Part shown: positions 1-16,673 of the stretch, one piece after another
How the letters are laid out: every line of letters starts with the position of its first letter
How positions within the stretch are numbered: position 1 is the first letter of the stretch
Virus genome (UHGV): UHGV-0183032
Origin: a virus
DNA length: 16,673 nucleotides
Strand: one strand, 5' to 3'
The notes under the pieces: generated by a model
Seen by the model: only the letters and a program-made list of their open reading frames with translations
Told to the model about the DNA's origin: nothing
Databases searched by the model: none
Made by a program: the position numbers and the translations under genes

Positions 1-979
1 TGGCGGCTAAGCCTTCGTTAATTTCTTTTACCAGTTCGGCGCGTTCTTCTTTTGTCAAAGGCATGGGATCGTCCTCCGATTTATTGGCCTTAATTTTTTC
101 ATTCAGGGAGAAAAGATTAGAAAGGTGTTCAGCGAACTGAGCAAACCATGATTTACTTTCCTCGTTGGTTGCAAGCTCGCCATTATTGAGAATAATTTTA
201 TCAGCCTGTTTTTCGTAGTTGTATCTTTCCGCACAGTTTTCATTAGTGGCGATCGTCACCTCTCTATCAGTGAAGTCCACCACGTATACGTAATCAGCGT
301 CAGGGAACATTTCCCGCGCGGCAGCGGTTAACTGTTTTTCAAGTGTGCGATAGCTATTTTCTTTCATTGCCACCGCCATTAACGGCTTCGCCTGGTCGGT
401 ATTAACCATTAAGCCTACGCCCTGTTCCGGCGAAGCGGCTGGCGGCTCATGCAGCAAGATAGCGTCATGGTCGATCGACATGATTTTCACTACATGGTCA
501 GCACCCTGGGCTTTCATTTTTTCGGTGGCTGGCATACGCTGGCGATATACAGCGACGGACGACCAGATAGGATCTTTGCTTTCTCCTTTCTCCAGTGCTT
601 CCAGTCGGGCTAATAATTCGCGGCCCTGGCTTGAATGGCTGGCGGTTTCCACATCCACCCATTTTTCCACATAAACACGGTTGCCGCGTAACTCAACGTT
701 TCTGTTCCACGCACCACAAAAACCCGTGTTTAATCCTTCCGGGCTAAATGCTGAAACAAATTTACCGTCAACGGTAGGATGGCCCAGCGGGGCAAGCGTA
801 CCCTCCAGTGACTGGTAATTAGCGATAATTTCAGCTTCCGGGTAATATTCCCGGTTCATTACGATGTTAAAGGGTAACGTGTAGGACGGAACAACAATAT
901 GTTCCCGCCCGTTATACGTTTCCCGGCGTATGGTATTAGCGGTTAATTTGGTATTAACCTGAATTAATTCTTTACTCAC
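1..979 (-). CDS. Head assembly gene downstream of the Mu F-like gene (scaffold or prohead-protease position), partial; 3' end runs off the window
   Basis: Minus-strand frame open from GTG at 979-977 (GGGAG 8 nt upstream) to the window edge; codons checked by hand for 671-979 with no stop. Absent from the ORF track because there is no stop inside the window. Function inferred from position only. Confidence 0.55.
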   Translation of the reverse strand, partial: MSKELIQVNTKLTANTIRRETYNGREHIVVPSYTLPFNIVMNREYYPEAEIIANYQSLEGTLAPLGHPTVDGKFVSAFSPEGLNTGFCGAWNRNVELRGNRVYVEKWVDVETASHSSQGRELLARLEALEKGESKDPIWSSVAVYRQRMPATEKMKAQGADHVVKIMSIDHDAILLHEPPAASPEQGVGLMVNTDQAKPLMAVAMKENSYRTLEKQLTAAAREMFPDADYVYVVDFTDREVTIATNENCAERYNYEKQADKIILNNGELATNEESKSWFAQFAEHLSNLFSLNEKIKANKSEDDPMPLTKEERAELVKEINEGLAA

Positions 980-984
980 GGTTT

Positions 985-1929
985 TTACTCCCAATCTTCG
1001 CCATATTTAGCGTGCGCAACTTTATAGTTTTCTTGCGCCCGATCTAATATTCGTTCGTTTAATATGTTACCGTCTTCGTCAACTAATACGGTAATCGTGC
1101 TACATTTGCAGTTAATTGAATTAGGGGATCTACTCCACCATTCGCGCTGCTCATCTATGGTGTATGTTTTACCGTGCCGCTGCGCGTGCGATAGCCTGGT
1201 AGTCGGTGATAATGCCGAAATGTGCATTTGCATAGTGCGCAGATTAAATTCTTCTGTCGCCGCTTCTGCCTCATCCATACGCGCTGTGCGTAACGCTGTG
1301 CATATTTCAGTTCGGGCAATACGTTTGCACCTGTATAGCGGTAACCGCGTCTCCTGATTCAATGTGCGCGCTATTTCCAGTGGATTTAAACCGCGTGCCA
1401 TACCTTCGGTTAATCTTCTTGCCATATCCTTTTTGATCTGTGCGGTCAGCCCGCGCATTTCCTCAAATACACGGGTACGTACCAGGGCAAGGCGGGTGCG
1501 GTAAGTTGTGCTTGATAACACGGCAGATACATCAGGGTAGGCGCTTGAGTACGTGACAGACTGGTTAGCGAGGTTGGCATATTCCTGTGCCGTGCCGCGC
1601 TGATAGGCCACCTTCACGTAATTCTGCCAGAACCAGAAGTTTTCCGGGTCTGTTAACTCGAATATCTCATCAATCATGTCGCTTGCGTCCTCCAGCATGT
1701 CGTGAAATTCATCCATGTAAATCTGAAAGGTGTATTTCTTATTAACAGCCAGGCTATATTGGATTCTGTCCAATATGGCGATATATGGATCGGCTACTTT
1801 TTTCAGGCAGGATTTGAAACGCTTAATAGCACCAGACCTTAACTTCCCTGTCATGGTCGGGTCTTCGGTGTTAGATGGCATTATCGCGGCTGGAGGTATT
1901 CGCCTGATTATCTTCTTCACATTCATCAT
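985..1929 (-). CDS. Head morphogenesis protein, Mu gpF / SPP1 gp7 family (minor head protein)
   Basis: 314 aa directly after the portal gene, as in Mu/SPP1-type head modules. ATG-ATG start at 1929/1926 with GAGGAA upstream. Overlaps the portal 3' end by 59 nt. Confidence 0.8.
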   Translation of the reverse strand: MMNVKKIIRRIPPAAIMPSNTEDPTMTGKLRSGAIKRFKSCLKKVADPYIAILDRIQYSLAVNKKYTFQIYMDEFHDMLEDASDMIDEIFELTDPENFWFWQNYVKVAYQRGTAQEYANLANQSVTYSSAYPDVSAVLSSTTYRTRLALVRTRVFEEMRGLTAQIKKDMARRLTEGMARGLNPLEIARTLNQETRLPLYRCKRIARTEICTALRTARMDEAEAATEEFNLRTMQMHISALSPTTRLSHAQRHGKTYTIDEQREWWSRSPNSINCKCSTITVLVDEDGNILNERILDRAQENYKVAHAKYGEDWE

Positions 1930-3241
1930 CGTTTTCCTCTTCCAGTTCTACCTCACTAGCCGGGCCATCGTATCCGGCAGCTTCGCGGATCTCGTCACCG
2001 CTGAATATTTCCTCACCAGTAGCGAGACATGCCTGATTGATTTGTGCCATTTTGTATGCCGCGTCGAGTAGCTCTGCTTTTGTCATGGCGTTAAGGTCGT
2101 CCCACAGTACAGATACGTCTACTGGCATACTGATAAGGCGGAGATCTGCCATCTTGCGGAATAGCTCCTCAAGCTCACCTCCTATTTCCTCACGGCGGGT
2201 CATGCAGCGGTTATTGAAGTAGCGGAGGTCTTCGGTTGATGCGCGTTCGCCCTGCTGATTCCCAACCAGGATACGCGTTGGAATATCGATACCAGCGGCT
2301 GCGGTTTGCAGGTTGACGTCATAGGTAGCGGAAGGATCTGCTACGGCAGTAACCAGCGGGCTAACGGTAGCTCCCTGTAATGCCATCATCACATCATTAC
2401 CTTTATTTATATCCTCTGCCGCTTCATTGAATTTTTCGCGTAGCTCTGTAACGTCGCAACCGTATGTTGCAGCCAGAGAACGGAAATCAATTTCTTTATC
2501 GAACGAGATAGCCAGTTGACGTGCTGCGTTTTTCAGGAATGATTCACCGCTGCCGCCTTCCACTTTCTCCAGTGAAACGAATGCGTTATAGGACGGTTCA
2601 AGGAAAGCGATGGCATCATCAGAATAATCACCGAAGATAAATATGCGATCTGGATGTATCTTTCTTGCTATGGTCTTACTGTTAATGCGCTCCTTGTATT
2701 CCCACCATGTAGGCAGGCCATAGTTTTCTTTATCCGGGTTTTCTTCGAAGTCCTTCGGTGTAAGAGCACCAGCCCATACGGGGGTAAATTTGGCAATGCC
2801 TACGCCTTTTGTTACTGGCTGATCCCACGGCTTGTTATCCCTGACGTGAATTAACAGTCCAGCATAACGACCGATGAGGCGGCGGCGATCGCATTCAGCA
2901 ATTACGCGCCAGAATCTATTGTCGAATCGTTTTTTGATTTCTCTTTCCCACGAAGTTTCCTTTTCCGCTTTCTCGTCTTCCGTACCTTCAATCAGCGTTG
3001 GCCTGGTGCGCCAGCACGTAGTAATGATCTTCTCAATAGCACCGTGAGCGATACCACCGCGACGATACAGTTTGTATAAATCGGCATAGGTGATTTCTTC
3101 TTTGAATCCGTATTCACTCCACGCAGCATCACGTTTTGCATCAATACCCATTGAGAATGGGTTAGCGGCTGCATAGCGGGCAAAGGCCGCCTGGCGTTGT
3201 GACAAGGCAGCATTAACCGCCAATTCTAAATTGGATGGCAT
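1871..3241 (-). CDS. Portal protein
   Basis: About 456 aa with an acidic C-terminal tail, positioned between terminase large subunit and the Mu F-like gene. Start chosen at ATG 3241 (AGGAG 8 nt upstream) rather than the track's upstream ATG at 3262. Confidence 0.85.
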   Translation of the reverse strand: MPSNLELAVNAALSQRQAAFARYAAANPFSMGIDAKRDAAWSEYGFKEEITYADLYKLYRRGGIAHGAIEKIITTCWRTRPTLIEGTEDEKAEKETSWEREIKKRFDNRFWRVIAECDRRRLIGRYAGLLIHVRDNKPWDQPVTKGVGIAKFTPVWAGALTPKDFEENPDKENYGLPTWWEYKERINSKTIARKIHPDRIFIFGDYSDDAIAFLEPSYNAFVSLEKVEGGSGESFLKNAARQLAISFDKEIDFRSLAATYGCDVTELREKFNEAAEDINKGNDVMMALQGATVSPLVTAVADPSATYDVNLQTAAAGIDIPTRILVGNQQGERASTEDLRYFNNRCMTRREEIGGELEELFRKMADLRLISMPVDVSVLWDDLNAMTKAELLDAAYKMAQINQACLATGEEIFSGDEIREAAGYDGPASEVELEEENDDECEEDNQANTSSRDNAI

Positions 3242-3389
3242 AATGTTTACTCCTGAATACATGTTTACGCGTTGCTACGCGAAAAATATAAAAACTTGCG
3301 GGGGATTGTGAGGCAGATTTTATGTAGCCAATTGAGAATTATTCTTGTTCATCTTCGGAAATTTTTCGAAGTTGATAATAATCAATAAC

Positions 3390-4904
3390 TTAAAATCCGC
3401 GCAGACGCTTAGGTAACATAAGGCCCATCGCCTGTGGTTGGCTTAATTCGGTGATACCCCATACCATAGCGTCCATACGGTCAGGGGATTTTTTAGCGGT
3501 GGCTGGCACGTATTCCATCATTTGATTTTCCAGCGTGTACAACTCACCAGTGTGGGCCACCCTTCCCTGTGCATATAGCGCAGATATTGGTTCGGCACGG
3601 GCGAATTTACCTTTGCTTGCGTGTACCTTAACAATGCGGCCTTTGAATCCGGCATTGCGTAGTGTGGCCTCTGCCATATCACCACCCTGGTTGGTTTCGA
3701 TAACCATCGCGTCAGCTTCATGGATGTTGTAGGCGTTCATTGCTGCTTGCGCCCAGTCGTTAGGTGACATGCGGCCTGAGTAGTCACCGTCTACAGAATA
3801 CTGAGCGTACTTGCCGCCACCATAAGCGGAACATGCCACGATCCCGGTTTCGTCCGACTCATCAGATGATGTTGTTGCCGGGTCGATGGCTATCACCGTG
3901 CGAATTTTCTCCTGCGTTATCTGCATCCTGTGCGCGGCGGTTATCATCGCTTCAGTCCACAATGCGCCCTCTTGATCGAACTTGCGCGGACACTGCATAT
4001 ATTGAGCTTCGAATGTTCGGCGATGTGATTTAAGAGTTGATTCATCTTTATCACTATGCTTATGCAACCATAGCCAGCCATCCGGCAGGTTGTGAGGAAC
4101 AGGAATAGCGAATTTGTTTTCCGGGTACAGATCCCAATAGTCAAGACTGTTGTCGATCTTCACTGGCAGGCAAAGGTGATGCCATTTCTCACCACTACCG
4201 CCACGTAACAGGTAGCCGGATAAATCATCGTAGTGGATACGCTGCATGATGACGATCACTGGCGTTGTTTGCACAGCCAGGCGCGAAGAAAGCGTGTCGT
4301 TGTAATTGGTATTAACCTGCTTTCGCACCACATCAGAATAAGCGTCAGCTGGTTTCAGGGGGTCATCAATAATCATTGCGCCGTTAAACCCAGGTTCCAT
4401 GTACCCGGCGCGGAACCCTGTCACCTGTCCAAGCGATGACGTCGCATACACGCCGCCACCCTGAGTGGTCCACCACAGGTTTTTCGCGTTCGAATCGTTG
4501 CGCATTTGCATAGGCCACAATTCCTGATATTGCGGCATCGTGATTATGTTTCTTGTCTCTGAGGAATTAAGCAAGGCGAGTCCGTGTGAATACGATACAT
4601 GCAGGAATCTGGTGCGGGGTTCTATTGCGAGGCAGCGGGCCATCATGTGAATTGTGGCAATCATTGTTTTGCCATAGCCCGGTGGGATGTTGATTATCAA
4701 CCTGGTGATTTCACCATTAATAACTCGTTGTAGCGTATCGGCAATTATTCTGTGATGACGCCCAACCAAAAAGTCCTTGCCAACCTGTTGCTTATAAAAG
4801 TAGGAACTAAAAAACAAAGGTGCTGATATGTCTTTGGGAGCACAACCTTTAACACACAACCCCCTTAGAACCTCTCTGTCAATCTTTGTCGTCGCAGTCT
4901 CCAT
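3390..4904 (-). CDS. terL: Terminase large subunit (ATPase plus nuclease)
   Basis: 504 aa. N-terminal P-loop-like PPGYGKT with downstream MIIDDPLKP (Walker B-like); C-terminal Asp-rich RNase H-like nuclease region (IAIDPATT...VIETNQGGD). Sits after the small subunit and before the portal. Confidence 0.9.
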   Translation of the reverse strand: METATTKIDREVLRGLCVKGCAPKDISAPLFFSSYFYKQQVGKDFLVGRHHRIIADTLQRVINGEITRLIINIPPGYGKTMIATIHMMARCLAIEPRTRFLHVSYSHGLALLNSSETRNIITMPQYQELWPMQMRNDSNAKNLWWTTQGGGVYATSSLGQVTGFRAGYMEPGFNGAMIIDDPLKPADAYSDVVRKQVNTNYNDTLSSRLAVQTTPVIVIMQRIHYDDLSGYLLRGGSGEKWHHLCLPVKIDNSLDYWDLYPENKFAIPVPHNLPDGWLWLHKHSDKDESTLKSHRRTFEAQYMQCPRKFDQEGALWTEAMITAAHRMQITQEKIRTVIAIDPATTSSDESDETGIVACSAYGGGKYAQYSVDGDYSGRMSPNDWAQAAMNAYNIHEADAMVIETNQGGDMAEATLRNAGFKGRIVKVHASKGKFARAEPISALYAQGRVAHTGELYTLENQMMEYVPATAKKSPDRMDAMVWGITELSQPQAMGLMLPKRLRGF

Positions 4905-5394
4905 GAGTATTGTACTCCTTATTCAGGTTATCGATTATCTCAAGGACAGTAGTCTGATTTACTTCTACCTGGACGGGTGCTTCTTCCTTGTTACCGACGA
5001 TCTCCTGTGTGACGCGTTCGCCGTATTTGCGCGGTTGTAGCTTAGCCAATAACCATTTACGCGTTTCAATCATTAATTGGTGGCGGCGTAGTTGGTCTTT
5101 ATCAACGTTCTTAGCATCATCAGCTATATCGAGGATCTCATCAGCTAATACCTCGAAGCCGATTTCCTTCGCGCGCATGTACATGTCCGAGAATTCCGGC
5201 ACGTCTCTAAACCATTTCAGGATTGTTGAACGGGTAGGCATACCAGGCATCTTCGAAATTTTGTTAACGCTCTGACCGTCCGCCACCAGTTCACAGATTT
5301 CTAACGCCTTTTCTTCGGTATAACCATGCGGACGGCCCACCCTTTTTGCGGCTGGCTTTTTGTCGTCAGCTTTTGCCTTTTTAGTGCGGGCCAT
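4879..5394 (-). CDS. terS: Terminase small subunit (DNA-binding, packaging recognition)
   Basis: 171 aa with a basic N-terminus (KKAKADDKKPAAKRVGRP) followed by an HTH-like segment. Its 3' end overlaps the terL start by 26 nt. GAGAGGTG RBS before ATG 5394. Confidence 0.75.
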   Translation of the reverse strand: MARTKKAKADDKKPAAKRVGRPHGYTEEKALEICELVADGQSVNKISKMPGMPTRSTILKWFRDVPEFSDMYMRAKEIGFEVLADEILDIADDAKNVDKDQLRRHQLMIETRKWLLAKLQPRKYGERVTQEIVGNKEEAPVQVEVNQTTVLEIIDNLNKEYNTHGDCDDKD

Positions 5395-5404
5395 AATTCA
5401 CCTC

Positions 5405-5488
5405 TCAATATTTATTGATGATATATACGCAAGCAACAAAACTTGCACAGTATGTTAATACTTCCAACCAATCGAATAATTCTTTCAT
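5405..5488 (-). CDS. Micro-ORF 9 of array: 27-aa single-helix hydrophobic peptide (MKELFDWLEVLTYCASFVACVYIINKY)
   Basis: ATG 5488-5486 with AAAGGT 6 nt upstream, TGA at 5407-5405, 10 nt before terS. Found by hand; below the 60-aa track threshold. Confidence 0.5.
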   Translation of the reverse strand: MKELFDWLEVLTYCASFVACVYIINKY

Positions 5489-5497
5489 TGTTTACCT

Positions 5498-5566
5498 TTA
5501 CGCGAAGAAAACAATAACAGTTAACAGCGTGCATATAGCCATGATTAAGAAATCACCATCAGACAT
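5498..5566 (-). CDS. Micro-ORF 8 of array: 22-aa hydrophobic peptide (MSDGDFLIMAICTLLTVIVFFA)
   Basis: ATG 5566-5564 overlaps the stop of micro-ORF 7 (ATGTCTGA); GGGGTG 9 nt upstream. Alternative internal ATG at 5542. Confidence 0.45.
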   Translation of the reverse strand: MSDGDFLIMAICTLLTVIVFFA

Positions 5567-5633
5567 TGATAATCACCCCAATAATAACTAATGCAACGGT
5601 ACACACGATCAACATAATATCAATAGCGTTCAT
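5559..5633 (-). CDS. Micro-ORF 7 of array: 24-aa hydrophobic peptide (MNAIDIMLIVCTVALVIIGVIINV)
   Basis: ATG 5633-5631 with GGTGA 5 nt upstream; TGA at 5561-5559. Confidence 0.5.
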   Translation of the reverse strand: MNAIDIMLIVCTVALVIIGVIINV

Positions 5634-5641
5634 GCTTTCAC

Positions 5642-5710
5642 CTATTGAGCAAGCGCGGTCATAGTGAGAACAATCGCAACGATCAGGAAAAAGAAATCAA
5701 GCCATTTCAT
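5642..5710 (-). CDS. Micro-ORF 6 of array: 22-aa hydrophobic peptide (MKWLDFFFLIVAIVLTMTALAQ)
   Basis: ATG 5710-5708 overlaps the stop of micro-ORF 5 (ATGA); GGGAG 8 nt upstream. Confidence 0.5.
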   Translation of the reverse strand: MKWLDFFFLIVAIVLTMTALAQ

Positions 5711-5787
5711 TTTTTAAACTCCCGATAAACATCTACGGCAATAACTGTAATAACAGCCACCAGCAATAGCATTTCGTATGCGTTCAT
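5707..5787 (-). CDS. Micro-ORF 5 of array: 26-aa hydrophobic peptide (MNAYEMLLLVAVITVIAVDVYREFKK)
   Basis: ATG 5787-5785 with GAAGG 9 nt upstream; TGA at 5709-5707. Confidence 0.5.
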   Translation of the reverse strand: MNAYEMLLLVAVITVIAVDVYREFKK

Positions 5788-5798
5788 TGTGGATACCT

Positions 5799-5873
5799 TC
5801 AGCTTTCAATGAATATCATGATCGCCAGCCATACAGCGACGCAGGCAGAAAGGATAATTAGCGGGTCAATCAT
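5799..5873 (-). CDS. Micro-ORF 4 of array: 24-aa hydrophobic peptide (MIDPLIILSACVAVWLAIMIFIES)
   Basis: ATG 5873-5871 with GGGGTGA 5 nt upstream; TGA at 5801-5799. Confidence 0.5.
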   Translation of the reverse strand: MIDPLIILSACVAVWLAIMIFIES

Positions 5874-5878
5874 ATTTT

Positions 5879-5989
5879 TCACCCCACCAAATACTTGATA
5901 TATACGTTTATCAGCGCAACTATAATAGAACCAGCAAGAAACACAGAAACGCCGATTAATCCGGCAATGATGTAAGCGTCCATAATCAT
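5879..5989 (-). CDS. Micro-ORF 3 of array: 34-36-aa hydrophobic peptide ((MI)MDAYIIAGLIGVSVFLAGSIIVALINVYIKYLVG)
   Basis: ATG at 5989 overlaps the stop of micro-ORF 2 (TAATG); the in-frame ATG at 5983 has GGAAG 8 nt upstream and gives an MDAY N-terminus like micro-ORF 2. Confidence 0.5.
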   Translation of the reverse strand: MIMDAYIIAGLIGVSVFLAGSIIVALINVYIKYLVG

Positions 5990-6051
5990 TACTTCCACAA
6001 CAAAAACAATATTACAGCCGCCGCCATTCCGATAAATAAATAAGCGTCCAT
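5989..6051 (-). CDS. Micro-ORF 2 of array: 20-aa hydrophobic peptide (MDAYLFIGMAAAVILFLLWK)
   Basis: ATG 6051-6049 lies 2 nt after the stop of micro-ORF 1; TAA at 5991-5989. Shares the MDAY..G motif with micro-ORF 3. Confidence 0.45.
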   Translation of the reverse strand: MDAYLFIGMAAAVILFLLWK

Positions 6052-6053
6052 AA

Positions 6054-6143
6054 TCAGTCTCGCATAGACATAACTACCAGAAACAGGCAAAGGATGAATC
6101 CAGCCGCCATCCCGCCGACGAAAGTTAGTATTGACGCAATCAT
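6054..6143 (-). CDS. Micro-ORF 1 of array: 29-aa hydrophobic peptide (MIASILTFVGGMAAGFILCLFLVVMSMRD)
   Basis: ATG 6143-6141 sits 2 nt after the TGA of the HExxH gene (TGAttATG) with GAGG 8 nt upstream; codons checked by hand. Confidence 0.5.
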   Translation of the reverse strand: MIASILTFVGGMAAGFILCLFLVVMSMRD

Positions 6144-6145
6144 AA

Positions 6146-6688
6146 TCAGCCTCGTTTAAAACTCATAACACGCGGTACAAGCGCTTCTTTTGCTTTCGGC
6201 TTACGTTTACCTTTCTTCGCTGGCTTTTCTTCTTCCTTCGGCTGTTCTGCCTGTTCCAGCGCCTGATCGACGACTTCTGCCGCCTGCATTGCTGCAACCT
6301 GTGCTTCGTTTGATTCTGCTAGGATAGGGAAAAACGCATCGAAGATACGGCCTACCATGTAAGCGTAAGTCTCATTCGCCGGATGGGTAGGATCCGTGGT
6401 AGCCACGACGCCTACATCACTTAAAACGTGGAATGTAGTGTGGGCGCATTCATGGACCAGCGTTCCCAACTCATTGTTGAATACTGCGATCACGTAGAAG
6501 TTACCACCATTCTCGCCAGTGCAAGTAAGCGTTAATCCTCCAGCCAACTCGAAATCAGGTTCAATCGGAATTCCTGCCTTTTCGCAAAATTCATAGAACA
6601 TCTCGCGGGTCGGGCAAAAGAAAACGGTTGTATGCTCAAAGAGTGGGATCTTAAATTGAGGCAATTTAATGCCTTTAGCCTTAGCCAT
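6146..6688 (-). CDS. Hypothetical protein with HExxH zinc-metallopeptidase-like motif and Lys-rich basic C-terminal tail
   Basis: 180 aa; motif VHECAHTTFH; C-terminal KKGKRKPKAK tail; AGGAG 9 nt before ATG 6688. Function inferred from the motif only. Confidence 0.7.
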   Translation of the reverse strand: MAKAKGIKLPQFKIPLFEHTTVFFCPTREMFYEFCEKAGIPIEPDFELAGGLTLTCTGENGGNFYVIAVFNNELGTLVHECAHTTFHVLSDVGVVATTDPTHPANETYAYMVGRIFDAFFPILAESNEAQVAAMQAAEVVDQALEQAEQPKEEEKPAKKGKRKPKAKEALVPRVMSFKRG

Positions 6689-6967
6689 CAGAATAATCTC
6701 CTATTCTGAAAAATATAACCCCCGCAAAACTCGACACCGCAGGGAGTGAAAACAGTTATAAAACACTGAAAACGGCGCTTCATCAGTACCGTTTCCAGAA
6801 TTTTATAAAATTGGTGAATGGCGCTTTCTTCTACCCAGGTAGCGCCTGACCTGTTAATGGGACTGTTGATCCGGTATTACGTGTTTTTGACTATTCCGCC
6901 GTCGCTCGCGGGAAGGATTGGCCCGGTTATGGCTGGCTGGCGGAAACGGCGACACGTCCGCGCGCTG

Positions 6968-7438
6968 TTATTCTTTGCGTATGCACTGCGTTTTGATGTA
7001 GTCCTGTAATCCGGTGATCTTCGCGTCTTTCTCTTTTAGTTGTTCTCTGAGGGATAGATAATTTGATTGAGCACTGGCAGTAAGTCTACAGGTGGCTCCA
7101 TTAATGCTGCTGGCGGTTCCGGTGGCGTCGTGCACGTACACTGGCTCGGCGTTGACGTGCAACCTGATAGCACCGCTATCAATGCCAGCGCGAAGATCGG
7201 CAATGTCAGATCTGATAGCTTTAATCTCATCGTGATACCTCTTATCAAGTTTTGACAGTTCGGCGTTTCGCTCCTTCATCTGCTGGATAGTGTTACTTGC
7301 TGTTTTTAGTGCGCCTTTCGTCACCGTGACTTCTTCCTGTAACCTTGCCGCCTCACCCTGGTAATAACACGTTACGGCGGTAAGCCCGGCAATAATGCAA
7401 ACAACAACGGCGATGATTAACGTCTTCACCTTGTCCAT
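6968..7438 (-). CDS. Rz: Rz-like i-spanin (inner-membrane spanin subunit)
   Basis: 156 aa with an N-terminal TM helix ([16 protein letters not shown]) and coiled-coil periplasmic domain. Follows the endolysin and contains an embedded +1-frame lipoprotein ORF. Confidence 0.85.
7036..7230 (-). CDS. Rz1: Rz1-like o-spanin (outer-membrane lipoprotein), embedded in Rz
   Basis: 64 aa from ATG 7230 ([24 protein letters not shown]...); lipobox LSGC; Pro-rich mature part. Wholly inside Rz in another frame. The track start at 7248 is TTG. Confidence 0.8.
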   Translation of the reverse strand: MRLKLSDLTLPIFALALIAVLSGCTSTPSQCTCTTPPEPPAALMEPPVDLLPVLNQIIYPSENN

Positions 7439-7917
7439 GTTTCACCCCATTCGCAAACGGCATATTCAACATCACGGCGGTTAATTAACCCTTGCCACTG
7501 CTTACCACCAGCATATATCCAGCGTTTAAGCTGTGCGCACGCCTCCGATTTCTTGCCGTCATTGAGTAGCTTCAATAATGTTGATGTTTTGAAGTTGGTA
7601 GCGCCTACGTTATAGGCGAATGAATAAAGCGCCGCGCGGGTAAAATCTGATATTTCGACTTTAATATATGGGTCAATCGCTTTTGCGGTTTTGTGGAGAT
7701 CTTTGTTTAACAAAGCATCGCATTCTGATTGCGTGTAAGTTTTACCCAGCATAATGTCTTTTCCGGTGTGACCATAACATACAGTCCATACACCGATAGC
7801 ATCACGATACGGATCGTACTCCACGCCTTCTAATGGTTTAACCATCACAGCCGCAATAGCGATCGCCCCGCCAGCCGCCGCAGCAATAATCTTGTTTTTC
7901 AGCGATTGGCTAATCAT
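7426..7917 (-). CDS. SAR endolysin (T4/P21-type lysozyme, GH24) with N-terminal signal-anchor-release domain
   Basis: 163 aa. Gly/Ala-rich weakly hydrophobic N-terminus ([18 protein letters not shown]), then [23 protein letters not shown], which is closely similar to the phage 21 R21 lysozyme as recalled. Confidence 0.9.
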
Positions 7918-8118
7918 TTACTTATTCCCCATTCGCGCGTCGTGTTCCTCTTGCGCTCGCTTGTTCTCCTGTGATTTGAAGTAATAGTTAACGGCAAATG
8001 TGCCTACGGTTGATAAGATACCCACAAAGACGGCAATGTCATTGATGGTTATCGCGCCGAAAAAAGCAGTTACGGCCCCAGTCACATACGCGCACGCCTC
8101 CCGTATTTTGTCGAACAT
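7918..8118 (-). CDS. Holin, two-TM class II (pinholin-like)
   Basis: 66 aa with two hydrophobic helices and a charged C-terminus (KSQENKRAQEEHDARMGNK). Immediately upstream of the SAR endolysin; GGAGG 7 nt before ATG 8118. Confidence 0.8.
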   Translation of the reverse strand: MFDKIREACAYVTGAVTAFFGAITINDIAVFVGILSTVGTFAVNYYFKSQENKRAQEEHDARMGNK

Positions 8119-8130
8119 AGATTTTCCTCC

Positions 8131-8160
8131 AACAAAGCAAAAACCCGGCGCGGGGCCGGG
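8131..8160 (-). terminator. Intrinsic terminator on the minus strand, directly upstream of the holin RBS (tR'-like)
   Basis: Minus strand reads CCCGGC-cccgc-GCCGGG followed by TTTTTGCTTTGTT: 6-bp GC stem, 5-nt loop, U-tract. About 13 nt separate it from the holin RBS. Confidence 0.6.
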
Positions 8161-8188
8161 TAATTACAATTTCGCATTGTTAGGAAAT

Positions 8189-8217
8189 ATTTTAATCTGT
8201 TTGTTTACGCCCTACAA
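8189..8217 (-). promoter_or_regulatory. Candidate sigma70-type promoter (late promoter P_R'-like) upstream of the terminator
   Basis: Minus strand TTGTAG, 17-nt spacer, TAAAAT; would give a roughly 50-nt leader ending at the hairpin. The -35 element is weak. Confidence 0.3.
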
Positions 8218-8224
8218 ATACGGC

Positions 8225-8401
8225 TTACGGCTTTCTATATATCAGGCCGTTATCAAGCAACATTTGCATATGCCGCCGATCCATGTCGCTTGATTCCCAA
8301 TGTGGATCGTCATCAGGTCTTATCATCACCTTATTACCTTTAAGTAAATAGACGATGTTAAATACCTTATGCAAATAGATACCATCTTCGATCTCGTTCA
8401 T
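8225..8401 (-). CDS. Hypothetical small protein, 58 aa (MNEIEDGIYLHKV...)
   Basis: Found by hand, codons verified. ATG 8401 overlaps the stop of the upstream ORF (ATGA). N-terminus IEDGIY resembles its upstream neighbour. Confidence 0.5.
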   Translation of the reverse strand: MNEIEDGIYLHKVFNIVYLLKGNKVMIRPDDDPHWESSDMDRRHMQMLLDNGLIYRKP

Positions 8402-8577
8402 AGGTCGCTAACCCTCACCAGTTCACCAGCATCAAGAAATATTTTAATTGTTTCTCGCGTCGTCTTAATGATTGGCGCTACCCACTCACCACCGCCAACG
8501 CGGATGCGAATATCATCACCTTCTACGCGGTAAAACAGCCCGTCTACTACTGTTGCGTACACCCCATCTTCAATCAT
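8398..8577 (-). CDS. Hypothetical small protein, 59 aa (MIEDGVYATVVDGLFYRVEGDD...)
   Basis: Found by hand, codons verified. AGGAG 8 nt before ATG 8577, which overlaps the stop of the upstream membrane ORF (ATGA). Confidence 0.55.
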   Translation of the reverse strand: MIEDGVYATVVDGLFYRVEGDDIRIRVGGGEWVAPIIKTTRETIKIFLDAGELVRVSDL

Positions 8578-8771
8578 TTCTTGCGCTCCTTAATAGCTCG
8601 ATTGATCTGCCCTGCCGTAGCGTCGAAGAAAGCGATAAACACAGTCACAGGCCAAAAAGGAATCTCAAGGCCGCCAGGTTCAGCTCCGCTAAACTTAATA
8701 AAACAAGACATCAGGATAGCGCCAGCGATATAAAGCAAAACAATCACAGCTATAAGGCATTCAATCATCAT
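8574..8771 (-). CDS. Small membrane protein, about 65 aa with two predicted TM helices
   Basis: ATG-ATG at 8771/8768 overlaps the stop of the upstream acidic ORF; GAGGG upstream. Helices IECLIAVIVLLYIAGAILMSCF and IPFWPVTVFIAFF. The track's longer form (start 8861) overlaps the upstream gene and is rejected. Confidence 0.55.
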   Translation of the reverse strand: MMIECLIAVIVLLYIAGAILMSCFIKFSGAEPGGLEIPFWPVTVFIAFFDATAGQINRAIKERKK

Positions 8772-9012
8772 CGCCCTCGTCTTCATGTTCAGCCAGGAAA
8801 TCATCAACGGCACGGTAAGTAACTGGAGGGATGTATTCGAAATCATCAGAATCAAGATCAAGCGTCCTGCTGTCGCCGTCGTCGTCCATCGTATTCATCC
8901 CTAACTCACCGAAAGGGCCGTACCCAATGTGGCCCAGGTATTCGCAACCAATCGTAAACCCAGGGTATTCGCCTTTACACCGGATCTTGTAAGGTTTATT
9001 TGATGCGCTCAA
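8761..9012 (-). CDS. Hypothetical protein with extremely acidic C-terminal half
   Basis: 83 aa from a TTG start at 9012 with strong GGAGGGGTGG RBS just upstream; alternative ATG at 8898 gives a 45-aa acidic peptide. C-terminal half is extremely acidic (DDDGDSRTLDLDSDDFEY...AEHEDEGDDD). Confidence 0.5.
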   Translation of the reverse strand: MSASNKPYKIRCKGEYPGFTIGCEYLGHIGYGPFGELGMNTMDDDGDSRTLDLDSDDFEYIPPVTYRAVDDFLAEHEDEGDDD

Positions 9013-9319
9013 TTTCCACCCCTCCGTTTTCGCCTTCAGTCACTTTGTATTCTGCCGCCAGTTCAGCGCCAAGCAATTCCACTTCCATATTAGCGATACC
9101 CTGGAACATCAGATAGGCAAAAACTAGGCTTTTAATTCTATCCGGGTCTTCAAGATGGTCTGCATTAAAAGGCGGTTCCGATACGTGGAAGCATTTAACA
9201 TGCGCATCGTCTTCAGTGGCTACACGGAAACATGCACTAGGTTGCCCGGCAAATTGTCCTAATCTTTCTTCGTTCGGTAAAGTGCCACGGAAAACTTTAA
9301 CGCTGATAAATTTAGACAT
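8996..9319 (-). CDS. Hypothetical protein, 107 aa
   Basis: ATG start verified; packed between neighbours in the island. Confidence 0.6.
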   Translation of the reverse strand: MSKFISVKVFRGTLPNEERLGQFAGQPSACFRVATEDDAHVKCFHVSEPPFNADHLEDPDRIKSLVFAYLMFQGIANMEVELLGAELAAEYKVTEGENGGVEIERIK

Positions 9320-9322
9320 TGT

Positions 9323-9577
9323 CTATTCTCCTTCGTAAAAAATAGCTACCAGTTCAGGATTGTTTAATGGGTTAGGGCAAGAATAAAAACCACTTCGCAA
9401 TAACCCCCTAAGCGCCTTTATTTTTCTGTGCACCGGGATTGACTCGCTTAAATAGAAATCATCTTTCCTTTTGTCATAAGGTAGCTCGTAAAACCTACCA
9501 TAATTTACGAATTGAACGACGCGGCAAAACTCACCGTCAGCCTTACTGTTGCCGCGCCATATTTTGATTATTTCCAT
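9323..9577 (-). CDS. Hypothetical protein, 84 aa
   Basis: ATG start verified; 3-nt gaps to both neighbours. Confidence 0.6.
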   Translation of the reverse strand: MEIIKIWRGNSKADGEFCRVVQFVNYGRFYELPYDKRKDDFYLSESIPVHRKIKALRGLLRSGFYSCPNPLNNPELVAIFYEGE

Positions 9578-9580
9578 AAA

Positions 9581-9880
9581 TTAAAACTCCGCACCAGGTA
9601 AGCTACGCGCTTTGTTTACCGTATCGTGCTTTAACAATAAACCAGCGTGATAATTCATAATCCCCATATTACCTACTGGTATTTCATCATTTTCTGCCTT
9701 TATTATTAACAACTGGTTTTTAGTGAAGATCCTGTCTCCATCAGTGATATATAACCAGTCGCCGCGCTTACCAACAACAACATGAGATCTGCCTAAGCTG
9801 TCTTTAAATTCATAATTACAGAAAACATCATCGTTAGGAACTTCAACAAAACAGCAAGCAATAAATTTAGCGCTTTTCAT
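9581..9880 (-). CDS. Hypothetical protein, 99 aa, possible distant member of the tandem small-protein family
   Basis: Start chosen at ATG 9880 (AAGGG 8 nt upstream); the track's ATG at 9910 lies inside a GC hairpin. Motif GDWLYITDGDRIF resembles the ITDDxGxLW motif of the 10.4-11.4 kb paralogs. Confidence 0.55.
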   Translation of the reverse strand: MKSAKFIACCFVEVPNDDVFCNYEFKDSLGRSHVVVGKRGDWLYITDGDRIFTKNQLLIIKAENDEIPVGNMGIMNYHAGLLLKHDTVNKARSLPGAEF

Positions 9881-9902
9881 GATTACACCCTTCTGATTTG
9901 AT

Positions 9903-9918
9903 GGGGCCATCCGGCCCC
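9903..9918. repeat. Perfect GC-rich hairpin (GGGGCC-atcc-GGCCCC) in a 43-bp intergenic gap
   Basis: 6-bp all-GC stem with 4-nt loop. A U-rich run follows on the plus strand (GTGTTTTAT), not the minus strand. Confidence 0.5.
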
Positions 9919-9923
9919 GTGTT

Positions 9924-10064
9924 TTATGCTTCTTCGTCTCCTTTAAACCCTAAGCACTCCGCGTACTCGTCAATGCTTAATGCTTCTTCACCTTGTGCCA
10001 GTAATTCAAAGTATCTTGCGTACAGTTCGAAAACCCAGGCCGGATATTTAGCGTTAGCGTTCAT
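9924..10064 (-). CDS. Hypothetical small protein, 46 aa (MNANAKYPAWVFELYARYFELLAQGEEALSIDEYAECLGFKGDEEA)
   Basis: Found by hand; GGGGG 6 nt before ATG 10064; fills the gap between neighbouring genes. Confidence 0.5.
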   Translation of the reverse strand: MNANAKYPAWVFELYARYFELLAQGEEALSIDEYAECLGFKGDEEA

Positions 10065-10074
10065 GGTTTCCCCC

Positions 10075-10353
10075 TTATGCCATACGTGCGAATTCAAGTG
10101 ATTTGCATTCGTAGTCTTCCTCTGCCTGTTCGATGACTGCCATCATCATTTCGTTTGCGTTGTTGAATGCGTTGCTTTGTGCGAACTTGTCGGCTCCACC
10201 TTCTTCTTCGAACTCCGCGTTGTTTGCTGCAATGTAGTGATATTCGATGTTGTTCAGGTAAGGGCTTGCAGCGTGTGCTGGGTCTTCTTTCTCCACCATC
10301 TCCCAAAATGCGTTTAAGCGAGATTCGACTTCTTTGTTAATCCAGCGTTTCAT
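10075..10353 (-). CDS. Hypothetical acidic protein, 92 aa; first gene after the predicted 10.4 kb promoter
   Basis: ATG 10353 with GGAGGG about 9 nt upstream; acidic composition (EFEEEGGAD, EQAEEDYE). Confidence 0.65.
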   Translation of the reverse strand: MKRWINKEVESRLNAFWEMVEKEDPAHAASPYLNNIEYHYIAANNAEFEEEGGADKFAQSNAFNNANEMMMAVIEQAEEDYECKSLEFARMA

Positions 10354-10388
10354 TTTTCTACCCTCCGCATCGTTCTCTCTTCAGCTTC

Positions 10389-10417
10389 TTTATAACAAAA
10401 TGGCACTGCCGAAACAA
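10389..10417 (-). promoter_or_regulatory. Candidate sigma70 promoter with extended -10 (minus strand)
   Basis: Minus strand TTGTTT, 17-nt spacer, TGt-TATAAA. Predicted start near 10382, about 30 nt before the RBS of the 10353 gene. Confidence 0.35.
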
Positions 10418-10425
10418 TGCCATTT
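10397..10425. repeat. Inverted repeat AAATGGCA-N12-TGCCATTT overlapping the candidate promoter (operator-like)
   Basis: Perfect 8-bp arms with 12-nt spacer. A GCCATTT-type motif recurs in the 16.4 kb and 6.8 kb gaps. Confidence 0.45.
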
Positions 10426-10434
10426 CGTAAACCT

Positions 10435-10450
10435 TGTGATACAGATCACA
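10435..10450. promoter_or_regulatory. Near-consensus CRP-type binding site (TGTGA-N6-TCACA)
   Basis: TGTGATACAGATCACA with flanking TT...TTT, matching the core of the Enterobacterial CRP consensus. Centred about 60 bp upstream of the predicted start. Confidence 0.4.
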
Positions 10451-10451
10451 T

Positions 10452-10676
10452 TTACGTTTCTTCCGTAAAAGTAACCTTCATCGCCCCATCCGAACTACGG
10501 ACAACATAACGACCAATACCGCCTAGCGGCCCTGCATACCATAAGTGACCGTAAGTGTCAGTCACGACGATAAACGGAAATTTAGGAGACAATCCCATCG
10601 GTTTTTCAGCCGTGTACTGTACGCCTTCCTCAAAACAGCCCAATTTCGATTCGTTACACGTTAAAATCATTTTCAT
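10452..10676 (-). CDS. Tandem small-protein family member D, 74 aa
   Basis: ATG 10676 overlaps the stop of member C (ATGA). Motif CFEEGVQY...IVVTDTYGHLWYAG. The track's longer Cys/Trp-rich form starts upstream and overlaps member C. Confidence 0.55.
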   Translation of the reverse strand: MKMILTCNESKLGCFEEGVQYTAEKPMGLSPKFPFIVVTDTYGHLWYAGPLGGIGRYVVRSSDGAMKVTFTEET

Positions 10677-10912
10677 ACCCCTACATACGAAAACGCAGCA
10701 AAAGCACCACCACCAGCACGCGCATAAACAAGCGCCGTGCCACAACCCATCTTATAAAATCGCCATAACTGCCCCTGGTCGTCAGTAATGGCATGAATAT
10801 ATTCCTGATCCTTTGCGTCAACCAATGCCGCGTCAACCTCGTAGATCTTGCCATTCTTAAAAAACGCGCTGCATCGTGAGTATGTGCACTGGTATCTATG
10901 TTTCCGATTCAT
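10673..10912 (-). CDS. Tandem small-protein family member C, 79 aa
   Basis: ATG 10912 with GAGGTG upstream. Motif FFKNGKIY...HAITDDQGQLWRFY; C-terminus GGGAFAAFSYVGV resembles member A. Confidence 0.6.
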   Translation of the reverse strand: MNRKHRYQCTYSRCSAFFKNGKIYEVDAALVDAKDQEYIHAITDDQGQLWRFYKMGCGTALVYARAGGGAFAAFSYVGV

Positions 10913-10922
10913 AGCACCTCAC

Positions 10923-11180
10923 TTATTCCGGTTTACTGCCTTCGCGGGCGCAAAACTCCGCGATCTCACGGAAATCATGCACTATGCGATAAATATACAA
11001 ACCAGCGGCGTTATTGATATGGCTAACATAAGCGAAATAAACTTTATCATCATCGCCAGTTATCGCCATTGCACCATCACCGCCCGGTGCGCCGTGGAGT
11101 TGAACGCCGCAATAGATCTTCCCTTCTTCAAAAATATTGCGGTCGCGCGTCTGCAATACCTCAAAATATAAATGTTTCAT
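10923..11180 (-). CDS. Tandem small-protein family member B, 85 aa
   Basis: ATG 11180 with GGGG 5 nt upstream (track start at 11216 is TTG). Motif IFEEGKIY...MAITGDDDKVYFAY. Confidence 0.6.
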   Translation of the reverse strand: MKHLYFEVLQTRDRNIFEEGKIYCGVQLHGAPGGDGAMAITGDDDKVYFAYVSHINNAAGLYIYRIVHDFREIAEFCAREGSKPE

Positions 11181-11190
11181 TGTTGCCCCT

Positions 11191-11403
11191 TTAATAACGT
11201 TCAAAGCTGGCAGCAAAACCTACACCGGATATTTCACCGCCTTCATAGCTCGGCCTGAATACCCATATTTCGTCATGATTATCAATCAAGGCAAGGCAAT
11301 TACTCATTGTGTGTGCTTCATTGCCATAAACGATGTGAACGTCATAAATACTCCCAATCGTGAAAACACTGTCATTGCTTGAGTATGAGCATTTAACTTG
11401 CAT
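11191..11403 (-). CDS. Tandem small-protein family member A, 70 aa
   Basis: ATG 11403 overlaps the upstream stop (TGATG). Motif VFTIGSIY...LALIDNHDEIWVF; C-terminus GVGFAASFERY. Confidence 0.6.
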   Translation of the reverse strand: MQVKCSYSSNDSVFTIGSIYDVHIVYGNEAHTMSNCLALIDNHDEIWVFRPSYEGGEISGVGFAASFERY

Positions 11404-11648
11404 CAGAAAACCCCTTTATAATCGACCGTGTATTTTGCTATCAGATTCCAGTCGCAGTAATTAAGCATGTCGCGAGGCTGCCAGCCTTTCATCCCGACCG
11501 CCCGCCGCGCAGCGTGACGGCGATAATCATCGTTATAGTCAGCTATGCACCACGGCTGGAGAACAAACATATAATTTGCTTCATTAACCAGGATAGCCAC
11601 CCGCTTTCCTGTTGCCTTGTCTTTTGCCCTGAAATAATTCACTTTCAT
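11403..11648 (-). CDS. Hypothetical protein, 81 aa
   Basis: ATG verified; overlaps the upstream gene by 4 nt. Confidence 0.6.
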   Translation of the reverse strand: MKVNYFRAKDKATGKRVAILVNEANYMFVLQPWCIADYNDDYRRHAARRAVGMKGWQPRDMLNYCDWNLIAKYTVDYKGVF

Positions 11649-11860
11649 TTTAATACCTCGTCGATCAGCATTTCTTCTTCCAGGTTAGCCGGACGTTTAC
11701 GGAATATCCCGGCAAAAACCAGGTCATCAAGTAGGTCTTTGCGTTTAAATAGCCACTCTTTCATTATTACCCCGTCATCGCTGCGATATACGACGCCGTT
11801 TTTCAAAAAATAAAAAGTGCTGGTATTTGTTTGAAGGTATAAATCTTCGTAAACGTCCAT
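11645..11860 (-). CDS. Hypothetical protein, 71 aa, with FLKNGVVY...W motif reminiscent of the tandem family
   Basis: ATG verified; motif FYFLKNGVVYRSDDGVIMKEWLF. Confidence 0.6.
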   Translation of the reverse strand: MDVYEDLYLQTNTSTFYFLKNGVVYRSDDGVIMKEWLFKRKDLLDDLVFAGIFRKRPANLEEEMLIDEVLK

Positions 11861-11864
11861 GATA

Positions 11865-12092
11865 TTAACCCTCGACTACTTGCAAGCCGCGCCCCTTATC
11901 GCCTACGAAGTCGCCCAGGCTAAACGTATATGACCACGCTGGGTTAATGTAGTAATCATCAGCACCGTGAGCGATAAGGTCTTTACCCAAAATGACGCAG
12001 GTCACATCATCAGAATGAACAACGTCTACCGTTTCCCTTACCGCGCGTTTTAATGATGGGTAGCCGTGATCGTGCAAGAATTTAACTTTCAT
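11865..12092 (-). CDS. Hypothetical protein, 75 aa
   Basis: ATG verified; 4-nt overlap with the upstream gene. Confidence 0.6.
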   Translation of the reverse strand: MKVKFLHDHGYPSLKRAVRETVDVVHSDDVTCVILGKDLIAHGADDYYINPAWSYTFSLGDFVGDKGRGLQVVEG

Positions 12093-12376
12093 ATTTCTTT
12101 CCCTTTATAAGTAACAGCATCAGCGATCAACAATACCGCCAGCAATTCACCGTCATGTAACGGGTCTGGAATAGCAAAAAATATGTCGCTGTTTTTGTCC
12201 GGCACTACTACGCGCATATTTCCCTGTTTGTCTTCATGCACGAACCACGGCTTTTCGTGTGGCTCAAACATGCCGAAAAGTAATTTAAGATCTATTTCTT
12301 CACCCTTCGTGAATAACGACACATCAGTTGTAGTGATAACTAACGCTTTCTGATCTGCTGTTTTCTTCGCTCTCAT
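12089..12376 (-). CDS. Hypothetical protein, 95 aa
   Basis: ATG verified; 4-nt overlap with the upstream gene. Confidence 0.6.
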   Translation of the reverse strand: MRAKKTADQKALVITTTDVSLFTKGEEIDLKLLFGMFEPHEKPWFVHEDKQGNMRVVVPDKNSDIFFAIPDPLHDGELLAVLLIADAVTYKGKEI

Positions 12377-12606
12377 TCCTCTGTCTCCCAGCGGTCTATG
12401 CTGATTAAAAAGTCCCGGATAGCGTGTCGCTCGTCGCGCGTCGGTTTACGCTTCCGGTAAATTTTGAAATCGAACCATTCTTTTTCTTGTTCGAAGTCCA
12501 GATCGTAAGCAAGCGCCTCGATATATCCGCAGTCGTGATACTGGTAAGCCACGCCAGCACGAACAAAAAAGCGGGTTTTATCCCGCTTGTGTTCATAGAT
12601 ACACAT
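12373..12606 (-). CDS. Hypothetical protein, about 77 aa
   Basis: Start chosen at ATG 12606 (GGGG upstream, no overlap with the upstream gene) rather than the track's ATG 12651, which overlaps by 35 nt and has GAAGG abutting the ATG. Confidence 0.5.
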   Translation of the reverse strand: MCIYEHKRDKTRFFVRAGVAYQYHDCGYIEALAYDLDFEQEKEWFDFKIYRKRKPTRDERHAIRDFLISIDRWETEE

Positions 12607-12616
12607 ATTTGCCCCA

Positions 12617-12847
12617 CTATGCAGTTGTGTAACTATCAACCAGCTTTTCATCCTTCATTCTGGAAAGCTGCATGATATTCATCGTGTAGCCGTTGTCAGA
12701 GAAAAGCCACTCCGCAGCCTTGCGACGAAAAACAATATCATCATGGTTACGTGTCCATGTAGCTATCACAACGCGTTTCCCGTTAGTGGCGAACATAGAT
12801 AACGCGTTATCAACTACGTCGATAGCCTGCCAGATTTTTAGTTCCAT
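12617..12847 (-). CDS. Hypothetical protein, 76 aa
   Basis: ATG verified. Confidence 0.55.
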   Translation of the reverse strand: MELKIWQAIDVVDNALSMFATNGKRVVIATWTRNHDDIVFRRKAAEWLFSDNGYTMNIMQLSRMKDEKLVDSYTTA

Positions 12848-13203
12848 GATTTATCTCCGTAGATTTTGAATAGTTCACACGCTTCCTGATTTTCAAGTAT
12901 ATTCATATGCAGGTCACGCAGGCGGCGCATTGTGCGGAATCGCGGTCTGAACTCCTGGCTACGTTTAATGTATTTGCCGCCAATTGAATAAATATGCCCG
13001 TATGCGTACCATCTGTTGCCTACCCATATATCATATTCTTTTCCTTCGTAATTAAATTTTATAGTTAGCTCGCCTACTTCAACTATTAACCCTTTATCAA
13101 TGATGTCATTAAGCATTTCGTCCCATTCTTTGAGGAATGGTTGCTGATAAAAACCAAAAAGCGTATTTGCAGCATGGCAAAGATAATCAATGATTATTTG
13201 CAT
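12838..13203 (-). CDS. Hypothetical protein, 121 aa
   Basis: ATG verified; largest ORF of the island. Confidence 0.65.
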   Translation of the reverse strand: MQIIIDYLCHAANTLFGFYQQPFLKEWDEMLNDIIDKGLIVEVGELTIKFNYEGKEYDIWVGNRWYAYGHIYSIGGKYIKRSQEFRPRFRTMRRLRDLHMNILENQEACELFKIYGDKSWN

Positions 13204-13207
13204 ATTA

Positions 13208-13420
13208 TCACCACATCATGTAATAAACGTTCTCGTCAGCTAATGCGTCCGCTACATCCTGCGTCATGTGCCTGGCTTCAAGGAAAAAATCCTCATCATG
13301 CCATTCACTAACAAGCATACGCGCCCATTTACGGCGGCGGCGCTTATTGTGTCGTAGATCATCAAAAGTCATTAATGCTTTGTCATATGCCCTTACAAGG
13401 CGTTTACGGTTACTTTTCAT
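13208..13420 (-). CDS. Hypothetical basic protein, about 70 aa
   Basis: Start chosen at ATG 13420 (AAGGTGG 8 nt upstream; ATGA overlap with the upstream stop); the track start at 13444 is TTG. Arg/Lys-rich (NKRRRRKWAR). Confidence 0.55.
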   Translation of the reverse strand: MKSNRKRLVRAYDKALMTFDDLRHNKRRRRKWARMLVSEWHDEDFFLEARHMTQDVADALADENVYYMMW

Positions 13421-13725
13421 TGCTCGACCCACCTTAACATCCAATTCACATCACATTTAATTGCGAATACTCTCACCGGATCAGTGCCGAATAATGGATG
13501 TGTGATAGTTTTCACTTCGTACCCAAAATAAGGAAGGTTAATAATCCTGTGTTTTTCGTGGTTGGCAGGGTATCCCCATTTAATAATCAGGCGCTCATAT
13601 TCCCGCCCTTCCAGACGTTTACGCCAATAGTCATTATAAAGCCGGTATTCCTCCACCTTCTTTCCCGCCCGGATAGCGTGGAAATATTCCCCTTTCAGAT
13701 TCAAATGCAGGTCTTTACTTGCCAT
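13417..13725 (-). CDS. Possible ASCH/PUA-like fold protein, about 102 aa
   Basis: Start chosen at ATG 13725 (AGGA 8 nt upstream); the track start at 13761 is TTG. N-terminus LHLNLKGEYFHAIRAGKKVEEYRL resembles the ASCH/DUF3850 signature from memory. Confidence 0.5.
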   Translation of the reverse strand: MASKDLHLNLKGEYFHAIRAGKKVEEYRLYNDYWRKRLEGREYERLIIKWGYPANHEKHRIINLPYFGYEVKTITHPLFGTDPVRVFAIKCDVNWMLRWVEQ

Positions 13726-13990
13726 CGCTATGATCCTGTAAACAGTCGTTATAGCCTTCAATATATCCGGTTAATCCGGTATTACTCACTGACCATTCAG
13801 CAGAACGGCGCTTGATGGCCTCGTCCATCGTGATTTCACCTTTGCGATGACATCCGGTATCAATGTAACGGTTGACAACTGAAGATAACCGCCCGCGTAG
13901 CTGTTGTGTTCCGGCGTAATGACGGGCCGTTTCCGTCAGATCGTTAACCAACTGGCGGTAAATATGCTCTTTTAATTTAGGCTTCATCAT
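13715..13990 (-). CDS. Hypothetical protein, about 91 aa
   Basis: ATG-ATG at 13990/13987 with GGTGA upstream; the track start at 13999 is GTG. Confidence 0.55.
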   Translation of the reverse strand: MMKPKLKEHIYRQLVNDLTETARHYAGTQQLRGRLSSVVNRYIDTGCHRKGEITMDEAIKRRSAEWSVSNTGLTGYIEGYNDCLQDHSDGK

Positions 13991-14177
13991 CGTCACCACG
14001 CTTGTAAATTTTTACAGGCTTAATAGGGATGGCGGGCAATTCGCCTTCATTTAACGCGCTTGCCATACCCAATATTAAGCGTGCTTCAGCACCAGTGACC
14101 TTCTTACACCATGCGCCGCCTGTTTTATCTTCGAATAAGATAACGGCAAACTGATCGTTTATTTCCAGCTTATCCAT
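13977..14177 (-). CDS. Hypothetical protein, 66 aa
   Basis: ATG 14177 lies 1 nt from the stop of the Q-like gene. Confidence 0.6.
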   Translation of the reverse strand: MDKLEINDQFAVILFEDKTGGAWCKKVTGAEARLILGMASALNEGELPAIPIKPVKIYKRGDDDEA

Positions 14178-14905
14178 TATTCACCCCGTGTCACTCGTTT
14201 GATTTCGCTTTCCGCGCGGGCCTCTTCTTTGAATAGCTCCGCTATGGCGTCTTCATAGAAAACCCGGTATTTCTTCCACCATGTTGATCGGCTTACCGGA
14301 AAAACAAGCTGATTAACCGCCTGCCGGACGAGATCTACCGGGAAACGCGAGTACCCACGCCCGCCGCAATGCTGGCACGTTTTGAATACTGGCATTTCCG
14401 CCGCTTCGCTGGCTGCTTTATCCGGTACTTCGCCACGGCCCTTACACCGCTGGCAATGGTTTTTAACGTAGCCTTTGCCGCCGCACCGTGCGCAAATTGT
14501 TGATGTGTATTTGCAATATGGATTTGGTAAATGCCCGTGACCGCCGCACTTAGGGCAAACTTTTTCGGTCGCTGCACTCTGGCAGTAATCCCGAAACGCG
14601 AAAACGGAAACAAGAATAATAAGATCATTGCGTTGTGCCTCGTTTAACTCCATCACGTATTCGTAATCTTTCGCCATAGCCCTTAAACGCTCTGTAAGCA
14701 AAACTACGGCCCTGTGTTTTTCGGCTTGTGATAGTTCCATCTTCCCTAAAAAAGCGCTATATCCAAGCTCTACGCGCGATTGCGCCATACCCGCAGCGGT
14801 TAGCGCATCCGTCGTATTAAGAGCGTCCGGGGACGTGCCCCGGCTTTCGTCAGATAATCGCGGTGATTTAGGAAAGTGGAATTTTAGAATGGATTCTAAA
14901 TTCAT
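14177..14905 (-). CDS. Putative late-gene antitermination protein Q-like, with four DnaJ-type CxxCxGxG zinc-finger repeats
   Basis: 242 aa with CPKCGGHG, CARCGGKG, CQRCKGRG and CQHCGGRG. Sits after the nin/RusA module, where lambdoid phages carry Q. Family assignment is from memory of Q-type proteins of enterobacterial prophages. Confidence 0.5.
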   Translation of the reverse strand: MNLESILKFHFPKSPRLSDESRGTSPDALNTTDALTAAGMAQSRVELGYSAFLGKMELSQAEKHRAVVLLTERLRAMAKDYEYVMELNEAQRNDLIILVSVFAFRDYCQSAATEKVCPKCGGHGHLPNPYCKYTSTICARCGGKGYVKNHCQRCKGRGEVPDKAASEAAEMPVFKTCQHCGGRGYSRFPVDLVRQAVNQLVFPVSRSTWWKKYRVFYEDAIAELFKEEARAESEIKRVTRGE

Positions 14906-15087
14906 TATTTGCCCTCATAACGTGCCGCCAGACGTTTACGATCAGAAATGGATTGCACCAGCTTTCTTTCGAACTCTTTCAGCGCAAGTAATTCGCGCAT
15001 GTGGAAAGCCTGGATTTGTCGGACCGTCTCTAAATCACGCTCGTCGCGCTGAATATCTATTTGCAGATCTTTAACTTCGTTTTTCAT
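14905..15087 (-). CDS. Hypothetical small coiled-coil protein, 60 aa
   Basis: ATG 15087 overlaps the rusA stop (ATGA); its stop overlaps the Q-like start (TAATG). Confidence 0.55.
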   Translation of the reverse strand: MKNEVKDLQIDIQRDERDLETVRQIQAFHMRELLALKEFERKLVQSISDRKRLAARYEGK

Positions 15088-15491
15088 TGCTCACCCCACA
15101 TATTAGTCGCGTATTCGTCAATATCCGGTAGTAGGTCGCCGCGTTCGCGGATCTTAATAAACAAGCGTCCGCCTTTTACCTTCCGGCAGCGGACAATTTT
15201 TATTGAGTCAATTTGCCCGTCATCCCTCCAGAATCCGGCATAAGTAAGGCTGTCAAAAAGGCATTTAGGGATATTATCCAGATCTCTGATCCGGTTATCC
15301 GGCGGCGCGGCGTAAATGGCAATTGCCAGTCGGCAAGGTAGGTTAATATTTAAATTTAATAGCTCGATGATGTCTCTTACTTGTTCCCTGTATTCCTTCC
15401 CCACTTTGCTGATATAGTGAAAACCGCGCGAATGTCGGTAATAGCGATTATTCGATGGCGGGTAAGGCAGGCTAAAAGAATATTCATTCAT
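15084..15491 (-). CDS. rusA: RusA-family Holliday junction resolvase
   Basis: 135 aa. N-terminus MNEYSFSLPYPPSNNRYYRH and internal RDLDNIPKCLFDSLTYAGFWRDD match the conserved RusA signature. Confidence 0.8.
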   Translation of the reverse strand: MNEYSFSLPYPPSNNRYYRHSRGFHYISKVGKEYREQVRDIIELLNLNINLPCRLAIAIYAAPPDNRIRDLDNIPKCLFDSLTYAGFWRDDGQIDSIKIVRCRKVKGGRLFIKIRERGDLLPDIDEYATNMWGEQ

Positions 15492-16093
15492 GCTGCCTTT
15501 CTCCTTAAGGCGTCCAATTTAGCCTGATAGATGTTTATTAGCTCCTTACATTCTGCGATCGTCCATTTATGCGTATCATTGTTGTTTTCCAGCGCTACCA
15601 CCCTGGCGAGGCCAATTTTTCGAATCAGTGCCGGGCGATACCCTCCTATGTTCCCGTCTAATGTCTGGTTGCAGTGCCTGCATTGTTTATGGCAATTATC
15701 CTCGTTAAAGCGAAGATGTCCGGCGGCGGCTACCGTCCTGTAATGACCTGCATCCCACCCGCATTGCTCACCGTAGTAAGTCCCGCAAGATATACACGGC
15801 AAGCGCGCGTCACGTTCGCGAATATAGGCGTTAAATACATTTTGAACTTGTTTGATCCAATAACTACGCGGATTTAACTGTTTACGCTTCCGGTTGCGTT
15901 CTTCCCTCTGGCTATCACGGCGTTTCTTCCGCTCCATAGCCTTCATAGCCTTCTCACGGTCGCGGCATAACTGATCAAACTTCAGTTCTTCCAGACATTC
16001 ATCGCTGCACCACGTTTGATTGTGATATTTAGGCTCAAAAAAAACGCCGCAGCATTTGCAACGGCGTCTTATGGGTTTTTTAGGGTTTTGCAT
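15488..16093 (-). CDS. ninG: NinG/Rap-like recombination protein
   Basis: Start chosen at ATG 16093 (GGGGTGG 5 nt upstream; track start at 16183 is GTG). RRRCKCCGVFFEP, PRSYWIKQVQNVFNAYIRERDARLPCISCG, WDAGHYRT, LRFNEDNCHKQC and HKWTIAECKEL align with lambda NinG as recalled. Confidence 0.8.
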   Translation of the reverse strand: MQNPKKPIRRRCKCCGVFFEPKYHNQTWCSDECLEELKFDQLCRDREKAMKAMERKKRRDSQREERNRKRKQLNPRSYWIKQVQNVFNAYIRERDARLPCISCGTYYGEQCGWDAGHYRTVAAAGHLRFNEDNCHKQCRHCNQTLDGNIGGYRPALIRKIGLARVVALENNNDTHKWTIAECKELINIYQAKLDALRRKAA

Positions 16094-16107
16094 AAAAACC
16101 ACCCCGA

Positions 16108-16284
16108 TTATTTTTGATTCTCTGTTTCGTTCAGCCTTTCGGCGTGTCCGGCCCTTAGCCAATGTTCTAAGCATTCGTTGCACTCGTTACAGCCTCCCTT
16201 CTTCGTGCTGCATACATTGCACATTGCACGCATGACGCTTTCTCGTTCATAGTCGTCATGCCATTGGTAATTTTCGAAAGACAT
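16108..16284 (-). CDS. Small Cys-rich zinc-ribbon-like protein (NinF-like position), 58 aa
   Basis: Found by hand, codons verified. Cys pattern CNVC-x6-CNECNEC. Sits just upstream of ninG. Preceded by RBS AAAGGAGAG. Confidence 0.5.
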   Translation of the reverse strand: MSFENYQWHDDYERESVMRAMCNVCSTKKGGCNECNECLEHWLRAGHAERLNETENQK

Positions 16285-16360
16285 AATGCTCTCTCCTTTT
16301 CAGGTGATTTCTACGCATTTCAGCGCTGCCGGATTTTTAAAGAGCATTTTGTTTGCTTGA

Positions 16361-16388
16361 AGTATACAAAATGGATACGTCATAACAA
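16361..16388 (-). promoter_or_regulatory. Candidate sigma70 promoter driving the NinF-like/ninG/rusA/Q-like unit
   Basis: Minus strand TTGTTA, 16-nt spacer, TATACT, inside a 159-bp gap; predicted start near 16354. Confidence 0.35.
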
Positions 16389-16405
16389 GACGAAAAGCGC
16401 CATTA

Positions 16406-16420
16406 TGTGATCCACATCAC
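16406..16420. promoter_or_regulatory. Near-consensus CRP-type site (TGTGA-N6-TCACg), flanked by GCGCCATT/ACGCCATTTT repeats
   Basis: TGTGATCCACATCAC matches 9 of 10 core positions. Centred about 60 bp upstream of the predicted start, the same spacing as the 10.4 kb site. Confidence 0.4.
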
Positions 16421-16443
16421 GCAATGACGCCATTTTGTAAACT

Positions 16444-16673
16444 TTAGTCCGGTAAAACGCGGTTGAGCGTAGTACGATTGATGGCCCGGTCGTTAGCCAG
16501 GAATACAGCACGGGCAAAGCCGCGCGGCGTTAGTGAGCGGATCATCTTAGTGCGCTTCGACTTTCCGCCTAACTTCGCGTGCTGCTTACTGTCTTCCCAT
16601 TCATCTGGCATCGGCACAGGCCGGAATAGCGGCTGGGTTAAAACCATCCCCCCCCAAAAAAAATCCAGCAAAA
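16444..16673 (-). CDS. Hypothetical protein, at least 67 aa, with basic C-terminal half; 5' end may lie beyond the window
   Basis: Frame is open to the window edge. First ATG at 16647 is abutted by a G8-T8 homopolymer (minus strand), so the true start is unresolved; the track start at 16671 is TTG. Confidence 0.45.
   Translation of the reverse strand, partial: LLDFFWGGMVLTQPLFRPVPMPDEWEDSKQHAKLGGKSKRTKMIRSLTPRGFARAVFLANDRAINRTTLNRVLPD

Follow-up and report, generated by a model that had tools for sequence, protein, structure and literature searches.

Enterobacteria are known to produce inner-membrane microproteins of 16 to 50 aa with a single transmembrane (TM) helix, of which AcrZ and KdpF are examples; these have been recognised through models of the ribosome binding site (RBS) and comparative genomics, and those that have been characterised work by binding larger membrane proteins. 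The single-gene lysis (Sgl) peptides of the ssRNA phages also resemble the products of the locus described here, as they are tiny TM peptides of phage origin, each of which inhibits one particular enzyme of the host inner membrane (LysM, for example, is a 37-aa MurJ inhibitor). However, they come one per genome, as the sole lysis effector, and are often encoded out of frame inside other genes.

Such microproteins, together with the intergenic smORF 'microproteome' of the Enterobacteriaceae (PMC11188072), share with our locus the size, an RBS of their own, one hydrophobic helix, purifying selection and the fact that annotation misses them. They are solitary or sit beside a partner gene, whereas here nine cassettes (3 to 13 in relatives) lie head to tail, are exchangeable and apparently belong to a phage lytic operon; the microproteome report mentions neither prophages nor tandem arrangements (PMC11188072). 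PfsE of the Pseudomonas Pf phages is also a phage peptide of ~30 aa with a predicted inner-membrane location, and to function it needs particular residues as well as an inner-membrane protein of its host, PilC (PMC8764522). PfsE is, however, the product of a single filamentous-phage gene, expressed from the prophage for superinfection exclusion, and tagging suggests that it is N-in, whereas the peptides analysed here come from an array, are apparently made in the lytic cycle, are predicted to be N-out and have no sequence similarity to it.

Two further groups have to be considered. Type I toxins (Ibs, Ldr, Hok, TisB and ShoB) are very hydrophobic single helices of 18 to 50 aa, often in tandem, but every one is made from a promoter of its own, with a long 5' UTR and an antisense sRNA (PMC2887945). 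The array shows no antisense signal, no sRNA family and no room between ORFs for separate transcription units, and the sequences are unrelated. Antiholins, the Mu releasin gp25 (PMC9239132) and the holin-like proteins of actinobacteriophages (PMC9671378, PMC13056207) are small phage membrane proteins co-transcribed with lysis genes, with one or two TM domains (TMDs) that act by TMD-TMD contact with the holin or with SAR domains. These accessory proteins are ~60 to 130 aa long, carry soluble domains and occur one to few per phage beside the endolysin or holin; the array, in contrast, consists of 9 to 13 minimal helices of 20 to 34 aa, has a further gene between itself and the lysis genes and shows no co-variation with holin or endolysin. 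Our results suggest that the locus is almost certainly an array of autonomous micro-gene cassettes, each with its own Shine-Dalgarno (SD) element and ATG, encoding predicted single-pass inner-membrane peptides of 20 to 34 aa in an antitermination-dependent lytic block of an mEpimmI-group coliphage.

Nine tiled micro-genes between p180 and terS

The window, that is, the whole 16,673-nt stretch of UHGV virus genome UHGV-0183032 that was analysed, comes from an mEpimmI-group E. coli prophage or temperate coliphage. The genes of the block follow the order holin, endolysin, Rz, p180, array, terS, terL, and the array fills positions 6143-5405 (-), between a gene for a 180-aa HExxH protein (p180) and terS (Table 1). 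An earlier note on this DNA had placed the micro-genes between the lysis cassette and the terminase. The order is right, but the array does not abut the lysis cassette, as a 279-bp spacer and p180 lie between Rz and ORF1. The ATG of ORF1 follows the p180 stop by 2 nt, and 10 nt separate the stop of ORF9 from the ATG of terS.

Table 1. Positions in the window of the micro-genes, their neighbours and the terminator upstream of the holin
Feature	Positions	Strand	Description
Intrinsic terminator, strong	8143..8161	-	just upstream of the holin RBS
Lysis cassette	6968..8118	-	upstream of the array; Pfam matches
HP1-family holin	8118-7918	-	PF16080, 1.9e-15
SAR-type endolysin	7917-7426	-	Pfam match; N-terminus SAR-like
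Rz spanin	7438-6968	-	Pfam match
p180	6146..6688	-	180 aa; HExxH...E domain (1-~125) and Lys-rich tail; conserved upstream neighbour of the array
Micro-gene 1 (family A)	6054..6143	-	29 aa MIASILTFVGGMAAGFILCLFLVVMSMRD; invariant GxxxG; ATG 2 nt past p180 stop
Micro-gene 2 (family Ap2)	5989..6051	-	20 aa MDAYLFIGMAAAVILFLLWK; 68-bp cassette, present or absent among relatives; in 5 arrays
Micro-gene 3 (family B)	5879..5983	-	34 aa MDAYIIAGLIGVSVFLAGSIIVALINVYIKYLVG; 36 aa from alternative ATG 5989; dN/dS 0.18
Micro-gene 4 (family C)	5799..5873	-	24 aa MIDPLIILSACVAVWLAIMIFIES; 45/45 DNA-level copies intact; dN/dS 0.31
Micro-gene 5 (family F)	5707..5787	-	26 aa MNAYEMLLLVAVITVIAVDVYREFKK; basic C-terminal tail; 47/47 copies intact; dN/dS 0.25
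Micro-gene 6 (family G)	5642..5710	-	22 aa MKWLDFFFLIVAIVLTMTALAQ; 44/44 copies intact; dN/dS 0.10
Micro-gene 7 (family H)	5559..5633	-	24 aa MNAIDIMLIVCTVALVIIGVIINV; 32/32 copies intact; dN/dS 0.33
Micro-gene 8 (family I)	5498..5566	-	22 aa MSDGDFLIMAICTLLTVIVFFA; 29/32 copies intact; dN/dS 0.26
Micro-gene 9 (family K)	5405..5488	-	27 aa MKELFDWLEVLTYCASFVACVYIINKY; 48/48 copies intact; dN/dS 0.13
terS	4879..5394	-	Sf6-type small terminase, PF20901 at 1e-37; directly downstream of the array

The upstream neighbour, p180, is a homolog of Orf129 of the P22-like phages (phrog_1365 match at 2.4e-31) with five invariant residues (G51, H79, E80, H83 and E106) and an AF2 model of pLDDT 94, among whose BFVD matches are 'SprT-like' and 'Metalloprotease'. 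It matches the aKG-HExxH peptide-hydroxylase model at no better than E=0.26, with 11 bits where the cut-off is 40. Note that in ST64T and epsilon34 a p180 homolog occupies the same slot and is followed by an ORF annotated as a decoration protein instead of the array.

All nine ORFs proposed in the earlier note are present on the minus strand, tiled and starting with ATG. Their stop-to-start spacings from ORF1 to ORF9 are 2, 5, 5, 11, -4, 8, -8 and 9 nt, the negative values being the overlap of the micro-gene 5 stop with the micro-gene 6 start (ATGA) and the 8-nt overlap of micro-genes 7 and 8 (ATGTCTGA). These two stop-start overlaps were correctly described before; the third, 'TAATG', is true only of the upstream ATG of ORF3 (5989), and the conserved start of this ORF in relatives is the MDAY start at 5983. 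Anti-SD duplex energies upstream of the nine ATGs range from -3.0 to -9.8 kcal/mol, the weakest being those of ORF2 (-3.0), ORF3 (-4.1), and ORF5 and ORF9 (-4.0). Such a chain lies far above chance expectation: in 500 dinucleotide shuffles, tiled hydrophobic ORFs with a preceding SD element averaged 0.42 and never exceeded 3, compared to the nine real ones. The antisense strand gave 0, and the remainder of the 16.7-kb window holds only 3 isolated qualifying ORFs, each within a larger ORF. The longest qualifying chain is 1 in the whole genome of lambda and 2 in that of T7.

As the earlier note stated, the ORFs fall below the thresholds of standard gene calling. PGAP annotates 0/9, leaving a 751-bp hole in an identical prophage, and the RefSeq limit for ab initio calling is 40 aa (PMC11188072). 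Phage records mis-call most cassettes, since only 4 of the 19 annotated CDS that were checked match a cassette. By exact-sequence look-up, only peptides 1, 3 and 5 had been deposited before, peptide 3 as a 'hypothetical protein' in a few E. coli records. The nine peptides gave nothing at or near the curated threshold in scans of Pfam, PHROGs, NCBIfam and PADLOC, and family J, a 47-aa family found in relatives, has only 24 close clusters, all without names. In the literature searched, these sequences are printed in no paper that we found, and no equivalent tandem small phage membrane proteins were encountered. The mEpimmI genome paper does not mention the region, and its virion mass spectrometry would miss such peptides (PMC11893012).

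Several assignments were tried and discarded. The 'DUF1043' label of one TPA record of peptide 1 was not reproduced by family scans. An array of RiPP or bacteriocin precursors was rejected because there is no leader motif or family match and the neighbours are terminase and lysis genes. A Mu-type releasin (DUF2730) finds no Pfam match, and the peptides have no soluble domain; a holin/antiholin assignment by adjacency fails because Rz, the spacer and p180 intervene.

Selection on the reading frames and exchange of cassettes

We compared 48 distinct related arrays, which all belong to one phage group, so that the copies counted are not phylogenetically independent. The same slot holds 3 to 13 cassettes in constant order, drawn from ~18 recurrent families, and 420 of the 433 DNA-level cassette copies (97%) are intact. 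Lengths are near-invariant within families; in family C, for instance, 23/23 distinct DNA versions encode 24 aa. In family I the start codon is lost in 3 related arrays. Family K is universal and always the last hydrophobic cassette of the array. Substitution is specific to the frame, with dN/dS of 0.10-0.35 in frame in 14/14 testable families compared to 0.45-3.5 off frame, and with 140/94/237 variable sites at the three codon positions. Selection also reaches the side chains: taking all families together, one hydrophobic residue is exchanged for another at 0.40 of the synonymous rate. The value falls to 0.14-0.27 in families G, D2, K, I, E and B (0.14 in G), and pC/pS ranges across families from 0.14 to 0.64. 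The check proposed in the earlier note, of conservation and of synonymous versus nonsynonymous substitution in related genomes, thus speaks for coding, and the comparative data support the view that the micro-ORFs are genuine, independently initiated, tightly tiled and selected genes.

The same data bear on whether the region is genic at all. GC falls to 0.36-0.41 across the array, AT-rich sequence is prone to hydrophobic ORFs (PMC11188072) and the array adjoins terS, so that one could imagine an AT-rich spacer with ORFs that arose by chance, a structured RNA or a DNA element for packaging (pac). However, nine ORFs against a shuffle mean of 0.42, the frame-specific dN/dS with its third-position bias and the 97% of intact copies all argue for coding, as does the outcome of the RNA searches: folding of the array gives z = -0.19, no Rfam sRNA family matches at E<=1, the sole Rfam match is an S15 leader far below threshold (22 vs 39.5 bits), and no tRNA was found in the array. 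In addition, cassettes are dispensable and can be missing altogether, which should not be possible for a pac site or for an RNA with an essential role. The non-genic reading, which an RNA or DNA element conserved against the frames would have favoured, is effectively refuted by the comparison, and we give it next to no weight.

A related proposal accepts translation and takes the peptides as incidental. The array would then be a ladder for ribosome loading and coupling, protecting the message from Rho and bringing ribosomes to terS, or a tether of the mRNA to the membrane by co-translational insertion. The ORFs run without a break between p180 and terS, with junctions of -8 to +18 nt, which fits this, and so does the universal cassette K, whose stop in the window precedes terS by the 10 nt noted above. 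Yet an open frame or generic hydrophobicity would suffice for such roles, whereas here side chains (pC/pS as above) and exact lengths are preserved, arrays differ four-fold in cassette number and still retain their flanking genes, and cassette A is maintained alone in a different genomic context. We consider this explanation very improbable.

The variation itself is modular. Among 45 loci we counted 36 array compositions of 3 to 13 cassettes, with the flanking genes kept throughout. Cassettes are gained and lost exactly at start regions, and whole-cassette indels are bounded by start-region repeats, as with micro-gene 2, whose indel has the direct repeat TGATTATGGAYG at its ends. ORF2 and ORF3 share a repeat of this kind around their starts, as do families D and F, and these repeats are the sites of whole-cassette insertion or deletion; the ORF2/ORF3 pair is the only clear DNA-level repeat within the window (29 nt, 79%). 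The repeated duplication suggested in the earlier note agrees with these two pairs; for most families, divergence is too great for a shared origin to be proven. Arrays evolve by gaining and losing whole cassettes, through recombination where start regions resemble each other, and single cassettes pass between unrelated phages.

The case for such passage is cassette A, which occurs as a solitary gene in ~90 records of unrelated, virulent rV5-like phages with 76-79% aa identity. The rV5-like version is identical at 87/90 nt to a variant of one mEpimmI array (L037), and the similarity spans exactly the SD site to the stop codon; in phage JeffSchatz the homolog is annotated as a CDS, bas55_0158. 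Family A was the only one found outside the mEpimmI group when all families were searched by tblastn against 50,697 phage records. Genome-contig scans anchored on terS and on p180 gave no relatives, and viral-contig scans gave mEpimmI-type contigs only.

Predicted membrane character, probable lytic expression and candidate partners

The proposal that every product carries one hydrophobic helix was borne out by prediction: the best 19-residue window on the Wimley-White octanol scale is favourable in all nine peptides, from -1.4 to -12.7 kcal/mol, with ORF5 the weakest and ORF9 moderate. Summed across cassettes, the flanks on the N-terminal side have 45 positive charges to 266 negative ones, and those on the C-terminal side 200 positive to 81 negative, from which an N-out/C-in topology is predicted by the positive-inside rule only. 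For families C, G, G2, H and I, whose C-termini have no basic residues, the prediction is ambiguous. A GxxxG motif is invariant in families A, Ap and E. With at most 50 aa, an RBS and start of their own, one predicted TM helix and purifying selection in frame, the micro-genes would, judged by sequence, be placed among the small inner-membrane microproteins.

Upstream of the holin lies the strong terminator at 8143..8161, which any transcript of the lysis-array-terminase block has to pass, and mEpimmI phages are known to use N-like antitermination by Gp17 (PMC11893012). A promoter and terminator scan inside the array revealed no excess of either. This, together with the terminator and the 2-nt and 10-nt junctions at the two ends, suggests that the array would be expressed only in the lytic cycle and would depend on antitermination. 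Since the array appears to lie within such a block, superinfection exclusion by the lysogen is disfavoured.

Could the peptides simply damage the membrane? Accumulating late, they might self-associate and depolarise or permeabilise the inner membrane without a specific partner, like type I toxins or a mini-holin. Their size and hydrophobicity are those of type I toxins, with Wimley-White values of -5 to -13 for most compared to -12.2 for IbsC, and the GxxxG motifs could drive self-association. Small hydrophobic toxins also occur in tandem copies in enterobacterial genomes (PMC2887945). However, the region holds 4 promoter-like sites against 6.8 expected from shuffles, none of them convincing on the antisense strand, no sRNA family matches, and the ORFs are tiled as an operon rather than individually transcribed; for these reasons a type I toxin arrangement is disfavoured. 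Furthermore, no toxin family (Zor as well as the five named above) reaches a curated cut-off in Pfam or NCBIfam or gives a match in PADLOC, the genome already has a canonical holin, and 18 distinct conserved sequences with suppressed hydrophobic swaps exceed the needs of bulk damage. We regard non-specific membrane activity as improbable. The selection on side chains suggests a specific interaction over bulk hydrophobicity. Homo-oligomerisation to form a pore or a channel could explain this selection equally, as could contact with a phage protein that is itself conserved.

The main rival places the partner in the phage itself. The peptides would pack onto the i-spanin, the pinholin or the endolysin's SAR domain in the inner membrane, and by an antiholin- or releasin-like action, or by a shift in proton-motive force, would tune triggering and release of the SAR endolysin. 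The array lies ~0.8 kb downstream of the HP1-family holin and the SAR-like endolysin in the same transcription block, and this position fits a lysis role just as well as a host target. In HP1, the holin is of the pinholin type and works with a SAR endolysin (PMC7312051). The Mu releasin gp25, an accessory single-TMD protein, can be needed for SAR-endolysin release, a dependence that acts via Lys6/Lys7 of the endolysin (PMC9239132), and the endolysin here has K7 and K9 in a short N-terminal head. Clusters of small TMD 'holin-like' proteins also adjoin the lysis genes of actinobacteriophages (PMC9671378, PMC13056207).

Against this, the holin is 91-100% identical in 43/45 loci, yet the 45 show 36 array compositions; loci with a 54%-identical holin or endolysin carry the same cassette repertoire; and cassette A is kept in rV5-like phages, whose lysis genes are unrelated. 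Array composition does not co-vary with holin or endolysin alleles, but the near-invariance of the holin weakens this test, so that the missing co-variation is only weak evidence against a holin partner. The peptides show no similarity to holin, antiholin or DUF2730 releasin families (Pfam, PHROG), and the array stands apart from the lysis genes, in a slot that in P22-like phages carries an ORF annotated as head decoration. To our knowledge, peptides of 20 to 34 aa are shorter than every characterised holin or antiholin. That array and holin do not co-vary, and that unrelated rV5-like phages also have cassette A, disfavours a strict pairing with the resident holin, and we consider lysis timing in its broader form rather unlikely.

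The reading we tentatively prefer, at somewhat below an even chance, is that the peptides act in the lytic cycle by sequence-specific helix packing on distinct inner-membrane partners, more likely of the host than of the phage. During lytic growth they would be translated in succession from a polycistronic mRNA, by coupling or re-initiation at the -8 to +18 nt junctions, and each would bind a different partner by sequence-specific helix-helix packing. Candidate partners include transporters, factors for envelope biogenesis or DNA entry, and defence effectors embedded in the membrane, and the array would be a variable toolbox of membrane-protein modulators. There is precedent in the 30-residue phage peptide PfsE, which binds the host inner-membrane protein PilC (PMC8764522). 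The solitary cassette A of rV5-like phages, and the varied compositions compared to a near-constant holin, lead us to infer that the cassettes are autonomous and that their target lies outside this phage; note that A is the only cassette found outside the mEpimmI group, so that for the other eight a host target is an extrapolation.

A more specific form of the host-partner proposal, which we consider unlikely, is that every helix of ~25 aa is dedicated to one inner-membrane protein of the host, a different one in each case, which it inhibits or for which it serves as a decoy. The targets would be membrane-embedded anti-phage effectors, or DNA-entry or envelope factors with a part in the lytic cycle. 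In such an inhibitor island, recombination at start regions would shuffle the repertoire within the group, and the ~105-bp unit of SD plus ORF would occasionally be exported to unrelated phages.

Implications for phage microproteins

Small membrane proteins with a single helix are recognised as a class, but little is understood about them, and this locus packs nine of them (up to 13 in relatives) into less than 1.2 kb, in a phage family reported to be prevalent in the human gut (PMC11893012). With none annotated in RefSeq and most mis-called in phage records, the micro-genes are effectively absent from protein databases. The locus is a compact natural library for the study of phage microprotein function, for which natural presence/absence variants exist, and the host is genetically tractable, as E. 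coli K-12 supports mEp phages. If the peptides tune lysis, they would add a layer to the control of pinholins and SAR endolysins. If host membrane or defence proteins are their targets, the array would represent a new route of membrane manipulation by phages and a source of minimal TM-helix inhibitors. Finally, if the array is an inhibitor island, it would define a new architectural class of counter-defence or host-takeover locus, invisible to current annotation.

The micro-ORF array and its surroundings

All nine minus-strand micro-ORFs that the earlier note had placed between the lysis genes and the terminase were found as stated, each starting with ATG and encoding, in order, products of 29, 20, 34, 24, 26, 22, 24, 22 and 27 aa (peptides 1 to 9; families A, Ap2, B, C, F, G, H, I and K). 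Each has its own Shine-Dalgarno (SD) sequence, as claimed, with anti-SD pairing energies of -3.0 to -9.8 kcal/mol, and the spacing from stop to next start is 2, 5, 5, 11, -4, 8, -8 and 9 nt. Since the first array ATG lies 2 nt past the stop of p180, a 180-aa HExxH gene, and the ATG of the small terminase gene (terS) 10 nt past the last array stop, the whole stretch forms one unbroken reading-frame ladder. The prediction of one hydrophobic helix per product was also borne out: the Wimley-White octanol energy of the best 19-residue window was favourable for nine of nine peptides (-1.4 to -12.7 kcal/mol, peptide 5 being marginal). A fixed detector (ATG, SD energy <= -3 kcal/mol, 18-60 codons, 15-residue Kyte-Doolittle window >= 2.0) returned a chain of 9 on the sense strand and 0 on the antisense strand, compared to a mean of 0.42 and a maximum of 3 in 500 dinucleotide-preserving shuffles; the longest chains in the complete genomes of lambda and T7 were 1 and 2. 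The ORFs, the shuffle control and the insertion energies thus confirm the observation.

The window comes from a temperate coliphage, a member of the mEpimmI (mEp021) group, and prophages in four E. coli chromosome records match positions 4879-6688 at 100% identity (GN04592, MS 21-1, CB7286 and another with equal length and coordinates). Of 5,426 complete E. coli genomes, 34 have related copies. Among deposited phages, DNA-level matches are limited to seven, each an mEp phage or MagusPhagus.

Gene order around the array (positions in the window)
Feature	Position	Strand
Intrinsic terminator	8161-8143	minus
HP1-family holin	8118-7918	minus
Lysozyme (endolysin)	7917-7426	minus
Rz spanin	7438-6968	minus
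Spacer, 279 bp	between Rz and p180	
31-aa ORF	6688-6783	minus
p180, 180 aa, without Pfam match	6688-6146	minus
Micro-ORF array	6143-5405	minus
Sf6-type terS	5394-4879	minus
terL, portal, MuF-like protein	beyond terS	minus

The TGA stop of the 31-aa ORF (MKRRFQCFITVFTPCGVEFCGGYIFQNRRLF) overlaps the p180 ATG (TGATG), and MagusPhagus has an annotated 31-aa CDS at the matching position. HNH homing-endonuclease genes sit at differing points of the lysis-array block, one between p180 and the array in mEp013 (L005), another separating the endolysin from Rz in a relative known from metagenomic data (L059); they mark the region as a hotspot for mobile insertions.

The strong GC-rich intrinsic terminator (ACCCGGCCCCGCGCCGGGTTTTTGC) stands directly upstream of the holin ribosome-binding site, and antitermination in the mEpimmI phages is N-like, through Gp17 and three nut sites (PMC11893012); late expression presumably depends on it. 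Promoter- and terminator-like matches in 4800-8400 showed no excess over the shuffle expectation, and no antisense-strand match had a convincing position in the array. No Q-like antiterminator was recognisable among the small ORFs upstream of the holin (eight ORFs, 8.5-10.9 kb, no significant Pfam match). From the terminator, the Gp17 antitermination and the lack of promoter excess we infer that the array is co-transcribed with the lysis and packaging genes; it should be transcribed during lytic growth and silent in the lysogen. Exclusion by mEpimmI lysogens has been ascribed to Lpp lipoproteins, encoded elsewhere in the genome (PMC11893012).

Coding status among relatives

The arrays were compared across seven phage records, four prophage records from E. 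coli, 44 IMG/VR contigs retrieved with terS as anchor and two more contigs, every genome coming from one phage group. The p180-terS interval ranges from ~320 to ~1,160 bp among these relatives and reaches 1,306 bp in mEp013, with the HNH endonuclease gene inside; the same type of micro-ORF fills it in 48 of 48 distinct versions. The micro-peptides sort into ~18 recurrent families of near-constant length (C, 24 aa in 23 of 23 distinct DNA versions; F, 26 aa in 30 of 31; H, 24 aa in 22 of 22). Outside this list, a 31-aa hydrophobic peptide (MGILLVCVFIALVAMEVLLPIWAATWMMQDD) takes the first position in mEp010 (L002, 2335-2430) and mEp554 (L006, 2337-2432), so the repertoire is larger than the families counted.

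In a DNA-level census of cassettes (single micro-genes), which did not presuppose an open frame, 420 of 433 copies were intact. Five were truly disrupted, by two start-codon mutations (one common to three related arrays) and one frameshift, and in the remaining 8 the C-terminus differs in length or the cassette is fused to the ORF that follows. The comparison of synonymous and nonsynonymous changes proposed in the earlier note (Nei-Gojobori, pairwise, not tree-based) gave dN/dS values of 0.10-0.35 in the predicted frame for 14 of 14 families with enough variants, and of 0.45-3.5 in either shifted frame; by codon position, the variable sites numbered 140 (first), 94 (second) and 237 (third). 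RNA folding of the array stretch was unremarkable (z = -0.19), no Rfam family reached threshold for the array and a tRNA search of it found none. Its low GC content (0.36-0.41) and T-rich sense strand are explained by the hydrophobic codons, which produce such a composition. The contrast named as decisive beforehand, frame conservation versus a structured RNA or DNA element, therefore came out in favour of coding. That the array codes for single-helix peptides is strongly supported, and non-coding explanations, which rank last, have almost no likelihood left.

Cassette exchange and constraints on the peptides

Family order is constant in every array, (A, Ap, Ap2 or N)-B-D2-M-C-D-L-E-F-G2-G-H-I-G2'-J-K, sometimes with an acidic 47-aa ORF after K, and arrays differ only in the presence or absence of cassettes, from 3 (Ap-B-K) to 13. 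Among 48 arrays, intact copies number 48 for K, 47 for F, 45 for C and 44 for G. The great majority of cassette junctions measure -8, -4 or +1 to +18 nt, and alignments over presence/absence polymorphisms revealed whole cassettes inserted or excised exactly at the translation-start regions. Thus, ORF2 of the window is a 68-bp unit flanked by the direct repeat TGATTATGGAYG, common to ORF2 and ORF3, and cassette D is bounded by the similar starts of D and F (CATGAATATTTACGA and AATGAACGCATACGA). The repeated duplication proposed previously found partial support, the shared M-[DN]-A-[YI] heads being recombination sites as well.

Neighbouring cassettes are occasionally fused into one two-helix ORF in relatives: B+D2 gives 55 aa in L058 (1829-1996), in L018, E is lengthened to 55 aa, and in L048, B reaches 60 aa. 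Such fusions are natural experiments on the tolerance of the peptides to linkage. The acidic 47-aa ORF (MNDEELKIADEIRK...KLRFGKDD) is not hydrophobic; it lies, with a strong SD, between K and terS in L009, L021 and L022, and L016 has a related 48-aa variant with a GTG start. PGAP calls a 47-aa hypothetical protein at this position in one prophage, and the ORF has weak similarity to Klebsiella phage ORFs, no more.

Hydrophobic-to-hydrophobic replacements occurred at 0.40 of the synonymous rate over all families (0.14-0.27 in families G, D2, K, I, E and B), and other replacements at 0.23. Since swaps among Ile, Val, Leu, Phe, Met and Ala fall far below the silent rate, hydrophobicity alone is not what is selected. 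GxxxG is invariant in families A, Ap and E, and small-xxx-small motifs occur in B and C. Judged from these sequences, the suppressed swaps and the motifs point to sequence-specific helix packing, in preference to a role as generic membrane anchor, as spacer or in bulk damage to the membrane. We consider it unlikely, and third in rank, that the peptides are non-specific membrane toxins, and more improbable still that they serve as a coupling or tethering ladder.

When the charges of all distinct peptides are added up, the flank before the longest uncharged run holds 45 positive and 266 negative charges, and the flank after it 200 positive and 81 negative. The positive-inside rule predicts a periplasmic acidic N-terminus and a cytoplasmic C-terminus, most clearly in the basic-tailed families B, D, F, J and L and ambiguously in C, G, G2, H and I. 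No peptide shows the positive n-region typical of signal peptides.

A full-length homolog of peptide 1, 76-79% identical to the window copy, is present in ~90 records of rV5-like (Vequintavirus-type) phages, virulent myoviruses of roughly 130-139 kb, and is unannotated in most of them. In JeffSchatz it is an annotated solitary 29-aa CDS amid unrelated small genes, identical at 87 of 90 nt to the family A variant of one mEpimmI contig. Because this similarity spans from the SD sequence (GCGAGGCTGAT) to the stop codon, the unit of exchange is one micro-gene plus its ribosome-binding site. This shows on independent grounds that a cassette is a gene in its own right, and it suggests that the target of peptide 1, whatever it may be, is not peculiar to mEpimmI phages. 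A tblastn search of 50,697 phage records placed no family but A outside the mEpimmI group. Note that the same JeffSchatz cluster (L055 162-269) encodes a second solitary small hydrophobic protein, of 35 aa (MFIEMLSGVLLLVAILGGAVLMYNYLEKGDSNGKK); microproteins with a single helix may be more widespread among rV5-like phages.

Possible functions and place among known microproteins

We tentatively favour the idea that the cassettes would each independently modulate host proteins of the inner membrane while the phage grows lytically. Four arguments speak for it: the cassettes are multiple, distinct, individually dispensable and individually conserved; selection acts at the side-chain level; one cassette has been exported to unrelated phages; and the array does not co-vary with the phage's own lysis proteins.

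A role in the modulation of lysis timing is a serious rival because of the SAR-like endolysin and the HP1-family holin; we place it second, as possible but doubtful. The N-terminal domain of the endolysin is SAR-like and rich in Gly and Ala, and its short cytoplasmic head contains K7 and K9. The holin (66 aa, two TMDs, weak P21 S match) is of the HP1 family; the HP1 holin itself, which founded the family, is a pinholin that pairs with a SAR endolysin (PMC7312051). This suggests that the phage may have a pinholin/SAR-endolysin system, possibly with a releasin-like dependence as for Mu gp22. In Mu, release of the SAR endolysin can need an accessory single-TMD 'releasin' if lysines are present in the cytoplasmic head (PMC9239132), which K7 and K9 parallel here. 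However, the holin is 91-100% identical in 43 of 45 loci with both sides available, yet there are 36 array compositions of 3-13 cassettes, and the same cassette repertoire is found in the two loci with a 54%-identical holin and in the one with a 54%-identical endolysin. Moreover, Orf129, the p180 homolog of P22-like phages, occupies the equivalent slot there, and after it comes not an array but an ORF with the annotation 'head decoration protein', so the slot behaves as a general accessory-gene site and not as part of the lysis cassette. The probability left over by all these readings belongs to some explanation not yet imagined.

Peptides 1-9 and the 47-aa family J gave nothing at or near threshold in Pfam, PHROGs, NCBIfam or PADLOC. 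Type I toxins resemble the array peptides in size and hydrophobicity, but they are defined by antisense RNA and separate transcription units; both are absent from the array (promoter scan, Rfam), and this arrangement is disfavoured. Enterobacterial small membrane proteins, which bind larger membrane proteins, are among the closest functional precedents. So is PfsE of phage Pf, 30 residues long, which binds PilC (PMC8764522).

As anticipated, the array falls below gene-calling thresholds, PGAP leaving 751 bp empty in an identical prophage. In four phage records, 4 of 19 CDS over the array coincide with a cassette, and the others are off-frame ORFs or over-extended TTG/GTG calls. An exact-sequence look-up in 15 billion proteins returned only peptides 1, 3 and 5, always as 'hypothetical', and the peptide sequences were not found in print in the indexed literature. 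We found no description of a tiled array of this type: the words 'transmembrane' and 'small ORF' are absent from the mEpimmI genome paper (PMC11893012), and the smORF survey that documents the scale of the hidden Enterobacteriaceae microproteome mentions neither prophages nor tandem arrangement (PMC11188072). We would class the locus with the small membrane microproteins of phages and bacteria, as a variant with a new architecture.

Follow-up and report, generated by a model that had tools for sequence, protein, structure and literature searches.

In phage lambda, a -10-like hexamer (AACGAT) at +1 to +6 of the late promoter P_R' holds sigma70 and pauses RNA polymerase at +16, and it is there that Q loads (PMC4005639, PMC9388147). 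The same arrangement of elements can be read in other phages with a Q-lambda-type cassette. Lambda and P22 have a -10 hexamer TAAATT, a 6-nt linker (TGACTC), and the pause element AACGAT; phi80 has TAGATT, a 7-nt linker (CATCTCT), and AACGCT; ES18 has TAATAT, a 7-nt linker (CGTTTCT), and AACAGT; and SE1 has TATCAT, a 6-nt linker (AACCCT), and AACAGT.

The temperate coliphages of the mEpimmI group (mEp021, mEp010, mEp013, mEp044, mEp515, mEp554, and MagusPhagus) are reportedly as common as lambdoid phages in human faeces and need both an N-like protein (Gp17, with nutL, nutR1, and nutR2) and a Q-like protein; three terminators of the group, t1, t2, and t5, have been experimentally demonstrated (PMC11893012). 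No late promoter, pause element, or qut site is described in the mEp021 record (MH706966) or in PMC11893012. Here we analyzed a 16,673-nt stretch of viral DNA (UHGV-0183032; the window), which belongs to this group (86 to 92% identity). We conclude, with a probability of roughly 0.78 and from sequence comparison, that positions 8217 to 8131 on the minus strand are probably a complete and very compact Q-lambda-type PR'-pause-tR' cassette that is read through by Q-modified RNA polymerase.

Results

All genes in the window lie on the minus strand. The region 8119 to 8224 is the entire gap between an open reading frame (ORF) of 58 amino acids (8225 to 8401) and the holin gene (7918 to 8118; 66 amino acids, HP1-type class II; PF16080, 57 bits), which is the first gene behind the terminator described below. 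It is followed by genes for an endolysin (phage lysozyme; 7426 to 7917; PF00959, 150 bits) and the i-spanin Rz (6968 to 7438; PF03245, 87.5 bits), with an Rz1 lipoprotein ORF bearing an LSGC lipobox embedded in Rz (about 7036 to 7230). Past Rz there is a gap and then the genes for the small and large terminase subunits and the portal and head genes, all in the same direction. On the minus strand, the gap upstream of the holin gene reads TAA-gccgtat-TTGTAG-ggcgtaaacaaacagat-TAAAAT-atttcc-TAACAAT-gcgaaattgtaatt-ACCCGGC-CCCGC-GCCGGGT-TTTTGCTTTGTT-GGAGG-aaaatct-ATG. With a 141-nt query covering it (window 8240 to 8100), 100% identity was found in three Escherichia coli chromosomes (e.g., that of strain MS 21-1), and mEp021 carries the same cassette with 96.5% identity over the 141 nt. 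Scans of the window with Rfam (at gathering thresholds) and for tRNAs returned no matches.

Two observations concern the genes farther downstream. The stretch from the lysis cassette to the small terminase gene (5400 to 6146, minus strand) contains about eight tiny ORFs of 22 to 40 amino acids, each encoding a single hydrophobic helix (e.g., MDAYIIAGLIGVSVFLAGSIIVALINVYIKYLVG) and resembling the mini-ORFs annotated in MagusPhagus. In L174, the gene at the portal position (13531 to 14901, equivalent to 1871 to 3262, minus strand, of the window) bears the RefSeq name "anti-CBASS protein Acb1 family protein," and its equivalent in mEp021 is named portal protein, which looks like an annotation conflict.

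An intrinsic terminator hairpin, ACCCGGC-CCCGC-GCCGGGT, occupies positions 8143 to 8161 (minus strand) and is followed by a U-tract and tail, TTTTGCTTTGTT, at 8131 to 8142. It has six G-C pairs plus a closing A-U pair (-12.8 kcal/mol) and would be the analogue of t_R', at +21 to +39 of the predicted transcript. The first-pass annotation of this DNA, made from the sequence alone, had claimed a 6-bp GC stem with a U-tract on the coding strand, 13 nt upstream of the holin ribosome binding site (RBS), with no room for a promoter behind it. The stem was indeed found as described, 13 bases separate its last G from the RBS (GGAGG, 8126 to 8130), and the distance from the stem to the holin ATG (at 8118) is only 24 nt, so that no promoter fits behind the hairpin. 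The RBS is invariantly GGAGG in relatives with the holin allele of the window and GGGGG in those with an alternative holin allele. When a strict test was applied (six perfect pairs, at least five of them G-C, and at least five T residues in the next six), only two hairpins passed in the 16.7-kb window, both on the coding strand, where dinucleotide shuffles predict 0.06 per window. The mEp021 record lists this hairpin as TERM_5 (score 100), and, judging from the order TERM_1 to TERM_5 in that record, it is probably t5 of PMC11893012. Neither a boxA (like CGCTCTTA or GCTCTTTA) nor a boxB was found in 8119 to 8224, the only hairpin there having a C/G loop and a U-tract.

Within the late unit, after the lysis genes, a second terminator-like hairpin is present at 6766 to 6798 (minus strand; T-rich tail to 6758), which equals TERM_6 of mEp021 and was found in 42 of 43 relatives, with one compensatory change (G-C to A-U). 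Such further conserved terminator-like hairpins inside the late unit call for processive antitermination. A match to the promoter-pause pattern at 6805 to 6788 proved to be part of this hairpin.

The first-pass annotation had also named a weak promoter, TTGTAG-17-TAAAAT, about 50 nt upstream of the hairpin. The two hexamers are present, the -35-like TTGTAG (3/6 consensus) at 8212 to 8217 and, 17 nt away, the -10 hexamer TAAAAT (5/6 consensus) of the predicted late promoter, the P_R' analogue, at 8189 to 8194 (both minus strand); the distance has to be corrected, to 27 nt upstream of the hairpin for the end of the -10 and 56 nt for the start of the -35. With a score of 8/12, the pair falls under the scan threshold and by itself is not significant; its significance comes from the comparison with relatives. 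Seven nucleotides (ATTTCCT) past this -10 lies the hexamer AACAAT, within a predicted sigma70-dependent pause element, TAACAAT (8176 to 8182, minus strand), which lies where lambda-type cassettes carry theirs and agrees with lambda AACGAT in motif and position. At that position, lambda, P22, phi80, ES18, SE1, and about 50 prophages with a Q-lambda-family protein have AACGAT, AACGCT, AACAGT, or AATGAT, and one Pectobacterium cassette uses AACAAT itself. Of 68 distinct Q-lambda prophage loci belonging to other species, 53 matched a regular expression for the -10/pause pattern, and most of the others showed it on inspection by eye. By analogy with these cassettes, transcription is predicted to start at A8181 (±1), which would place AACAAT at +1 to +6, and to pause near +14 to +17 (8168 to 8165), where a conserved T-G stands at +14/+15.

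A profile (R1) was built from 54 P_R'/pause regions of other Q-lambda prophages, with no mEpimmI member among them, and was run over both strands of the window with filters off. It returned a single significant match, at 8195 to 8162 on the minus strand (13.8 bits; E, 6e-4, with E values that are rough owing to shortened model calibration); the next best match had an E value of 0.28. The match aligns the -10, CUAACAAUG, and a downstream UUG, with high posterior probability over CUAACAAUG.

For the comparison within the group, 43 relatives were fetched via the holin protein and hence were not selected on the motif; they comprise 28 distinct upstream sequences. TAAAAT-N6-TAACAATGCGAAA and the CCCGGC/GCCGGG stem with its U-tract are kept in all 43, with the -10 invariant and aligned with that of the profile. 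When variation was counted per position over 32 haplotypes of equal length, none of the 31 positions of the -10 (6 nt), TAACAATGCGAAA (13 nt), and the stem (12 nt) varied, compared with 4 of 5 in the loop, 3 of 6 in the discriminator, 4 of 9 in the linker before the stem, and all 5 in the 5' part of the spacer; 35 of 66 third-codon positions of the holin gene were variable. The 4 to 6 nt on each flank of the invariant TAACAATGCGAAA vary, 1 of 13 positions of the U-tract does, and nine different loop sequences join stem arms that are the same in every relative. Because the stem never varies, no compensatory changes in it were available among the relatives. The minimum free energy (MFE) fold shows complementarity between TAACAATGCGAAA and the U-tract region as well, and this pairing of AACAAUGCGAAA could contribute to the conservation of the block; no substitutions informative for the AACAAUGCGAAA/U-tract pairing exist among the relatives. 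The cassette is unbroken whichever of at least four unrelated ORFs is its upstream neighbor, and likewise with the second holin allele; being intact next to differing neighbors, it behaves as a module of its own. An exact scan of viral contigs outside the group for the cassette core gave only mEpimmI-type contigs and some dozen unrelated matches due to chance. More remote homologues of the holin (about 50% identity) stand in ordinary lambdoid layouts, one of them (L053) with the canonical adjacent Q-P_R'-t_R', and were uninformative for the comparison. Thus, the sequence elements occur in the geometry typical of the family and are selectively conserved. The lambdoid P_R'/tR'/Q logic that the first-pass annotation had proposed gains support from the pause element, from this element-specific conservation, and from the lone significant profile match.

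The -35 is not constant in the group. In 19 of the 28 distinct variants, the hexamer is TTGTAG, TTGTGG, TTGTTG, or TTGTAT, with TTG kept at the correct spacing; the other 9, including that of the isolated phage MagusPhagus, lack a -35 and have TCGCGC instead. Given a -35 that is weak (3/6) or absent, the promoter may be feeble or dispensable. An arrangement that does without a promoter would have elongation complexes from upstream pause at the tandem TAAAAT and AACAAT via retained or captured sigma70, with Q loading there. The action of sigma70 in trans on elongation complexes is documented, the two -10-like hexamers are both invariant and stand in tandem, variants without a -35 exist (MagusPhagus among them), and the Q gene lies far upstream in the same transcription unit. 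Two-thirds of the variants nonetheless retain a correctly spaced TTG, the distance from the -10 to the pause element equals that in true promoters, and pausing is promoter proximal in every characterized Q-lambda cassette (PMC9388147). We therefore regard loading independent of a promoter as very improbable, and it is with the same strong reservation that we mention a promoter-distal qut site for at least the third of the family without a -35, in which polymerases of the early operon would be caught by sigma70 and loaded with Q.

Between the hexamers, a conserved spacer block, AAACAAACAGAT (AAACAAAYRGAT in relatives; 8195 to 8206, minus strand), is a candidate Q-binding element. Three of its 12 positions vary, whereas the part of the spacer just upstream of it varies throughout, and the spacer positions that would correspond to the lambda Q site vary among the relatives. 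The AAACAAACAGAT block is like the GAAAAACTGG spacer motif of phi80-type cassettes. No co-variation was found between Q alleles and cassette variants with or without a -35: no Q residue tracks the variable -35 region, and identical Q proteins accompany both cassette types. Any Q-binding element is therefore expected in the AAACAAAYRGAT block plus the -10, outside the variable part.

The Q gene itself (14177 to 14905, minus strand) encodes a 242-amino-acid antiterminator of the Q-lambda family (PF03589, 103 bits; cutoff, 26.7 bits). It aligns with lambda Q over its full length (33% identity; E, 3e-44) and with PDB entries 7UBM and 7UBN, the solved lambda Q loading complex (E, 3e-36), and its best-conserved part is the N-terminal stretch of 60 residues, from which the torus of lambda Q is formed. 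PF03589 was the only antiterminator family that matched this ORF; neither Q21 (PF06530) nor Q82 (PF06323) did. The nearest Q proteins outside the mEpimmI group are those of SE1 and ES18 (35 to 37% identity), and in mEp021 the protein (gp37) is annotated as "putative late gene regulator Q." Owing to a 33-amino-acid insertion, the Q protein of the window has four CxxCxGxG motifs, compared with two in lambda Q, which lacks the duplicated zinc-ribbon motif; from the sequence, this implies a doubled zinc-ribbon arm. Residues about 115 to 185 give a weak match to DnaJ_CXXCXGXG (E, 1e-6) and are the most variable segment of Q within the group.

As the first-pass annotation had stated, the Q-like gene lies 6 kb upstream: its stop codon precedes the -35 by 5,960 nt. 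In all 43 relatives with enough sequence, the distance from Q to the cassette is 3,029 to 6,727 nt (median, 5,391), and there is exactly one copy of the cassette core downstream of Q. The adjacency of other Q-lambda loci, where the -10 lies 3 to 177 nt (median, 54) past the Q stop codon, is thus not seen here. The interval between Q and the holin gene holds about 25 small, mosaic ORFs, which would count as delayed early and be fed by the operon that depends on nutR2.

The true late promoter and qut might be sought elsewhere between Q and the holin gene, for instance right after Q, as in lambdoid phages, or before a hairpin at 12588 to 12569, in which case the hairpin at 8161 to 8143 would be one of several downstream terminators. 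The candidates are a GTGACA-17-TAAGCT-7-AACGAT pattern directly behind the Q stop codon (14172 to 14154) and the best match of the window to a consensus promoter (12699 to 12672), about 85 nt upstream of that strong hairpin. The former behaves like coding sequence: it varies at synonymous positions (TAAGCT to CAAGTT in relatives), is missing in an alternative allele of the gene, and went undetected by the profile. At the latter, neither hexamer is conserved, the -35 and the -10 both being destroyed in relatives (CTGACA to CTGATG and TATCAT to CATCGC). Moreover, the loose pattern occurs five times in the window, compared with 5.4 expected by chance. A late promoter at another place in the interval is, accordingly, hardly to be expected. 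A further promoter-like site with a TG-extended -10 before terS (5641 to 5614) was not conserved in relatives and was also set aside.

The hairpin at 12569 to 12588 (minus strand), AAGCGGG-ATAAAA-CCCGCTT followed by TTTTTTG on the coding strand, was the second to pass the strict test. It lies no more than 50 nt into a small ORF (ATG at 12606), 1.6 kb downstream of Q, and is present in all of 46 relatives, with about 55 nt around it nearly invariant and the flanking coding DNA variable. No conserved promoter of its own was found among the relatives; possibly the hairpin acts as a checkpoint within the delayed-early operon.

Two more sites were noted in the accessory region. A perfect CRP-core palindrome, TGTGATCTGTATCACA, is located in a 98-nt gap (10435 to 10450, minus strand) and is followed by a hairpin (AATGGCA...TGCCATT) and then by an extended -10, TGtTATAAA (10389 to 10397, minus strand). 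With its center about 61 nt away from the predicted start, the CRP-like site has class I geometry. The module occurs in 13 of 44 relatives, with the half-sites kept and the central 6 nt variable, and may serve accessory genes that precede the late terminator as a promoter under host control. At 9901 to 9920 there is a GC-rich hairpin, GGGGCC-GGAT-GGCCCC, found in 18 of 44 relatives, with a T-tract on the plus strand only, antisense to all genes.

Just upstream of a NinF-like ORF, at about 16310 to 16440 (minus strand), a long t4-like hairpin, a boxA-like GCTCTTTAAAAA (near 16346 to 16335), and a small GCG/CGC stem with a TGAAAT loop were found together; this is probably the nutR2 site of the N-like system of the group. 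The boxA-like element and the t4-like hairpin in this place speak for an explanation without any late promoter, in which the hairpin at 8161 to 8143 ends a delayed-early operon (Q plus about 25 accessory ORFs), the late genes are reached by Gp17-modified polymerase loaded at nutR2, upstream of ninF, and TAAAAT/TAACAAT owe their conservation to something else. The site of Gp17 action is nutR2, and t5, probably this very hairpin, is a demonstrated terminator on the same map (PMC11893012). The early region through the head genes runs in one direction, and one-third of the cassette variants have no -35. Such an explanation leaves the retention of a full-length Q unaccounted for, as it does the invariant -10 and -10-like element with variable spacers between them and the fact that the only profile-significant P_R'/pause-like site of the window falls exactly here. 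Read-through of t_R' by way of N plays only a minor part in lambda. We consider it unlikely that Gp17 takes the place of Q at this site; Gp17-driven read-through is possible as a contribution at the hairpin.

Compared with the described cassettes, the one in the window shares with lambda a Q protein of family PF03589, a -10 followed 6 to 7 nt on by an AAC..T element at +1 to +6, and an intrinsic terminator that precedes the lysis genes, with holin, endolysin, spanin, and morphogenesis genes behind it. It differs from lambda in the position of Q, which in lambda ends about 65 nt before the -10 and here lies 5.96 kb away; in its leader, which is 194 nt long in lambda, with S about 400 nt past t_R', whereas the hairpin of the window begins at +21 and is separated from the RBS by 13 nt; and in its -35, which is strong in lambda (TTGACT) and 3/6 or absent in the group of the window. 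P22 (P_late/gene 23/t_late) and phi80 P_R' have the same short-leader design, with t_R' annotated at +31 to +59 and about +47 to +75, respectively, and the phi80 spacer, GGAAAAACTGGA, resembles the conserved AAACAAACAGAT; in both, unlike in the window, Q adjoins the promoter and several hundred nucleotides separate the terminator from the holin gene. The TAACAGT-AGAAAT of ES18 and SE1 is at the same distance from the -10 as the TAACAAT-GCGAAAT of the window, but these phages have an adjacent Q, a good -35 (TTTACA or TTGCAA), and a terminator at about +47. In 60 other cassettes the hairpin starts at +26 or later (median, about +39.5), and at 87 nt, counted from the -35 through the U-tract, the cassette of the window is the most compact of about 60 compared.

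A separate feature emerged from the alignment of 54 Q-lambda loci (A2; e.g., L002 788 to 812, L179, L181, and L225), in which changes in the four bases transcribed first go together with changes in a tetramer at about +19 to +25 that is complementary to them (AACG/CGTT, AACA/TGTT, AATG/CATT, and AATA/TATT). All four pairs were standard in 43 of 54 cassettes, compared with 33.0 ± 1.5 (maximum, 38) for shuffled partners. This co-variation suggests a 5'-terminal stem in P_R' transcripts. A compressed version of such a stem, ACAAU (+2 to +6) with AUUGU (+12 to +16), can be drawn at 8180 to 8166 (minus strand) of the window and is only partly kept in relatives.

Discussion

The mechanism that we propose for the mEpimmI late switch is the known Q-lambda one, and its layout, with Q and qut split, a minimal leader, and an optional -35, is a variant undescribed for the group. 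From homology of design, we infer where transcription starts, that it pauses, where Q binds, and that Q is required. In the proposed sequence of events, RNA polymerase with sigma70 would start at about A8181 from the TAAAAT promoter, region 2 of sigma70 would rebind the -10-like AACAAT at +1 to +6, and the complex would pause after about 14 to 17 nt. When Q is lacking, the polymerase would go on to transcribe the hairpin, where the first run of U residues ends at +43, and an RNA of about 45 nt would be released before the holin RBS, leaving the lysis genes silent, also in the lysogen. Q would be made from the delayed-early operon that depends on the N-like Gp17 and nutR2, bind DNA in the conserved block, either over the -10 or immediately before it, and join the paused complex. 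The polymerase so modified would then ignore the hairpin at 8161 to 8143 and later ones (e.g., that at 6798 to 6766) and transcribe the holin, endolysin, spanin, terminase, and head genes.

For the mEpimmI phages, this analysis gives the site and the predicted transcription start of a late switch that had previously not been described. The hairpin would, in addition, shield the lethal lysis genes from transcription of the accessory genes of the prophage. The group offers a natural example of a Q gene split from its predicted loading site by a variable accessory block of 3 to 7 kb; the intervening accessory genes would then be delayed early rather than late, and the system could do without the adjacency of Q that is seen in lambdoid phages. 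Promoter-distal loading of Q, if true, would explain how Q and its site could drift apart. A terminator that starts 4 to 7 nt past the predicted pause would set a lower bound on the room that Q needs for loading, and the cassette could be usable as a small Q-controlled genetic part.

Follow-up and report, generated by a model that had tools for sequence, protein, structure and literature searches.

Organization of the gene island

The window analysed here is a 16,673-nucleotide stretch of the virus genome UHGV-0183032 and is from an mEpimmI (mEp021-like) coliphage, a phage of E. coli. All of its genes are located on the minus strand, where positions 8225 to 14177 are occupied by an island of 24 tightly packed genes. 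The upstream edge, 14177, is the A common to the stop codon of the Q antiterminator gene and the ATG of g01 (TAATG), and the downstream edge, 8225, is the final base of the g24 stop codon. The flanks are those named in a first-pass annotation of the sequence, with a Q-like gene (PF03589; PDB 7UBM) on one side and, on the other, a lysis cassette of a holin gene (PF16080) followed by endolysin and Rz/Rz1 genes. NinF-like, NinG and RusA genes lie directly upstream of Q.

The same annotation described about 27 packed ORFs of 46 to 121 aa, with gaps of 0 to 10 nt and frequent ATGA and TAATG overlaps implying translational coupling. Its coordinates, sizes (median 78 aa, several below 60 aa) and packing were confirmed, and its gene count was reduced to 24, the remaining minus-strand ORFs of at least 30 aa being nested out of frame within these genes. 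The public annotation of the close relative MagusPhagus has 25 genes in the island, and RefSeq prophage relatives are annotated with 21 to 26. Coding density is 96.7%. Overlaps occur at 14 of the 24 junctions (seven 4-nt ATGA, two 1-nt TAATG and five longer), a further eight have gaps of 3 to 10 nt, and the two larger gaps (98 nt and 43 nt) each contain a hairpin. Shine-Dalgarno motifs (GGAG/GAGG-type) are present 5 to 10 nt 5' of most starts, and the packing fits translational coupling within polycistronic units. The features are as follows.

14177..14905, minus strand: Q antiterminator, lambda-Q family (PF03589, 9.2e-30), upstream border of the island
13977..14177, minus strand: g01, 66 aa, acidic, function unknown (phrog_35000), start overlapping the Q stop; 41/45 loci, two alleles (55% and 85-100% identity), pN/pS 0.12
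13715..13990, minus strand: g02, 91 aa (phrog_29262), N-terminal 40-50 aa recurring inside larger PHROG families; 38/45 loci, pN/pS 0.16
13417..13725, minus strand: g03, 102 aa, ASCH-like (PUA-like, putative RNA-binding; phrog_625, 4.5e-36); 35/45 loci
13208..13420, minus strand: g04, 70 aa, basic, with the arginine-rich stretch RHNKRRRRKWAR, aligning to the C-terminal half of the phrog_8758 profile; 41/45 loci, pN/pS 0.20
12838..13203, minus strand: g05, 121 aa, from a small-protein family that is widespread and unnamed
12617..12847, minus strand: g06, 76 aa, universal, equivalent to mEp021 gp38 (phrog_38280); 45/45 loci, 79-93% identity, pN/pS 0.18
12373..12606, minus strand: g07, 77 aa, universal, equivalent to mEp021 gp39; start set at Met16 of the longest ORF, the phrog_30442 alignment beginning at residue 16; 45/45 loci, pN/pS 0.15
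12089..12376, minus strand: g08, 95 aa, variable (phrog_33175); 28/45 loci, pN/pS 0.12
11865..12092, minus strand: g09, 75 aa, universal, equivalent to mEp021 gp40 (phrog_5009); 45/45 loci
11645..11860, minus strand: g10, 71 aa, universal, ortholog of mEp021 Gp41; 45/45 loci, pN/pS 0.07, among the most constrained island genes
11403..11648, minus strand: g11, 81 aa, universal, basic (phrog_38609); 45/45 loci, pN/pS 0.15; all sources with a stated organism are E. coli
11191..11403, minus strand: g12, paralog of g14 (phrog_31142)
10923..11180, minus strand: g13, no PHROG
10673..10912, minus strand: g14, paralog of g12 (phrog_31142)
10452..10676, minus strand: g15, no PHROG; g12 to g15 (10452..11403) form the rarest module, 15-21/45 loci, pN/pS 0.14-0.28
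10395..10450, minus strand: internal intergenic element before g16, a CRP-core palindrome and an RNA hairpin
10075..10353, minus strand: g16, 92 aa, acidic, pI 4.4 (phrog_7287); 15/45 loci
9924..10064, minus strand: g17, 46 aa, acidic, pI 4.1 (phrog_22232); 28/45 loci
9581..9880, minus strand: g18, 99 aa from MKSAKF, start chosen from relatives (internal element directly 5' of ATGAAAAGC) and the MagusPhagus annotation; 31/45 loci, pN/pS 0.27
9323..9577, minus strand: g19, 84 aa; 27/45 loci, pN/pS 0.06
8996..9319, minus strand: g20, 107 aa; 42/45 loci, pN/pS 0.43
8761..9012, minus strand: g21, 83 aa, TTG start, pI 4.1 (phrog_25234)
8574..about 8786, minus strand: g22, membrane protein (phrog_10061, aligned from residue 31)
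8398..8577, minus strand: g23, paralog of g24 (phrog_15318)
8225..8401, minus strand: g24, paralog of g23 (phrog_15318)
8135..8217, minus strand: putative late-promoter cassette, between g24 and the holin gene

Very acidic proteins, of which two had been counted at first, number three (g16, g17 and g21; pI 4.1-4.4). The basic proteins and paralog sets mentioned earlier were both recovered, as g03, g04, g11 and g22 and as the pairs g23/g24 (hhalign 98.9%) and g12/g14 (hhalign 88%). The membrane protein described with two transmembrane segments is g22, which has one strong hydrophobic segment (residues 26-60 of the long ORF) and a weaker second one.

Searches for function

Searches of the 24 island proteins against Pfam, NCBIfam, PADLOC and PDB sequences returned no match for any protein except g03, in agreement with the earlier remark that only an ASCH-like protein was recognizable. 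Orthologs of g03 in RefSeq are titled 'ASCH domain-containing' or 'RNA-binding protein'; g03 itself had no match to Pfam ASCH at E<=0.01 and a weak one to PDB 2Z0T (E=0.55), spanning the GxKxxExR motif. PHROG families were matched by 20 of the 24 proteins, all of them families of 'unknown function'. No island protein was similar to solved anti-defence proteins or matched the Nin families, and no toxins, tRNAs or recognizable morons were found in the island. Structure prediction had been proposed as a route to remote homology; g05 and g10 were modelled with AlphaFold, and both models were confident, but neither gave a significant structural match or an informative fold match.

The distribution of homologs lends indirect support to an anti-defence or host-takeover role. 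Homologs of g03 adjoin eaA in P22-like and Stx phages, and Edwardsiella phage GF-2 has a g05 homolog among its nin genes; these early accessory (ea, nin) regions of other temperate phages hold early-type cargo. Homologs of g09 (42% identity) occur in about 119 further records, from rV5-like Vequintavirinae coliphages and some labelled Campylobacter, where they sit within arrays of small ORFs. Homologs of g16 (61% identity) occur in 126 records, nearly all from rV5-like coliphages, with some again labelled Campylobacter. The rV5-like phages are virulent, with genomes of about 137 kb compared with about 54 kb for this phage, and the sharing of both genes with them hints at a host-directed role. 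The g10 ortholog, mEp021 Gp41, was reported in CsCl-purified virions. That mass spectrometry accepted one peptide per protein at a 4% FDR and also scored Ssb as 'structural', and the virion association is for this reason weak evidence.

The Q protein and the late-promoter-like cassette

By definition (PMC9388147), a lambda-Q-family cassette begins with the Q gene, after which come PR', a sigma-dependent pause element, a terminator and the late genes. The Q protein of the window aligns with lambda Q (PDB 7UBM, 3.1e-36) over query residues 1-114 and, in a second block, 150-240, with residues 115-149 skipped, and its CxxCxGxG zinc ribbon is doubled by an additional insert of about 35 aa. A putative lambda-PR'-like late promoter, pause element and terminator is recognizable at 8135..8217, 8 to 90 nt past the final gene of the island. 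Its parts are a -35-like TTGTAG (8217-8212), a -10 TAAAAT (8194-8189), a -10-like AACAAT as pause element (8181-8176) and an intrinsic terminator identified by a terminator scan (stem 8161-8143 and U-run, to 8138), an architecture like that of lambda PR' (TTGACT-17-TAAATT-6-AACGAT). The block lies 17 nt before the holin Shine-Dalgarno motif, the holin ATG being at 8118. A 105-bp element containing this cassette occurs in 29 distinct versions across the 46 loci, all of them near-invariant whatever the upstream gene and even with a different holin, and is present in exactly one copy per locus. In about one third of the relatives no -35 hexamer can be recognized 5' of TAAAAT, and the site was absent from the promoter-scan output.

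Because the promoter-like block lies downstream of the island and before the holin gene, the island would be situated between Q and the late promoter, and for that reason it would represent a nin-like extension of the early operon, to which it probably belongs. The island is probably not late-operon cargo.

The converse arrangement, in which the island is transcribed from a Q-dependent promoter at or before its start and its products appear late with the lysis and virion proteins, is unlikely. A position between Q and the lysis genes is that of stx and other morons in Stx phages, and the reported presence of g10 in virions is consistent with late synthesis. A TAAGCT-N7-AACGAT motif also occurs 5 nt past the Q stop, but it falls within the codons of g01 and shows variation at synonymous positions, and neither mEp021 nor the second, divergent g01 allele has it; the TAATG overlap leaves no intergenic space after Q, and nothing comparable to the downstream cassette is present there. 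The promoter, pause and terminator block is universally conserved at the opposite, downstream end of the island, and a strong terminator between island and holin would be hard to account for if one upstream late start served both.

The internal element

The 98-nt gap contains the perfect CRP-core palindrome TGTGATCTGTATCACA at 10450-10435, with AAA flanks, which is the single perfect TGTGA-N6-TCACA in the window. Adjoining it at 10428-10395 is an RNA hairpin of 15 bp with a UUCG loop, followed by UAUAAAG (fold energy -26 kcal/mol, z = -5.0), and this hairpin divides the island in two. The element is present as one copy in 36 of 46 loci, always before g16, g17 or g18. Stem cells are paired in 344 of 345 cases across 23 variants, and seven of the 15 pairs vary, solely by wobble-preserving transitions; the hairpin is thus conserved at the RNA level, in the sense strand. 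Its features suggest a terminator-like or processing role, possibly accompanied by a CRP-dependent promoter.

Such a promoter, of class I and CRP-activated, could express part of the island, especially g16 to g24, from a repressed prophage as lysogenic-conversion morons, with products that benefit the host by, for example, excluding other phages or acting in the membrane through g22. A TGtTATAAA extended -10 has its predicted start about 61 bp downstream of the palindrome centre, but that -10 has no conserved T at its last position and was not listed by the promoter scan, and around half of the loci have a degenerate right CRP half-site (ACCCCGCA). As in classical morons, a preceding unit could end at the hairpin, which lies just 5' of the putative -10; the hairpin also overlaps the -35/spacer region. 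Although the element keeps its place ahead of differing downstream genes, the genes past it are coupled as tightly as those before it, and some of the ten loci without it still have g18 to g24. Given also that PADLOC returned no matches, expression of this kind is improbable, even with a membrane protein among the products.

Variation among related phages

Comparison with relatives, which had been suggested for finding variable genes, showed that Q, holin and lysozyme are conserved in 46 related loci and that the Q-to-holin interval varies from 2.0 to 6.8 kb, with recombination breakpoints located inside the island. Each locus carries a subset of a pool of only about 30 gene families (29 clusters, 46 loci), whose order never changes. 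The island is an accessory array, its content varying between relatives; the expected variability was found, in a strictly collinear rather than open-ended form. The gene set is not universally conserved as a whole, although five genes, g06, g07, g09, g10 and g11, are universal (45/45 loci), and g05 and g20 are nearly so (44/45 and 42/45).

The phage mEp021, which is viable and plaque-forming and was propagated on W3110 (PMC11893012), keeps eight of the 24 island genes and lacks 16, which are thereby shown to be dispensable. It is accordingly doubtful, and at best a minor prospect, that the island encodes small necessary factors for replication, regulation or morphogenesis and that its variability is only allelic. 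The universal and near-universal genes, the fixed order and small gene pool, and the detection of g10 in purified mEp021 virions would suit such functions; set against these are the complete absence of 15 of the 24 genes from the shortest IMG/VR relatives as well, the presence of g12 to g16 in only one third to one half of loci, the sharing of g09 and g16 with virulent myophages, and the lenient settings of the virion analysis.

That many of the ORFs are chance frames in a non-coding or decaying region, as the missing curated-family matches and the proteins below 60 aa might suggest, is refuted by a strong excess of third-position changes among distinct orthologs and by pN/pS of 0.03-0.43 in 23 of the 24 genes (the sole ungapped ortholog of g23 is identical, giving no estimate), as well as by the PHROG matches, the two confident models and the consistent Shine-Dalgarno motifs and stop/start overlaps. 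The island genes are real and, for these 23 with usable orthologs, under purifying selection.

Proposed role of the island

The best explanation, to which we assign a probability of roughly 0.55, is that the island is a phage-group-specific, nin-like set of largely dispensable small accessory genes, located downstream of Q and belonging to the early operon. RNA polymerase from the early rightward promoter would be made termination-resistant by the N-like Gp17 and would read through the replication genes, NinG, RusA and Q before entering the 24 genes, giving one or two polycistronic messages in which overlapping stops and starts (ATGA, TAATG) couple translation. Polymerase without antitermination would be stopped by the hairpin at 10428-10395 and the strong terminator at 8161-8138, and the Q-dependent late unit would begin only past the island, at the PR'-like promoter with its pause element and the terminator before the holin gene. 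The products would be small single-domain proteins, most of them expected to bind host or competing-phage proteins early in infection; g06, g07, g09, g10 and g11 probably serve the phage itself more directly.

We infer the promoter identity, the early timing and the host-directed roles. The promoter call is based on sequence resemblance and conservation, and is weakened by the -35 hexamer missing from about one third of relatives and by the silence of the promoter scan. Lambda Q acts preferentially in cis beside its own gene, so a separation of 2-7 kb between Q and cassette is unusual for the lambda-Q family. The five universal genes, one virion-associated by report, are easier to reconcile with a core role than with an accessory role. 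An anti-defence or host-takeover role for island genes is plausible, but a gene pool this small and closed, in a fixed order, is unlike the open turnover usual in counter-defence hotspots, and no island protein resembles a known host-takeover or anti-defence protein by PADLOC, fold or solved-protein comparison.

Comparison with known systems

The nin region of lambda, P22 and other lambdoids resembles the island in its small, mostly uncharacterized ORFs with overlapping stops and starts, its place past the replication genes in the rightward early operon, which is probable for the island, its dispensability for the most part, its internal terminators, which in the island too would need N-type antitermination, and its mosaic, ordered subsets of a common pool; one island family, that of g05, has its GF-2 member in a nin region. 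In contrast, nin lies upstream of Q and the island downstream, and the island exceeds the nin region of lambda two- to threefold in size, has five members universal within its phage group and has no Nin-family match.

The lambda Q cassette likewise has a homologous Q, a -10 followed by a -10-like hexamer (after 7 nt here and 6 in lambda; AACAAT and AACGAT) and an intrinsic terminator directly before the first lysis gene. It begins about 40 bp past Q, whereas 2.0-6.8 kb of genes intervene here; the predicted terminated RNA is about 45 nt here compared with 194 nt in lambda, the zinc-ribbon arm of Q is doubled, and the -35 is weak or absent.

Cargo such as stx, tRNAs and morons in Stx phages and other lambdoids also lies between Q and holin and varies in content among close relatives. 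Such cargo is located downstream of PR'/tR' and is Q-dependent, whereas the conserved promoter/terminator block here is downstream of the genes, among which are no toxins, tRNAs or recognizable morons. Counter-defence and host-takeover arrays (anti-CRISPR loci, the T7 early region, coliphage accessory regions) share with the island small, packed, fast-turnover unknown genes, some common to unrelated phages of the same host, as are g09 and g16 with the rV5-like phages, and the acidic island proteins of 46 to 92 aa are candidate nucleic-acid mimics.

Phage group and organization of the window

All long ORFs of the window are carried on the minus strand. The DNA is 84 to 90 % identical to that of the mEpimmI coliphages MagusPhagus, mEp010, mEp044, mEp554, mEp013, mEp515 and mEp021, and related prophages were found in 35 of 5,426 complete E. 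coli genomes. Phages of the mEpimmI type have been described as equalling lambdoid phages in frequency in human gut samples, and the mEp021-like group is reported to be Nus-dependent and to encode a Q-like protein and an N-like antiterminator, Gp17 (PMC11893012). The same 2025 study counted about one half of the genes as "flexible", these being found mainly in variable regions, and did not analyse the region between Q and the holin gene (PMC11893012). The order of features along the direction of transcription is as follows.

Before the island, minus strand: NinF-like gene, NinG, RusA, a 60-aa gene, and the late antiterminator gene Q (14905-14177)
14177-8225, minus strand: the island, followed by a 106-nt gap
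After the island, minus strand: holin (8118-7918), endolysin, Rz with embedded Rz1, a 180-aa gene, terminase, portal and head genes

Outside the island, an AT-rich stretch of about 750 nt (window 5400-6145, GC 0.39) without a long ORF separates the 180-aa gene from the small terminase subunit gene. It contains only tiny hydrophobic ORFs of 39 aa (5879-5998) and 33 aa (5989-6090), and could harbour a further promoter or the cos or pac sites.

Gene content of the island

The bounds proposed for the island in the first-pass annotation, 8225-14177, are exact to the nucleotide, and its count of about 27 ORFs is reduced here to 24 genes (g01 to g24 in transcription order), the surplus being nested out-of-frame ORFs. 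The genes encode proteins of 46 to 121 aa (median 78) and occupy 96.7 % of the 5,953 bases. Overlaps occur at 14 of the 24 junctions (seven ATGA, two TAATG and five longer), and the others comprise eight gaps of 3 to 10 nt and two larger gaps of 98 and 43 nt. Three starts were adjusted: that of g07 was reset to Met16 from the PHROG alignment, that of g18 was set at MKSAKF from relatives, and that of g22 lies near Met26-32. The island genes are real: against distinct orthologs, 23 of the 24 have a strong excess of third-position substitutions, with pN/pS of 0.03 to 0.43, and g23 received no score as its sole ungapped ortholog is identical. Scans with Rfam and for tRNAs detected no RNA genes in the island.

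The protein classes expected from the first inspection of the sequence are all present, namely acidic proteins (g16, g17 and g21), basic proteins (g03, g04, g11 and g22) and a membrane protein (g22). Support for paralogy is limited to two sets, g23/g24 and g12/g14, as every other pair of small island proteins fell below 35 % hhalign probability.

Function searches

None of the 24 proteins matched Pfam or NCBIfam, or any PADLOC model. Matches to PHROGs were obtained for 20 of the 24, all of "unknown function" apart from one weak secondary match of g05. Searches of PDB sequences gave nothing significant for single proteins or for a profile of 71 g05 sequences, and nothing at E<=1 for the 24 proteins concatenated. 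Characterised anti-defence and host-takeover inhibitors showed no sequence similarity to the 24 proteins and no fold similarity to those that were modelled. The earlier impression that nothing in the island is recognisable save one ASCH-like protein thus agrees with the curated families, and the ASCH-like protein is g03. It has no Pfam ASCH match at E<=0.01 and a weak PDB match to 2Z0T (E=0.55) across a GxKxxExR motif, and its orthologs are named ASCH or RNA-binding in RefSeq and GenBank. Homologs of g03 occur in 332 phage records, and at least three of them overlap or adjoin eaA in P22-like or Stx-type phages.

The g05 protein falls in a broad family that carries no name and counts 197 cluster representatives. 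Its weak secondary PHROG match (1.1e-05) is to a family annotated as "membrane protein" and placed in the moron/host-takeover category, a homolog in Edwardsiella phage GF-2 is located in the nin region, and its confident structural model (pLDDT 88.4) has no significant structural neighbour.

Homologs of g09 (42 % identity) and g16 (61 % identity) were found in about 120 records, almost all from virulent rV5-like coliphages. The occurrence of both genes in a temperate phage of 54 kb and in virulent phages of 137 kb that share its host favours putative host-directed roles. About 18 GenBank records labelled "Campylobacter phage", among them MG065644, MG065674, MG065677, MG065682 and MG065684, have g09 and g16 homologs whose identity equals that in the E. 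coli rV5-like phages. Most of the listed records measure 135 to 143 kb, and the labels look doubtful.

Word-indexed homolog searches with g09, g10 and g11 returned close relatives only, from E. coli wherever an organism was named, and the homologs of g10 and g11 are likewise from E. coli wherever the source names one. The g10 protein exists in two C-terminal versions of 71 and 82 aa, both common in E. coli prophages, the longer being that of mEp021 Gp41. The change of version results from a small indel (window 11645-11660 and orthologs) that changes the reading frame so that it runs into the first part of g11.

Variability of the island among relatives

A search with Q yielded 45 IMG/VR loci with flanks, to which the window, MagusPhagus and mEp021 were added and from which two loci ending before the holin gene were removed, giving 46 Q-to-holin intervals. 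Across these the interval ranges from 2.0 kb (mEp021) to 6.8 kb, and Q (85 to 98 % amino acid identity), holin and lysozyme are conserved. Gene presence in the 45 relatives was scored with a tblastn matrix.

Table. Presence of island genes among 45 related loci
Universal tier: g06, g07, g09, g10 and g11, 45/45
Near-universal tier: g05, 44/45; g20, 42/45; g01 and g04, 41/45
Rarest tier: g12, g13 and g16, 15/45; g14 and g15, 21/45

The plaque-forming phage mEp021, grown on W3110, retains only g06, g07, g09, g10, g11, g18, a diverged g19 and g24. The 16 of 24 genes missing from it are therefore dispensable on K-12, their dispensability for lytic growth being shown by natural variants only. This absence and the varying content among relatives bear out the proposal that the island is accessory. 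Identity is also mosaic: g08 to g24 are 100 % identical to one related locus (L006), in which g01 to g07 are 64 to 97 % identical and g02 is absent, and recombination has therefore taken place within the island.

The island is not an open insertion hotspot. All ORFs of the 46 intervals fall into only 29 clusters whose order is strictly conserved, and each island draws its genes, in that order, from a pool of roughly 30 families. Among the cargo that the window lacks are a 136-aa zinc-finger protein, present in 20 loci, and a PAPS-reductase-domain protein of 274 to 276 aa (PF01507, 2.4e-09) in L009, L027 and L029. The latter sits between g11 and g17, at the position of the g12-g16 module, and is the sole enzyme-like cargo seen in the interval.

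Q and the candidate late promoter

The Q protein belongs to the lambda-Q family (PF03589 at 9e-30; PDB 7UBM at 3e-36). Compared with the 207-aa lambda Q, it has an insert of about 35 aa at residues ~115-150, which gives four CxxCxGxG motifs like those of the DnaJ central domain. The zinc-ribbon arm, which in lambda contacts the Q-binding element, is therefore doubled, suggesting that the geometry of the DNA site differs.

In the canonical lambda-Q cassette the PR' promoter comes immediately after the Q gene, and a sigma-dependent pause element and a terminator separate it from the late genes (PMC9388147). The stop of Q in the window overlaps the start of g01, so there is no room for a promoter directly after Q. 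A late promoter at that place was nevertheless sought, and the one candidate, TAAGCT-N7-AACGAT, is part of the g01 coding sequence, differs between relatives at synonymous sites and has no counterpart in mEp021 or in the second g01 allele. It was rejected on this pattern of conservation as a chance look-alike. The features that resemble a PR' cassette are located after the island.

g24-holin gap (106 nt), minus strand: PR'-like block of TTGTAG, a 17-nt spacer, TAAAAT, 7 nt and AACAAT
g24-holin gap, minus strand: strong terminator ACCCGGCCCCGCGCCGGGT followed by TTTTT, then the holin Shine-Dalgarno sequence and ATG

The corresponding lambda PR' sequence is TTGACT-17-TAAATT-6-AACGAT. The 46 loci have 29 distinct versions of the stretch that runs from AAACAAA to the holin ATG, and it is near-invariant in every one, irrespective of the preceding gene and also in the two loci whose holin is only 54 % identical. 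TAAAAT-N7-AACAAT is present in exactly one copy per locus, on the coding strand. The -35 element is weak, and about one third of the relatives have no recognisable one. The candidate promoter is 5.96 kb downstream of the Q stop in the window and 2.0 to 6.8 kb downstream in relatives, and so is not directly after Q. Among relatives, the upstream half of the promoter block showed no correlation with the subtype of Q. A predicted long-range RNA stem between the PR' leader and the holin Shine-Dalgarno sequence was considered and rejected, as the states of its two variable positions (TTTCC/TTACC and GGAAA/GGTAA) are found in any combination among relatives.

From this arrangement it is inferred that the Q-dependent late unit would begin after the island and that the island would form the distal part of an early rightward operon. 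Transcription of the island from the early rightward promoter under N-type antitermination would follow from its location ahead of the PR'-like element, together with the Gp17 system described in the literature. Late cargo of the Stx type is a poor description of the island, since the candidate promoter and its terminator come after it. The sequence accordingly predicts that expression is early and not late.

Signals within the island

The 98-nt gap between g15 and g16 contains a composite element.

10395-10450, minus strand: CRP-core perfect palindrome TGTGATCTGTATCACA with AAA flanks, and an adjoining hairpin

The palindrome is the only perfect match in the window. The hairpin has a stem of 15 bp, a UUCG loop and a U-rich tail, with a fold energy of -26 kcal/mol (z = -5.0). 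The element is present in one copy in 36 of the 46 loci, always just before g16, g17 or g18. Pairing is maintained at 344 of 345 stem positions in 23 distinct hairpin variants, and the 7 of 15 pairs that vary do so by wobble-preserving transitions only, a pattern indicative of selection on the RNA of the sense strand. Most economically, the hairpin would be an internal terminator or processing hairpin passed by antiterminated polymerase. The element may in addition act as a class-I CRP-dependent promoter; the CRP half-site is degenerate in about half of the loci and the candidate -10 is imperfect. With regard to moron-type flanking signals, this hairpin with its CRP-like site and imperfect -10 is the only internal intergenic element, and the other junctions are too tight.

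Further signals were observed in and near the island. A GC-rich hairpin, GGGGCC-N4-GGCCCC (window 9901-9920), lies in the 43-nt gap between g17 and g18 with a U-run on the plus strand only, and reads as a putative terminator for opposite-strand (antisense) transcription into the island and not for the sense strand. A terminator-like hairpin with a U-run, AAGCGGGATAAAACCCGCTTTTTTGTT (12569-12588, minus strand), is located within the coding sequence of the universal g07. A second CRP-like site with one mismatch, TGTGATCCACATCACG (16406-16421), is intergenic and upstream of the NinF-like gene, and many relatives have a perfect TGTGA-N6-TCACA at the same place (about position 8485 of those loci).

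Significance

About one tenth of the genome consists of the array, and none of the encoded proteins has a known function. The comparison distinguishes a universal set of five genes from an optional set of about nineteen and identifies genes common to virulent coliphages. It adds to the first-pass annotation a closed collinear gene pool, a likely early-operon placement between Q and the PR'-like cassette, and two conserved candidate control elements. Lambda Q has long been observed to act preferentially in cis. If the promoter assignment is right, the family would be a natural case of a lambda-type Q acting far from its own gene, and such distant action, if true, bears on that cis preference.

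A more inclusive reading is tentative and rather unlikely as a whole, with a probability of roughly 0.3. It holds that the array is an early reservoir of undescribed host-directed effectors, including acidic, mimic-like g16, g17 and g21, together with the small universal protein g10, packaged in the virion and delivered with the DNA; that insertion of the array uncoupled Q from its loading site, with Q acting in trans over 2 to 7 kb; and that the array is under the control of the conserved RNA hairpin and possibly CRP.

Comparison with known systems

The sequence comparisons indicate that the island is not a recognisable defence or anti-defence locus. In common with the lambda-Q late system, Q is of the lambda family. 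The candidate promoter and -10-like pause element, TAAAAT-N7-AACAAT, with the terminator ahead of the late genes, form a unique and near-invariant sequence pattern whose -35 is weak or absent and which does not directly follow Q. The closest likeness in layout is to a nin-type cluster, a run of small ORFs on one strand with overlapping or abutting stops and starts. As in the nin region, the genes are small, coupled, largely dispensable and drawn from a shared pool, and the early timing and N-type-dependent terminators of the nin region are proposed for the island too. In contrast to the nin region, the array starts at the Q stop, downstream of Q and not between the replication genes and Q, and has no Nin homologs in Pfam or NCBIfam, the sole link being the g05 homolog in the GF-2 nin region. 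The island is therefore best filed, provisionally, as a phage accessory array of putative early genes in an unusual position relative to Q.

What the first reader, a model, noticed from the sequence alone, without database searches (positions are those of the whole stretch)
8761..9012. Strongly acidic small protein with a non-ATG start: candidate DNA mimic
The C-terminal half is dominated by Asp/Glu (DDDGDSRTLDLDSDDFEY...AEHEDEGDDD). Highly acidic small phage proteins often mimic DNA to block restriction or other nucleic-acid-binding defences. The likely start is TTG behind a very strong RBS (GGAGGGGTGG).
Basis: inference. Interest (0 to 1): 0.45.

Follow-up and report, generated by a model that had tools for sequence, protein, structure and literature searches.

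The report
Small acidic SH3-like phage accessory protein
This is a real 83-residue, very acidic protein of a temperate E. coli phage; it is predicted to fold as a small SH3-like barrel with an acidic helix and tail, its function is unknown, and the idea that it mimics DNA is plausible but not shown.

Summary
Window 9012..8761 (minus strand) encodes an 83-aa protein with 21 Asp/Glu, net charge -15 and pI 4.05. It is the most acidic of the window's 34 genes.

The TTG start behind GGAGG is well supported. The part upstream of the internal ATG evolves as coding sequence (dN/dS about 0.10). Its residues 9-58 are 49% identical (tblastn E 6e-7) to 56-58 aa proteins of T1-like phages. RefSeq's 45-aa models are therefore truncated.

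The window is a prophage or phage of the mEpimmI group. The gene is an accessory gene in a run of about 25 unknown small ORFs between the Q-like antiterminator and the lysis genes.

AlphaFold2 (pLDDT 86) gives a five-stranded SH3-like barrel, an amphipathic acidic helix and a floppy poly-Asp/Glu tail. Many acidic residues are conserved parts of the fold.

No sequence or fold match to any known DNA mimic or anti-restriction family was found. The nearest working precedent is TifA, an acidic, partly SH3-like inhibitor of type IV restriction enzymes, but it is not detectably homologous.

The DNA-mimic reading rests on composition alone. Interest is modest.

The parts
8761..9012 (-). Coding sequence of the 83-aa acidic protein (TTG start 9012-9010, TGA stop 8763-8761)
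   Evidence: ORF list and translation. PHROG 25234 full-length match, E 1e-55. dN/dS 0.10 and 0.20. 59 homologous clusters.
9016..9025 (-). Shine-Dalgarno region GGAGGGGTGG. GGAGG ends 8 nt upstream of the TTG and lies inside the 3' end of the upstream gene.
   Evidence: Sequence. A GGAG/GGGGG element is kept at 8-10 nt in 9 related sequences.
8830..8994 (-). Residues 7-61: predicted five-stranded SH3-like beta-barrel core, carrying the family signature C-x-GEY-x-GFT-x-G-x-EY ... DDDGD-x-R ... DF
8872..8886 (-). Residues 43-47, DDDGD: acidic turn between predicted strands 3 and 4, conserved across the whole family
   Evidence: Alignments. Secondary structure.
8785..8817 (-). Residues 66-76 (YRAVDDFLAEH): predicted amphipathic helix with an acidic face. 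It is present only in the mEpimmI-type subfamily.
   Evidence: AF2 helix 66-76. It is absent from the 52-58 aa homologues.
8764..8784 (-). Residues 77-83 (EDEGDDD): low-confidence, probably disordered poly-Asp/Glu tail. Its length and sequence vary, but it is always acidic.
   Evidence: pLDDT 74 falling to 48. Tail variants in the alignment.
8896..8898 (-). Internal ATG (Met39), used as the start in RefSeq/PGAP and MagusPhagus annotations (45-46 aa models). This is probably a truncated call.
   Evidence: Annotations set against the coding conservation upstream of it.
8996..9319 (-). Upstream 107-aa gene (phrog_23107, unknown function). Its last 17 nt overlap the target's start, consistent with translational coupling.
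8574..8771 (-). Downstream 65-aa gene for a small hydrophobic protein, probably a membrane protein (phrog_10061). Its ATGATG start overlaps the target's last 11 nt.
   Evidence: PGAP model in an identical prophage.
8872..8880 (-). Approximate mosaic junction (codons 45-47). In some prophages the 5' half is unalignable while the 3' half is about 93% identical.
   Evidence: DNA alignment with L013. Protein alignments.

Best explanation
Shown or well supported: the ORF is a genuine accessory gene of an mEpimmI-group temperate coliphage or prophage. It is translated from the TTG at 9012, coupled to the upstream gene, into an 83-aa soluble protein. The predicted fold is a small SH3-like beta-barrel (residues 7-61) followed by an amphipathic acidic helix (66-76) and a floppy poly-Asp/Glu tail (77-83).

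Inferred: it has no catalytic features. I think it most likely acts stoichiometrically as a binder or inhibitor. The rigid barrel would give specificity. Its conserved acidic patch (DDDGD turn, D52/D54/D56/D57/E59), acidic helix face and tail would dock onto a basic surface of a host or defence protein, probably a nucleic-acid-binding one, and compete with the nucleic acid. This is electrostatic mimicry in the broad sense, as proposed for TifA. It is not a rigid B-DNA replica of the Ocr/ArdA kind.

Also inferred: it is expressed as a delayed-early gene, because it lies downstream of the Q-like gene but upstream of what looks like the late promoter-terminator unit in front of the holin.
For: The gene is real and its start is the TTG:
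- PHROG 25234 full-length match.
- dN/dS 0.10 (N part) and 0.20 (C part); 26 of 42 variable sites in the N part are third codon positions; TTG plus a Shine-Dalgarno element is kept in 9 of 10 sequences.

Fold:
- AF2 pLDDT 86, pTM 0.71, five strands plus a helix.
- BFVD best hit is the LL5 58-aa homologue, TM 0.82 on the target.

Acidity is conserved by position across temperate and virulent phage homologues (D43, D45, G46, D47, R49, D57). The 58-aa Tlsvirus version is also acidic: by my count from its sequence, 13 D/E against 4 K/R.

No enzyme or known domain was found.

It is an accessory gene:
- Present in 24 of 5,426 complete E. coli genomes.
- Not detected in mEp021; in mEp013 only 106 bases at one end of the 1-kb query matched, outside the gene.
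- It lies in a mosaic run of unknown small ORFs.

Precedent: TifA is 21% acidic, has an SH3-like N-domain and binds and inhibits type IV restriction enzymes (PMC11322646).

Expression timing:
- A conserved block with a -10-like TAAAAT and a strong terminator sits just before the holin gene.
- A nutR2 site lies upstream of this region in mEp021 (PMC11893012).
Against: - There is no direct functional evidence of any kind.
- Composition is a weak predictor; many small acidic phage proteins do other things.
- There is no detectable homology to TifA (hhalign probability 0.3%) or to any anti-defence family.
- The AF2 model rests on a shallow alignment (39 sequences at 74-96% identity). A mosaic variant modelled with 13 sequences gave pLDDT 49.
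- The charge geometry could not be measured.
- The expression-timing argument is based on consensus-like motifs only.
Confidence: 0.4

Rival explanations
1. Strict DNA mimic and anti-restriction protein. A rigid array of carboxylates imitates the phosphate backbone of B-DNA and blocks type I restriction-modification enzymes, BREX or similar, as Ocr and ArdA do.
For: It is small, has pI 4.05, 25% D/E and net charge -15. The acidic positions are conserved. Known DNA mimics are extremely divergent in sequence and structure, so lack of homology is not decisive (PMC3902945).
Against: - No Pfam hit, so none to Ocr or ArdA, and no NCBIfam hit.
- The listed fold matches are SH3 and Tudor domains; no known mimic appears among them.
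- Seven of the 21 acidic residues lie in or next to a low-confidence tail.
- The gene is about 25 genes downstream of the early region, after the Q-like gene. Ocr is the first gene expressed after entry (established knowledge).
- These phages already carry DNA methyltransferases (PMC11893012).
Confidence: 0.12
2. Protein-protein adaptor or regulator unrelated to nucleic-acid mimicry. The SH3-like barrel binds a peptide or a partner enzyme. One candidate is an RNA-repair or polynucleotide-kinase-linked function, as suggested by the position of its homologues in T1-like phages. The acidic tail would tune solubility or affinity.
For: - SH3-like folds are generic interaction modules.
- The core-only homologues in Tlsvirus and related phages lie immediately after the polynucleotide kinase/phosphatase gene, with a 4-nt overlap.
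- Conserved aromatic residues (Y16, F19, Y25, Y31, F34, F58, Y60) could form a binding groove.
Against: No polynucleotide kinase lies near the gene in the mEpimmI phages. Adjacency in a phage early region is weak evidence. This reading does not explain the strict conservation of the acidic positions.
Confidence: 0.2
3. The true product is only the 45-aa C-terminal acidic peptide, starting at Met39 as in RefSeq. The upstream 38 codons would be untranslated or only occasionally translated.
For: PGAP and Pharokka chose this start in several genomes. A weak GGTGAG lies 6 nt before the ATG. Met39 is nearly invariant in the subfamily.
Against: - The upstream part has dN/dS 0.10, with variation mainly at third codon positions.
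- It is part of the predicted fold at pLDDT above 90.
- It aligns with independent homologues that start with ATG at the equivalent of residue 9.
- PHROG 25234 is 83 positions long.
- PGAP itself aa in other genomes.
Confidence: 0.05
4. Decaying or neutral passenger ORF with no function of its own, kept by hitch-hiking in a mosaic region.
For: Deletion fusions and truncated forms exist (P0043, P0045, P0046, P0050; an apparently frame-shifted N-terminus in L008). The gene is present in only 0.4% of complete E. coli genomes.
Against: Purifying selection acts over the whole length. The gene is conserved between temperate and virulent phage lineages.
Confidence: 0.05

Closest known systems
56-58 aa hypothetical proteins of T1-like Tlsvirus phages (for example bas08_0073 of phage DanielBernoulli/Bas08, and the LL5 protein A0A2Z4Q2J7)
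   Same: True homologues. They are 49% identical to residues 9-58 (tblastn E 6e-7). They share the signature C-x-GEY-x-GFT-x-G-x-Y ... DDDGD-x-R ... DF, give the best BFVD fold match and are also acidic.
   Different: They lack the C-terminal helix and poly-Asp/Glu tail. They occur in virulent phages, directly after the polynucleotide kinase/phosphatase gene. They are equally uncharacterised.
TifA (Orf65 of Enterococcus phage phi47), inhibitor of type IV restriction enzymes (PMC11322646)
   Same: A small phage accessory protein with about 21% acidic residues (25% here) and an N-terminal domain resembling SH3. It acts by direct binding, probably to electropositive DNA-binding regions.
   Different: It has 135 aa in two domains and comes from a Gram-positive phage. 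There is no detectable homology (hhalign probability 0.3%). Its function was shown experimentally; here nothing has been tested.
Ocr (T7 gp0.3) and ArdA, the classical DNA-mimic anti-restriction proteins
   Same: Small, pI about 4, a quarter or more of the residues Asp/Glu, encoded by mobile elements.
   Different: Ocr is an all-helical dimer that copies bent B-DNA and is expressed first after entry. ArdA is a three-domain elongated dimer (both established knowledge). There is no sequence match. The fold here is a beta-barrel, and the gene lies far from the early promoters.
Gp54 of phage Bas11 (Pfam PF25180), a trigger of the CapRelSJ46 defence protein (PMC11578894)
   Different: No member of the family matches PF25180, whereas a real Gp54 homologue does. 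Gp54 is a six-stranded barrel without an acidic helix or tail.
Acidic helices and tails that imitate single-stranded DNA: the C-terminal helix of DinI, and the C-terminal tails of SSB, T7 gp2.5 and T4 gp32 (established knowledge, recalled and not tested)
   Same: A short acidic amphipathic helix and a disordered Asp/Glu tail at the C-terminus. The tail's charge is conserved but its sequence is not.
   Different: Different folds. There is no DinI Pfam match. The SSB-type tip motif (DDDIPF ending in a free Phe) is not present at the C-terminus here.

Membership tests
PHROG 25234 (unknown function) | Full-length match to the family profile | tested here: met
   E 1.1e-55, residues 1-83 on profile positions 1-83 of 83.
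SH3-like small beta-barrel fold | Five-stranded barrel that superposes on SH3 domains | tested here: met
Ocr (T7 gp0.3) family | Sequence match to the Pfam Ocr model | tested here: not met
   No Pfam family at E up to 1 for this protein, or up to 10 for 14 family members.
Ocr (T7 gp0.3) family | All-helical dimer whose carboxylates superpose on B-DNA phosphates | tested here: not met
ArdA family | Sequence match to the Pfam ArdA model, or the three-domain elongated fold | tested here: not met
DNA mimic proteins (functional class) | High density of Asp/Glu and low pI in a small protein | tested here: met
   25% D/E, net charge -15, pI 4.05. It is an outlier within the window.
DNA mimic proteins (functional class) | Negative charges fixed on a rigid surface with DNA-like spacing | not testable with these tools
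Secondary structure places the charges on a turn, a loop, one helix face and a low-confidence tail.
DNA mimic proteins (functional class) | Competes with DNA for the binding site of a DNA-binding protein | not testable with these tools
   This needs binding or competition assays.
TifA family | Detectable homology to phi47 Orf65 | tested here: not met
   hhalign of family alignment A3 against the 135-aa protein I identified as Orf65 (L32, 21.5% acidic): probability 0.3%, E 0.21.
Gp54 (PF25180, phage antiviral trigger protein) | Match to the Pfam model | tested here: not met
   No hit. The positive control L015:1957-2112 matches at E 1.2e-14.
Known anti-phage defence proteins (PADLOC) | Match to any PADLOC model | tested here: not met

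The most novel reading that the evidence does not exclude
This family of SH3-like acidic mini-proteins is shared by temperate mEpimmI prophages and virulent T1-like phages. It could be a new class of anti-defence inhibitor that presents a nucleic-acid-like acidic surface on an SH3 scaffold. The 3' half of the gene (last two strands, acidic helix and tail) would then be exchanged as a recombination cassette between divergent alleles in an arms race with the target.
Probability: 0.2. Interest if true: 0.6.

Novelty: new member of a known kind. Interest (0 to 1): 0.3.

Why it matters
If the protein does inhibit a DNA- or RNA-binding defence, it would add an SH3-based scaffold to the short list of charge-mimic inhibitors. 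It would also give a function to a family found in both gut prophages and T1-like phages from collections used in defence research.

Practically, the analysis corrects a recurrent annotation error. The 45-aa RefSeq models lack over half of the fold's residues. It also gives a well-defined 9-kDa target for NMR and interaction screens.

As it stands, this is one of many uncharacterised small acidic phage accessory proteins, and the DNA-mimic label is a guess from composition.

Tried and rejected
- Sequence search of PDB chains with two family profiles found nothing.
- Pfam, NCBIfam and PADLOC gave no hits for the target or its neighbours.
- Rfam and a tRNA scan of the window found nothing.
- The afdb50 fold library was not available.
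- AF2 of the mosaic variant P0056 with 13 sequences gave pLDDT 49. It neither confirms nor denies that the divergent N-halves share the fold.
- Paralogy with the two downstream phrog_15318 genes is not supported (BLASTP E 0.5). I had suspected it because natural fusions join them to the target.
- Homology to TifA is not supported. Membership of the Gp54 family is not supported.
- A second profile search of 5.8 billion proteins found only small hypothetical proteins, with no domain fusions and no informative names. The exhaustive representative search found 16 hits.
- A literature search for the protein accessions and PHROG id found nothing.
- Rejected by inspection: a DxDxDG calcium-binding loop, because the first position is T/V/I and not conserved.
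- Rejected by inspection: an SSB-tip mimic, because the IPP motif is internal rather than at the C-terminus.
- Rejected by inspection: a zinc site, because only one Cys is conserved.
- Rejected by inspection: a signal peptide or transmembrane segment, because there is no hydrophobic stretch.
- The plus-strand ORFs 8472-8822 and 8831-8992 were rejected as genes. The substitution pattern fits the minus-strand frame, and all 34 genes I called in the window are on the minus strand.

Full report
**What is there.** On the minus strand an ORF runs from TTG (9012-9010) to TGA (8763-8761) and encodes 83 residues.
- GGAGGGGTGG lies at 9025-9016, so GGAGG ends 8 nt before the TTG.
- The protein has 21 Asp/Glu and 6 Lys/Arg, net charge about -15 and pI 4.05.
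- Residues 42-83 carry 18 of the acidic residues, and residues 1-41 are about neutral.
- It is the most acidic of the 34 genes I called in the window (z = -2.9).
- No stop-free stretch of 60 or more codons in any of the six frames is as acidic overall, and no 42-residue window exceeds its 18 D/E.

**Where the window comes from.** The region is 84-88% identical to Escherichia phages MagusPhagus, mEp554, mEp010 and mEp044.
- The gene itself is 100% identical to prophage copies in E. coli GN04592, MS 21-1 and CB7286. It occurs in 24 of 5,426 complete E. coli genomes.
- These are the Nus-dependent, non-lambdoid temperate phages called mEpimmI (PMC11893012).
- All genes in the window are on the minus strand. 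The order is NinG, RusA, a Q-like antiterminator (14177-14905; phrog_127, and PF03589 in a relative), about 25 small ORFs, then holin, endolysin, spanin, terminase and portal.
- All neighbouring small ORFs with a PHROG match belong to families of unknown function, and four have no match.
- The gene is accessory. It was not detected in mEp021, and in mEp013 only 106 bases at one end of the query matched, outside the gene. The local gene content differs from phage to phage.

**Is it a gene, and where does it start?** It matches PHROG 25234 over its full length (E 1e-55) and has 59 homologous clusters, all from E. coli phages or prophages. Annotators disagree on the start: PGAP and Pharokka-46 aa from the internal ATG (Met39) in several genomes, PGAP aa in others, and mEp554 and mEp044 are annotated at 59 aa. 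Four observations favour the long form.
- In ten sequences, codons 8-41, upstream of that ATG, have dN/dS 0.10, and 26 of 42 variable sites are third codon positions. Codons 42-75 have dN/dS 0.20.
- The TTG, with a GGAG/GGGGG element 8-10 nt upstream, is kept in nine of the ten. The tenth has an ATG four codons upstream, and another variant starts MTLSAS.
- The N-terminal part is needed for the predicted fold.
- Independent 56-58 aa homologues in T1-like phages start with ATG at the equivalent of residue 9.

The start overlaps the upstream 107-aa gene by 17 nt. The end overlaps the ATGATG start of a small downstream gene for a hydrophobic, probably membrane, protein by 11 nt, which suggests translational coupling. 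Occasional internal initiation at Met39 cannot be excluded, because a weak GGTGAG lies 6 nt upstream of it.

**Structure.** AlphaFold2 with 39 homologues gives mean pLDDT 86 and pTM 0.71.
- Strands are predicted at 7-12, 24-31, 37-42, 48-51 and 58-61, a helix at 66-76, and a low-confidence tail follows.
- Foldseek against the PDB finds nothing significant, only SH3 and Tudor domains.
- In BFVD the best hit is a 58-aa protein of phage LL5 (E 2e-5).

The 'acidic C-terminal half' is therefore not simply a disordered tail.
- DDDGD (43-47) is the turn between strands 3 and 4.
- D52, D54, D56 and D57 flank strand 4 and the following loop.
- D70, D71 and E75, with E77 and D78 just beyond its end, lie on the acidic side of an amphipathic helix.
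- Only about 77-83 is floppy.

One caveat applies. The alignment is shallow, and a mosaic variant (P0056) modelled with 13 sequences gave pLDDT 49, which is uninformative.

**The wider family.** An exhaustive profile search of 1.84 billion representatives found only 16 hits.
- Among them are 52-58 aa proteins that consist of the barrel alone.
- tblastn shows these in Tlsvirus and related T1-like phages (Bas08, LL5, HCF1 and others). They are 49% identical to residues 9-58 (E 6e-7). In the records annotated there, they lie directly after the polynucleotide kinase/phosphatase gene.
- The signature is C-x-GEY-x-GFT-x-G-x-[EM]Y ... DDDGD-x-R-[ST]-[IL]-D ... [DE]DF.
- The acidic positions are conserved across the whole family. 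The helix and tail are an addition in the mEpimmI subfamily.
- A second large profile search found no domain fusions and no informative names.

**Mosaicism.** In some prophages (P0048, P0054, P0056, P0062) the N-half is strongly divergent, though it keeps the signature, while the C-half is nearly identical.
- At the DNA level, identity to L013 begins abruptly at codon 46 and then stays at about 93%.
- Natural deletion fusions also exist. P0045 joins the N-half to the C-terminus of a phrog_15318-type gene like 8225-8401, and P0046 joins it to an unrelated C-terminus. P0050 joins the N-terminus of the upstream 107-aa gene to the acidic half.

**Expression context (inference).** There is no intergenic space after the Q-like gene. 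A block just upstream of the holin gene (8119-8224) is conserved in six phages, even where the upstream gene differs.
- It holds a -10-like TAAAAT, a short leader and a strong GC hairpin with a T-run at 8161-8143.
- This resembles the lambda pR'/tR' unit.
- In mEp021 a nutR2 site lies upstream of this region (PMC11893012).
- The gene is therefore probably delayed-early, read through by N-type antitermination, rather than immediate-early or truly late.

**Function.** Nothing tested here shows a function.
- There is no match in Pfam (so none to Ocr, ArdA or DinI), NCBIfam, PADLOC or PDB sequences.
- No known DNA mimic appears among the listed fold matches.
- DNA mimics are notoriously divergent (PMC3902945), so this does not exclude mimicry. 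It does mean the only positive evidence is composition plus conservation of the acidic positions.

The best working precedent is TifA of Enterococcus phage phi47. It is 21% acidic, has an SH3-like N-domain and binds and inhibits type IV restriction enzymes. I identified its sequence, and it is not detectably homologous to this family.

Gp54 of Bas11 is a structural neighbour of unknown function that triggers CapRelSJ46 (PMC11578894). This family does not match its Pfam model.

My best explanation (confidence 0.4) is a stoichiometric binder. A rigid SH3-like barrel would present a conserved acidic patch, helix face and tail to a basic surface on a host or defence protein, probably a nucleic-acid-binding one. 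The rivals are:
- a strict Ocr-like B-DNA mimic (0.12);
- an adaptor unrelated to mimicry, perhaps linked to the polynucleotide kinase in T1-like phages (0.2);
- a 45-aa product only (0.05);
- a functionless passenger ORF (0.05).

**Verdict.** The DNA-mimic interpretation remains an untested guess. The family is already catalogued as a PHROG of unknown function and as hypothetical proteins. It is a new, uncharacterised member of the familiar class of small acidic phage accessory proteins. Interest 0.3.

Noticed in passing
window 8119-8224 (minus strand): A block conserved in six related phages, even where the upstream gene differs. It holds a -10-like TAAAAT (8189-8194), a short leader, a strong GC hairpin with a T-run (8161-8143), then the holin RBS and ATG. 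It looks like a lambda pR'/tR'-type late promoter-terminator unit, about 6 kb downstream of the Q-like gene.
   Followed up: partly
window 8225-8401 and 8398-8577 (minus strand): Two adjacent small genes are tandem paralogues; both match phrog_15318, of unknown function. The C-terminus of this gene type is found fused to the N-half of the target protein in P0045.
   Followed up: partly
L006 1315-1452, L008, L009, L010, L012; L001 8368-8508: RefSeq/PGAP and Pharokka annotate the target as a 45-46 aa protein from the internal ATG in several genomes, and as 83 aa in others (L007, L011). The short models cut the predicted SH3-like fold in half.
   Followed up: yes
window about 8872-8880; L013 6001-6237: There is a recombination junction inside the gene at about codon 46. 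The 5' half is unalignable and the 3' half is about 93% identical between the window and prophage L013.
   Followed up: partly
L005 2522-2698; L015 6001-6171: The 56-58 aa barrel-only homologues in T1-like (Tlsvirus-type) phages lie immediately after the polynucleotide kinase/phosphatase gene with a 4-nt overlap. A PF25180 Gp54 homologue is encoded elsewhere in the same locus.
   Followed up: partly
window 9901-9920: An 8-bp GC-rich hairpin (GGGGCC...GGCCCC) spans the ATG (9910) of gene 9581-9910. It follows the stop of a small ORF at 9924-10063. On the plus strand it scores as a terminator.
   Followed up: no
window 10075-10353 (minus strand): A second markedly acidic small protein in the same gene run: 92 aa, net charge -11, pI 4.4, phrog_7287, unknown function.
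   Followed up: no
L003 2000-2131: mEp010 carries an extra 43-aa ORF inserted between the acidic gene and the downstream gene for the small hydrophobic protein. The acidic tail is shortened there to ...DDEDD.
   Followed up: no
window 14177-14905 (minus strand): The Q-like antiterminator (phrog_127; PF03589 in relatives) shows weak DnaJ-type CXXCXGXG zinc-finger similarity. Its stop overlaps the start of the next small gene, which leaves no room for a promoter directly after it.
   Followed up: no

Follow-up and report, generated by a model that had tools for sequence, protein, structure and literature searches.

Four adjacent minus-strand genes of a temperate coliphage, here called A to D, are in our view best read, with somewhat better than even confidence, as an old array of paralogs encoding small beta-barrel, protein-binding accessory proteins that are made during lytic growth and maintained under purifying selection. 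The window, by which we mean the whole stretch of 16,673 nucleotides that was analyzed (UHGV-0183032), is that of a mEp021-like (mEpimmI) temperate coliphage or prophage, a member of a phage group that reportedly occurs commonly in the human gut. All six open reading frames singled out in the first-pass annotation (A to D, as well as 9581-9880 and 11645-11860, here E and F) are present on the minus strand. A to D, each with a Shine-Dalgarno-like sequence upstream, are real genes encoding cytoplasmic proteins of ~70-85 aa. The array and its upstream landmark are as follows:

11191..11403, minus strand: gene A, 70 aa; first array member in the window and a core family member
10923..11180, minus strand: gene B, 85 aa; probable family member, less certain
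10673..10912, minus strand: gene C, 79 aa; core family member and the protein that was modelled
10452..10676, minus strand: gene D, 74 aa, or 72 aa from the second ATG (10670); last array member, well supported
14177..14905, minus strand: Q antiterminator gene (Pfam PF03589 Antiterm, E = 9e-30), labelled Q in relatives

The slot occupied by the array is a variable block with the Q gene on one side, forming its upstream bound, and the lysis genes on the other, which bears out the initial description of tandem paralogs in a phage accessory region. Rfam and tRNA scans of the window returned no matches.

A to D very probably constitute one old paralogous family. A and C are clearly related, as their Smith-Waterman comparison (z = 7.5) was the top score of 253 pairs drawn from the 23 genes between 8398 and 14177, hhalign gave the pair a probability of 94%, and both matched phrog_31142 (PHROGs v4) over most of their length (E = 8e-5 for A and 8e-7 for C), a family to which B and D had no match at E <= 0.01. 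The pairwise scores of D and B (z of 4.4 and 3.7) were not significant after correction for 253 pairs. Because the shuffled Smith-Waterman comparisons supported only the A-C pair, profiles were needed for the other two. Against a profile of A, C and their relatives, D aligned end to end over 67 columns (P = 9e-5, probability 60%) and B over 43 columns (P = 1e-3, probability 20%). The alignment by eye in the first-pass annotation is therefore solid for A and C; by profile comparison, the placement of D in the A/C family is well supported and that of B moderately so, while pairwise comparison carries neither.

The insignificant pairwise scores and hhalign probabilities of just 20% and 60% would also fit a situation in which A and C are the sole true paralogs, with B, possibly D, and two outlying candidates (described below) sharing beta-hairpin motifs by convergence. 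The motif itself lends this some weight: in an exhaustive scan, DxxGxxW also matched the blades of beta-propeller, BNR and Reg_prop repeat proteins, and it is therefore a common hairpin motif. Long multi-stretch matches to beta-propeller and other repeat proteins were accordingly rejected as homologues, as the hairpin motif alone was matched, and A to D had no match to the Pfam families BNR, Reg_prop and NHL. We nevertheless consider convergence quite unlikely. None of 200 column-shuffled controls reached the observed score for either D (z = 9.0) or B (z = 6.7), all 22 control gene families (21 from the Q-holin block plus the holin) scored P >= 0.1 against the A/C profile, and the B and D matches are collinear across 43-67 columns, which is larger than the motif. 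Moreover, a fifth type, known from relatives, aligns collinearly with A, C and D, and six residues of this alignment are invariant (C9, F18, G21, Y24, D44 and F74 in C numbering). D possesses all of them, including the N-terminal Cys and the C-terminal Phe. The Gly-rich C-termini previously noted in two of the proteins stand as a shared feature, because A and C align there, up to the invariant Phe. For B, further arguments against convergence are its constant position between A and C in a census of ten related phages and prophages, and predicted strand positions that mirror those of C, although its own structural model is unreliable.

As proteins, the paralogs are 17-31% identical, and in a DNA repeat search their genes shared only motif-sized matches of 14-17 nt and were otherwise dissimilar. 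Scans of A to D and their neighbors against Pfam, NCBIfam and PADLOC gave no family match; with the PADLOC-DB 2.0 HMMs, A to D and four neighboring small proteins had no match at E <= 1. Searching PDB sequences with a profile produced no meaningful match; RpfR and titin scored best, at E > 0.1. The earlier statement that no family could be assigned thus holds, the only match being to an unannotated PHROG, and that for A and C alone.

The grouping of six proteins proposed at first survives for A to D and fails for E and F. Their supposed weaker echoes of the signature were no better than shuffled controls: profile P was 0.15 for E (9581-9880) and 0.10 for F (11645-11860), z was 1.1 for both, and 25 and 27 of 200 shuffles, respectively, scored at least as high as the observed sequence. 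Two other genes are weak candidates for membership on sequence grounds:

12089..12376, minus strand: weak candidate for a distant family member, 95 aa; three other genes lie between it and the array
8761..9012, minus strand: weak candidate, 83 aa, with a TTG start and the RBS GGAGGGG ahead of the TTG

The first of these aligned in register with the A/C profile over 43 columns (hhalign P = 2.4e-3, probability 12%) and had a column-shuffle z of 5.6 (0/200). The second scored lower (hhalign P = 7.7e-3; z = 4.3, 1/200) and carries both motifs in its N-terminal half (KIRC..FTIGCEY..MDDDGD), its C-terminal half being an acidic tail; the part preceding the ATG is conserved as protein in five phages. 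A natural chimera, P0060, consists of a family member fused to this gene at a common MDD motif.

The family is dispensable, and copy number, a comparison that the first-pass annotation had suggested, ranges from 0 to 5 with constant gene order among the ten phages and prophages in the census. There is no copy in mEp021, while in some relatives, including MagusPhagus, the fifth type sits upstream of A. In a search of 5.8 billion proteins, all matches were proteins of E. coli phages or prophages. When 1.84 billion representatives were scanned exhaustively with HMMER, one further divergent member was added, in the same genomic slot, and there were no relatives outside E. coli mEpimmI-type phages. 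The family is thus restricted to temperate coliphages of the mEp021-like (mEpimmI) group, prophages included. Orthologues of each type are under purifying selection: pairwise dN/dS was 0.05-0.25 for every type, apart from two higher values of 0.49-0.52, one of them derived from just three substitutions. Alleles of A gave 0.09-0.49, and each of the two allelic types of D, which are 58% identical to one another, gave 0.07-0.17. Variation takes the form of gene presence or absence and of discrete allelic types, not of measurable gene-wide diversifying selection. The tandem paralogs had been described as diversifying, as is typical of genes in an arms race. In the sense of an ongoing arms race this reading is not supported, as gene-wide positive selection was not seen and the low protein identity implies that the paralogs are old.

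To consider what these proteins might look like, we used AlphaFold2 (AF2), which gave useful confidence for C only (pLDDT 79, six strands); as the alignment behind this model included A and D, it is not independent evidence for the fold of D. The model of B (pLDDT 47.6) is unreliable and does not find Gp54, the structural match discussed here, even though its strand positions mirror those in C. C is predicted to fold into a small beta-barrel of six strands in which a long loop joins strands 1 and 2, a rare arrangement that it shares with Gp54 from Escherichia phage Bas11 (PDB 9AXB; Pfam PF25180, “Phage antiviral trigger protein Gp54”), whose own six-stranded barrel has a prominent strand 1-2 loop and a topology that was termed very rare (PMC11578894). 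Mapped onto the C model, FxxGxxY would span the junction from the long loop into strand 2, DxxGxxW would form the strand 3-4 hairpin, and the C-terminal Phe would lie in strand 6, so that the signature appears to be structural. Differences between paralogs and alleles seem to fall mostly in the loop between strands 2 and 3 and in the strands that follow; those among A alleles cluster at residues 29-36 and 42-46. In BFVD, the same fold occurs in many uncharacterized proteins of 63-90 aa from enterobacterial siphophages. SH3-like small beta-barrels scored far below the Gp54 match and have five strands, in contrast to the six strands and long strand 1-2 loop of the C fold. There is no corresponding link in sequence: A, B, C, D and three relatives had no match to PF25180 at E <= 10, where Gp54 of Bas11 itself scores 116 bits, alignment of the family with the Gp54 homologues gave an hhalign probability of 0.2% (P = 0.35), and comparison with the single Gp54 sequence likewise found nothing. 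The model therefore points to the Gp54 fold being adopted, in another and temperate group of phages, by a family that is unrelated to Gp54 in sequence.

Two non-coding elements bear on when these genes might be expressed:

8119..8224, minus strand: near-invariant intergenic region with a -10-like GATTAAAAT, a ~27 nt spacer, a terminator and the holin RBS
10380..10450, minus strand: conserved non-coding element that closes the array; a TGTGA-N6-TCACA palindrome, a long hairpin and then a U-run (terminator-like)

The first element is almost invariant in seven phages, compared with ~85% identity for the flanking genes, and a terminator scan placed a strong intrinsic terminator at 8143-8161, followed by the holin RBS. 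It is a putative late promoter/terminator unit, with conservation as the basis for the promoter role; the -35 element is poor, and the site is absent from the list of a consensus promoter scan. The second element is kept in six phages whichever gene precedes it (D, the other D allele, or A), folds as RNA at -25.4 kcal/mol (z = -4.3), and corresponds in mEp044, mEp010 and mEp554 to an annotated ARNold terminator. Because the stop codon of Q and the start of the gene after it overlap, and because of the near-invariant -10-like box and terminator before the holin, we propose a lytic, delayed-early timing: A to D would be made in lytic growth, probably as delayed-early proteins, by transcription reading on through Q.

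Several features would also suit prophage-expressed morons made in the lysogen, where they might serve the host or exclude other phages. The array lies in a flexible part of a temperate phage genome, it ends in the conserved terminator-like element with a CRP-like palindrome ahead of the terminator, and all bacterial copies that were found are prophage copies. We regard this as very unlikely, however, as a scan found no sigma-70-like promoter on the coding strand upstream of A, and the array genes belong to an end-to-end run of genes that leads back to Q. In addition, neither a signal peptide nor a membrane segment is visible in the A to D sequences, which sets them apart from the lipoprotein exclusion factors that have been described for mEpimmI-type phages (PMC11893012), and none of them has a PADLOC match. 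A role as minor virion or assembly components is hardly credible and is rejected because mEp021, whose virion was analyzed, has no family copy; phages whose structural modules are syntenic also carry anywhere from 0 to 5 copies, the array is located upstream of the lysis genes and not within the structural module, and F is unrelated to the family.

Returning to lytic accessory proteins as the preferred reading, A to D are probably small accessory proteins that bind host or defense proteins. For the anti-defense or host-targeting role suggested at first, the match of the predicted C fold to Gp54 is one indirect lead. Each paralog would be a small protein-binding module for a different host or defense protein, and the set may act as host-takeover or anti-defense factors, or possibly as defense triggers in the way that Gp54 is for CapRelSJ46. 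A bolder version, which we put forward tentatively and consider rather unlikely, is that the array is a cassette of immune-interface proteins in which each barrel paralog neutralizes, or is sensed by, a different defense sensor, with gain and loss of copies determining on which E. coli hosts an mEpimmI phage can grow. If this were true, phages would use the six-stranded Gp54-like barrel as a general fold to engage host immunity, and it would not be a one-off trigger of CapRel. Few small phage proteins are known to be recognized directly by an immune sensor of bacteria, Gp54 of Bas11 being one of them, and A, B, C and D, together with the fifth type of MagusPhagus, make up a compact candidate set for defense triggers or inhibitors. 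The sequenced mEp phages also provide a natural presence/absence series for asking what role the Gp54-like fold plays. Even if the proposal is wrong, about five groups of “hypothetical proteins” gain a family and a fold assignment, and it is itself unusual for a family with a Gp54-like fold to occur as an array that varies in size and reaches five paralogs.

Among known systems, a close comparison is with Gp54 itself, which triggers the CapRelSJ46 defense, is non-essential, and has no known function of its own (PMC11578894). It is dispensable and cytoplasmic, as is the family, and at 66 aa it is slightly smaller than the 70-85 aa proteins described here. When the sequences are read by eye, without a statistic attached, FKKG immediately precedes strand 2 of Gp54 and SGLTW falls in its strand 3-4 region, at the places where the family has FxxG and DxxGxxW. 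The two differ in their carriers, Bas11 being a virulent T1-like member of the Drexlerviridae with one gp54 gene by annotation, whereas the family occurs in temperate mEpimmI phages as tandem arrays of up to five paralogs. Activation of CapRelSJ46 is not a property of Gp54 relatives in general, because close homologues from four other phages fail to activate it (PMC11578894).

The hairpin motif of Asp-box/BNR and beta-propeller blades is similar to the second signature, (I/L)xDDxGxxW, and the family profile matches several such blades, with the similarity limited to 20-30 profile positions; unlike those proteins, A to D have one copy of the motif each and no propeller. The entry for phrog_31142 carries no annotation and mentions neither tandem paralogy nor a fold. 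In their genomic setting, the genes recall the accessory blocks of lambdoid phages, such as the nin region of lambda upstream of Q and the moron blocks of Stx phages between Q and the lysis genes, which contain small accessory genes. Like these, the array block is a tight run of small, dispensable genes adjoining Q whose content varies between close relatives. It differs in that it appears to occupy ~6 kb between Q and the apparent late promoter/terminator unit, not a site downstream of that unit, and in that it contains a multi-copy paralogous family.

This sequence comes from a temperate phage or prophage of E. coli that belongs to the mEp021-like (mEpimmI) group. Its 9000-12500 region is 83-86% identical to MagusPhagus, mEp044, mEp010, mEp013, mEp554, mEp021, and mEp515, and no match was found in the phage collection beyond these seven phages. 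The four-gene stretch at 10440-11410 occurs with 100% identity in a prophage of E. coli MS 21-1 (NZ_CP146670.1); only 19 of 5,426 complete E. coli genomes have any match to it, and nine of the 5,426 carry most of it, chromosomally in all nine. The minus strand is the coding strand for all genes of this region, which run in the following order:

14177-14905, minus strand, Q antiterminator (Pfam PF03589)
14177 down to 8225, minus strand, about 25 tightly packed small ORFs between Q and the holin
7918-8118, minus strand, holin (annotation in relatives)
7426-7917, minus strand, endolysin (annotation in relatives)
6968-7438, minus strand, spanin (annotation in relatives)
after the lysis genes in coding-strand order, minus strand, terminase genes

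In a comparison of 48 mEpimmI genomes, flexible genes were found to cluster in variable regions, and paralogs in the Q-lysis block were not mentioned (PMC11893012). The first-pass annotation had proposed that six small ORFs of this block are related through an FxxGxIY and (I/L)TDDxGxLW signature, four of them in a tandem array and two as weaker echoes, and all six are present at these coordinates:

11191-11403, minus strand, array gene A
10923-11180, minus strand, array gene B
10673-10912, minus strand, array gene C
10452-10676, minus strand, array gene D
9581-9880, minus strand, echo E
11645-11860, minus strand, echo F

In Smith-Waterman comparisons of all 253 pairs among the 23 genes of 8398-14177, each with 200 shuffles, A-C was the top pair (z = 7.5), and the scores of C-D (z = 4.4), C-B (3.7), and C-F (3.9) were within the chance range for 253 pairs. 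Independently of this test, both A and C match phrog_31142. We also built profiles from the Q-to-lysis regions of six relatives by sorting ORFs into orthologue sets and comparing the sets using hhalign. A and C matched with 94% probability and were joined by a 94-aa MagusPhagus protein (L001:5104-5388) and a 78-aa mEp044 protein (L003:9821-10057). A combined profile of these four types was then compared with all other tested gene families from these loci, all of which belong to the Q-holin block except for the holin and a small gene upstream of Q. D aligned with it end to end (P = 9e-5, 67 columns), followed by B (P = 1e-3, 43 columns) and the ORF at 12089-12376 (P = 2.4e-3); the 22 other families all had P >= 0.1, including E (0.15) and F (0.10). 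When the alignment columns of each family were shuffled 200 times, no shuffle reached the observed score for D (z = 9.0), B (z = 6.7), or 12089-12376 (z = 5.6), one did for the gene at 8761-9012 (z = 4.3), and 25 and 27 did for E and F, respectively (z = 1.1 for both). A MAFFT alignment showed A, C, D, and the MagusPhagus type to be collinear, with C9, F18, G21, Y24, D44, and F74 (C numbering) invariant. The C-terminal Phe (F74) is a third shared position that had not been listed before, and the Gly-rich C-termini that had been noted in A and C do align, immediately ahead of it. On the basis of these pairwise, profile, shuffle, and alignment tests, sequence comparison makes A and C certain members of the family, D a well-supported one, and B a probable one, and we rejected E and F. 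The proposed relationship thus survives for the core of four, which score above shuffled controls (B being only probable), but not for the two echoes. A rival explanation is that B and D resemble the family by convergence. F has an orthologue in all seven phages compared; the one in mEp021 (mEp021_41, L002:4593-4841) is annotated as a "virion structural protein" despite its position in the run of small accessory genes before the lysis cassette.

Each array gene is preceded by a Shine-Dalgarno-like sequence, and dN/dS is 0.05-0.25 in orthologue pairs of every type, with three exceptions: two A-allele pairs (0.49) and one A-variant pair with only three substitutions. Array genes are therefore protein-coding and constrained. 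Paralogs are only 17-31% identical in protein and resemble one another in DNA only in motif-sized matches of 14-17 nt; the duplications behind them are old.

A census of ten phages and prophages with type-specific HMMs took up the copy-number comparison that had been suggested, and the number of copies ranged from 0 to 5: none in mEp021, one in mEp554, two in mEp013 (the second fused to another gene), three each in mEp010, mEp044 (which has a further, displaced copy upstream of Q), E. coli MLI107, and E. coli STEC308, four in the window, and five each in MagusPhagus and E. coli 09-00049. The order of types was constant, namely a fifth type, A, B, C, and D. The displaced mEp044 copy is the 78-aa protein, whose gene lies outside the array, flanked by the RusA gene and by the small gene preceding Q. 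Several ORFs are chimeric, with an array gene fused either to another array gene or to a neighbor. Gene 60 of mEp013 (L005:4910-5206) starts as the N-terminus of C and switches at a GGG stretch to the C-terminus of the 8398-8577 gene, the database protein P0060 joins the fifth type to the 8761-9012 gene at a common MDD motif, and P0066, P0068, and P0020 each fuse an array type either to a second array type or to the tail of the 8996-9319 gene. These ORFs are natural products of deletions within the block, and since several such proteins are in the database, deletions of this kind are frequent.

When 5.8 billion clustered proteins were searched with the family profile, ~70 matched, and those with named organisms were all from E. 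coli or E. coli phages, except for two MAG entries listed as Caudoviricetes sp. One further divergent small protein (P0084) came from an exhaustive HMMER scan of 1.84 billion representatives; its gene occupies the same genomic slot in another phage of mEpimmI type. The remaining significant matches were to long repeat proteins, in each of which the DxxGxxW part of the profile aligned with several short segments; three of eight checked have beta-propeller-type Pfam repeats (BNR, Reg_prop, NHL, SGL), and the other five have unrelated repeat domains (e.g. HYR, SpaA) or no Pfam match. We rejected these as homologues and take the similarity to be a common hairpin motif.

The Q stop codon overlaps the start of the next gene, and genes are packed onward down to 8225. 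The 106-bp gap ahead of the holin (8119-8224, minus strand) contains a -10-like GATTAAAAT, a spacer of ~27 nt, a strong terminator (8143-8161), and the holin ribosome-binding site, and it hardly varies among seven phages that differ by ~15% in coding DNA. It looks like a putative Q-dependent late promoter with its terminator; a consensus promoter scan did not list the GATTAAAAT site, and its -35 element is weak. Compared with lambda, the position of this putative unit, ~6 kb downstream of Q, is unusual. With a late promoter here, all of the small-gene block would lie upstream of the late operon and would be reached by transcription reading through from the early right operon. A rival reading is that the array genes are prophage-expressed morons. 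The array is closed by a conserved element of ~75 nt (10380-10450, minus strand), in which a TGTGA-N6-TCACA palindrome (TGTGATCTGTATCACA) that fits the CRP consensus is followed by a 15-bp hairpin and U-run (fold z-score -4.3). This element is kept in six phages after any last array gene, be it D, the other D allele, or A. Directly after the array is an acidic 92-aa ORF (10075-10353, minus strand) for which no family was found and which has no counterpart in the seven sequenced phages compared; E. coli MLI107 shares its upstream leader and first bases and has an annotated 90-aa gene at that position (DNA match only). A GC-rich hairpin, GGGGCC-N4-GGCCCC (9901-9920), between the 9924-10097 ORF and E has a T-run on the plus strand and none on the coding strand, and is thus terminator-like on the non-coding strand. 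A second, unrelated pair of tandem paralogs of 58 and 59 aa (8225-8401 and 8398-8577, minus strand) has a common IEDG(I/V)Y...GDxVxI...LDNG pattern (hhalign 96% probability) and no family in family-database scans. Residues 17-46 of the 121-aa product of 12838-13203 resemble the C-terminal half of the 8398-8577 protein over 30 columns (hhalign 38% probability, P = 3e-4), and the two may have a common short helical module.

AlphaFold2 modeled C from a 15-sequence family alignment (pLDDT 79.2, pTM 0.69) with six predicted strands (5-12, 23-29, 39-43, 49-54, 59-63, and 70-78). The model places FxxG at the end of the long loop, Y24 within strand 2, and F74 within strand 6, with DxxGxxW making up the hairpin of strands 3 and 4. 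The predicted fold matches Gp54 of phage Bas11 (PDB 9AXB), whose barrel has six strands and a prominent loop between strands 1 and 2 (PMC11578894). Gp54 is a non-essential 66-aa protein whose own function is unknown; it binds and activates the CapRelSJ46 toxin-antitoxin defence, G24 and I25 being contact and escape positions, and the authors of that structure speculate that it may inhibit a different defence (PMC11578894). By Foldseek against BFVD, many uncharacterised proteins of enterobacterial siphophages, 63-90 aa long, have the same fold, with TM-scores up to 0.86 and marginal E-values.

On the best-supported reading, the array genes are a tandem family that mEpimmI phages alone carry and can dispense with, and they encode small Gp54-like beta-barrels. 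Each paralog would be a small module that binds a particular protein of the host or of a defence system, because the predicted fold of C matches Gp54, which uses its barrel core and long loop to bind an immune sensor, because the proteins are small and cytoplasmic in character (no signal peptide or membrane segment is visible in their sequences), because array genes vary in presence and absence, and because allele differences concentrate in the strand 2-3 loop and strand 3-4 turn of the predicted fold. An unlikely alternative is that they are virion components. The host- or defence-directed role first suggested is a plausible candidate, but its "diversifying" element is not supported, as every orthologue set is under purifying selection, which counts against an active arms race. 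In sequence the family is new; its predicted fold is rare and was described only recently, and its multi-copy arrangement is unusual. No Pfam match to PF25180, the Gp54 family, was found for the array proteins, and hhalign gave P = 0.6 and 0.35, leaving the resemblance without statistical support in sequence; by eye, Gp54 has FKKG and SGLTW where the array family has FxxG and DxxGxxW.

Follow-up and report, generated by a model that had tools for sequence, protein, structure and literature searches.

A probable terminator hairpin and a candidate CRP-type promoter share an intergenic gap in an mEpimmI coliphage

Class I CRP sites are positioned near −61.5, −71.5, −82.5 and −92.5 relative to the transcription start, and an extended −10 relaxes this spacing (PMC4132738). 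In lac P1, a 16-bp core of the form TGTGA-N6-TCAC(A/T) is followed by a 17-bp linker, a weak −35 (TTTACA), an 18-bp spacer and a −10 that keeps its final T (TATGTT); the CRP centre has been measured at −61.5, and the core promoter is weak and needs help. In phage T1, host cAMP-CRP has been shown experimentally to repress the pir, dam and recE promoters, which links phage development to sugar uptake (PMC6737242). Intrinsic terminators inside a long rightward operon with nut sites and an N-like antiterminator are described for lambda (tR2-tR4, nin region) and for mEp021 (t1-t5), where they lie between the early and the lysis genes. Moron-type cassettes, consisting of a gene with its own promoter and terminator, are inserted between conserved genes of temperate phages. 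The mEpimmI phages are Nus-dependent, non-lambdoid temperate coliphages that encode an N-like antiterminator (Gp17), three nut sites and a Q-like protein (PMC11893012). The GenBank records of this group list only ribosome-binding sites and predicted terminators, with no mapped promoters, and CRP is absent from the group's 2025 description.

Here we describe a 98-bp gap, M1, in a 16,673-nt stretch of viral DNA (UHGV-0183032, the window) that, judged by its sequence, is an mEpimmI (mEp021-like) temperate coliphage. M1 is similar to lac P1 in its core, its 17-bp linker and its weak −35 followed by a spacer and a −10, with a candidate activator site some 60 bp before the predicted start and a weak predicted core promoter that would depend on help. 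It differs in having a 17-bp spacer, an extended-TG TATAAA, a start that is only predicted, and promoter DNA that doubles as a terminator hairpin. As in the lambda and mEp021 series, the M1 terminator sits within a long operon between early and lysis genes; however, its place is after the Q-like gene and not before it, a CRP-type site adjoins it, a promoter-like core overlaps it, and the type phage mEp021 does not carry it. Like morons, M1 is a regulatory junction between freely exchanged small genes, with flanking genes that differ among phages; unlike in morons, what is conserved is the regulatory cassette, and it is the surrounding genes that vary. As in T1, CRP would act on several promoters of one coliphage, but the mEpimmI geometry predicts activation.

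The gap and its predicted elements

The region aligns in patches with Escherichia phages MagusPhagus, mEp044, mEp010, mEp554 and mEp021 at 83-87% identity. All genes are on the minus strand, so the gap follows the TAA stop codon (10454-10452) of ORF 10452..10676 (74 aa) and precedes the start codon (ATG) of ORF 10075..10353 (92 aa). As the sequence-only reading had placed it, the gap lies within an island of small genes, a run with function-less annotations between the Q-like gene (ORF 14177-14905, matching phrog_127) and the lysis genes. A PHROGs search with ten neighbouring proteins gave no functional assignment save the Q-like antiterminator; the product of gene 10075-10353 matches phrog_7287, of unknown function. 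This gene has 70-74% DNA identity with genes of virulent rV5-like myophages, and a different gene occupies its position in mEp044, mEp010 and MagusPhagus. From these comparisons the gap is best described as a mosaic junction. On the minus strand it reads TAA-A-TGTGATCTGTATCACA-AGGTTTACGAAATGGCA-TTGTTT-CGGCAGTGCCATTTTGT-TATAAA-...GGAGGG-N7-ATG, with the following elements.

10435..10450, minus strand: CRP-type palindrome TGTGATCTGTATCACA, an exact TGTGA-N6-TCACA (10/10 core match)
10420..10432, minus strand: GTTTACGAAATGG, an inverted copy of the 13-mer CCATTTTGTAWAC, left arm of the M1 hairpin
10412..10417, minus strand: predicted −35 TTGTTT, where the hairpin DNA encodes the loop and upper stem
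10395..10428, minus strand: intrinsic terminator hairpin ACGAAAUGGCAUUGU-UUCG-GCAGUGCCAUUUUGU with a 15-bp stem (G-U pairs included), from RNA folding
10398-10425: inverted repeat AAATGGCA-N12-TGCCATTT, inside the hairpin
10392..10400, minus strand: U-tract UUUUGUUAU, from sequence
10389..10397, minus strand: predicted extended −10 TGtTATAAA (TG at 10397-10396, hexamer at 10394-10389)
10382, minus strand: inferred transcription start, within about 2 nt, from hexamer positions only
10361..10366, minus strand: ribosome-binding site GGAGGG, 7 nt 5′ of the ATG (10353-10351) of the 92-aa gene

The palindrome, which reads TGTGATACAGATCACA on the plus strand, starts one base past the stop codon of the upstream gene. 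It is the sole exact TGTGA-N6-TCACA in the window, where 0.02 are expected, and 4 of 200 shuffled sequences contained one. Both the perfect match and its rarity had been claimed from the sequence alone, and both hold. The textbook 22-bp CRP consensus, the only consensus used, is AAATGTGATCTAGATCACATTT; with its flanks (AAATGTGATCTGTATCACAAGG) the palindrome matches it at 17 of 22 positions and is a near-consensus CRP-type site. A 9/10 CRP-like match (TGTGATAGTTTTCACT) at 13501-13516 lies within a coding region, without promoter-like context, and is probably due to chance.

The extended −10 sequence noted by the sequence-only reading is present and is accompanied by TTGTTT 17 nt upstream. Its estimate of about 60 bp between palindrome and start also agrees with our measurement: with the start set 7 nt past the −10, the palindrome centre (10442.5) falls at −60.5, a distance that depends on predicted hexamers only. 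The core has the TG, T−12 and A−11 of a promoter and lacks T−7. Among M1 variants the TTG of the −35 is invariant, and the −10 takes the forms TATAAA, TATATA, TACATA and TATATG, in every register without the final T. A consensus scan of the window for promoters and terminators listed neither the M1 promoter nor the M1 hairpin; the hairpin was probably missed because its maximal stem absorbs the T-run. By analogy with the recurring copies of this layout, described below, a CRP-type promoter in the gap is plausible.

Two other classes of element were considered for the gap and rejected. The gap contains no nut site: there is no boxA in 10354-10451, and nutR2 lies in another gap (16346-16314). 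A Q-dependent late promoter of the lambda PR′-tR′ type, in which a terminator follows the promoter within about 200 nt just before the lysis genes, is also rejected: in the gap the promoter core comes after the hairpin or overlaps it, and a gene begins some 30 nt further on. A PR′-tR′-like arrangement is better represented on the minus strand at 8119-8224, immediately 5′ of the holin gene and with the Q-like gene 6 kb upstream; it consists of TTGTAG (8217-8212), 17 nt, TAAAAT (8194-8189) and, about 30 nt on, a strong terminator at 8161-8143. Separately, a G+C-rich hairpin (GGGGCC-N4-GGCCCC, 9901-9920) between two small genes has a T-run on the plus strand only and resembles a terminator for antisense transcripts, not for the operon.

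The probable terminator hairpin and conservation of the cassette

The inverted repeat of the gap had been called operator-like. This 8-bp repeat is present at 10398-10425, but it was under-read: it belongs to a 15-bp stem closed by a 4-nt UUCG loop and is better read as an intrinsic terminator, a reading that is well supported by sequence comparison. At the homologous element, ARNold-predicted Rho-independent terminators are annotated in three relatives: mEp044 (T7), mEp554 (T10) and mEp010 (T8). The stem is paired in 99.7% of 390 cells across 26 distinct variants, with a single cell unpaired. Seven stem sites vary, and at six of these the change preserves pairing (A-U to G-U, or U-G to U-A). 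All of these changes are one-sided; without double compensatory changes, they indicate pairing compatibility and not formal covariation. The hairpin alone folds at −19.5 kcal/mol, at least as strong as the other folded terminator-like hairpins of the window, and the fold of the whole gap has a z-score of −3.6. The first part of the U-tract UUUUGUUAU is able to pair with the upstream A-tract, so that the tract then lies partly inside the stem, as in other terminators with an upstream A-tract; its TTTTGTTA is invariant in 26 of 26 variants. Taken together, the hairpin is the most tightly conserved part of M1 and probably terminates transcription.

An Rfam 15 search of the window and the gap gave no match at the gathering score; the sub-threshold match to mir-33 (E = 0.18) is attributed to chance. 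The 20-mer GGCATTGTTTCGGCAGTGCC of the upper hairpin also occurs in a 55.7-kb viral contig (L006, 11558-11577), on the opposite strand inside a 185-aa ORF and without a U-tract. This match may be due to chance, with roughly 0.2 expected in the collection.

The cassette as a whole is kept while its neighbours change. The stretch that begins with the palindrome and ends with TTGTTATA, about 75 nt long, is retained between some 10 forms of the upstream gene and 3 forms of the downstream gene, which suggests that M1 is under selection. The cassette is found in 32 of 5,426 complete E. coli genomes (M2, described below, in 35), and mEp021, which has a shorter island, is without it. Because the terminator uses the TTG of the −35 as stem and TTGTTATA as U-tract, the conservation of these bases is no independent evidence for a promoter.

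The sequence-only reading had proposed looking for the same site at the same position in related phages; there the distal half-site stands and the proximal half does so only in part. Among 21 distinct M1 22-mers, the distal GTGA is invariant (21/21). The proximal half-site is TCACA in 9 and TCGCA, CCGCA or ACGCA in another 9, with 2 more otherwise degenerate, and in MagusPhagus it is nearly lost. The C's that mirror the G's of the distal GTGA are mostly retained, C18 in all 21 22-mers and C16 in 18. Across the M1 variants the distal GTGATCT is invariant in 25 of 26, and its distance to the hairpin is constant. We also considered the palindrome as a conserved RNA hairpin and rejected this, since only 77.6% of cells are paired and both inner and outer pairs are broken in 9-15 of the 26 variants.

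A recurring module with a CRP-type site

The arrangement of M1 recurs in these phages. The shared layout, seen up to four times in them, consists of GTGA-N6-TCAC, a 17-18 bp linker, TTGnnn, 16-17 bp and a −10. The four modules are a putative pL, M3, M2 (before nutR2) and M1; the copies other than M1 and the elements beside them are as follows.

16285-16443, minus strand: M2 gap, the second large early gap of the window
16431-16397, minus strand: M2 terminator hairpin, with palindrome CGTGATGTGGATCACA at its apex (16406-16421)
16388-16361, minus strand: predicted M2 promoter, after a 17-nt linker: TTGTTA (16388-16383), 16 nt, TATACT (16366-16361)
16346-16314, minus strand: nutR2, downstream of M2, with boxA TGCTCTTTAAAAA (16346-16334) and then a boxB-like hairpin
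Third gap, in relatives: M3, with CGTGATTGCGATCACA, 17 nt, TTGTGA, 16 nt, TAAACT
About 3090-3140 of mEp021 (L025), leftward: putative pL, 5′ of nutL, with TTTGA-N6-TCACA, 18 nt, TTGATC, 16 nt, TAAACT

Every TTTTGT?TAWA in the early regions (3/3 in mEp044, 2/2 in mEp021 and 2/2 in the window) is preceded at an equal offset by the palindrome, in the form (C/T)GTGAT-N4-ATCACA. In total, 76 distinct module sequences fall into 3 types. A 20-base generic pattern for the module matched 56 IMG/VR stretches; those inspected were all module-type, on contigs mostly of 50-57 kb. The same pattern in 596 Gb of species-representative genomes gave only two matches, at the chance rate and in unrelated taxa; the module was not detected outside these E. 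coli phages.

Conservation within the modules is concentrated in islands. In M2, sampled via boxA only (35 distinct sequences), GTGA, TCACA, TTGT and TATCCATTTTGTATACT are close to 100% conserved. Hypervariability is seen in the inner six bases of the palindrome and in the blocks on both sides of the −35, which leave TTGT as a conserved island between them. In M3, sampled via its −10 region, the palindrome core survives full replacement of the inner six bases, as in TGTGACATCGTTCACA. A CRP-type dimer site would be expected to keep its 5+5 core and leave the N6 free, as seen here, and a promoter would be expected to show conserved islands at its −35 and −10. The final T of the −10 that M1 lacks is present in M2, M3 and pL (TATACT and TAAACT). 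M1, M2 and M3 share a 17-bp linker with lac P1, although this equal length could be inherited via duplication and not selected. Upstream of nutL the pL module is the only plausible promoter candidate, its spacer motif TCCATTTTG is shared, and equivalents are found in L023, L026 (mEp044), L037 and L061. The repressor gene, encoded on the opposite strand, has its start codon about 40 nt from the CRP-like site of pL, which overlaps a repeated word, CTTGCATCA. A promoter just upstream of nutR2 could explain the third nut site of these phages.

At the RNA level the copies differ. The M2 palindrome forms the apex of a long terminator hairpin, the M1 palindrome is a separate and poorly conserved hairpin, and the right half of the M3 palindrome pairs with the −35 region in some phages and not in others. 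A small covarying hairpin around the M2 −35, suggested by eye, was rejected, as RNAalifold gave it no support and the flanking blocks are hypervariable. Since the RNA folds differ between copies while the positions of the DNA motifs are constant, the modules look like a promoter family that acts at the DNA level.

Alternative readings and implications

Our preferred reading, which we hold tentatively, is that the gap is a terminator-promoter junction cassette in the delayed-early minus-strand operon. In its well-supported step, polymerase arriving from the upstream small genes would transcribe the UUCG hairpin and then UUUUGUUAU, and would terminate there unless it carries the N-like (Gp17/Nus) antitermination modification. 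In a further step, proposed by analogy, the weak sigma-70 promoter TTGTTT-17-TGtTATAAA would restart transcription about 30 nt before the next gene, dependent on an activator dimer at TGTGA-N6-TCACA centred near −60.5. The activator would most probably be host cAMP-CRP, recruiting polymerase in the class I manner via the alpha C-terminal domain, as at lac P1. That the M1 promoter is active and CRP-dependent is perhaps somewhat short of an even prospect. If this step holds, a separate unit tied to carbon status would comprise the genes between 10353 and the terminator at 8161-8143. A separate transcription unit had already been proposed from the sequence alone; the repetition of the module design in the phage group makes a separately restartable unit reasonable, but the M1 −10 without its final T weakens the proposal for this copy.

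That same −10, together with the proximal half-site that is degenerate in about half of the variants, would fit a terminator-only explanation. M1 may be just one of several internal terminators that, like tR2-tR4 of the lambda nin region, place downstream delayed-early genes under Gp17/Nus antitermination, with the palindrome and −10 as decaying relics of a duplicated module that no longer fires. The hairpin has the tightest conservation in M1, the annotation of relatives records a terminator alone at this place, and an N-like system with nutR2 precedes it in this operon. A terminator by itself would suit an N-dependent delayed-early operon of the lambda type. However, an invariant GTGATCT at an exact distance from the hairpin in 25 of 26 variants is unexpected for a dead relic, the paralogues M2, M3 and pL resemble live promoters, and the gene starts about 30 nt past the predicted start, as in M3. 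We consider this explanation possible but on the unlikely side. Two further explanations assign DNA in the gap to a phage protein. The promoter could be real and the palindrome bound by a dimeric phage regulator, an early activator or a Cro-like helix-turn-helix protein, that coordinates pL and the internal promoters. The identical position of the site in four modules of one phage group is consistent with this, as are a position 4 that is often C or A and not T, an inner T9 and A14 more conserved than in typical CRP sites, and the several uncharacterised DNA-binding proteins that these phages encode. But conservation falls precisely on the CRP core (GTGA-N6-TCAC, N6 free), and the geometry is that of lac P1. 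We know of no phage protein with GTGA-N6-TCAC specificity, and in cAMP-replete E. coli CRP would be expected on a site matching 17 of 22 consensus positions anyway. A phage regulator at the palindrome is improbable.

The remaining explanation concerns the inverted repeat, which the sequence-only reading had taken as operator-like. The repeat would act as DNA, its two arms being inverted copies of CCATTTTGTAWAC to which a phage protein binds, shutting off the promoter that overlaps them. The 13-mer has 11 matches (at most 2 mismatches, either strand) against 1.2 expected per roughly 21 kb, an approximately nine-fold enrichment; it occurs in the mEp021 (L025) and mEp044 (L026) early regions and in the window at 10420-10432, 16374 and 16430. 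Copies cover the spacer and −10 of pL, M2 and M3 and adjoin the −35 of a putative pR, which are promoters that an immunity repressor must control, and the 13-mer could be an operator half-site. In M1, though, the right-hand copy matches at just 9 of 13 positions. Changes in the arms preserve RNA pairing (A-U to G-U), for which a protein site has no reason, and the UUCG loop and U-tract are hallmarks of a terminator. Additionally, a search of the pL and pR regions for repeats found no shared operator-like repeats. We regard an operator at the inverted repeat as very unlikely.

Under the preferred reading, there is nothing unusual in the parts of M1, which pair an intrinsic terminator with a lac-type class I promoter. 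What appears to be new, from comparison of the modules, is the reuse by the mEpimmI group of a single promoter plan with a CRP site, both at pL and at internal restart points, of which two are joined to terminators; this plan is absent from the deposited annotation and from the group's 2025 description. Since one short gap can be both terminator and promoter, the deposited "terminator" label may be half the story. It is conceivable, if on balance unlikely, that mEpimmI phages wire much of their early programme, pL and three internal restart promoters, to host cAMP-CRP through lac-type class I sites, with two internal promoters fused to terminators and one feeding nutR2. If so, carbon status would directly gate early transcription, the loading of antitermination and the variable small-gene island, giving a direct molecular route for catabolite control of temperate phage development in the gut. 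A CRP-type design at pL and the internal restart points would link host sugar status to early phage genes and would set the variable small-gene island apart as a unit under its own regulation.

Follow-up and report, generated by a model that had tools for sequence, protein, structure and literature searches.

A lambda-type long-form Q protein uncoupled from a candidate late-control element by a hypervariable gene island in mEpimmI-type coliphages

When the 16,673-nucleotide stretch of the virus genome UHGV-0183032 (the window) was analyzed, the open reading frame in the Q position was found to encode an ordinary Q protein of the Q-lambda family, and its four CxxCxGxG motifs are normal for that family. 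The arrangement in which the gene is found is a modest variant: Q is uncoupled from a compact, conserved module by an island of small genes, which is a real, group-wide and apparently undiscussed variation. As a whole, we regard as reasonably probable the explanation that this Q-lambda-family late antiterminator acts on a holin-proximal element lying beyond an early island. The features are listed in Table 1.

Table 1 Coordinates of the genes, protein segments and candidate control elements in the window
Feature	Position	Strand	Basis or remark
NinG/Rap	15488-16183	-	PF05766 (E = 1e-66); PHROG match
RusA	15084-15491	-	PF05866 (E = 8e-15); PHROG match
60-aa ORF	14905-15087	-	between RusA and Q; the upstream early genes (14905-16183) overlap or abut Q
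Q gene, 242-aa long-form Q-lambda-family antitermination protein	14177-14905	-	PF03589, phrog_127, PDB 7ubm_Q, AF2/Foldseek
Q codons 1-60, N-terminal segment equivalent to Q-lambda 1-60	14726-14905	-	collinear alignment
Q codons 115-149, 35-aa insertion relative to Q-lambda with motifs 1 and 2 (C117, C120, C138, C141), presumed second zinc site	14459-14563	-	alignment gap
Q codons 150-185, canonical Q-lambda zinc-ribbon 'arm' with motifs 3 and 4	14351-14458	-	direct alignment, same spacing
Hypervariable island, about 24 small ORFs (57-121 aa) without known domain, translationally packed behind Q	8225-14177	-	ORF list, gaps
Weak -35 TTGTAG (8217-8212) and 17-bp spacer including AAACAAAYAGAT (8206-8195), candidate Q-binding element	8195-8217	-	alignments of 10-12 relatives
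Candidate late-promoter -10 TAAAAT (8194-8189), 7-nt discriminator and -10-like pause element AACAAT (8181-8176)	8176-8194	-	layout match
Intrinsic terminator ACCCGGC-CCCGC-GCCGGGT plus T-run (hairpin/T-run 8161-8143)	8133-8161	-	terminator scan
Holin	7918-8118	-	ORF translation, annotations of relatives
Lysozyme	7426-7917	-	ORF translation, annotations of relatives
Rz with embedded Rz1 (within 7036-7248, lipobox LSGC)	6968-7438	-	ORF translation, annotations of relatives

Every gene in the window lies on the minus strand; the strand had been left unstated in the preliminary description. The Q stop codon overlaps the next ATG (TAATG), the lysis cassette occupies 6968-8118, and the terminase and portal genes come after the lysis genes. 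At the nucleotide level the window is 86-90 % identical to the phages MagusPhagus, mEp010, mEp044, mEp554, mEp013, mEp515 and mEp021, and by sequence its source is a mEpimmI-type temperate coliphage, a group in which Q is already annotated. The mEpimmI phages were described as Nus-dependent, non-lambdoid gut coliphages that are said to use a Q-lambda-like protein, and no location of a late promoter in the group is given in that paper (PMC11893012). In mEp021 (MH706966), gp37 is annotated as 'putative late gene regulator Q'. The mEp021 gene order is that of the window and gp37 has no essential difference from the window Q, but the island of mEp021 comprises eight genes in 2.0 kb compared with about 24 genes in 6.1 kb.

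The assignment of Q to its family was consistent among profile, sequence and structure comparisons. In the Pfam scan, PF03589 (Q-lambda family) matched the protein in two stretches with 103.1 bits (cut-off 26.7; E-value 9e-30), and phrog_127 ('anti-termination protein Q-like') spanned it from end to end (E-value 3.5e-77). The best PDB matches were the Q-lambda chains 7ubm/7ubn (E-value 3e-36). The alignment with 7ubm_Q is collinear, with residues 1-114 corresponding to lambda 1-114 and residues 150-240 to lambda 117-207, and identity to Q-lambda is about 33 %. An AlphaFold (AF2) model was made with 47 homologues as input (pLDDT 82.5), and when it was compared with the PDB using Foldseek, all eight matches with an E-value of 0.001 or lower were Q-lambda (7ubn_Q, 7ubm_Q, 4mo1 and 7ubj-l leading; lowest E-value 6e-14). 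The predicted structure has the four-helix body with a helix-turn-helix (HTH) plus the Cys4 zinc-ribbon arm. On the alignments, the product of 14177-14905 is a full-length Q-lambda homologue of the ordinary long form, as in phi80.

The three Q families are distinguished in Pfam as PF03589 (Q-lambda), PF06323 (Q82) and PF06530 (Q21) (PMC9388147). At an E-value of 0.01 or lower, the Pfam scan of Q returned PF03589, PF00684 and DUF5351 only, and a Q of the phage-82 or phage-21 type was ruled out because neither PF06323 nor PF06530 matched. The earlier suggestion of a Q-like antiterminator in the Q position, here after NinG and RusA, was right; the label 'phage-82 type' given to it was wrong, as the 103-bit match places the protein in the Q-lambda family.

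By homology, the window Q shares with lambda Q (PF03589; PDB 4MO1, 7UBJ-7UBN) the nozzle-forming N terminus, the four-helix HTH body, the C-terminal helix and a Cys4 zinc-ribbon arm with an identical 26-residue spacing. The N-terminal segment of Q-lambda refolds with NusA into a nozzle at the RNA exit channel and contacts the flap-tip helix of RNA polymerase (RNAP) (PMC9388147). According to the alignment, F52 and L58 of the window Q are the same residues in Q-lambda, T239 corresponds to lambda T206, and I235 replaces lambda L202 (residue roles in the flap-tip helix contact of Q-lambda from PMC9388147).

All four 'DnaJ-type' repeats reported previously are present as exact CxxCxGxG motifs (CPKCGGHG at aa 117, CARCGGKG at aa 138, CQRCKGRG at aa 151 and CQHCGGRG at aa 177). 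Two of them are the counterparts of the two motifs of Q-lambda itself (CRDCHGTG and CGRCKGVG), which form its zinc-ribbon arm: C151, C154, C177 and C180 align with lambda C118, C121, C144 and C147, and in the AF2 model a strand-helix-strand lies between motifs 3 and 4 as in the lambda arm. Chance does not account for the four motifs, as four CxxC motifs are retained in 45 of the 49 Q homologues in our set. These homologues measure 240-282 aa, include thousands of E. coli members and all bear the name 'antitermination protein'.

Motifs 1 and 2 lie in the insertion, which separates lambda residues 114 and 117 in the alignment and by which the window Q differs from lambda Q. Q-lambda residues 110-112, 117 and 122-126 contact the RNAP beta-prime zinc-binding domain (PMC9388147), so the insertion would be located at this interface. 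The spacing between motifs 1 and 2 ranges from 14 to 63 aa across the homologues, motifs 2 and 3 are constantly spaced at 13 among close homologues, and motifs 3 and 4 at 26. The weak internal similarity between motifs 1-2 and motifs 3-4 (E-value 4e-6) hints at a tandem duplication. Since motifs 3 and 4 have the spacing of 26 found in lambda and motifs 1-2 align with motifs 3-4, the sequence favours, short of proof, a tandem rather than a nested pairing of the zinc ligands.

An insertion with motifs 1 and 2 is, as far as the family sequences tell, a common state of Q and not peculiar to this phage. Four or more Cys knuckles (CxxC or CxC) occur in 30 of the 52 full-length representatives of 50 %-identity clusters of the Q family, and two, as in lambda, in 10. 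The architecture with four Cys pairs is shared by the long forms phi80 Q (gp17), ES18 gp73, SE1 Gp23 and QuuQ of the Qin-prophage type. In phi80 Q (269 aa), to which Guo & Roberts 2004 is devoted (cited in PMC9388147), the third of the same four pairs is a CxC. The window Q has a shorter loop between motifs 1 and 2: its Cys pairs are 17 residues apart, compared with 33-59 in the lambdoid long forms examined (phi80, P0012-P0046).

The preliminary description had also considered that the protein may not be the antiterminator, the fourfold CxxCxGxG region having a chaperone-like or DNA-binding role instead. Like the DnaJ CR domain (PF00684), Q has four CxxCxGxG repeats, which presumably bind two zinc ions; PF00684 matched with 29.1 bits, DnaJ zinc domains in the PDB matched weakly (E-value 0.012-0.24), and one homologue of Q in a Klebsiella phage (H63) is annotated as 'molecular chaperone'. 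However, the PF00684 score is below the cut-off of 32.7, the NCBIfam DnaJ models scored 20-23 bits against cut-offs of 338-377, and the Pfam scan of Q found no J domain or DnaJ C-terminal domain (DnaJ_C), so that Q is unlike DnaJ in having no J domain or client-binding domains. The zinc topology of DnaJ is nested, motif 1 pairing with motif 4 and motif 2 with motif 3. The motif spacing is 21/13/26 in Q and 17/22/14 in E. coli DnaJ. Moreover, Q aligns with Q-lambda over its whole length, nozzle-forming N terminus and HTH body included, the Q model has no significant structural match beyond Q-lambda, and such motifs occur twice in Q-lambda and, as all four Cys pairs, in phi80 Q, a studied antiterminator. 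We concluded that a DnaJ-like chaperone should be rejected, as the motif match is sub-threshold and the other DnaJ domains are absent, and that a role other than antitermination, whether as chaperone or as generic DNA-binding domain, is very improbable. This alternative is without support because the motifs are the zinc ribbon of Q-lambda plus an insertion common in the family. For annotation, CxxCxGxG repeated four times in this context marks the common long-form Q-lambda and not a chaperone; at least one phage record has a homologue mislabelled in this way.

About 24 tightly packed or overlapping ORFs are found in the 6,058 bp that separate the Q stop from the holin ATG (8118). The close packing and the length of about 6 kb were as described earlier; the gene count of about 27 was slightly too high. 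Only two gaps exceed 20 nt, one of 98 nt (10354-10451) and one of 106 nt (8119-8224). All PHROG matches of the island proteins are 'unknown function', the Pfam scan of 23 island proteins gave no family at or above the gathering cut-off, and neither an Rfam nor a tRNA scan of the window gave a match. The G+C content of the island is slightly below that of its flanks. Terminator-like hairpins occur inside it at 12588-12569 and about 10425-10395.

An island is present in all 40 related genomes examined, with a length of 1.9-7.2 kb and with differing content. Among the phages, the Q stop and the holin ATG are between 2.0 kb (mEp021, mEp515) and 6.1 kb (MagusPhagus) apart, and in 32 complete E. coli genomes the Q stop lies 4.1-7.2 kb from the conserved element described below. 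The region is a hypervariable feature of the whole group and not a one-off insertion. The island is most likely the hypervariable tail of the early-right operon and is probably transcribed early rather than as a late 'moron' block. The variable island marks the place where this phage group keeps its accessory genes, and if these are early accessory genes they would be candidates for host takeover or counter-defence.

The terminator reported before the holin at about 8.15 kb was recovered by the terminator scan as a strong, G+C-rich hairpin with a T-run, with a fold energy of -21 kcal/mol (z = -2.5). It is the counterpart of TERM_5 of mEp021 and is annotated in mEp021, mEp010, mEp013, mEp044 and mEp515. 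It probably corresponds to t5, which is listed as experimentally demonstrated (PMC11893012). Together with the sequence before it, the terminator makes up a cassette-like element (8217-8133) located 5,982 nt downstream of Q, which reads TTGTAG-N17-TAAAAT-ATTTCCT-AACAAT-N14-terminator, the terminator beginning at about +21 from the predicted start.

No non-coding element except this one is conserved throughout the relatives, and no other conserved non-coding site was found between Q and the holin among the relatives compared. Positions 8206 to 8119 are almost invariant in eight phages, and 32 E. coli genomes match the element at 93.7-100 % identity. Its pairwise identity (94-97 %) exceeds that immediately upstream (68-70 %) and that at the third codon positions of the holin (86.5 %), and conservation is 94 % over the 45 nt preceding the hairpin. 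The element is kept where the upstream gene has been swapped and where the holin itself has been swapped. AAACAAAYAGAT, the 12-13 bp of the spacer next to the -10, is conserved among the 10-12 aligned relatives; no Q-binding sequence could be recognized independently in the element, and this conserved block is a candidate only. The -35 is TTGTAG (three of six positions) in the window; in one sequence variant it reads TTGTAG, TTGTGG or TTGTAT, and in another (MagusPhagus, LSU61, UMNK88 and N25) it is missing and replaced by TCGCGC. The element did not pass a standard promoter scan. The bare pattern TANNNT-N6/7-AACRNT is not rare, as for each spacing two occurrences were found in the window where 1.5 are expected by chance.

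The late promoters following seven other Q-lambda-family genes (lambda, P22, phi80, mEp237, a metagenomic prophage, ES18 and Bp96115) were aligned, and all consist of a -10, 5-7 nt and AAC[AG]NT. Lambda and P22 have TAAATT-tgactc-AACGAT, phi80 has TAGATT-catctct-AACGCT (with pR', Q site and terminator annotated), and ES18 has TAATAT-cgtttct-AACAGT. The AACGAT hexamer of lambda is the sigma-dependent pause element at which Q loads (PMC9388147). The candidate target in the window has the same layout of -10, discriminator and AACxxT pause element as lambda, whereas its -35 is weak and the Q gene is not next to its promoter. The closest lambdoid relatives of the window Q are those of ES18 and Bp96115 (35-37.5 % identity), and the leader of these two phages is also the most similar to that of the window (...TTTCT AACAGT AGAAAT...). 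In phi80, ES18, Bp96115 and the window, the discriminator ends in CT, the pause hexamer begins with AAC and there is no TTGACT-like element. The candidate leader RNA would be about 40-45 nt long, compared with 194 nt in lambda. This length is not unreasonable, since the annotated late terminator of P22 begins just 30 nt past the start site.

Because of this layout, the likeness to the ES18 and Bp96115 leader and the P22 precedent, we read 8217-8133 as a late promoter, Q-loading site and tR'-like terminator, and it is more probable than not that the element is the Q target. Promoter activity, pausing and Q binding at the element are deduced from these comparisons.

The terminator alone is no proof of a Q target, as a polymerase that the N-like Gp17 has modified from nutR2 could read through it too. 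Q may therefore be a genuine antiterminator that loads elsewhere, the holin-proximal block being the terminator at the end of the early operon together with the ribosome-binding region of the holin; the late genes would then be transcribed by polymerase that Q or Gp17 had modified upstream and that reads through. The weak or absent -35 agrees with this, as do the reported function of the terminator in mEp021 and the presence of the Gp17/nutR2 antitermination system upstream of the region (both PMC11893012). However, such a reading leaves unexplained why the 45 nt before the hairpin are so well conserved and stay together with the terminator where other genes flank the element on either side, and why the -10 and pause-element spacing matches that of the seven other late promoters; nor is there a further conserved non-coding site between Q and the holin. 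We consider loading elsewhere unlikely.

In Stx-converting lambdoid phages, the order is Q, pR', tR', cargo genes and lysis genes, with kilobases of accessory genes. A comparable organisation can be envisaged for the window: Q would load at a late promoter placed where Q just ends or the following gene begins, and all 6 kb of the island would be late, Q-dependent 'moron' cargo; the 8.15-kb terminator would then be merely one of several passed by Q-modified polymerase. In Stx phages too, kilobases of cargo separate Q from the lysis genes. The hairpins inside the island at 12588-12569 and about 10425-10395 would fit, and a lambda-like string, GTGACA-N16-TAAGCT-N7-AACGAT, sits exactly at the end of Q (about 14200-14154), with the same pause hexamer as in lambda. 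However, the string lies within coding sequence and is missing in mEp021, mEp515 and mEp044, although Q is conserved there; no terminator follows shortly downstream, and about 1.5 matches to the pattern are expected by chance per window. Homology among the relatives ends exactly at the ATG after Q, where the downstream gene differs, and the string was rejected as the late promoter as it is not conserved there.

When the sequence directly after Q was inspected for the regulatory cassette (pR', Q-binding element, pause element and terminator), none was found, and there is neither intergenic space nor conserved sequence. The same holds for a late promoter of the Stx type between Q and the cargo, for which there is no intergenic space and the sole lambda-like string is not conserved. 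Stx phages have their promoter and Q-loading site right after Q, so that their cargo is late and Q-dependent, whereas in the window the conserved site lies beyond the island; we consider an Stx-like arrangement improbable. A cassette next to Q is a trait of genome organisation and not of the protein family: in the long-form phages it lies 40-120 bp past the Q stop, compared with 1.9-7.2 kb in the mEpimmI group. Of the two possibilities raised in the preliminary description, a late promoter far from Q is favoured over a protein that is not the antiterminator; the large moron insertion that had been coupled to the former is not.

If the holin-proximal element is the target, the early-right operon would run on past Q through the packed island, which would share its transcript with Q and be coupled to it in translation. 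Late transcription most likely begins in the 106-bp gap before the holin, with TAAAAT as the -10, a start near 8181 and AACAAT as the pause element. With the terminator at +21 to +40, transcription would yield only the short leader RNA unless Q is loaded. Q would act in trans, since the promoter-terminator unit is about 6 kb from its gene. By homology to Q-lambda, the HTH body and the zinc-ribbon arm of Q would bind a DNA element in the late promoter, and Q would then dock on RNA polymerase paused by sigma-70 at the -10-like element just past the start. Together with NusA, the N- and C-terminal segments would refold to form a nozzle on the RNA exit channel and so block the formation of the terminator hairpin. 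Motifs 3 and 4 would be the canonical zinc ribbon in this process, and motifs 1 and 2 a second zinc module, inserted at the arm's base, which would sit where Q-lambda contacts the beta-prime zinc-binding domain.

There is about an even chance that this description holds for the mEpimmI phages in general, i.e. that Q and its loading site are separated by a hypervariable island of 2-7 kb, that the compact promoter, pause and terminator module moves independently of both neighbours, that Q works purely in trans, and that the island is a recombination hot spot of early accessory genes between two conserved anchors. The Q switch is described as a cassette in which the gene lies beside its target, and a prevalent group of gut coliphages appears to have 2-7 kb between the two. 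The element, if confirmed, would represent late control in a very compact form (about 85 bp, leader of 40-45 nt), well suited to work on long-form Q and on what the extra zinc module does. Under this model, the island would be the tail of the early-right operon, unlike the late 'moron' block of Stx phages.

We also analyzed other candidate sites in the window and rejected them. The gap at 10354-10451 contains AACGAT and a hairpin; it is absent in mEp021, mEp013 and mEp515, and its AACGAT is not conserved. A promoter-scan match inside an ORF (8468-8441, TTAAGA-N16-TAAAAT) occurs only in the relatives that have that gene. In the case of TAAAAT-N6-AACGGT at 6805-6788, AACGG is an arm of a conserved hairpin (probably TERM_6 of mEp021) and there is no credible -35. 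A boxB-like reading of ACAAT-GCGAA-ATTGT in the leader was discarded as T-to-C changes in relatives break the pairing and are not compensated.

A metagenomic relative whose Q is 46 % identical to that of the window has the order NinG, RusA, a 61-aa ORF and Q, followed by at least 11 small genes without gaps.

The promoter-like element upstream of the holin gene, a putative late promoter and Q-loading site, is kept together with its terminator in three E. coli prophages (RM9245, N25 and E21845/O/A), and in each of them the match ends before the holin gene. When RM9245 and N25 (two of the three prophages) were inspected, a different 70-aa 'HP1 family' holin was found downstream of the element. 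Because the match stops at this point and another holin follows, the element behaves as a module apart from the lysis genes. The 15-mer ATTAAAATATTTCYT, which includes the candidate -10, is present in two copies approximately 250 bp apart on the minus strand (8448-8434 and 8196-8182). The upstream copy is located inside a 59-aa ORF and was found only in the relatives having that gene.

Features of the sequence and inspected prophage regions
Feature	Coordinates	Strand	Location
Element region, L019	2480-2600		E. coli RM9245
Element region, L020	2480-2600		E. coli N25
Non-coding block (280 bp)	6689-6967	minus	between Rz and 180-aa gene
Mini-ORF 'gap'	5394-6146	minus	between 180-aa gene and small terminase
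Paralogue pair (diverged copies)	8225-8401 + 8398-8577		in island
Paralogue pair (diverged copies)	10673-10912 + 11191-11403		in island
Terminator-like hairpin + T-run, AAGCGGG-ATAAAA-CCCGCTT TTTTGT	12569-12588	minus	within 92-aa ORF 12373-12651

A Q-lambda-family homologue in Klebsiella phage ST13-OXA48phi12.4 (MK422450.1, 26798-27604) is labelled 'molecular chaperone', which is likely a mis-annotation, presumably due to the DnaJ-like motifs. In a metagenomic lambdoid prophage (L017), a called 54-aa gene (10765-10929) overlaps the end of Q and spans an apparent pR' promoter, an AACGAT pause element and a terminator, all candidates by appearance; this gene is probably a spurious ORF call.

Within the island of small ORFs between Q and holin, a 98-nt gap (10354-10451) contains TGTGA-N6-TCACA (10435-10450), a palindrome that fits the CRP consensus perfectly (one found vs 0.02 expected by chance). 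A possible promoter (TTGTTT-N17-TATAAA) is located about 60 bp downstream of the palindrome centre, and a conserved hairpin with a T-run also comes after the palindrome. The exact CRP-consensus site was also observed in mEp044. The hairpin of the gap is common to six relatives but missing from mEp021, mEp013 and mEp515.

The non-coding block is near-constant across eight phages except for one 58-bp indel. Within the block lies a hairpin (AAACGG...CCGTTT), probably TERM_6 of mEp021, of which the stem is kept and the loop is variable. An Rfam search with the block returned no match. The 750-bp 'gap' before the small terminase is occupied by approximately nine mini-ORFs arranged in tandem, which are 20-35 codons long and code for one hydrophobic helix apiece (MIASILTFVGGMAAGFILCLFLVVMSMRD, MDAYLFIGMAAAVILFLLWK and MKWLDFFFLIVAIVLTMTALAQ are examples). 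Similar ORFs of 90-170 nt are annotated at this position in relatives.

Among the small island genes, phrog_15318 and phrog_31142 were each matched twice, and the two paralogue pairs (28-29% identity) suggest local duplication. The counterpart of the hairpin within the 92-aa ORF carries a terminator annotation in mEp515 and mEp554.

Follow-up and report, generated by a model that had tools for sequence, protein, structure and literature searches.

The window analysed here, i.e. the whole 16,673-nt stretch of UHGV virus genome UHGV-0183032, contains a non-coding stretch that we refer to as gap A (16285-16443) and that is surrounded by genes on the minus strand. On its upstream side lies the 3' end of a DNA cytosine methyltransferase gene homologous to mEp021 gp33 (16444-16673, minus strand; stop codon TAA at 16446-16444), and on its downstream side a ninF-like ORF of 58 aa (16108-16284, minus strand), which is the first gene of a unit with the order ninF-ninG-resolvase-Q and with the Q-like gene at 14905-14177 on the minus strand. 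The label "nin/Q unit" that an earlier, sequence-only reading of this DNA had given to the genes downstream of gap A is thus correct. Over the gap A region, the window is 87-96% identical to seven coliphages of the mEp021 group (mEpimmI phages) in the phage collection and likewise to 35 E. coli prophages and, judged by its sequence, it is a phage of this group. Among isolates from human faeces, mEpimmI phages are reported to occur as frequently as lambdoid phages (PMC11893012). Searching the whole window against Rfam gave zero families, and no relatives of ninF were found among 185,579 species genomes. A small ORF in gap A that is annotated in MagusPhagus and mEp554 was rejected as a gene: the 31 variants encode products of 3, 17, 31, 35 or 37 aa, and one of them carries a frameshift. 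Inside the methyltransferase ORF and near the edge of the window, a T8G8 homopolymer is present (16664-16649, minus strand) where a relative reads TTTTTGGGGGTGG; this tract could be slippage-prone or a sequencing artefact.

Gap A contains a palindrome of the CRP-consensus type. On the minus strand it reads CGTGAT-GTGG-ATCACA (CGTGATGTGGATCACA; 16421-16406, centre at 16413.5) and on the plus strand TGTGATCCACATCACG (16406-16421), which matches nine of the ten positions of the TGTGA-N6-TCACA core, as the sequence-only reading had proposed; the two flanks that it had pointed out, AAAAGCGCCATT (16393-16404) and ACGCCATTTT (16427-16436), are present and both contain GCCATT. Counted by matches to the consensus, cores with at most one mismatch occur three times in the window compared to 0.41 expected, a number that is attained in 3 of 200 shuffles. 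GTGA-N6-TCAC is found three times in the window compared to 0.115 expected (0 of 400 simulations) and seven times in the whole mEp021 genome (MH706966) compared to 0.58 expected, i.e. approximately 12-fold enriched, and in both cases the enrichment is seen at the N6 spacing only. A CRP-like site in a coding region (13501-13516; TGTGATAGTTTTCACT) was set aside because it is not conserved in relatives.

Promoter scanning identifies TTGTTA-16-TATACT on the minus strand (16388-16361), with a predicted -35 element TTGTTA at 16383-16388 and a predicted -10 element TATACT at 16361-16366. With the start predicted at 16354-16352, the centre of the palindrome falls at -59.5 to -61.5, in agreement with the distance of about 60 bp that had been claimed. 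A weak -35 element is typical of activator-dependent promoters. The palindrome fits the CRP consensus and, relative to the predicted start, has the position of a class I CRP site, such sites being centred near -61.5 or displaced from there upstream by whole helical turns. A role of CRP at gap A is plausible. The hexamer match alone is not above chance, the window containing 21 such matches compared to 28.8 in shuffles.

To follow conservation, loci were retrieved without using the motif, i.e. via the ninF gene for gap A and its counterparts (class A) and via a flanking gene for two paralogous classes (B and C). In class A, which comprises 41 loci with 31 distinct sequences, GTGA-N6-TCAC is kept in 41/41 while the central 4 nt take ten forms, and the full 10/10 CRP core is present in 17 of the 41; a divergent class A prophage reads GTTACA in the palindrome. 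TTGTT and TATACT are each invariant in 41/41, and there are zero indels between the palindrome and TTGTT in any of these loci. The only near-saturated positions are the palindrome loop and the stretches flanking the -35 element, leaving TTGTT as an island between two hypervariable patches. This pattern fits the footprint of a promoter, in which the -35 and -10 elements would not vary while bases that the polymerase does not contact would be free to change. A mini-hairpin around TTGTT was also considered and rejected as unsupported, being only 55-68% paired.

The palindrome is at the same time the inner stem of a 36-nt imperfect hairpin (GGCGUCAUUG-C-GUGAU-GUGG-AUCAC-A-UAAUGGCGCU, then UUUCGUCUUGUU; 16396-16431, minus strand) with a dG of -19.9 kcal/mol and a z of -5.0, and in the window this hairpin is followed by a U-rich run (UUUUCGUCUUGUU / UUUUCGUC). 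The hairpin corresponds to the predicted terminator TERM_4 (t4) in the GenBank record of mEp021, where TransTermHP gives it a score of 79; t4 of mEp021 is listed as predicted only (PMC11893012). ARNold-based annotation of five sister genomes contains no terminator in gap A, the terminator scan of the window does not call the gap A hairpin, and the U-run is swapped for UAUUCACC or CAUUCACC in mEp021 and in two class A loci (L032 and L005). Among the 31 class A sequences, RNAalifold and a count of pairs detect zero compensatory pairs in the hairpin, the stems being near-invariant and the shuffle control equal to the observed value; for a long-range ACAAAAUGG/CCAUUUUGU pairing the stems do not vary and covariation is hence uninformative. 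When the inner stem is compared over classes A to C and the divergent class A prophage, roughly nine in ten substitution events leave a G.U pair intact on the sense RNA. These wobble-compatible changes may reflect a constraint on the RNA; they still strike CRP-contact bases.

Downstream of the predicted promoter lies nutR2, which, like the TERM_4 hairpin, the sequence-only reading had overlooked inside gap A. The published location of nutR2 is downstream of the methyltransferase gene (PMC11893012). In the window the boxA region TGCTCTTTAAAAATCCGG (16346-16329, minus strand), with TGCTCTTTAAAAA as boxA, precedes boxB, a stem-loop whose loop is rich in A, GCGC-UGAAAU-GCGU (16326-16313, minus strand), which is the arrangement of lambda-type nut sites. 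The boxA region shares with nutL the 17-mer GCTCTTTAAAAATCCGG, which in mEp021 is found in nutR2 and nutL only. The boxB stem pair is kept: G.U is replaced by A-U in four sequences and by C-G in E. coli RM9245 (L163 640-615, minus strand), in which boxB reads CCGC-UGAAAU-GCGG, and this two-sided compensatory change supports the boxB stem. Antitermination by Gp17 together with Nus factors at the mEp021 nut sites is attributed to Valencia-Toxqui 2023 as cited in PMC11893012, and the need for three nut sites puzzled those who described the mEpimmI phages (PMC11893012). In mEp021, nutL and nutR1 are each found approximately 41-42 nt downstream of a predicted promoter, a pattern that a promoter before nutR2 would match; unlike nutL and nutR1, nutR2 would start only about 9 nt from the predicted gap A start. 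Approximately 290 nt downstream of the predicted gap A promoter, a terminator-like hairpin with a T8 run was detected by the terminator scan in the first codons at the 5' end of ninG (16063-16045, minus strand). Transcripts from the gap A promoter would encounter no barrier before this one, and in mEp554 it is annotated by ARNold as terminator T7.

The sequence-only reading had argued that gap A shares its architecture with a second gap. This holds, the architecture is conserved in position, and it extends to a third class of cassettes. In gap B (10389-10450, minus strand), a perfect palindrome TGTGATCTGTATCACA (10450-10435) is followed by a forward copy of a motif that we refer to as M1 (10429-10420), TTGTTT (10417-10412), CCATTTTG (10403-10396) and TATAAA (10394-10389); CCATTTTGTTATAAA, which parallels the promoter-proximal sequence of gap A, is present as well, and the spacing between the palindrome and TTGTT is 17 nt as in gap A. 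A second hairpin in gap B (10428-10395) corresponds to an ARNold terminator of mEp044. The shared cassette can be written as palindrome-17 nt-TTGT-10 nt-CCRTTTTG-(-10) and was found only in the mEp021 phage group. The search pattern GTGAT-N4-ATCAC-N18-TTGT-N10-CCRTTTTG matches 56 stretches in IMG/VR, mostly on contigs of 50-57 kb and often two or three times per contig, and many of these contigs are the same as those with the ninF-based loci. The cassettes fall into three positional classes between which the 17-nt stretch differs in sequence and is constant in length: class A precedes nutR2 and ninF (gap A), class B (gap B) is located between Q and the holin gene, where the sequence is variable, and class C precedes the homologue of mEp021 gp26, reading CGTGATTGCGATCACA-17 nt-TTGTG-9 nt-CCGTTTTG-TAAACT in mEp021 itself.

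Outside class A the palindrome is less constant. While CCRTTTTG is kept in all 19 class B loci and all 44 class C loci, GTGA-N6-TCAC is intact in 13/19 and 26/44, the palindrome being lost or mutated at CRP-contact bases in the other six and 18 loci, respectively. Five distinct class B variants are without its right half, the class C variants read GTAAT, ATTAC, ATCAT or GTGGT/ATCGC, and the -10 element of class C varies as well (TAAACT, TAAGCC, TGAACT). Since the palindrome is dispensable or altered in the paralogous classes, CRP is not what defines the cassette family. For the proposal that one factor co-regulates the two gaps, the shared architecture speaks in favor and the inconstancy of the palindrome speaks against CRP as that factor; the conservation in related phages on which the proposal was made to depend is found for the palindrome core throughout class A and only in part in classes B and C. 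The neighbors of class A and class C are fixed whereas class B is found in at least four different upstream and at least three different downstream contexts, and the gap B cassette (10354-10451; homologues L144-L161 and L004) is thus a marker of junctions in the mosaic, variable stretch from Q to the holin gene. In class C (mEp021 16520-16580; L101-L143), a second pairing is open to the right half of the palindrome, namely with TGTGATCGCA, which lies downstream and overlaps the -35 element, and this alternative hairpin displays one compensatory change, A-U to G-C, in two loci (L124 and L101).

The promoter-proximal CCATTTTGT of gap A is one copy of M1 (TACAAAATGG / CCATTTTGTA), an intergenic motif that occurs genome-wide. 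Its core ACAAAATG is the most common 8-mer in mEp021 with 17 copies compared to 2.3 expected, and 16 of the 17 are intergenic in a genome of which 12.4% is intergenic (P = 4e-14). Each of the five divergent intergenic regions contains M1, which is also found next to the -35 elements of the predicted PR and PL promoters and, in every cassette, at -21 to -13. Between gp81 and gp82 of mEp021 there is a perfect palindrome of 15 bp, TATACAAAATGTATA. The copies in the window are at 16441-16430, 16374-16365, 10429-10420 and 10404-10394. In gap A, the upstream copy (TTTACAAAATGG; 16430-16441, minus strand) is complementary to the promoter-proximal CCATTTTGT, and the promoter-proximal copy (CCATTTTG; 16367-16374, minus strand) covers approximately -21 to -13 and runs into the -10 element. 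The published description of these phages defines no operators (PMC11893012). On the basis of motif distribution, M1 appears to be a better candidate than the CRP palindrome for the element through which a shared regulator might act on the gaps.

Combining the conservation footprint and the fixed geometry of the cassette with the identity of nutR2, we suggest, with a confidence that falls somewhat short of even, that gap A is an internal early promoter that is probably assisted by CRP and that feeds nutR2 and Q. Along the minus strand, the order of elements would be the hairpin with the CRP palindrome as its core, the putative sigma-70 promoter TTGTTA-16-TATACT, M1 (CCATTTTGTA) filling -21 to -10, and nutR2 from about +9. 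In this model, RNA polymerase would start near 16354, which corresponds to approximately position 20163 of mEp021 (MH706966), and cAMP-CRP bound at approximately -60.5 would help to recruit it in a class I manner. The new RNA would carry boxA and boxB at once, and the N-like Gp17 together with Nus factors would convert the polymerase to a termination-resistant form; nut function itself has been published, and the use of nutR2 by transcripts from gap A is our proposal. The modified polymerase would pass the terminator-like site in ninG and reach the Q gene, whereas unmodified transcripts would stop at 16063-16045 before Q. The hairpin would be formed only in RNA coming from upstream, with a possible function there in weak termination or as a 3' structure (t4). 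The invariant TTGTT and TATACT with free flanks and the 17-nt spacing fixed in three classes argue for an internal promoter. Against it speak the hexamer match that is not above chance and the -10 element that is not conserved in class C; moreover, an unrepressed promoter before Q would be risky for a prophage. CRP and sigma-70 alone would also leave the strong conservation of CCATTTTG in the spacer and of the outer arms of the hairpin unexplained.

Alternatively, gap A may act at the level of RNA. The rightward early transcript would then form a hairpin, with the palindrome as no more than its inner stem, that is followed by nutR2 and that functions as t4 or in processing or stability; there would be no promoter and CRP would be irrelevant. 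The coincidence of TERM_4 with the hairpin in mEp021, the low folding energy and z with UUUUCGUCUUGUU downstream, and the nearly complete wobble compatibility of stem substitutions on the sense strand are all as expected from such a function, as are the ARNold call on the second hairpin of gap B in mEp044 and the one true compensatory pair, which is in the alternative hairpin of class C. However, ARNold is silent on gap A in the five sister genomes, as is the scan of the window, the U-run is broken in three sequences, and the 31 class A sequences contain no compensatory pair in stems that are too invariant to provide support. In addition, the class B and C palindromes would form weak hairpins of 5-6 bp that are A/U-rich and without a U-run, and the invariant TTGTT/TATACT islands and the spacing that is constant across classes would be unexplained. 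We consider this model unlikely. We rate as doubtful the model in which the shared regulator is a putative M1-binding factor, perhaps the repressor of the phage, a protein similar to Cro or a regulator of another kind, and in which the CRP palindrome is an accessory that can be lost. The excess of the M1 core in intergenic DNA, its copies in all intergenic regions between divergent genes, at the predicted PR and PL -35 elements and in every cassette, the perfect palindrome TATACAAAATGTATA at gp81/gp82, and the full conservation of CCRTTTTG in classes B and C where the palindrome is not conserved are in line with such a factor; against it, there are copies that include part of a start codon context (AAAATGG) or that could form RNA stems by pairing, and the orientation of the motif and its distance to genes vary. 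An M1-binding factor is compatible with the internal promoter and does not exclude it.

Two further models were weighed in terms of who, if anyone, reads the palindrome. The 12-fold enrichment of GTGA-N6-TCAC genome-wide and the many small ORFs of unassigned function could be taken to indicate a phage-encoded DNA-binding protein with CRP-like specificity that binds the palindrome in place of host CRP. No gene of the CRP family or other candidate is annotated in mEp021, the immunity region is without such a palindrome, the site fits host CRP even at T6 and A11 of the 16-bp core, and the copy in a coding region of the window lacks conservation, all of which make this very unlikely in our view. 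A chance resemblance without function, for which the commonness of promoter-like hexamers could be invoked, is hardly credible in view of a core that is invariant in 41 loci beside saturated positions, an enrichment that is restricted to the N6 spacing and a 54-nt architecture that occurs three times per genome.

Returning to the internal promoter that we favor, gap A shares with class I CRP promoters such as lac P1 a consensus-like site near -61.5 (relative to the predicted start), a weak -35 element and a good -10 element; it differs in that the site lies within a longer hairpin, that the spacer contains an extra conserved motif, that the paralogues tolerate loss of the site and that the start is predicted only. 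As in lambda PL-nutL and PR-nutR, a nut site would lie just downstream of an early promoter from which N-modified polymerase passes terminators toward Q. Gap A would differ from PL and PR as an internal third promoter with the nut site from about +9. For lambda PL/PR, control by host CRP has to our knowledge not been described. The same locus is known in mEp021 as nutR2/t4, where t4 is predicted by one program in one genome, and PMC11893012 mentions no promoter, CRP site or cassette family there. Of these features, nutR2 and the predicted t4 were already known. The literature examined contains no description of the promoter, of the CRP-type site, of a cassette in three classes or of M1. The conserved combination of a stem-loop and a promoter that is repeated in intergenic regions is reminiscent of the PeSL cassettes of T4-like phages, which are composites of terminator and promoter (PMC2839356, PMC4122927). 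In this respect gap B is alike, its cassette being placed where small genes that are unrelated to each other adjoin in a hyperplastic region. The likeness is architectural only: the gap cassettes are unrelated to PeSLs in sequence, belong to a temperate siphovirus, occupy only three positional classes and have an added CRP palindrome and M1. A precedent is coliphage T1, in which more than one promoter is under direct control of host cAMP-CRP, i.e. those of pir, dam and recE; there CRP represses, as shown experimentally (PMC6737242), whereas for gap A it is activation that the geometry suggests. If real, gap A would be a CRP-assisted promoter inside a PeSL-like cassette.

If the model is correct, a third early promoter would explain the third nut site of the mEpimmI phages, and a CRP site on this promoter would provide a direct route from the carbon status of the host to late-gene expression. 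M1 points to an undescribed operator network in the mEpimmI group. More speculatively, and with a probability that we consider decidedly low, mEpimmI phages may possess a small regulon of mobile promoter cassettes that are read by host CRP and an M1-binding phage protein, one of the cassettes being a third early promoter to which a nut site of its own belongs and through which the catabolite state of the host would gate the expression of Q and hence the timing of lysis.

Elsewhere in the window, the minus strand at 8224-8119 contains TTGTAG-17-TAAAAT, which resembles a late promoter; a strong terminator (8161-8143) comes about 35 nt after it, and the holin gene is next. This layout is the counterpart of mEp021 t5 and recalls the arrangement of lambda PR'-tR'; the region is probably the site at which the Q-like protein acts.
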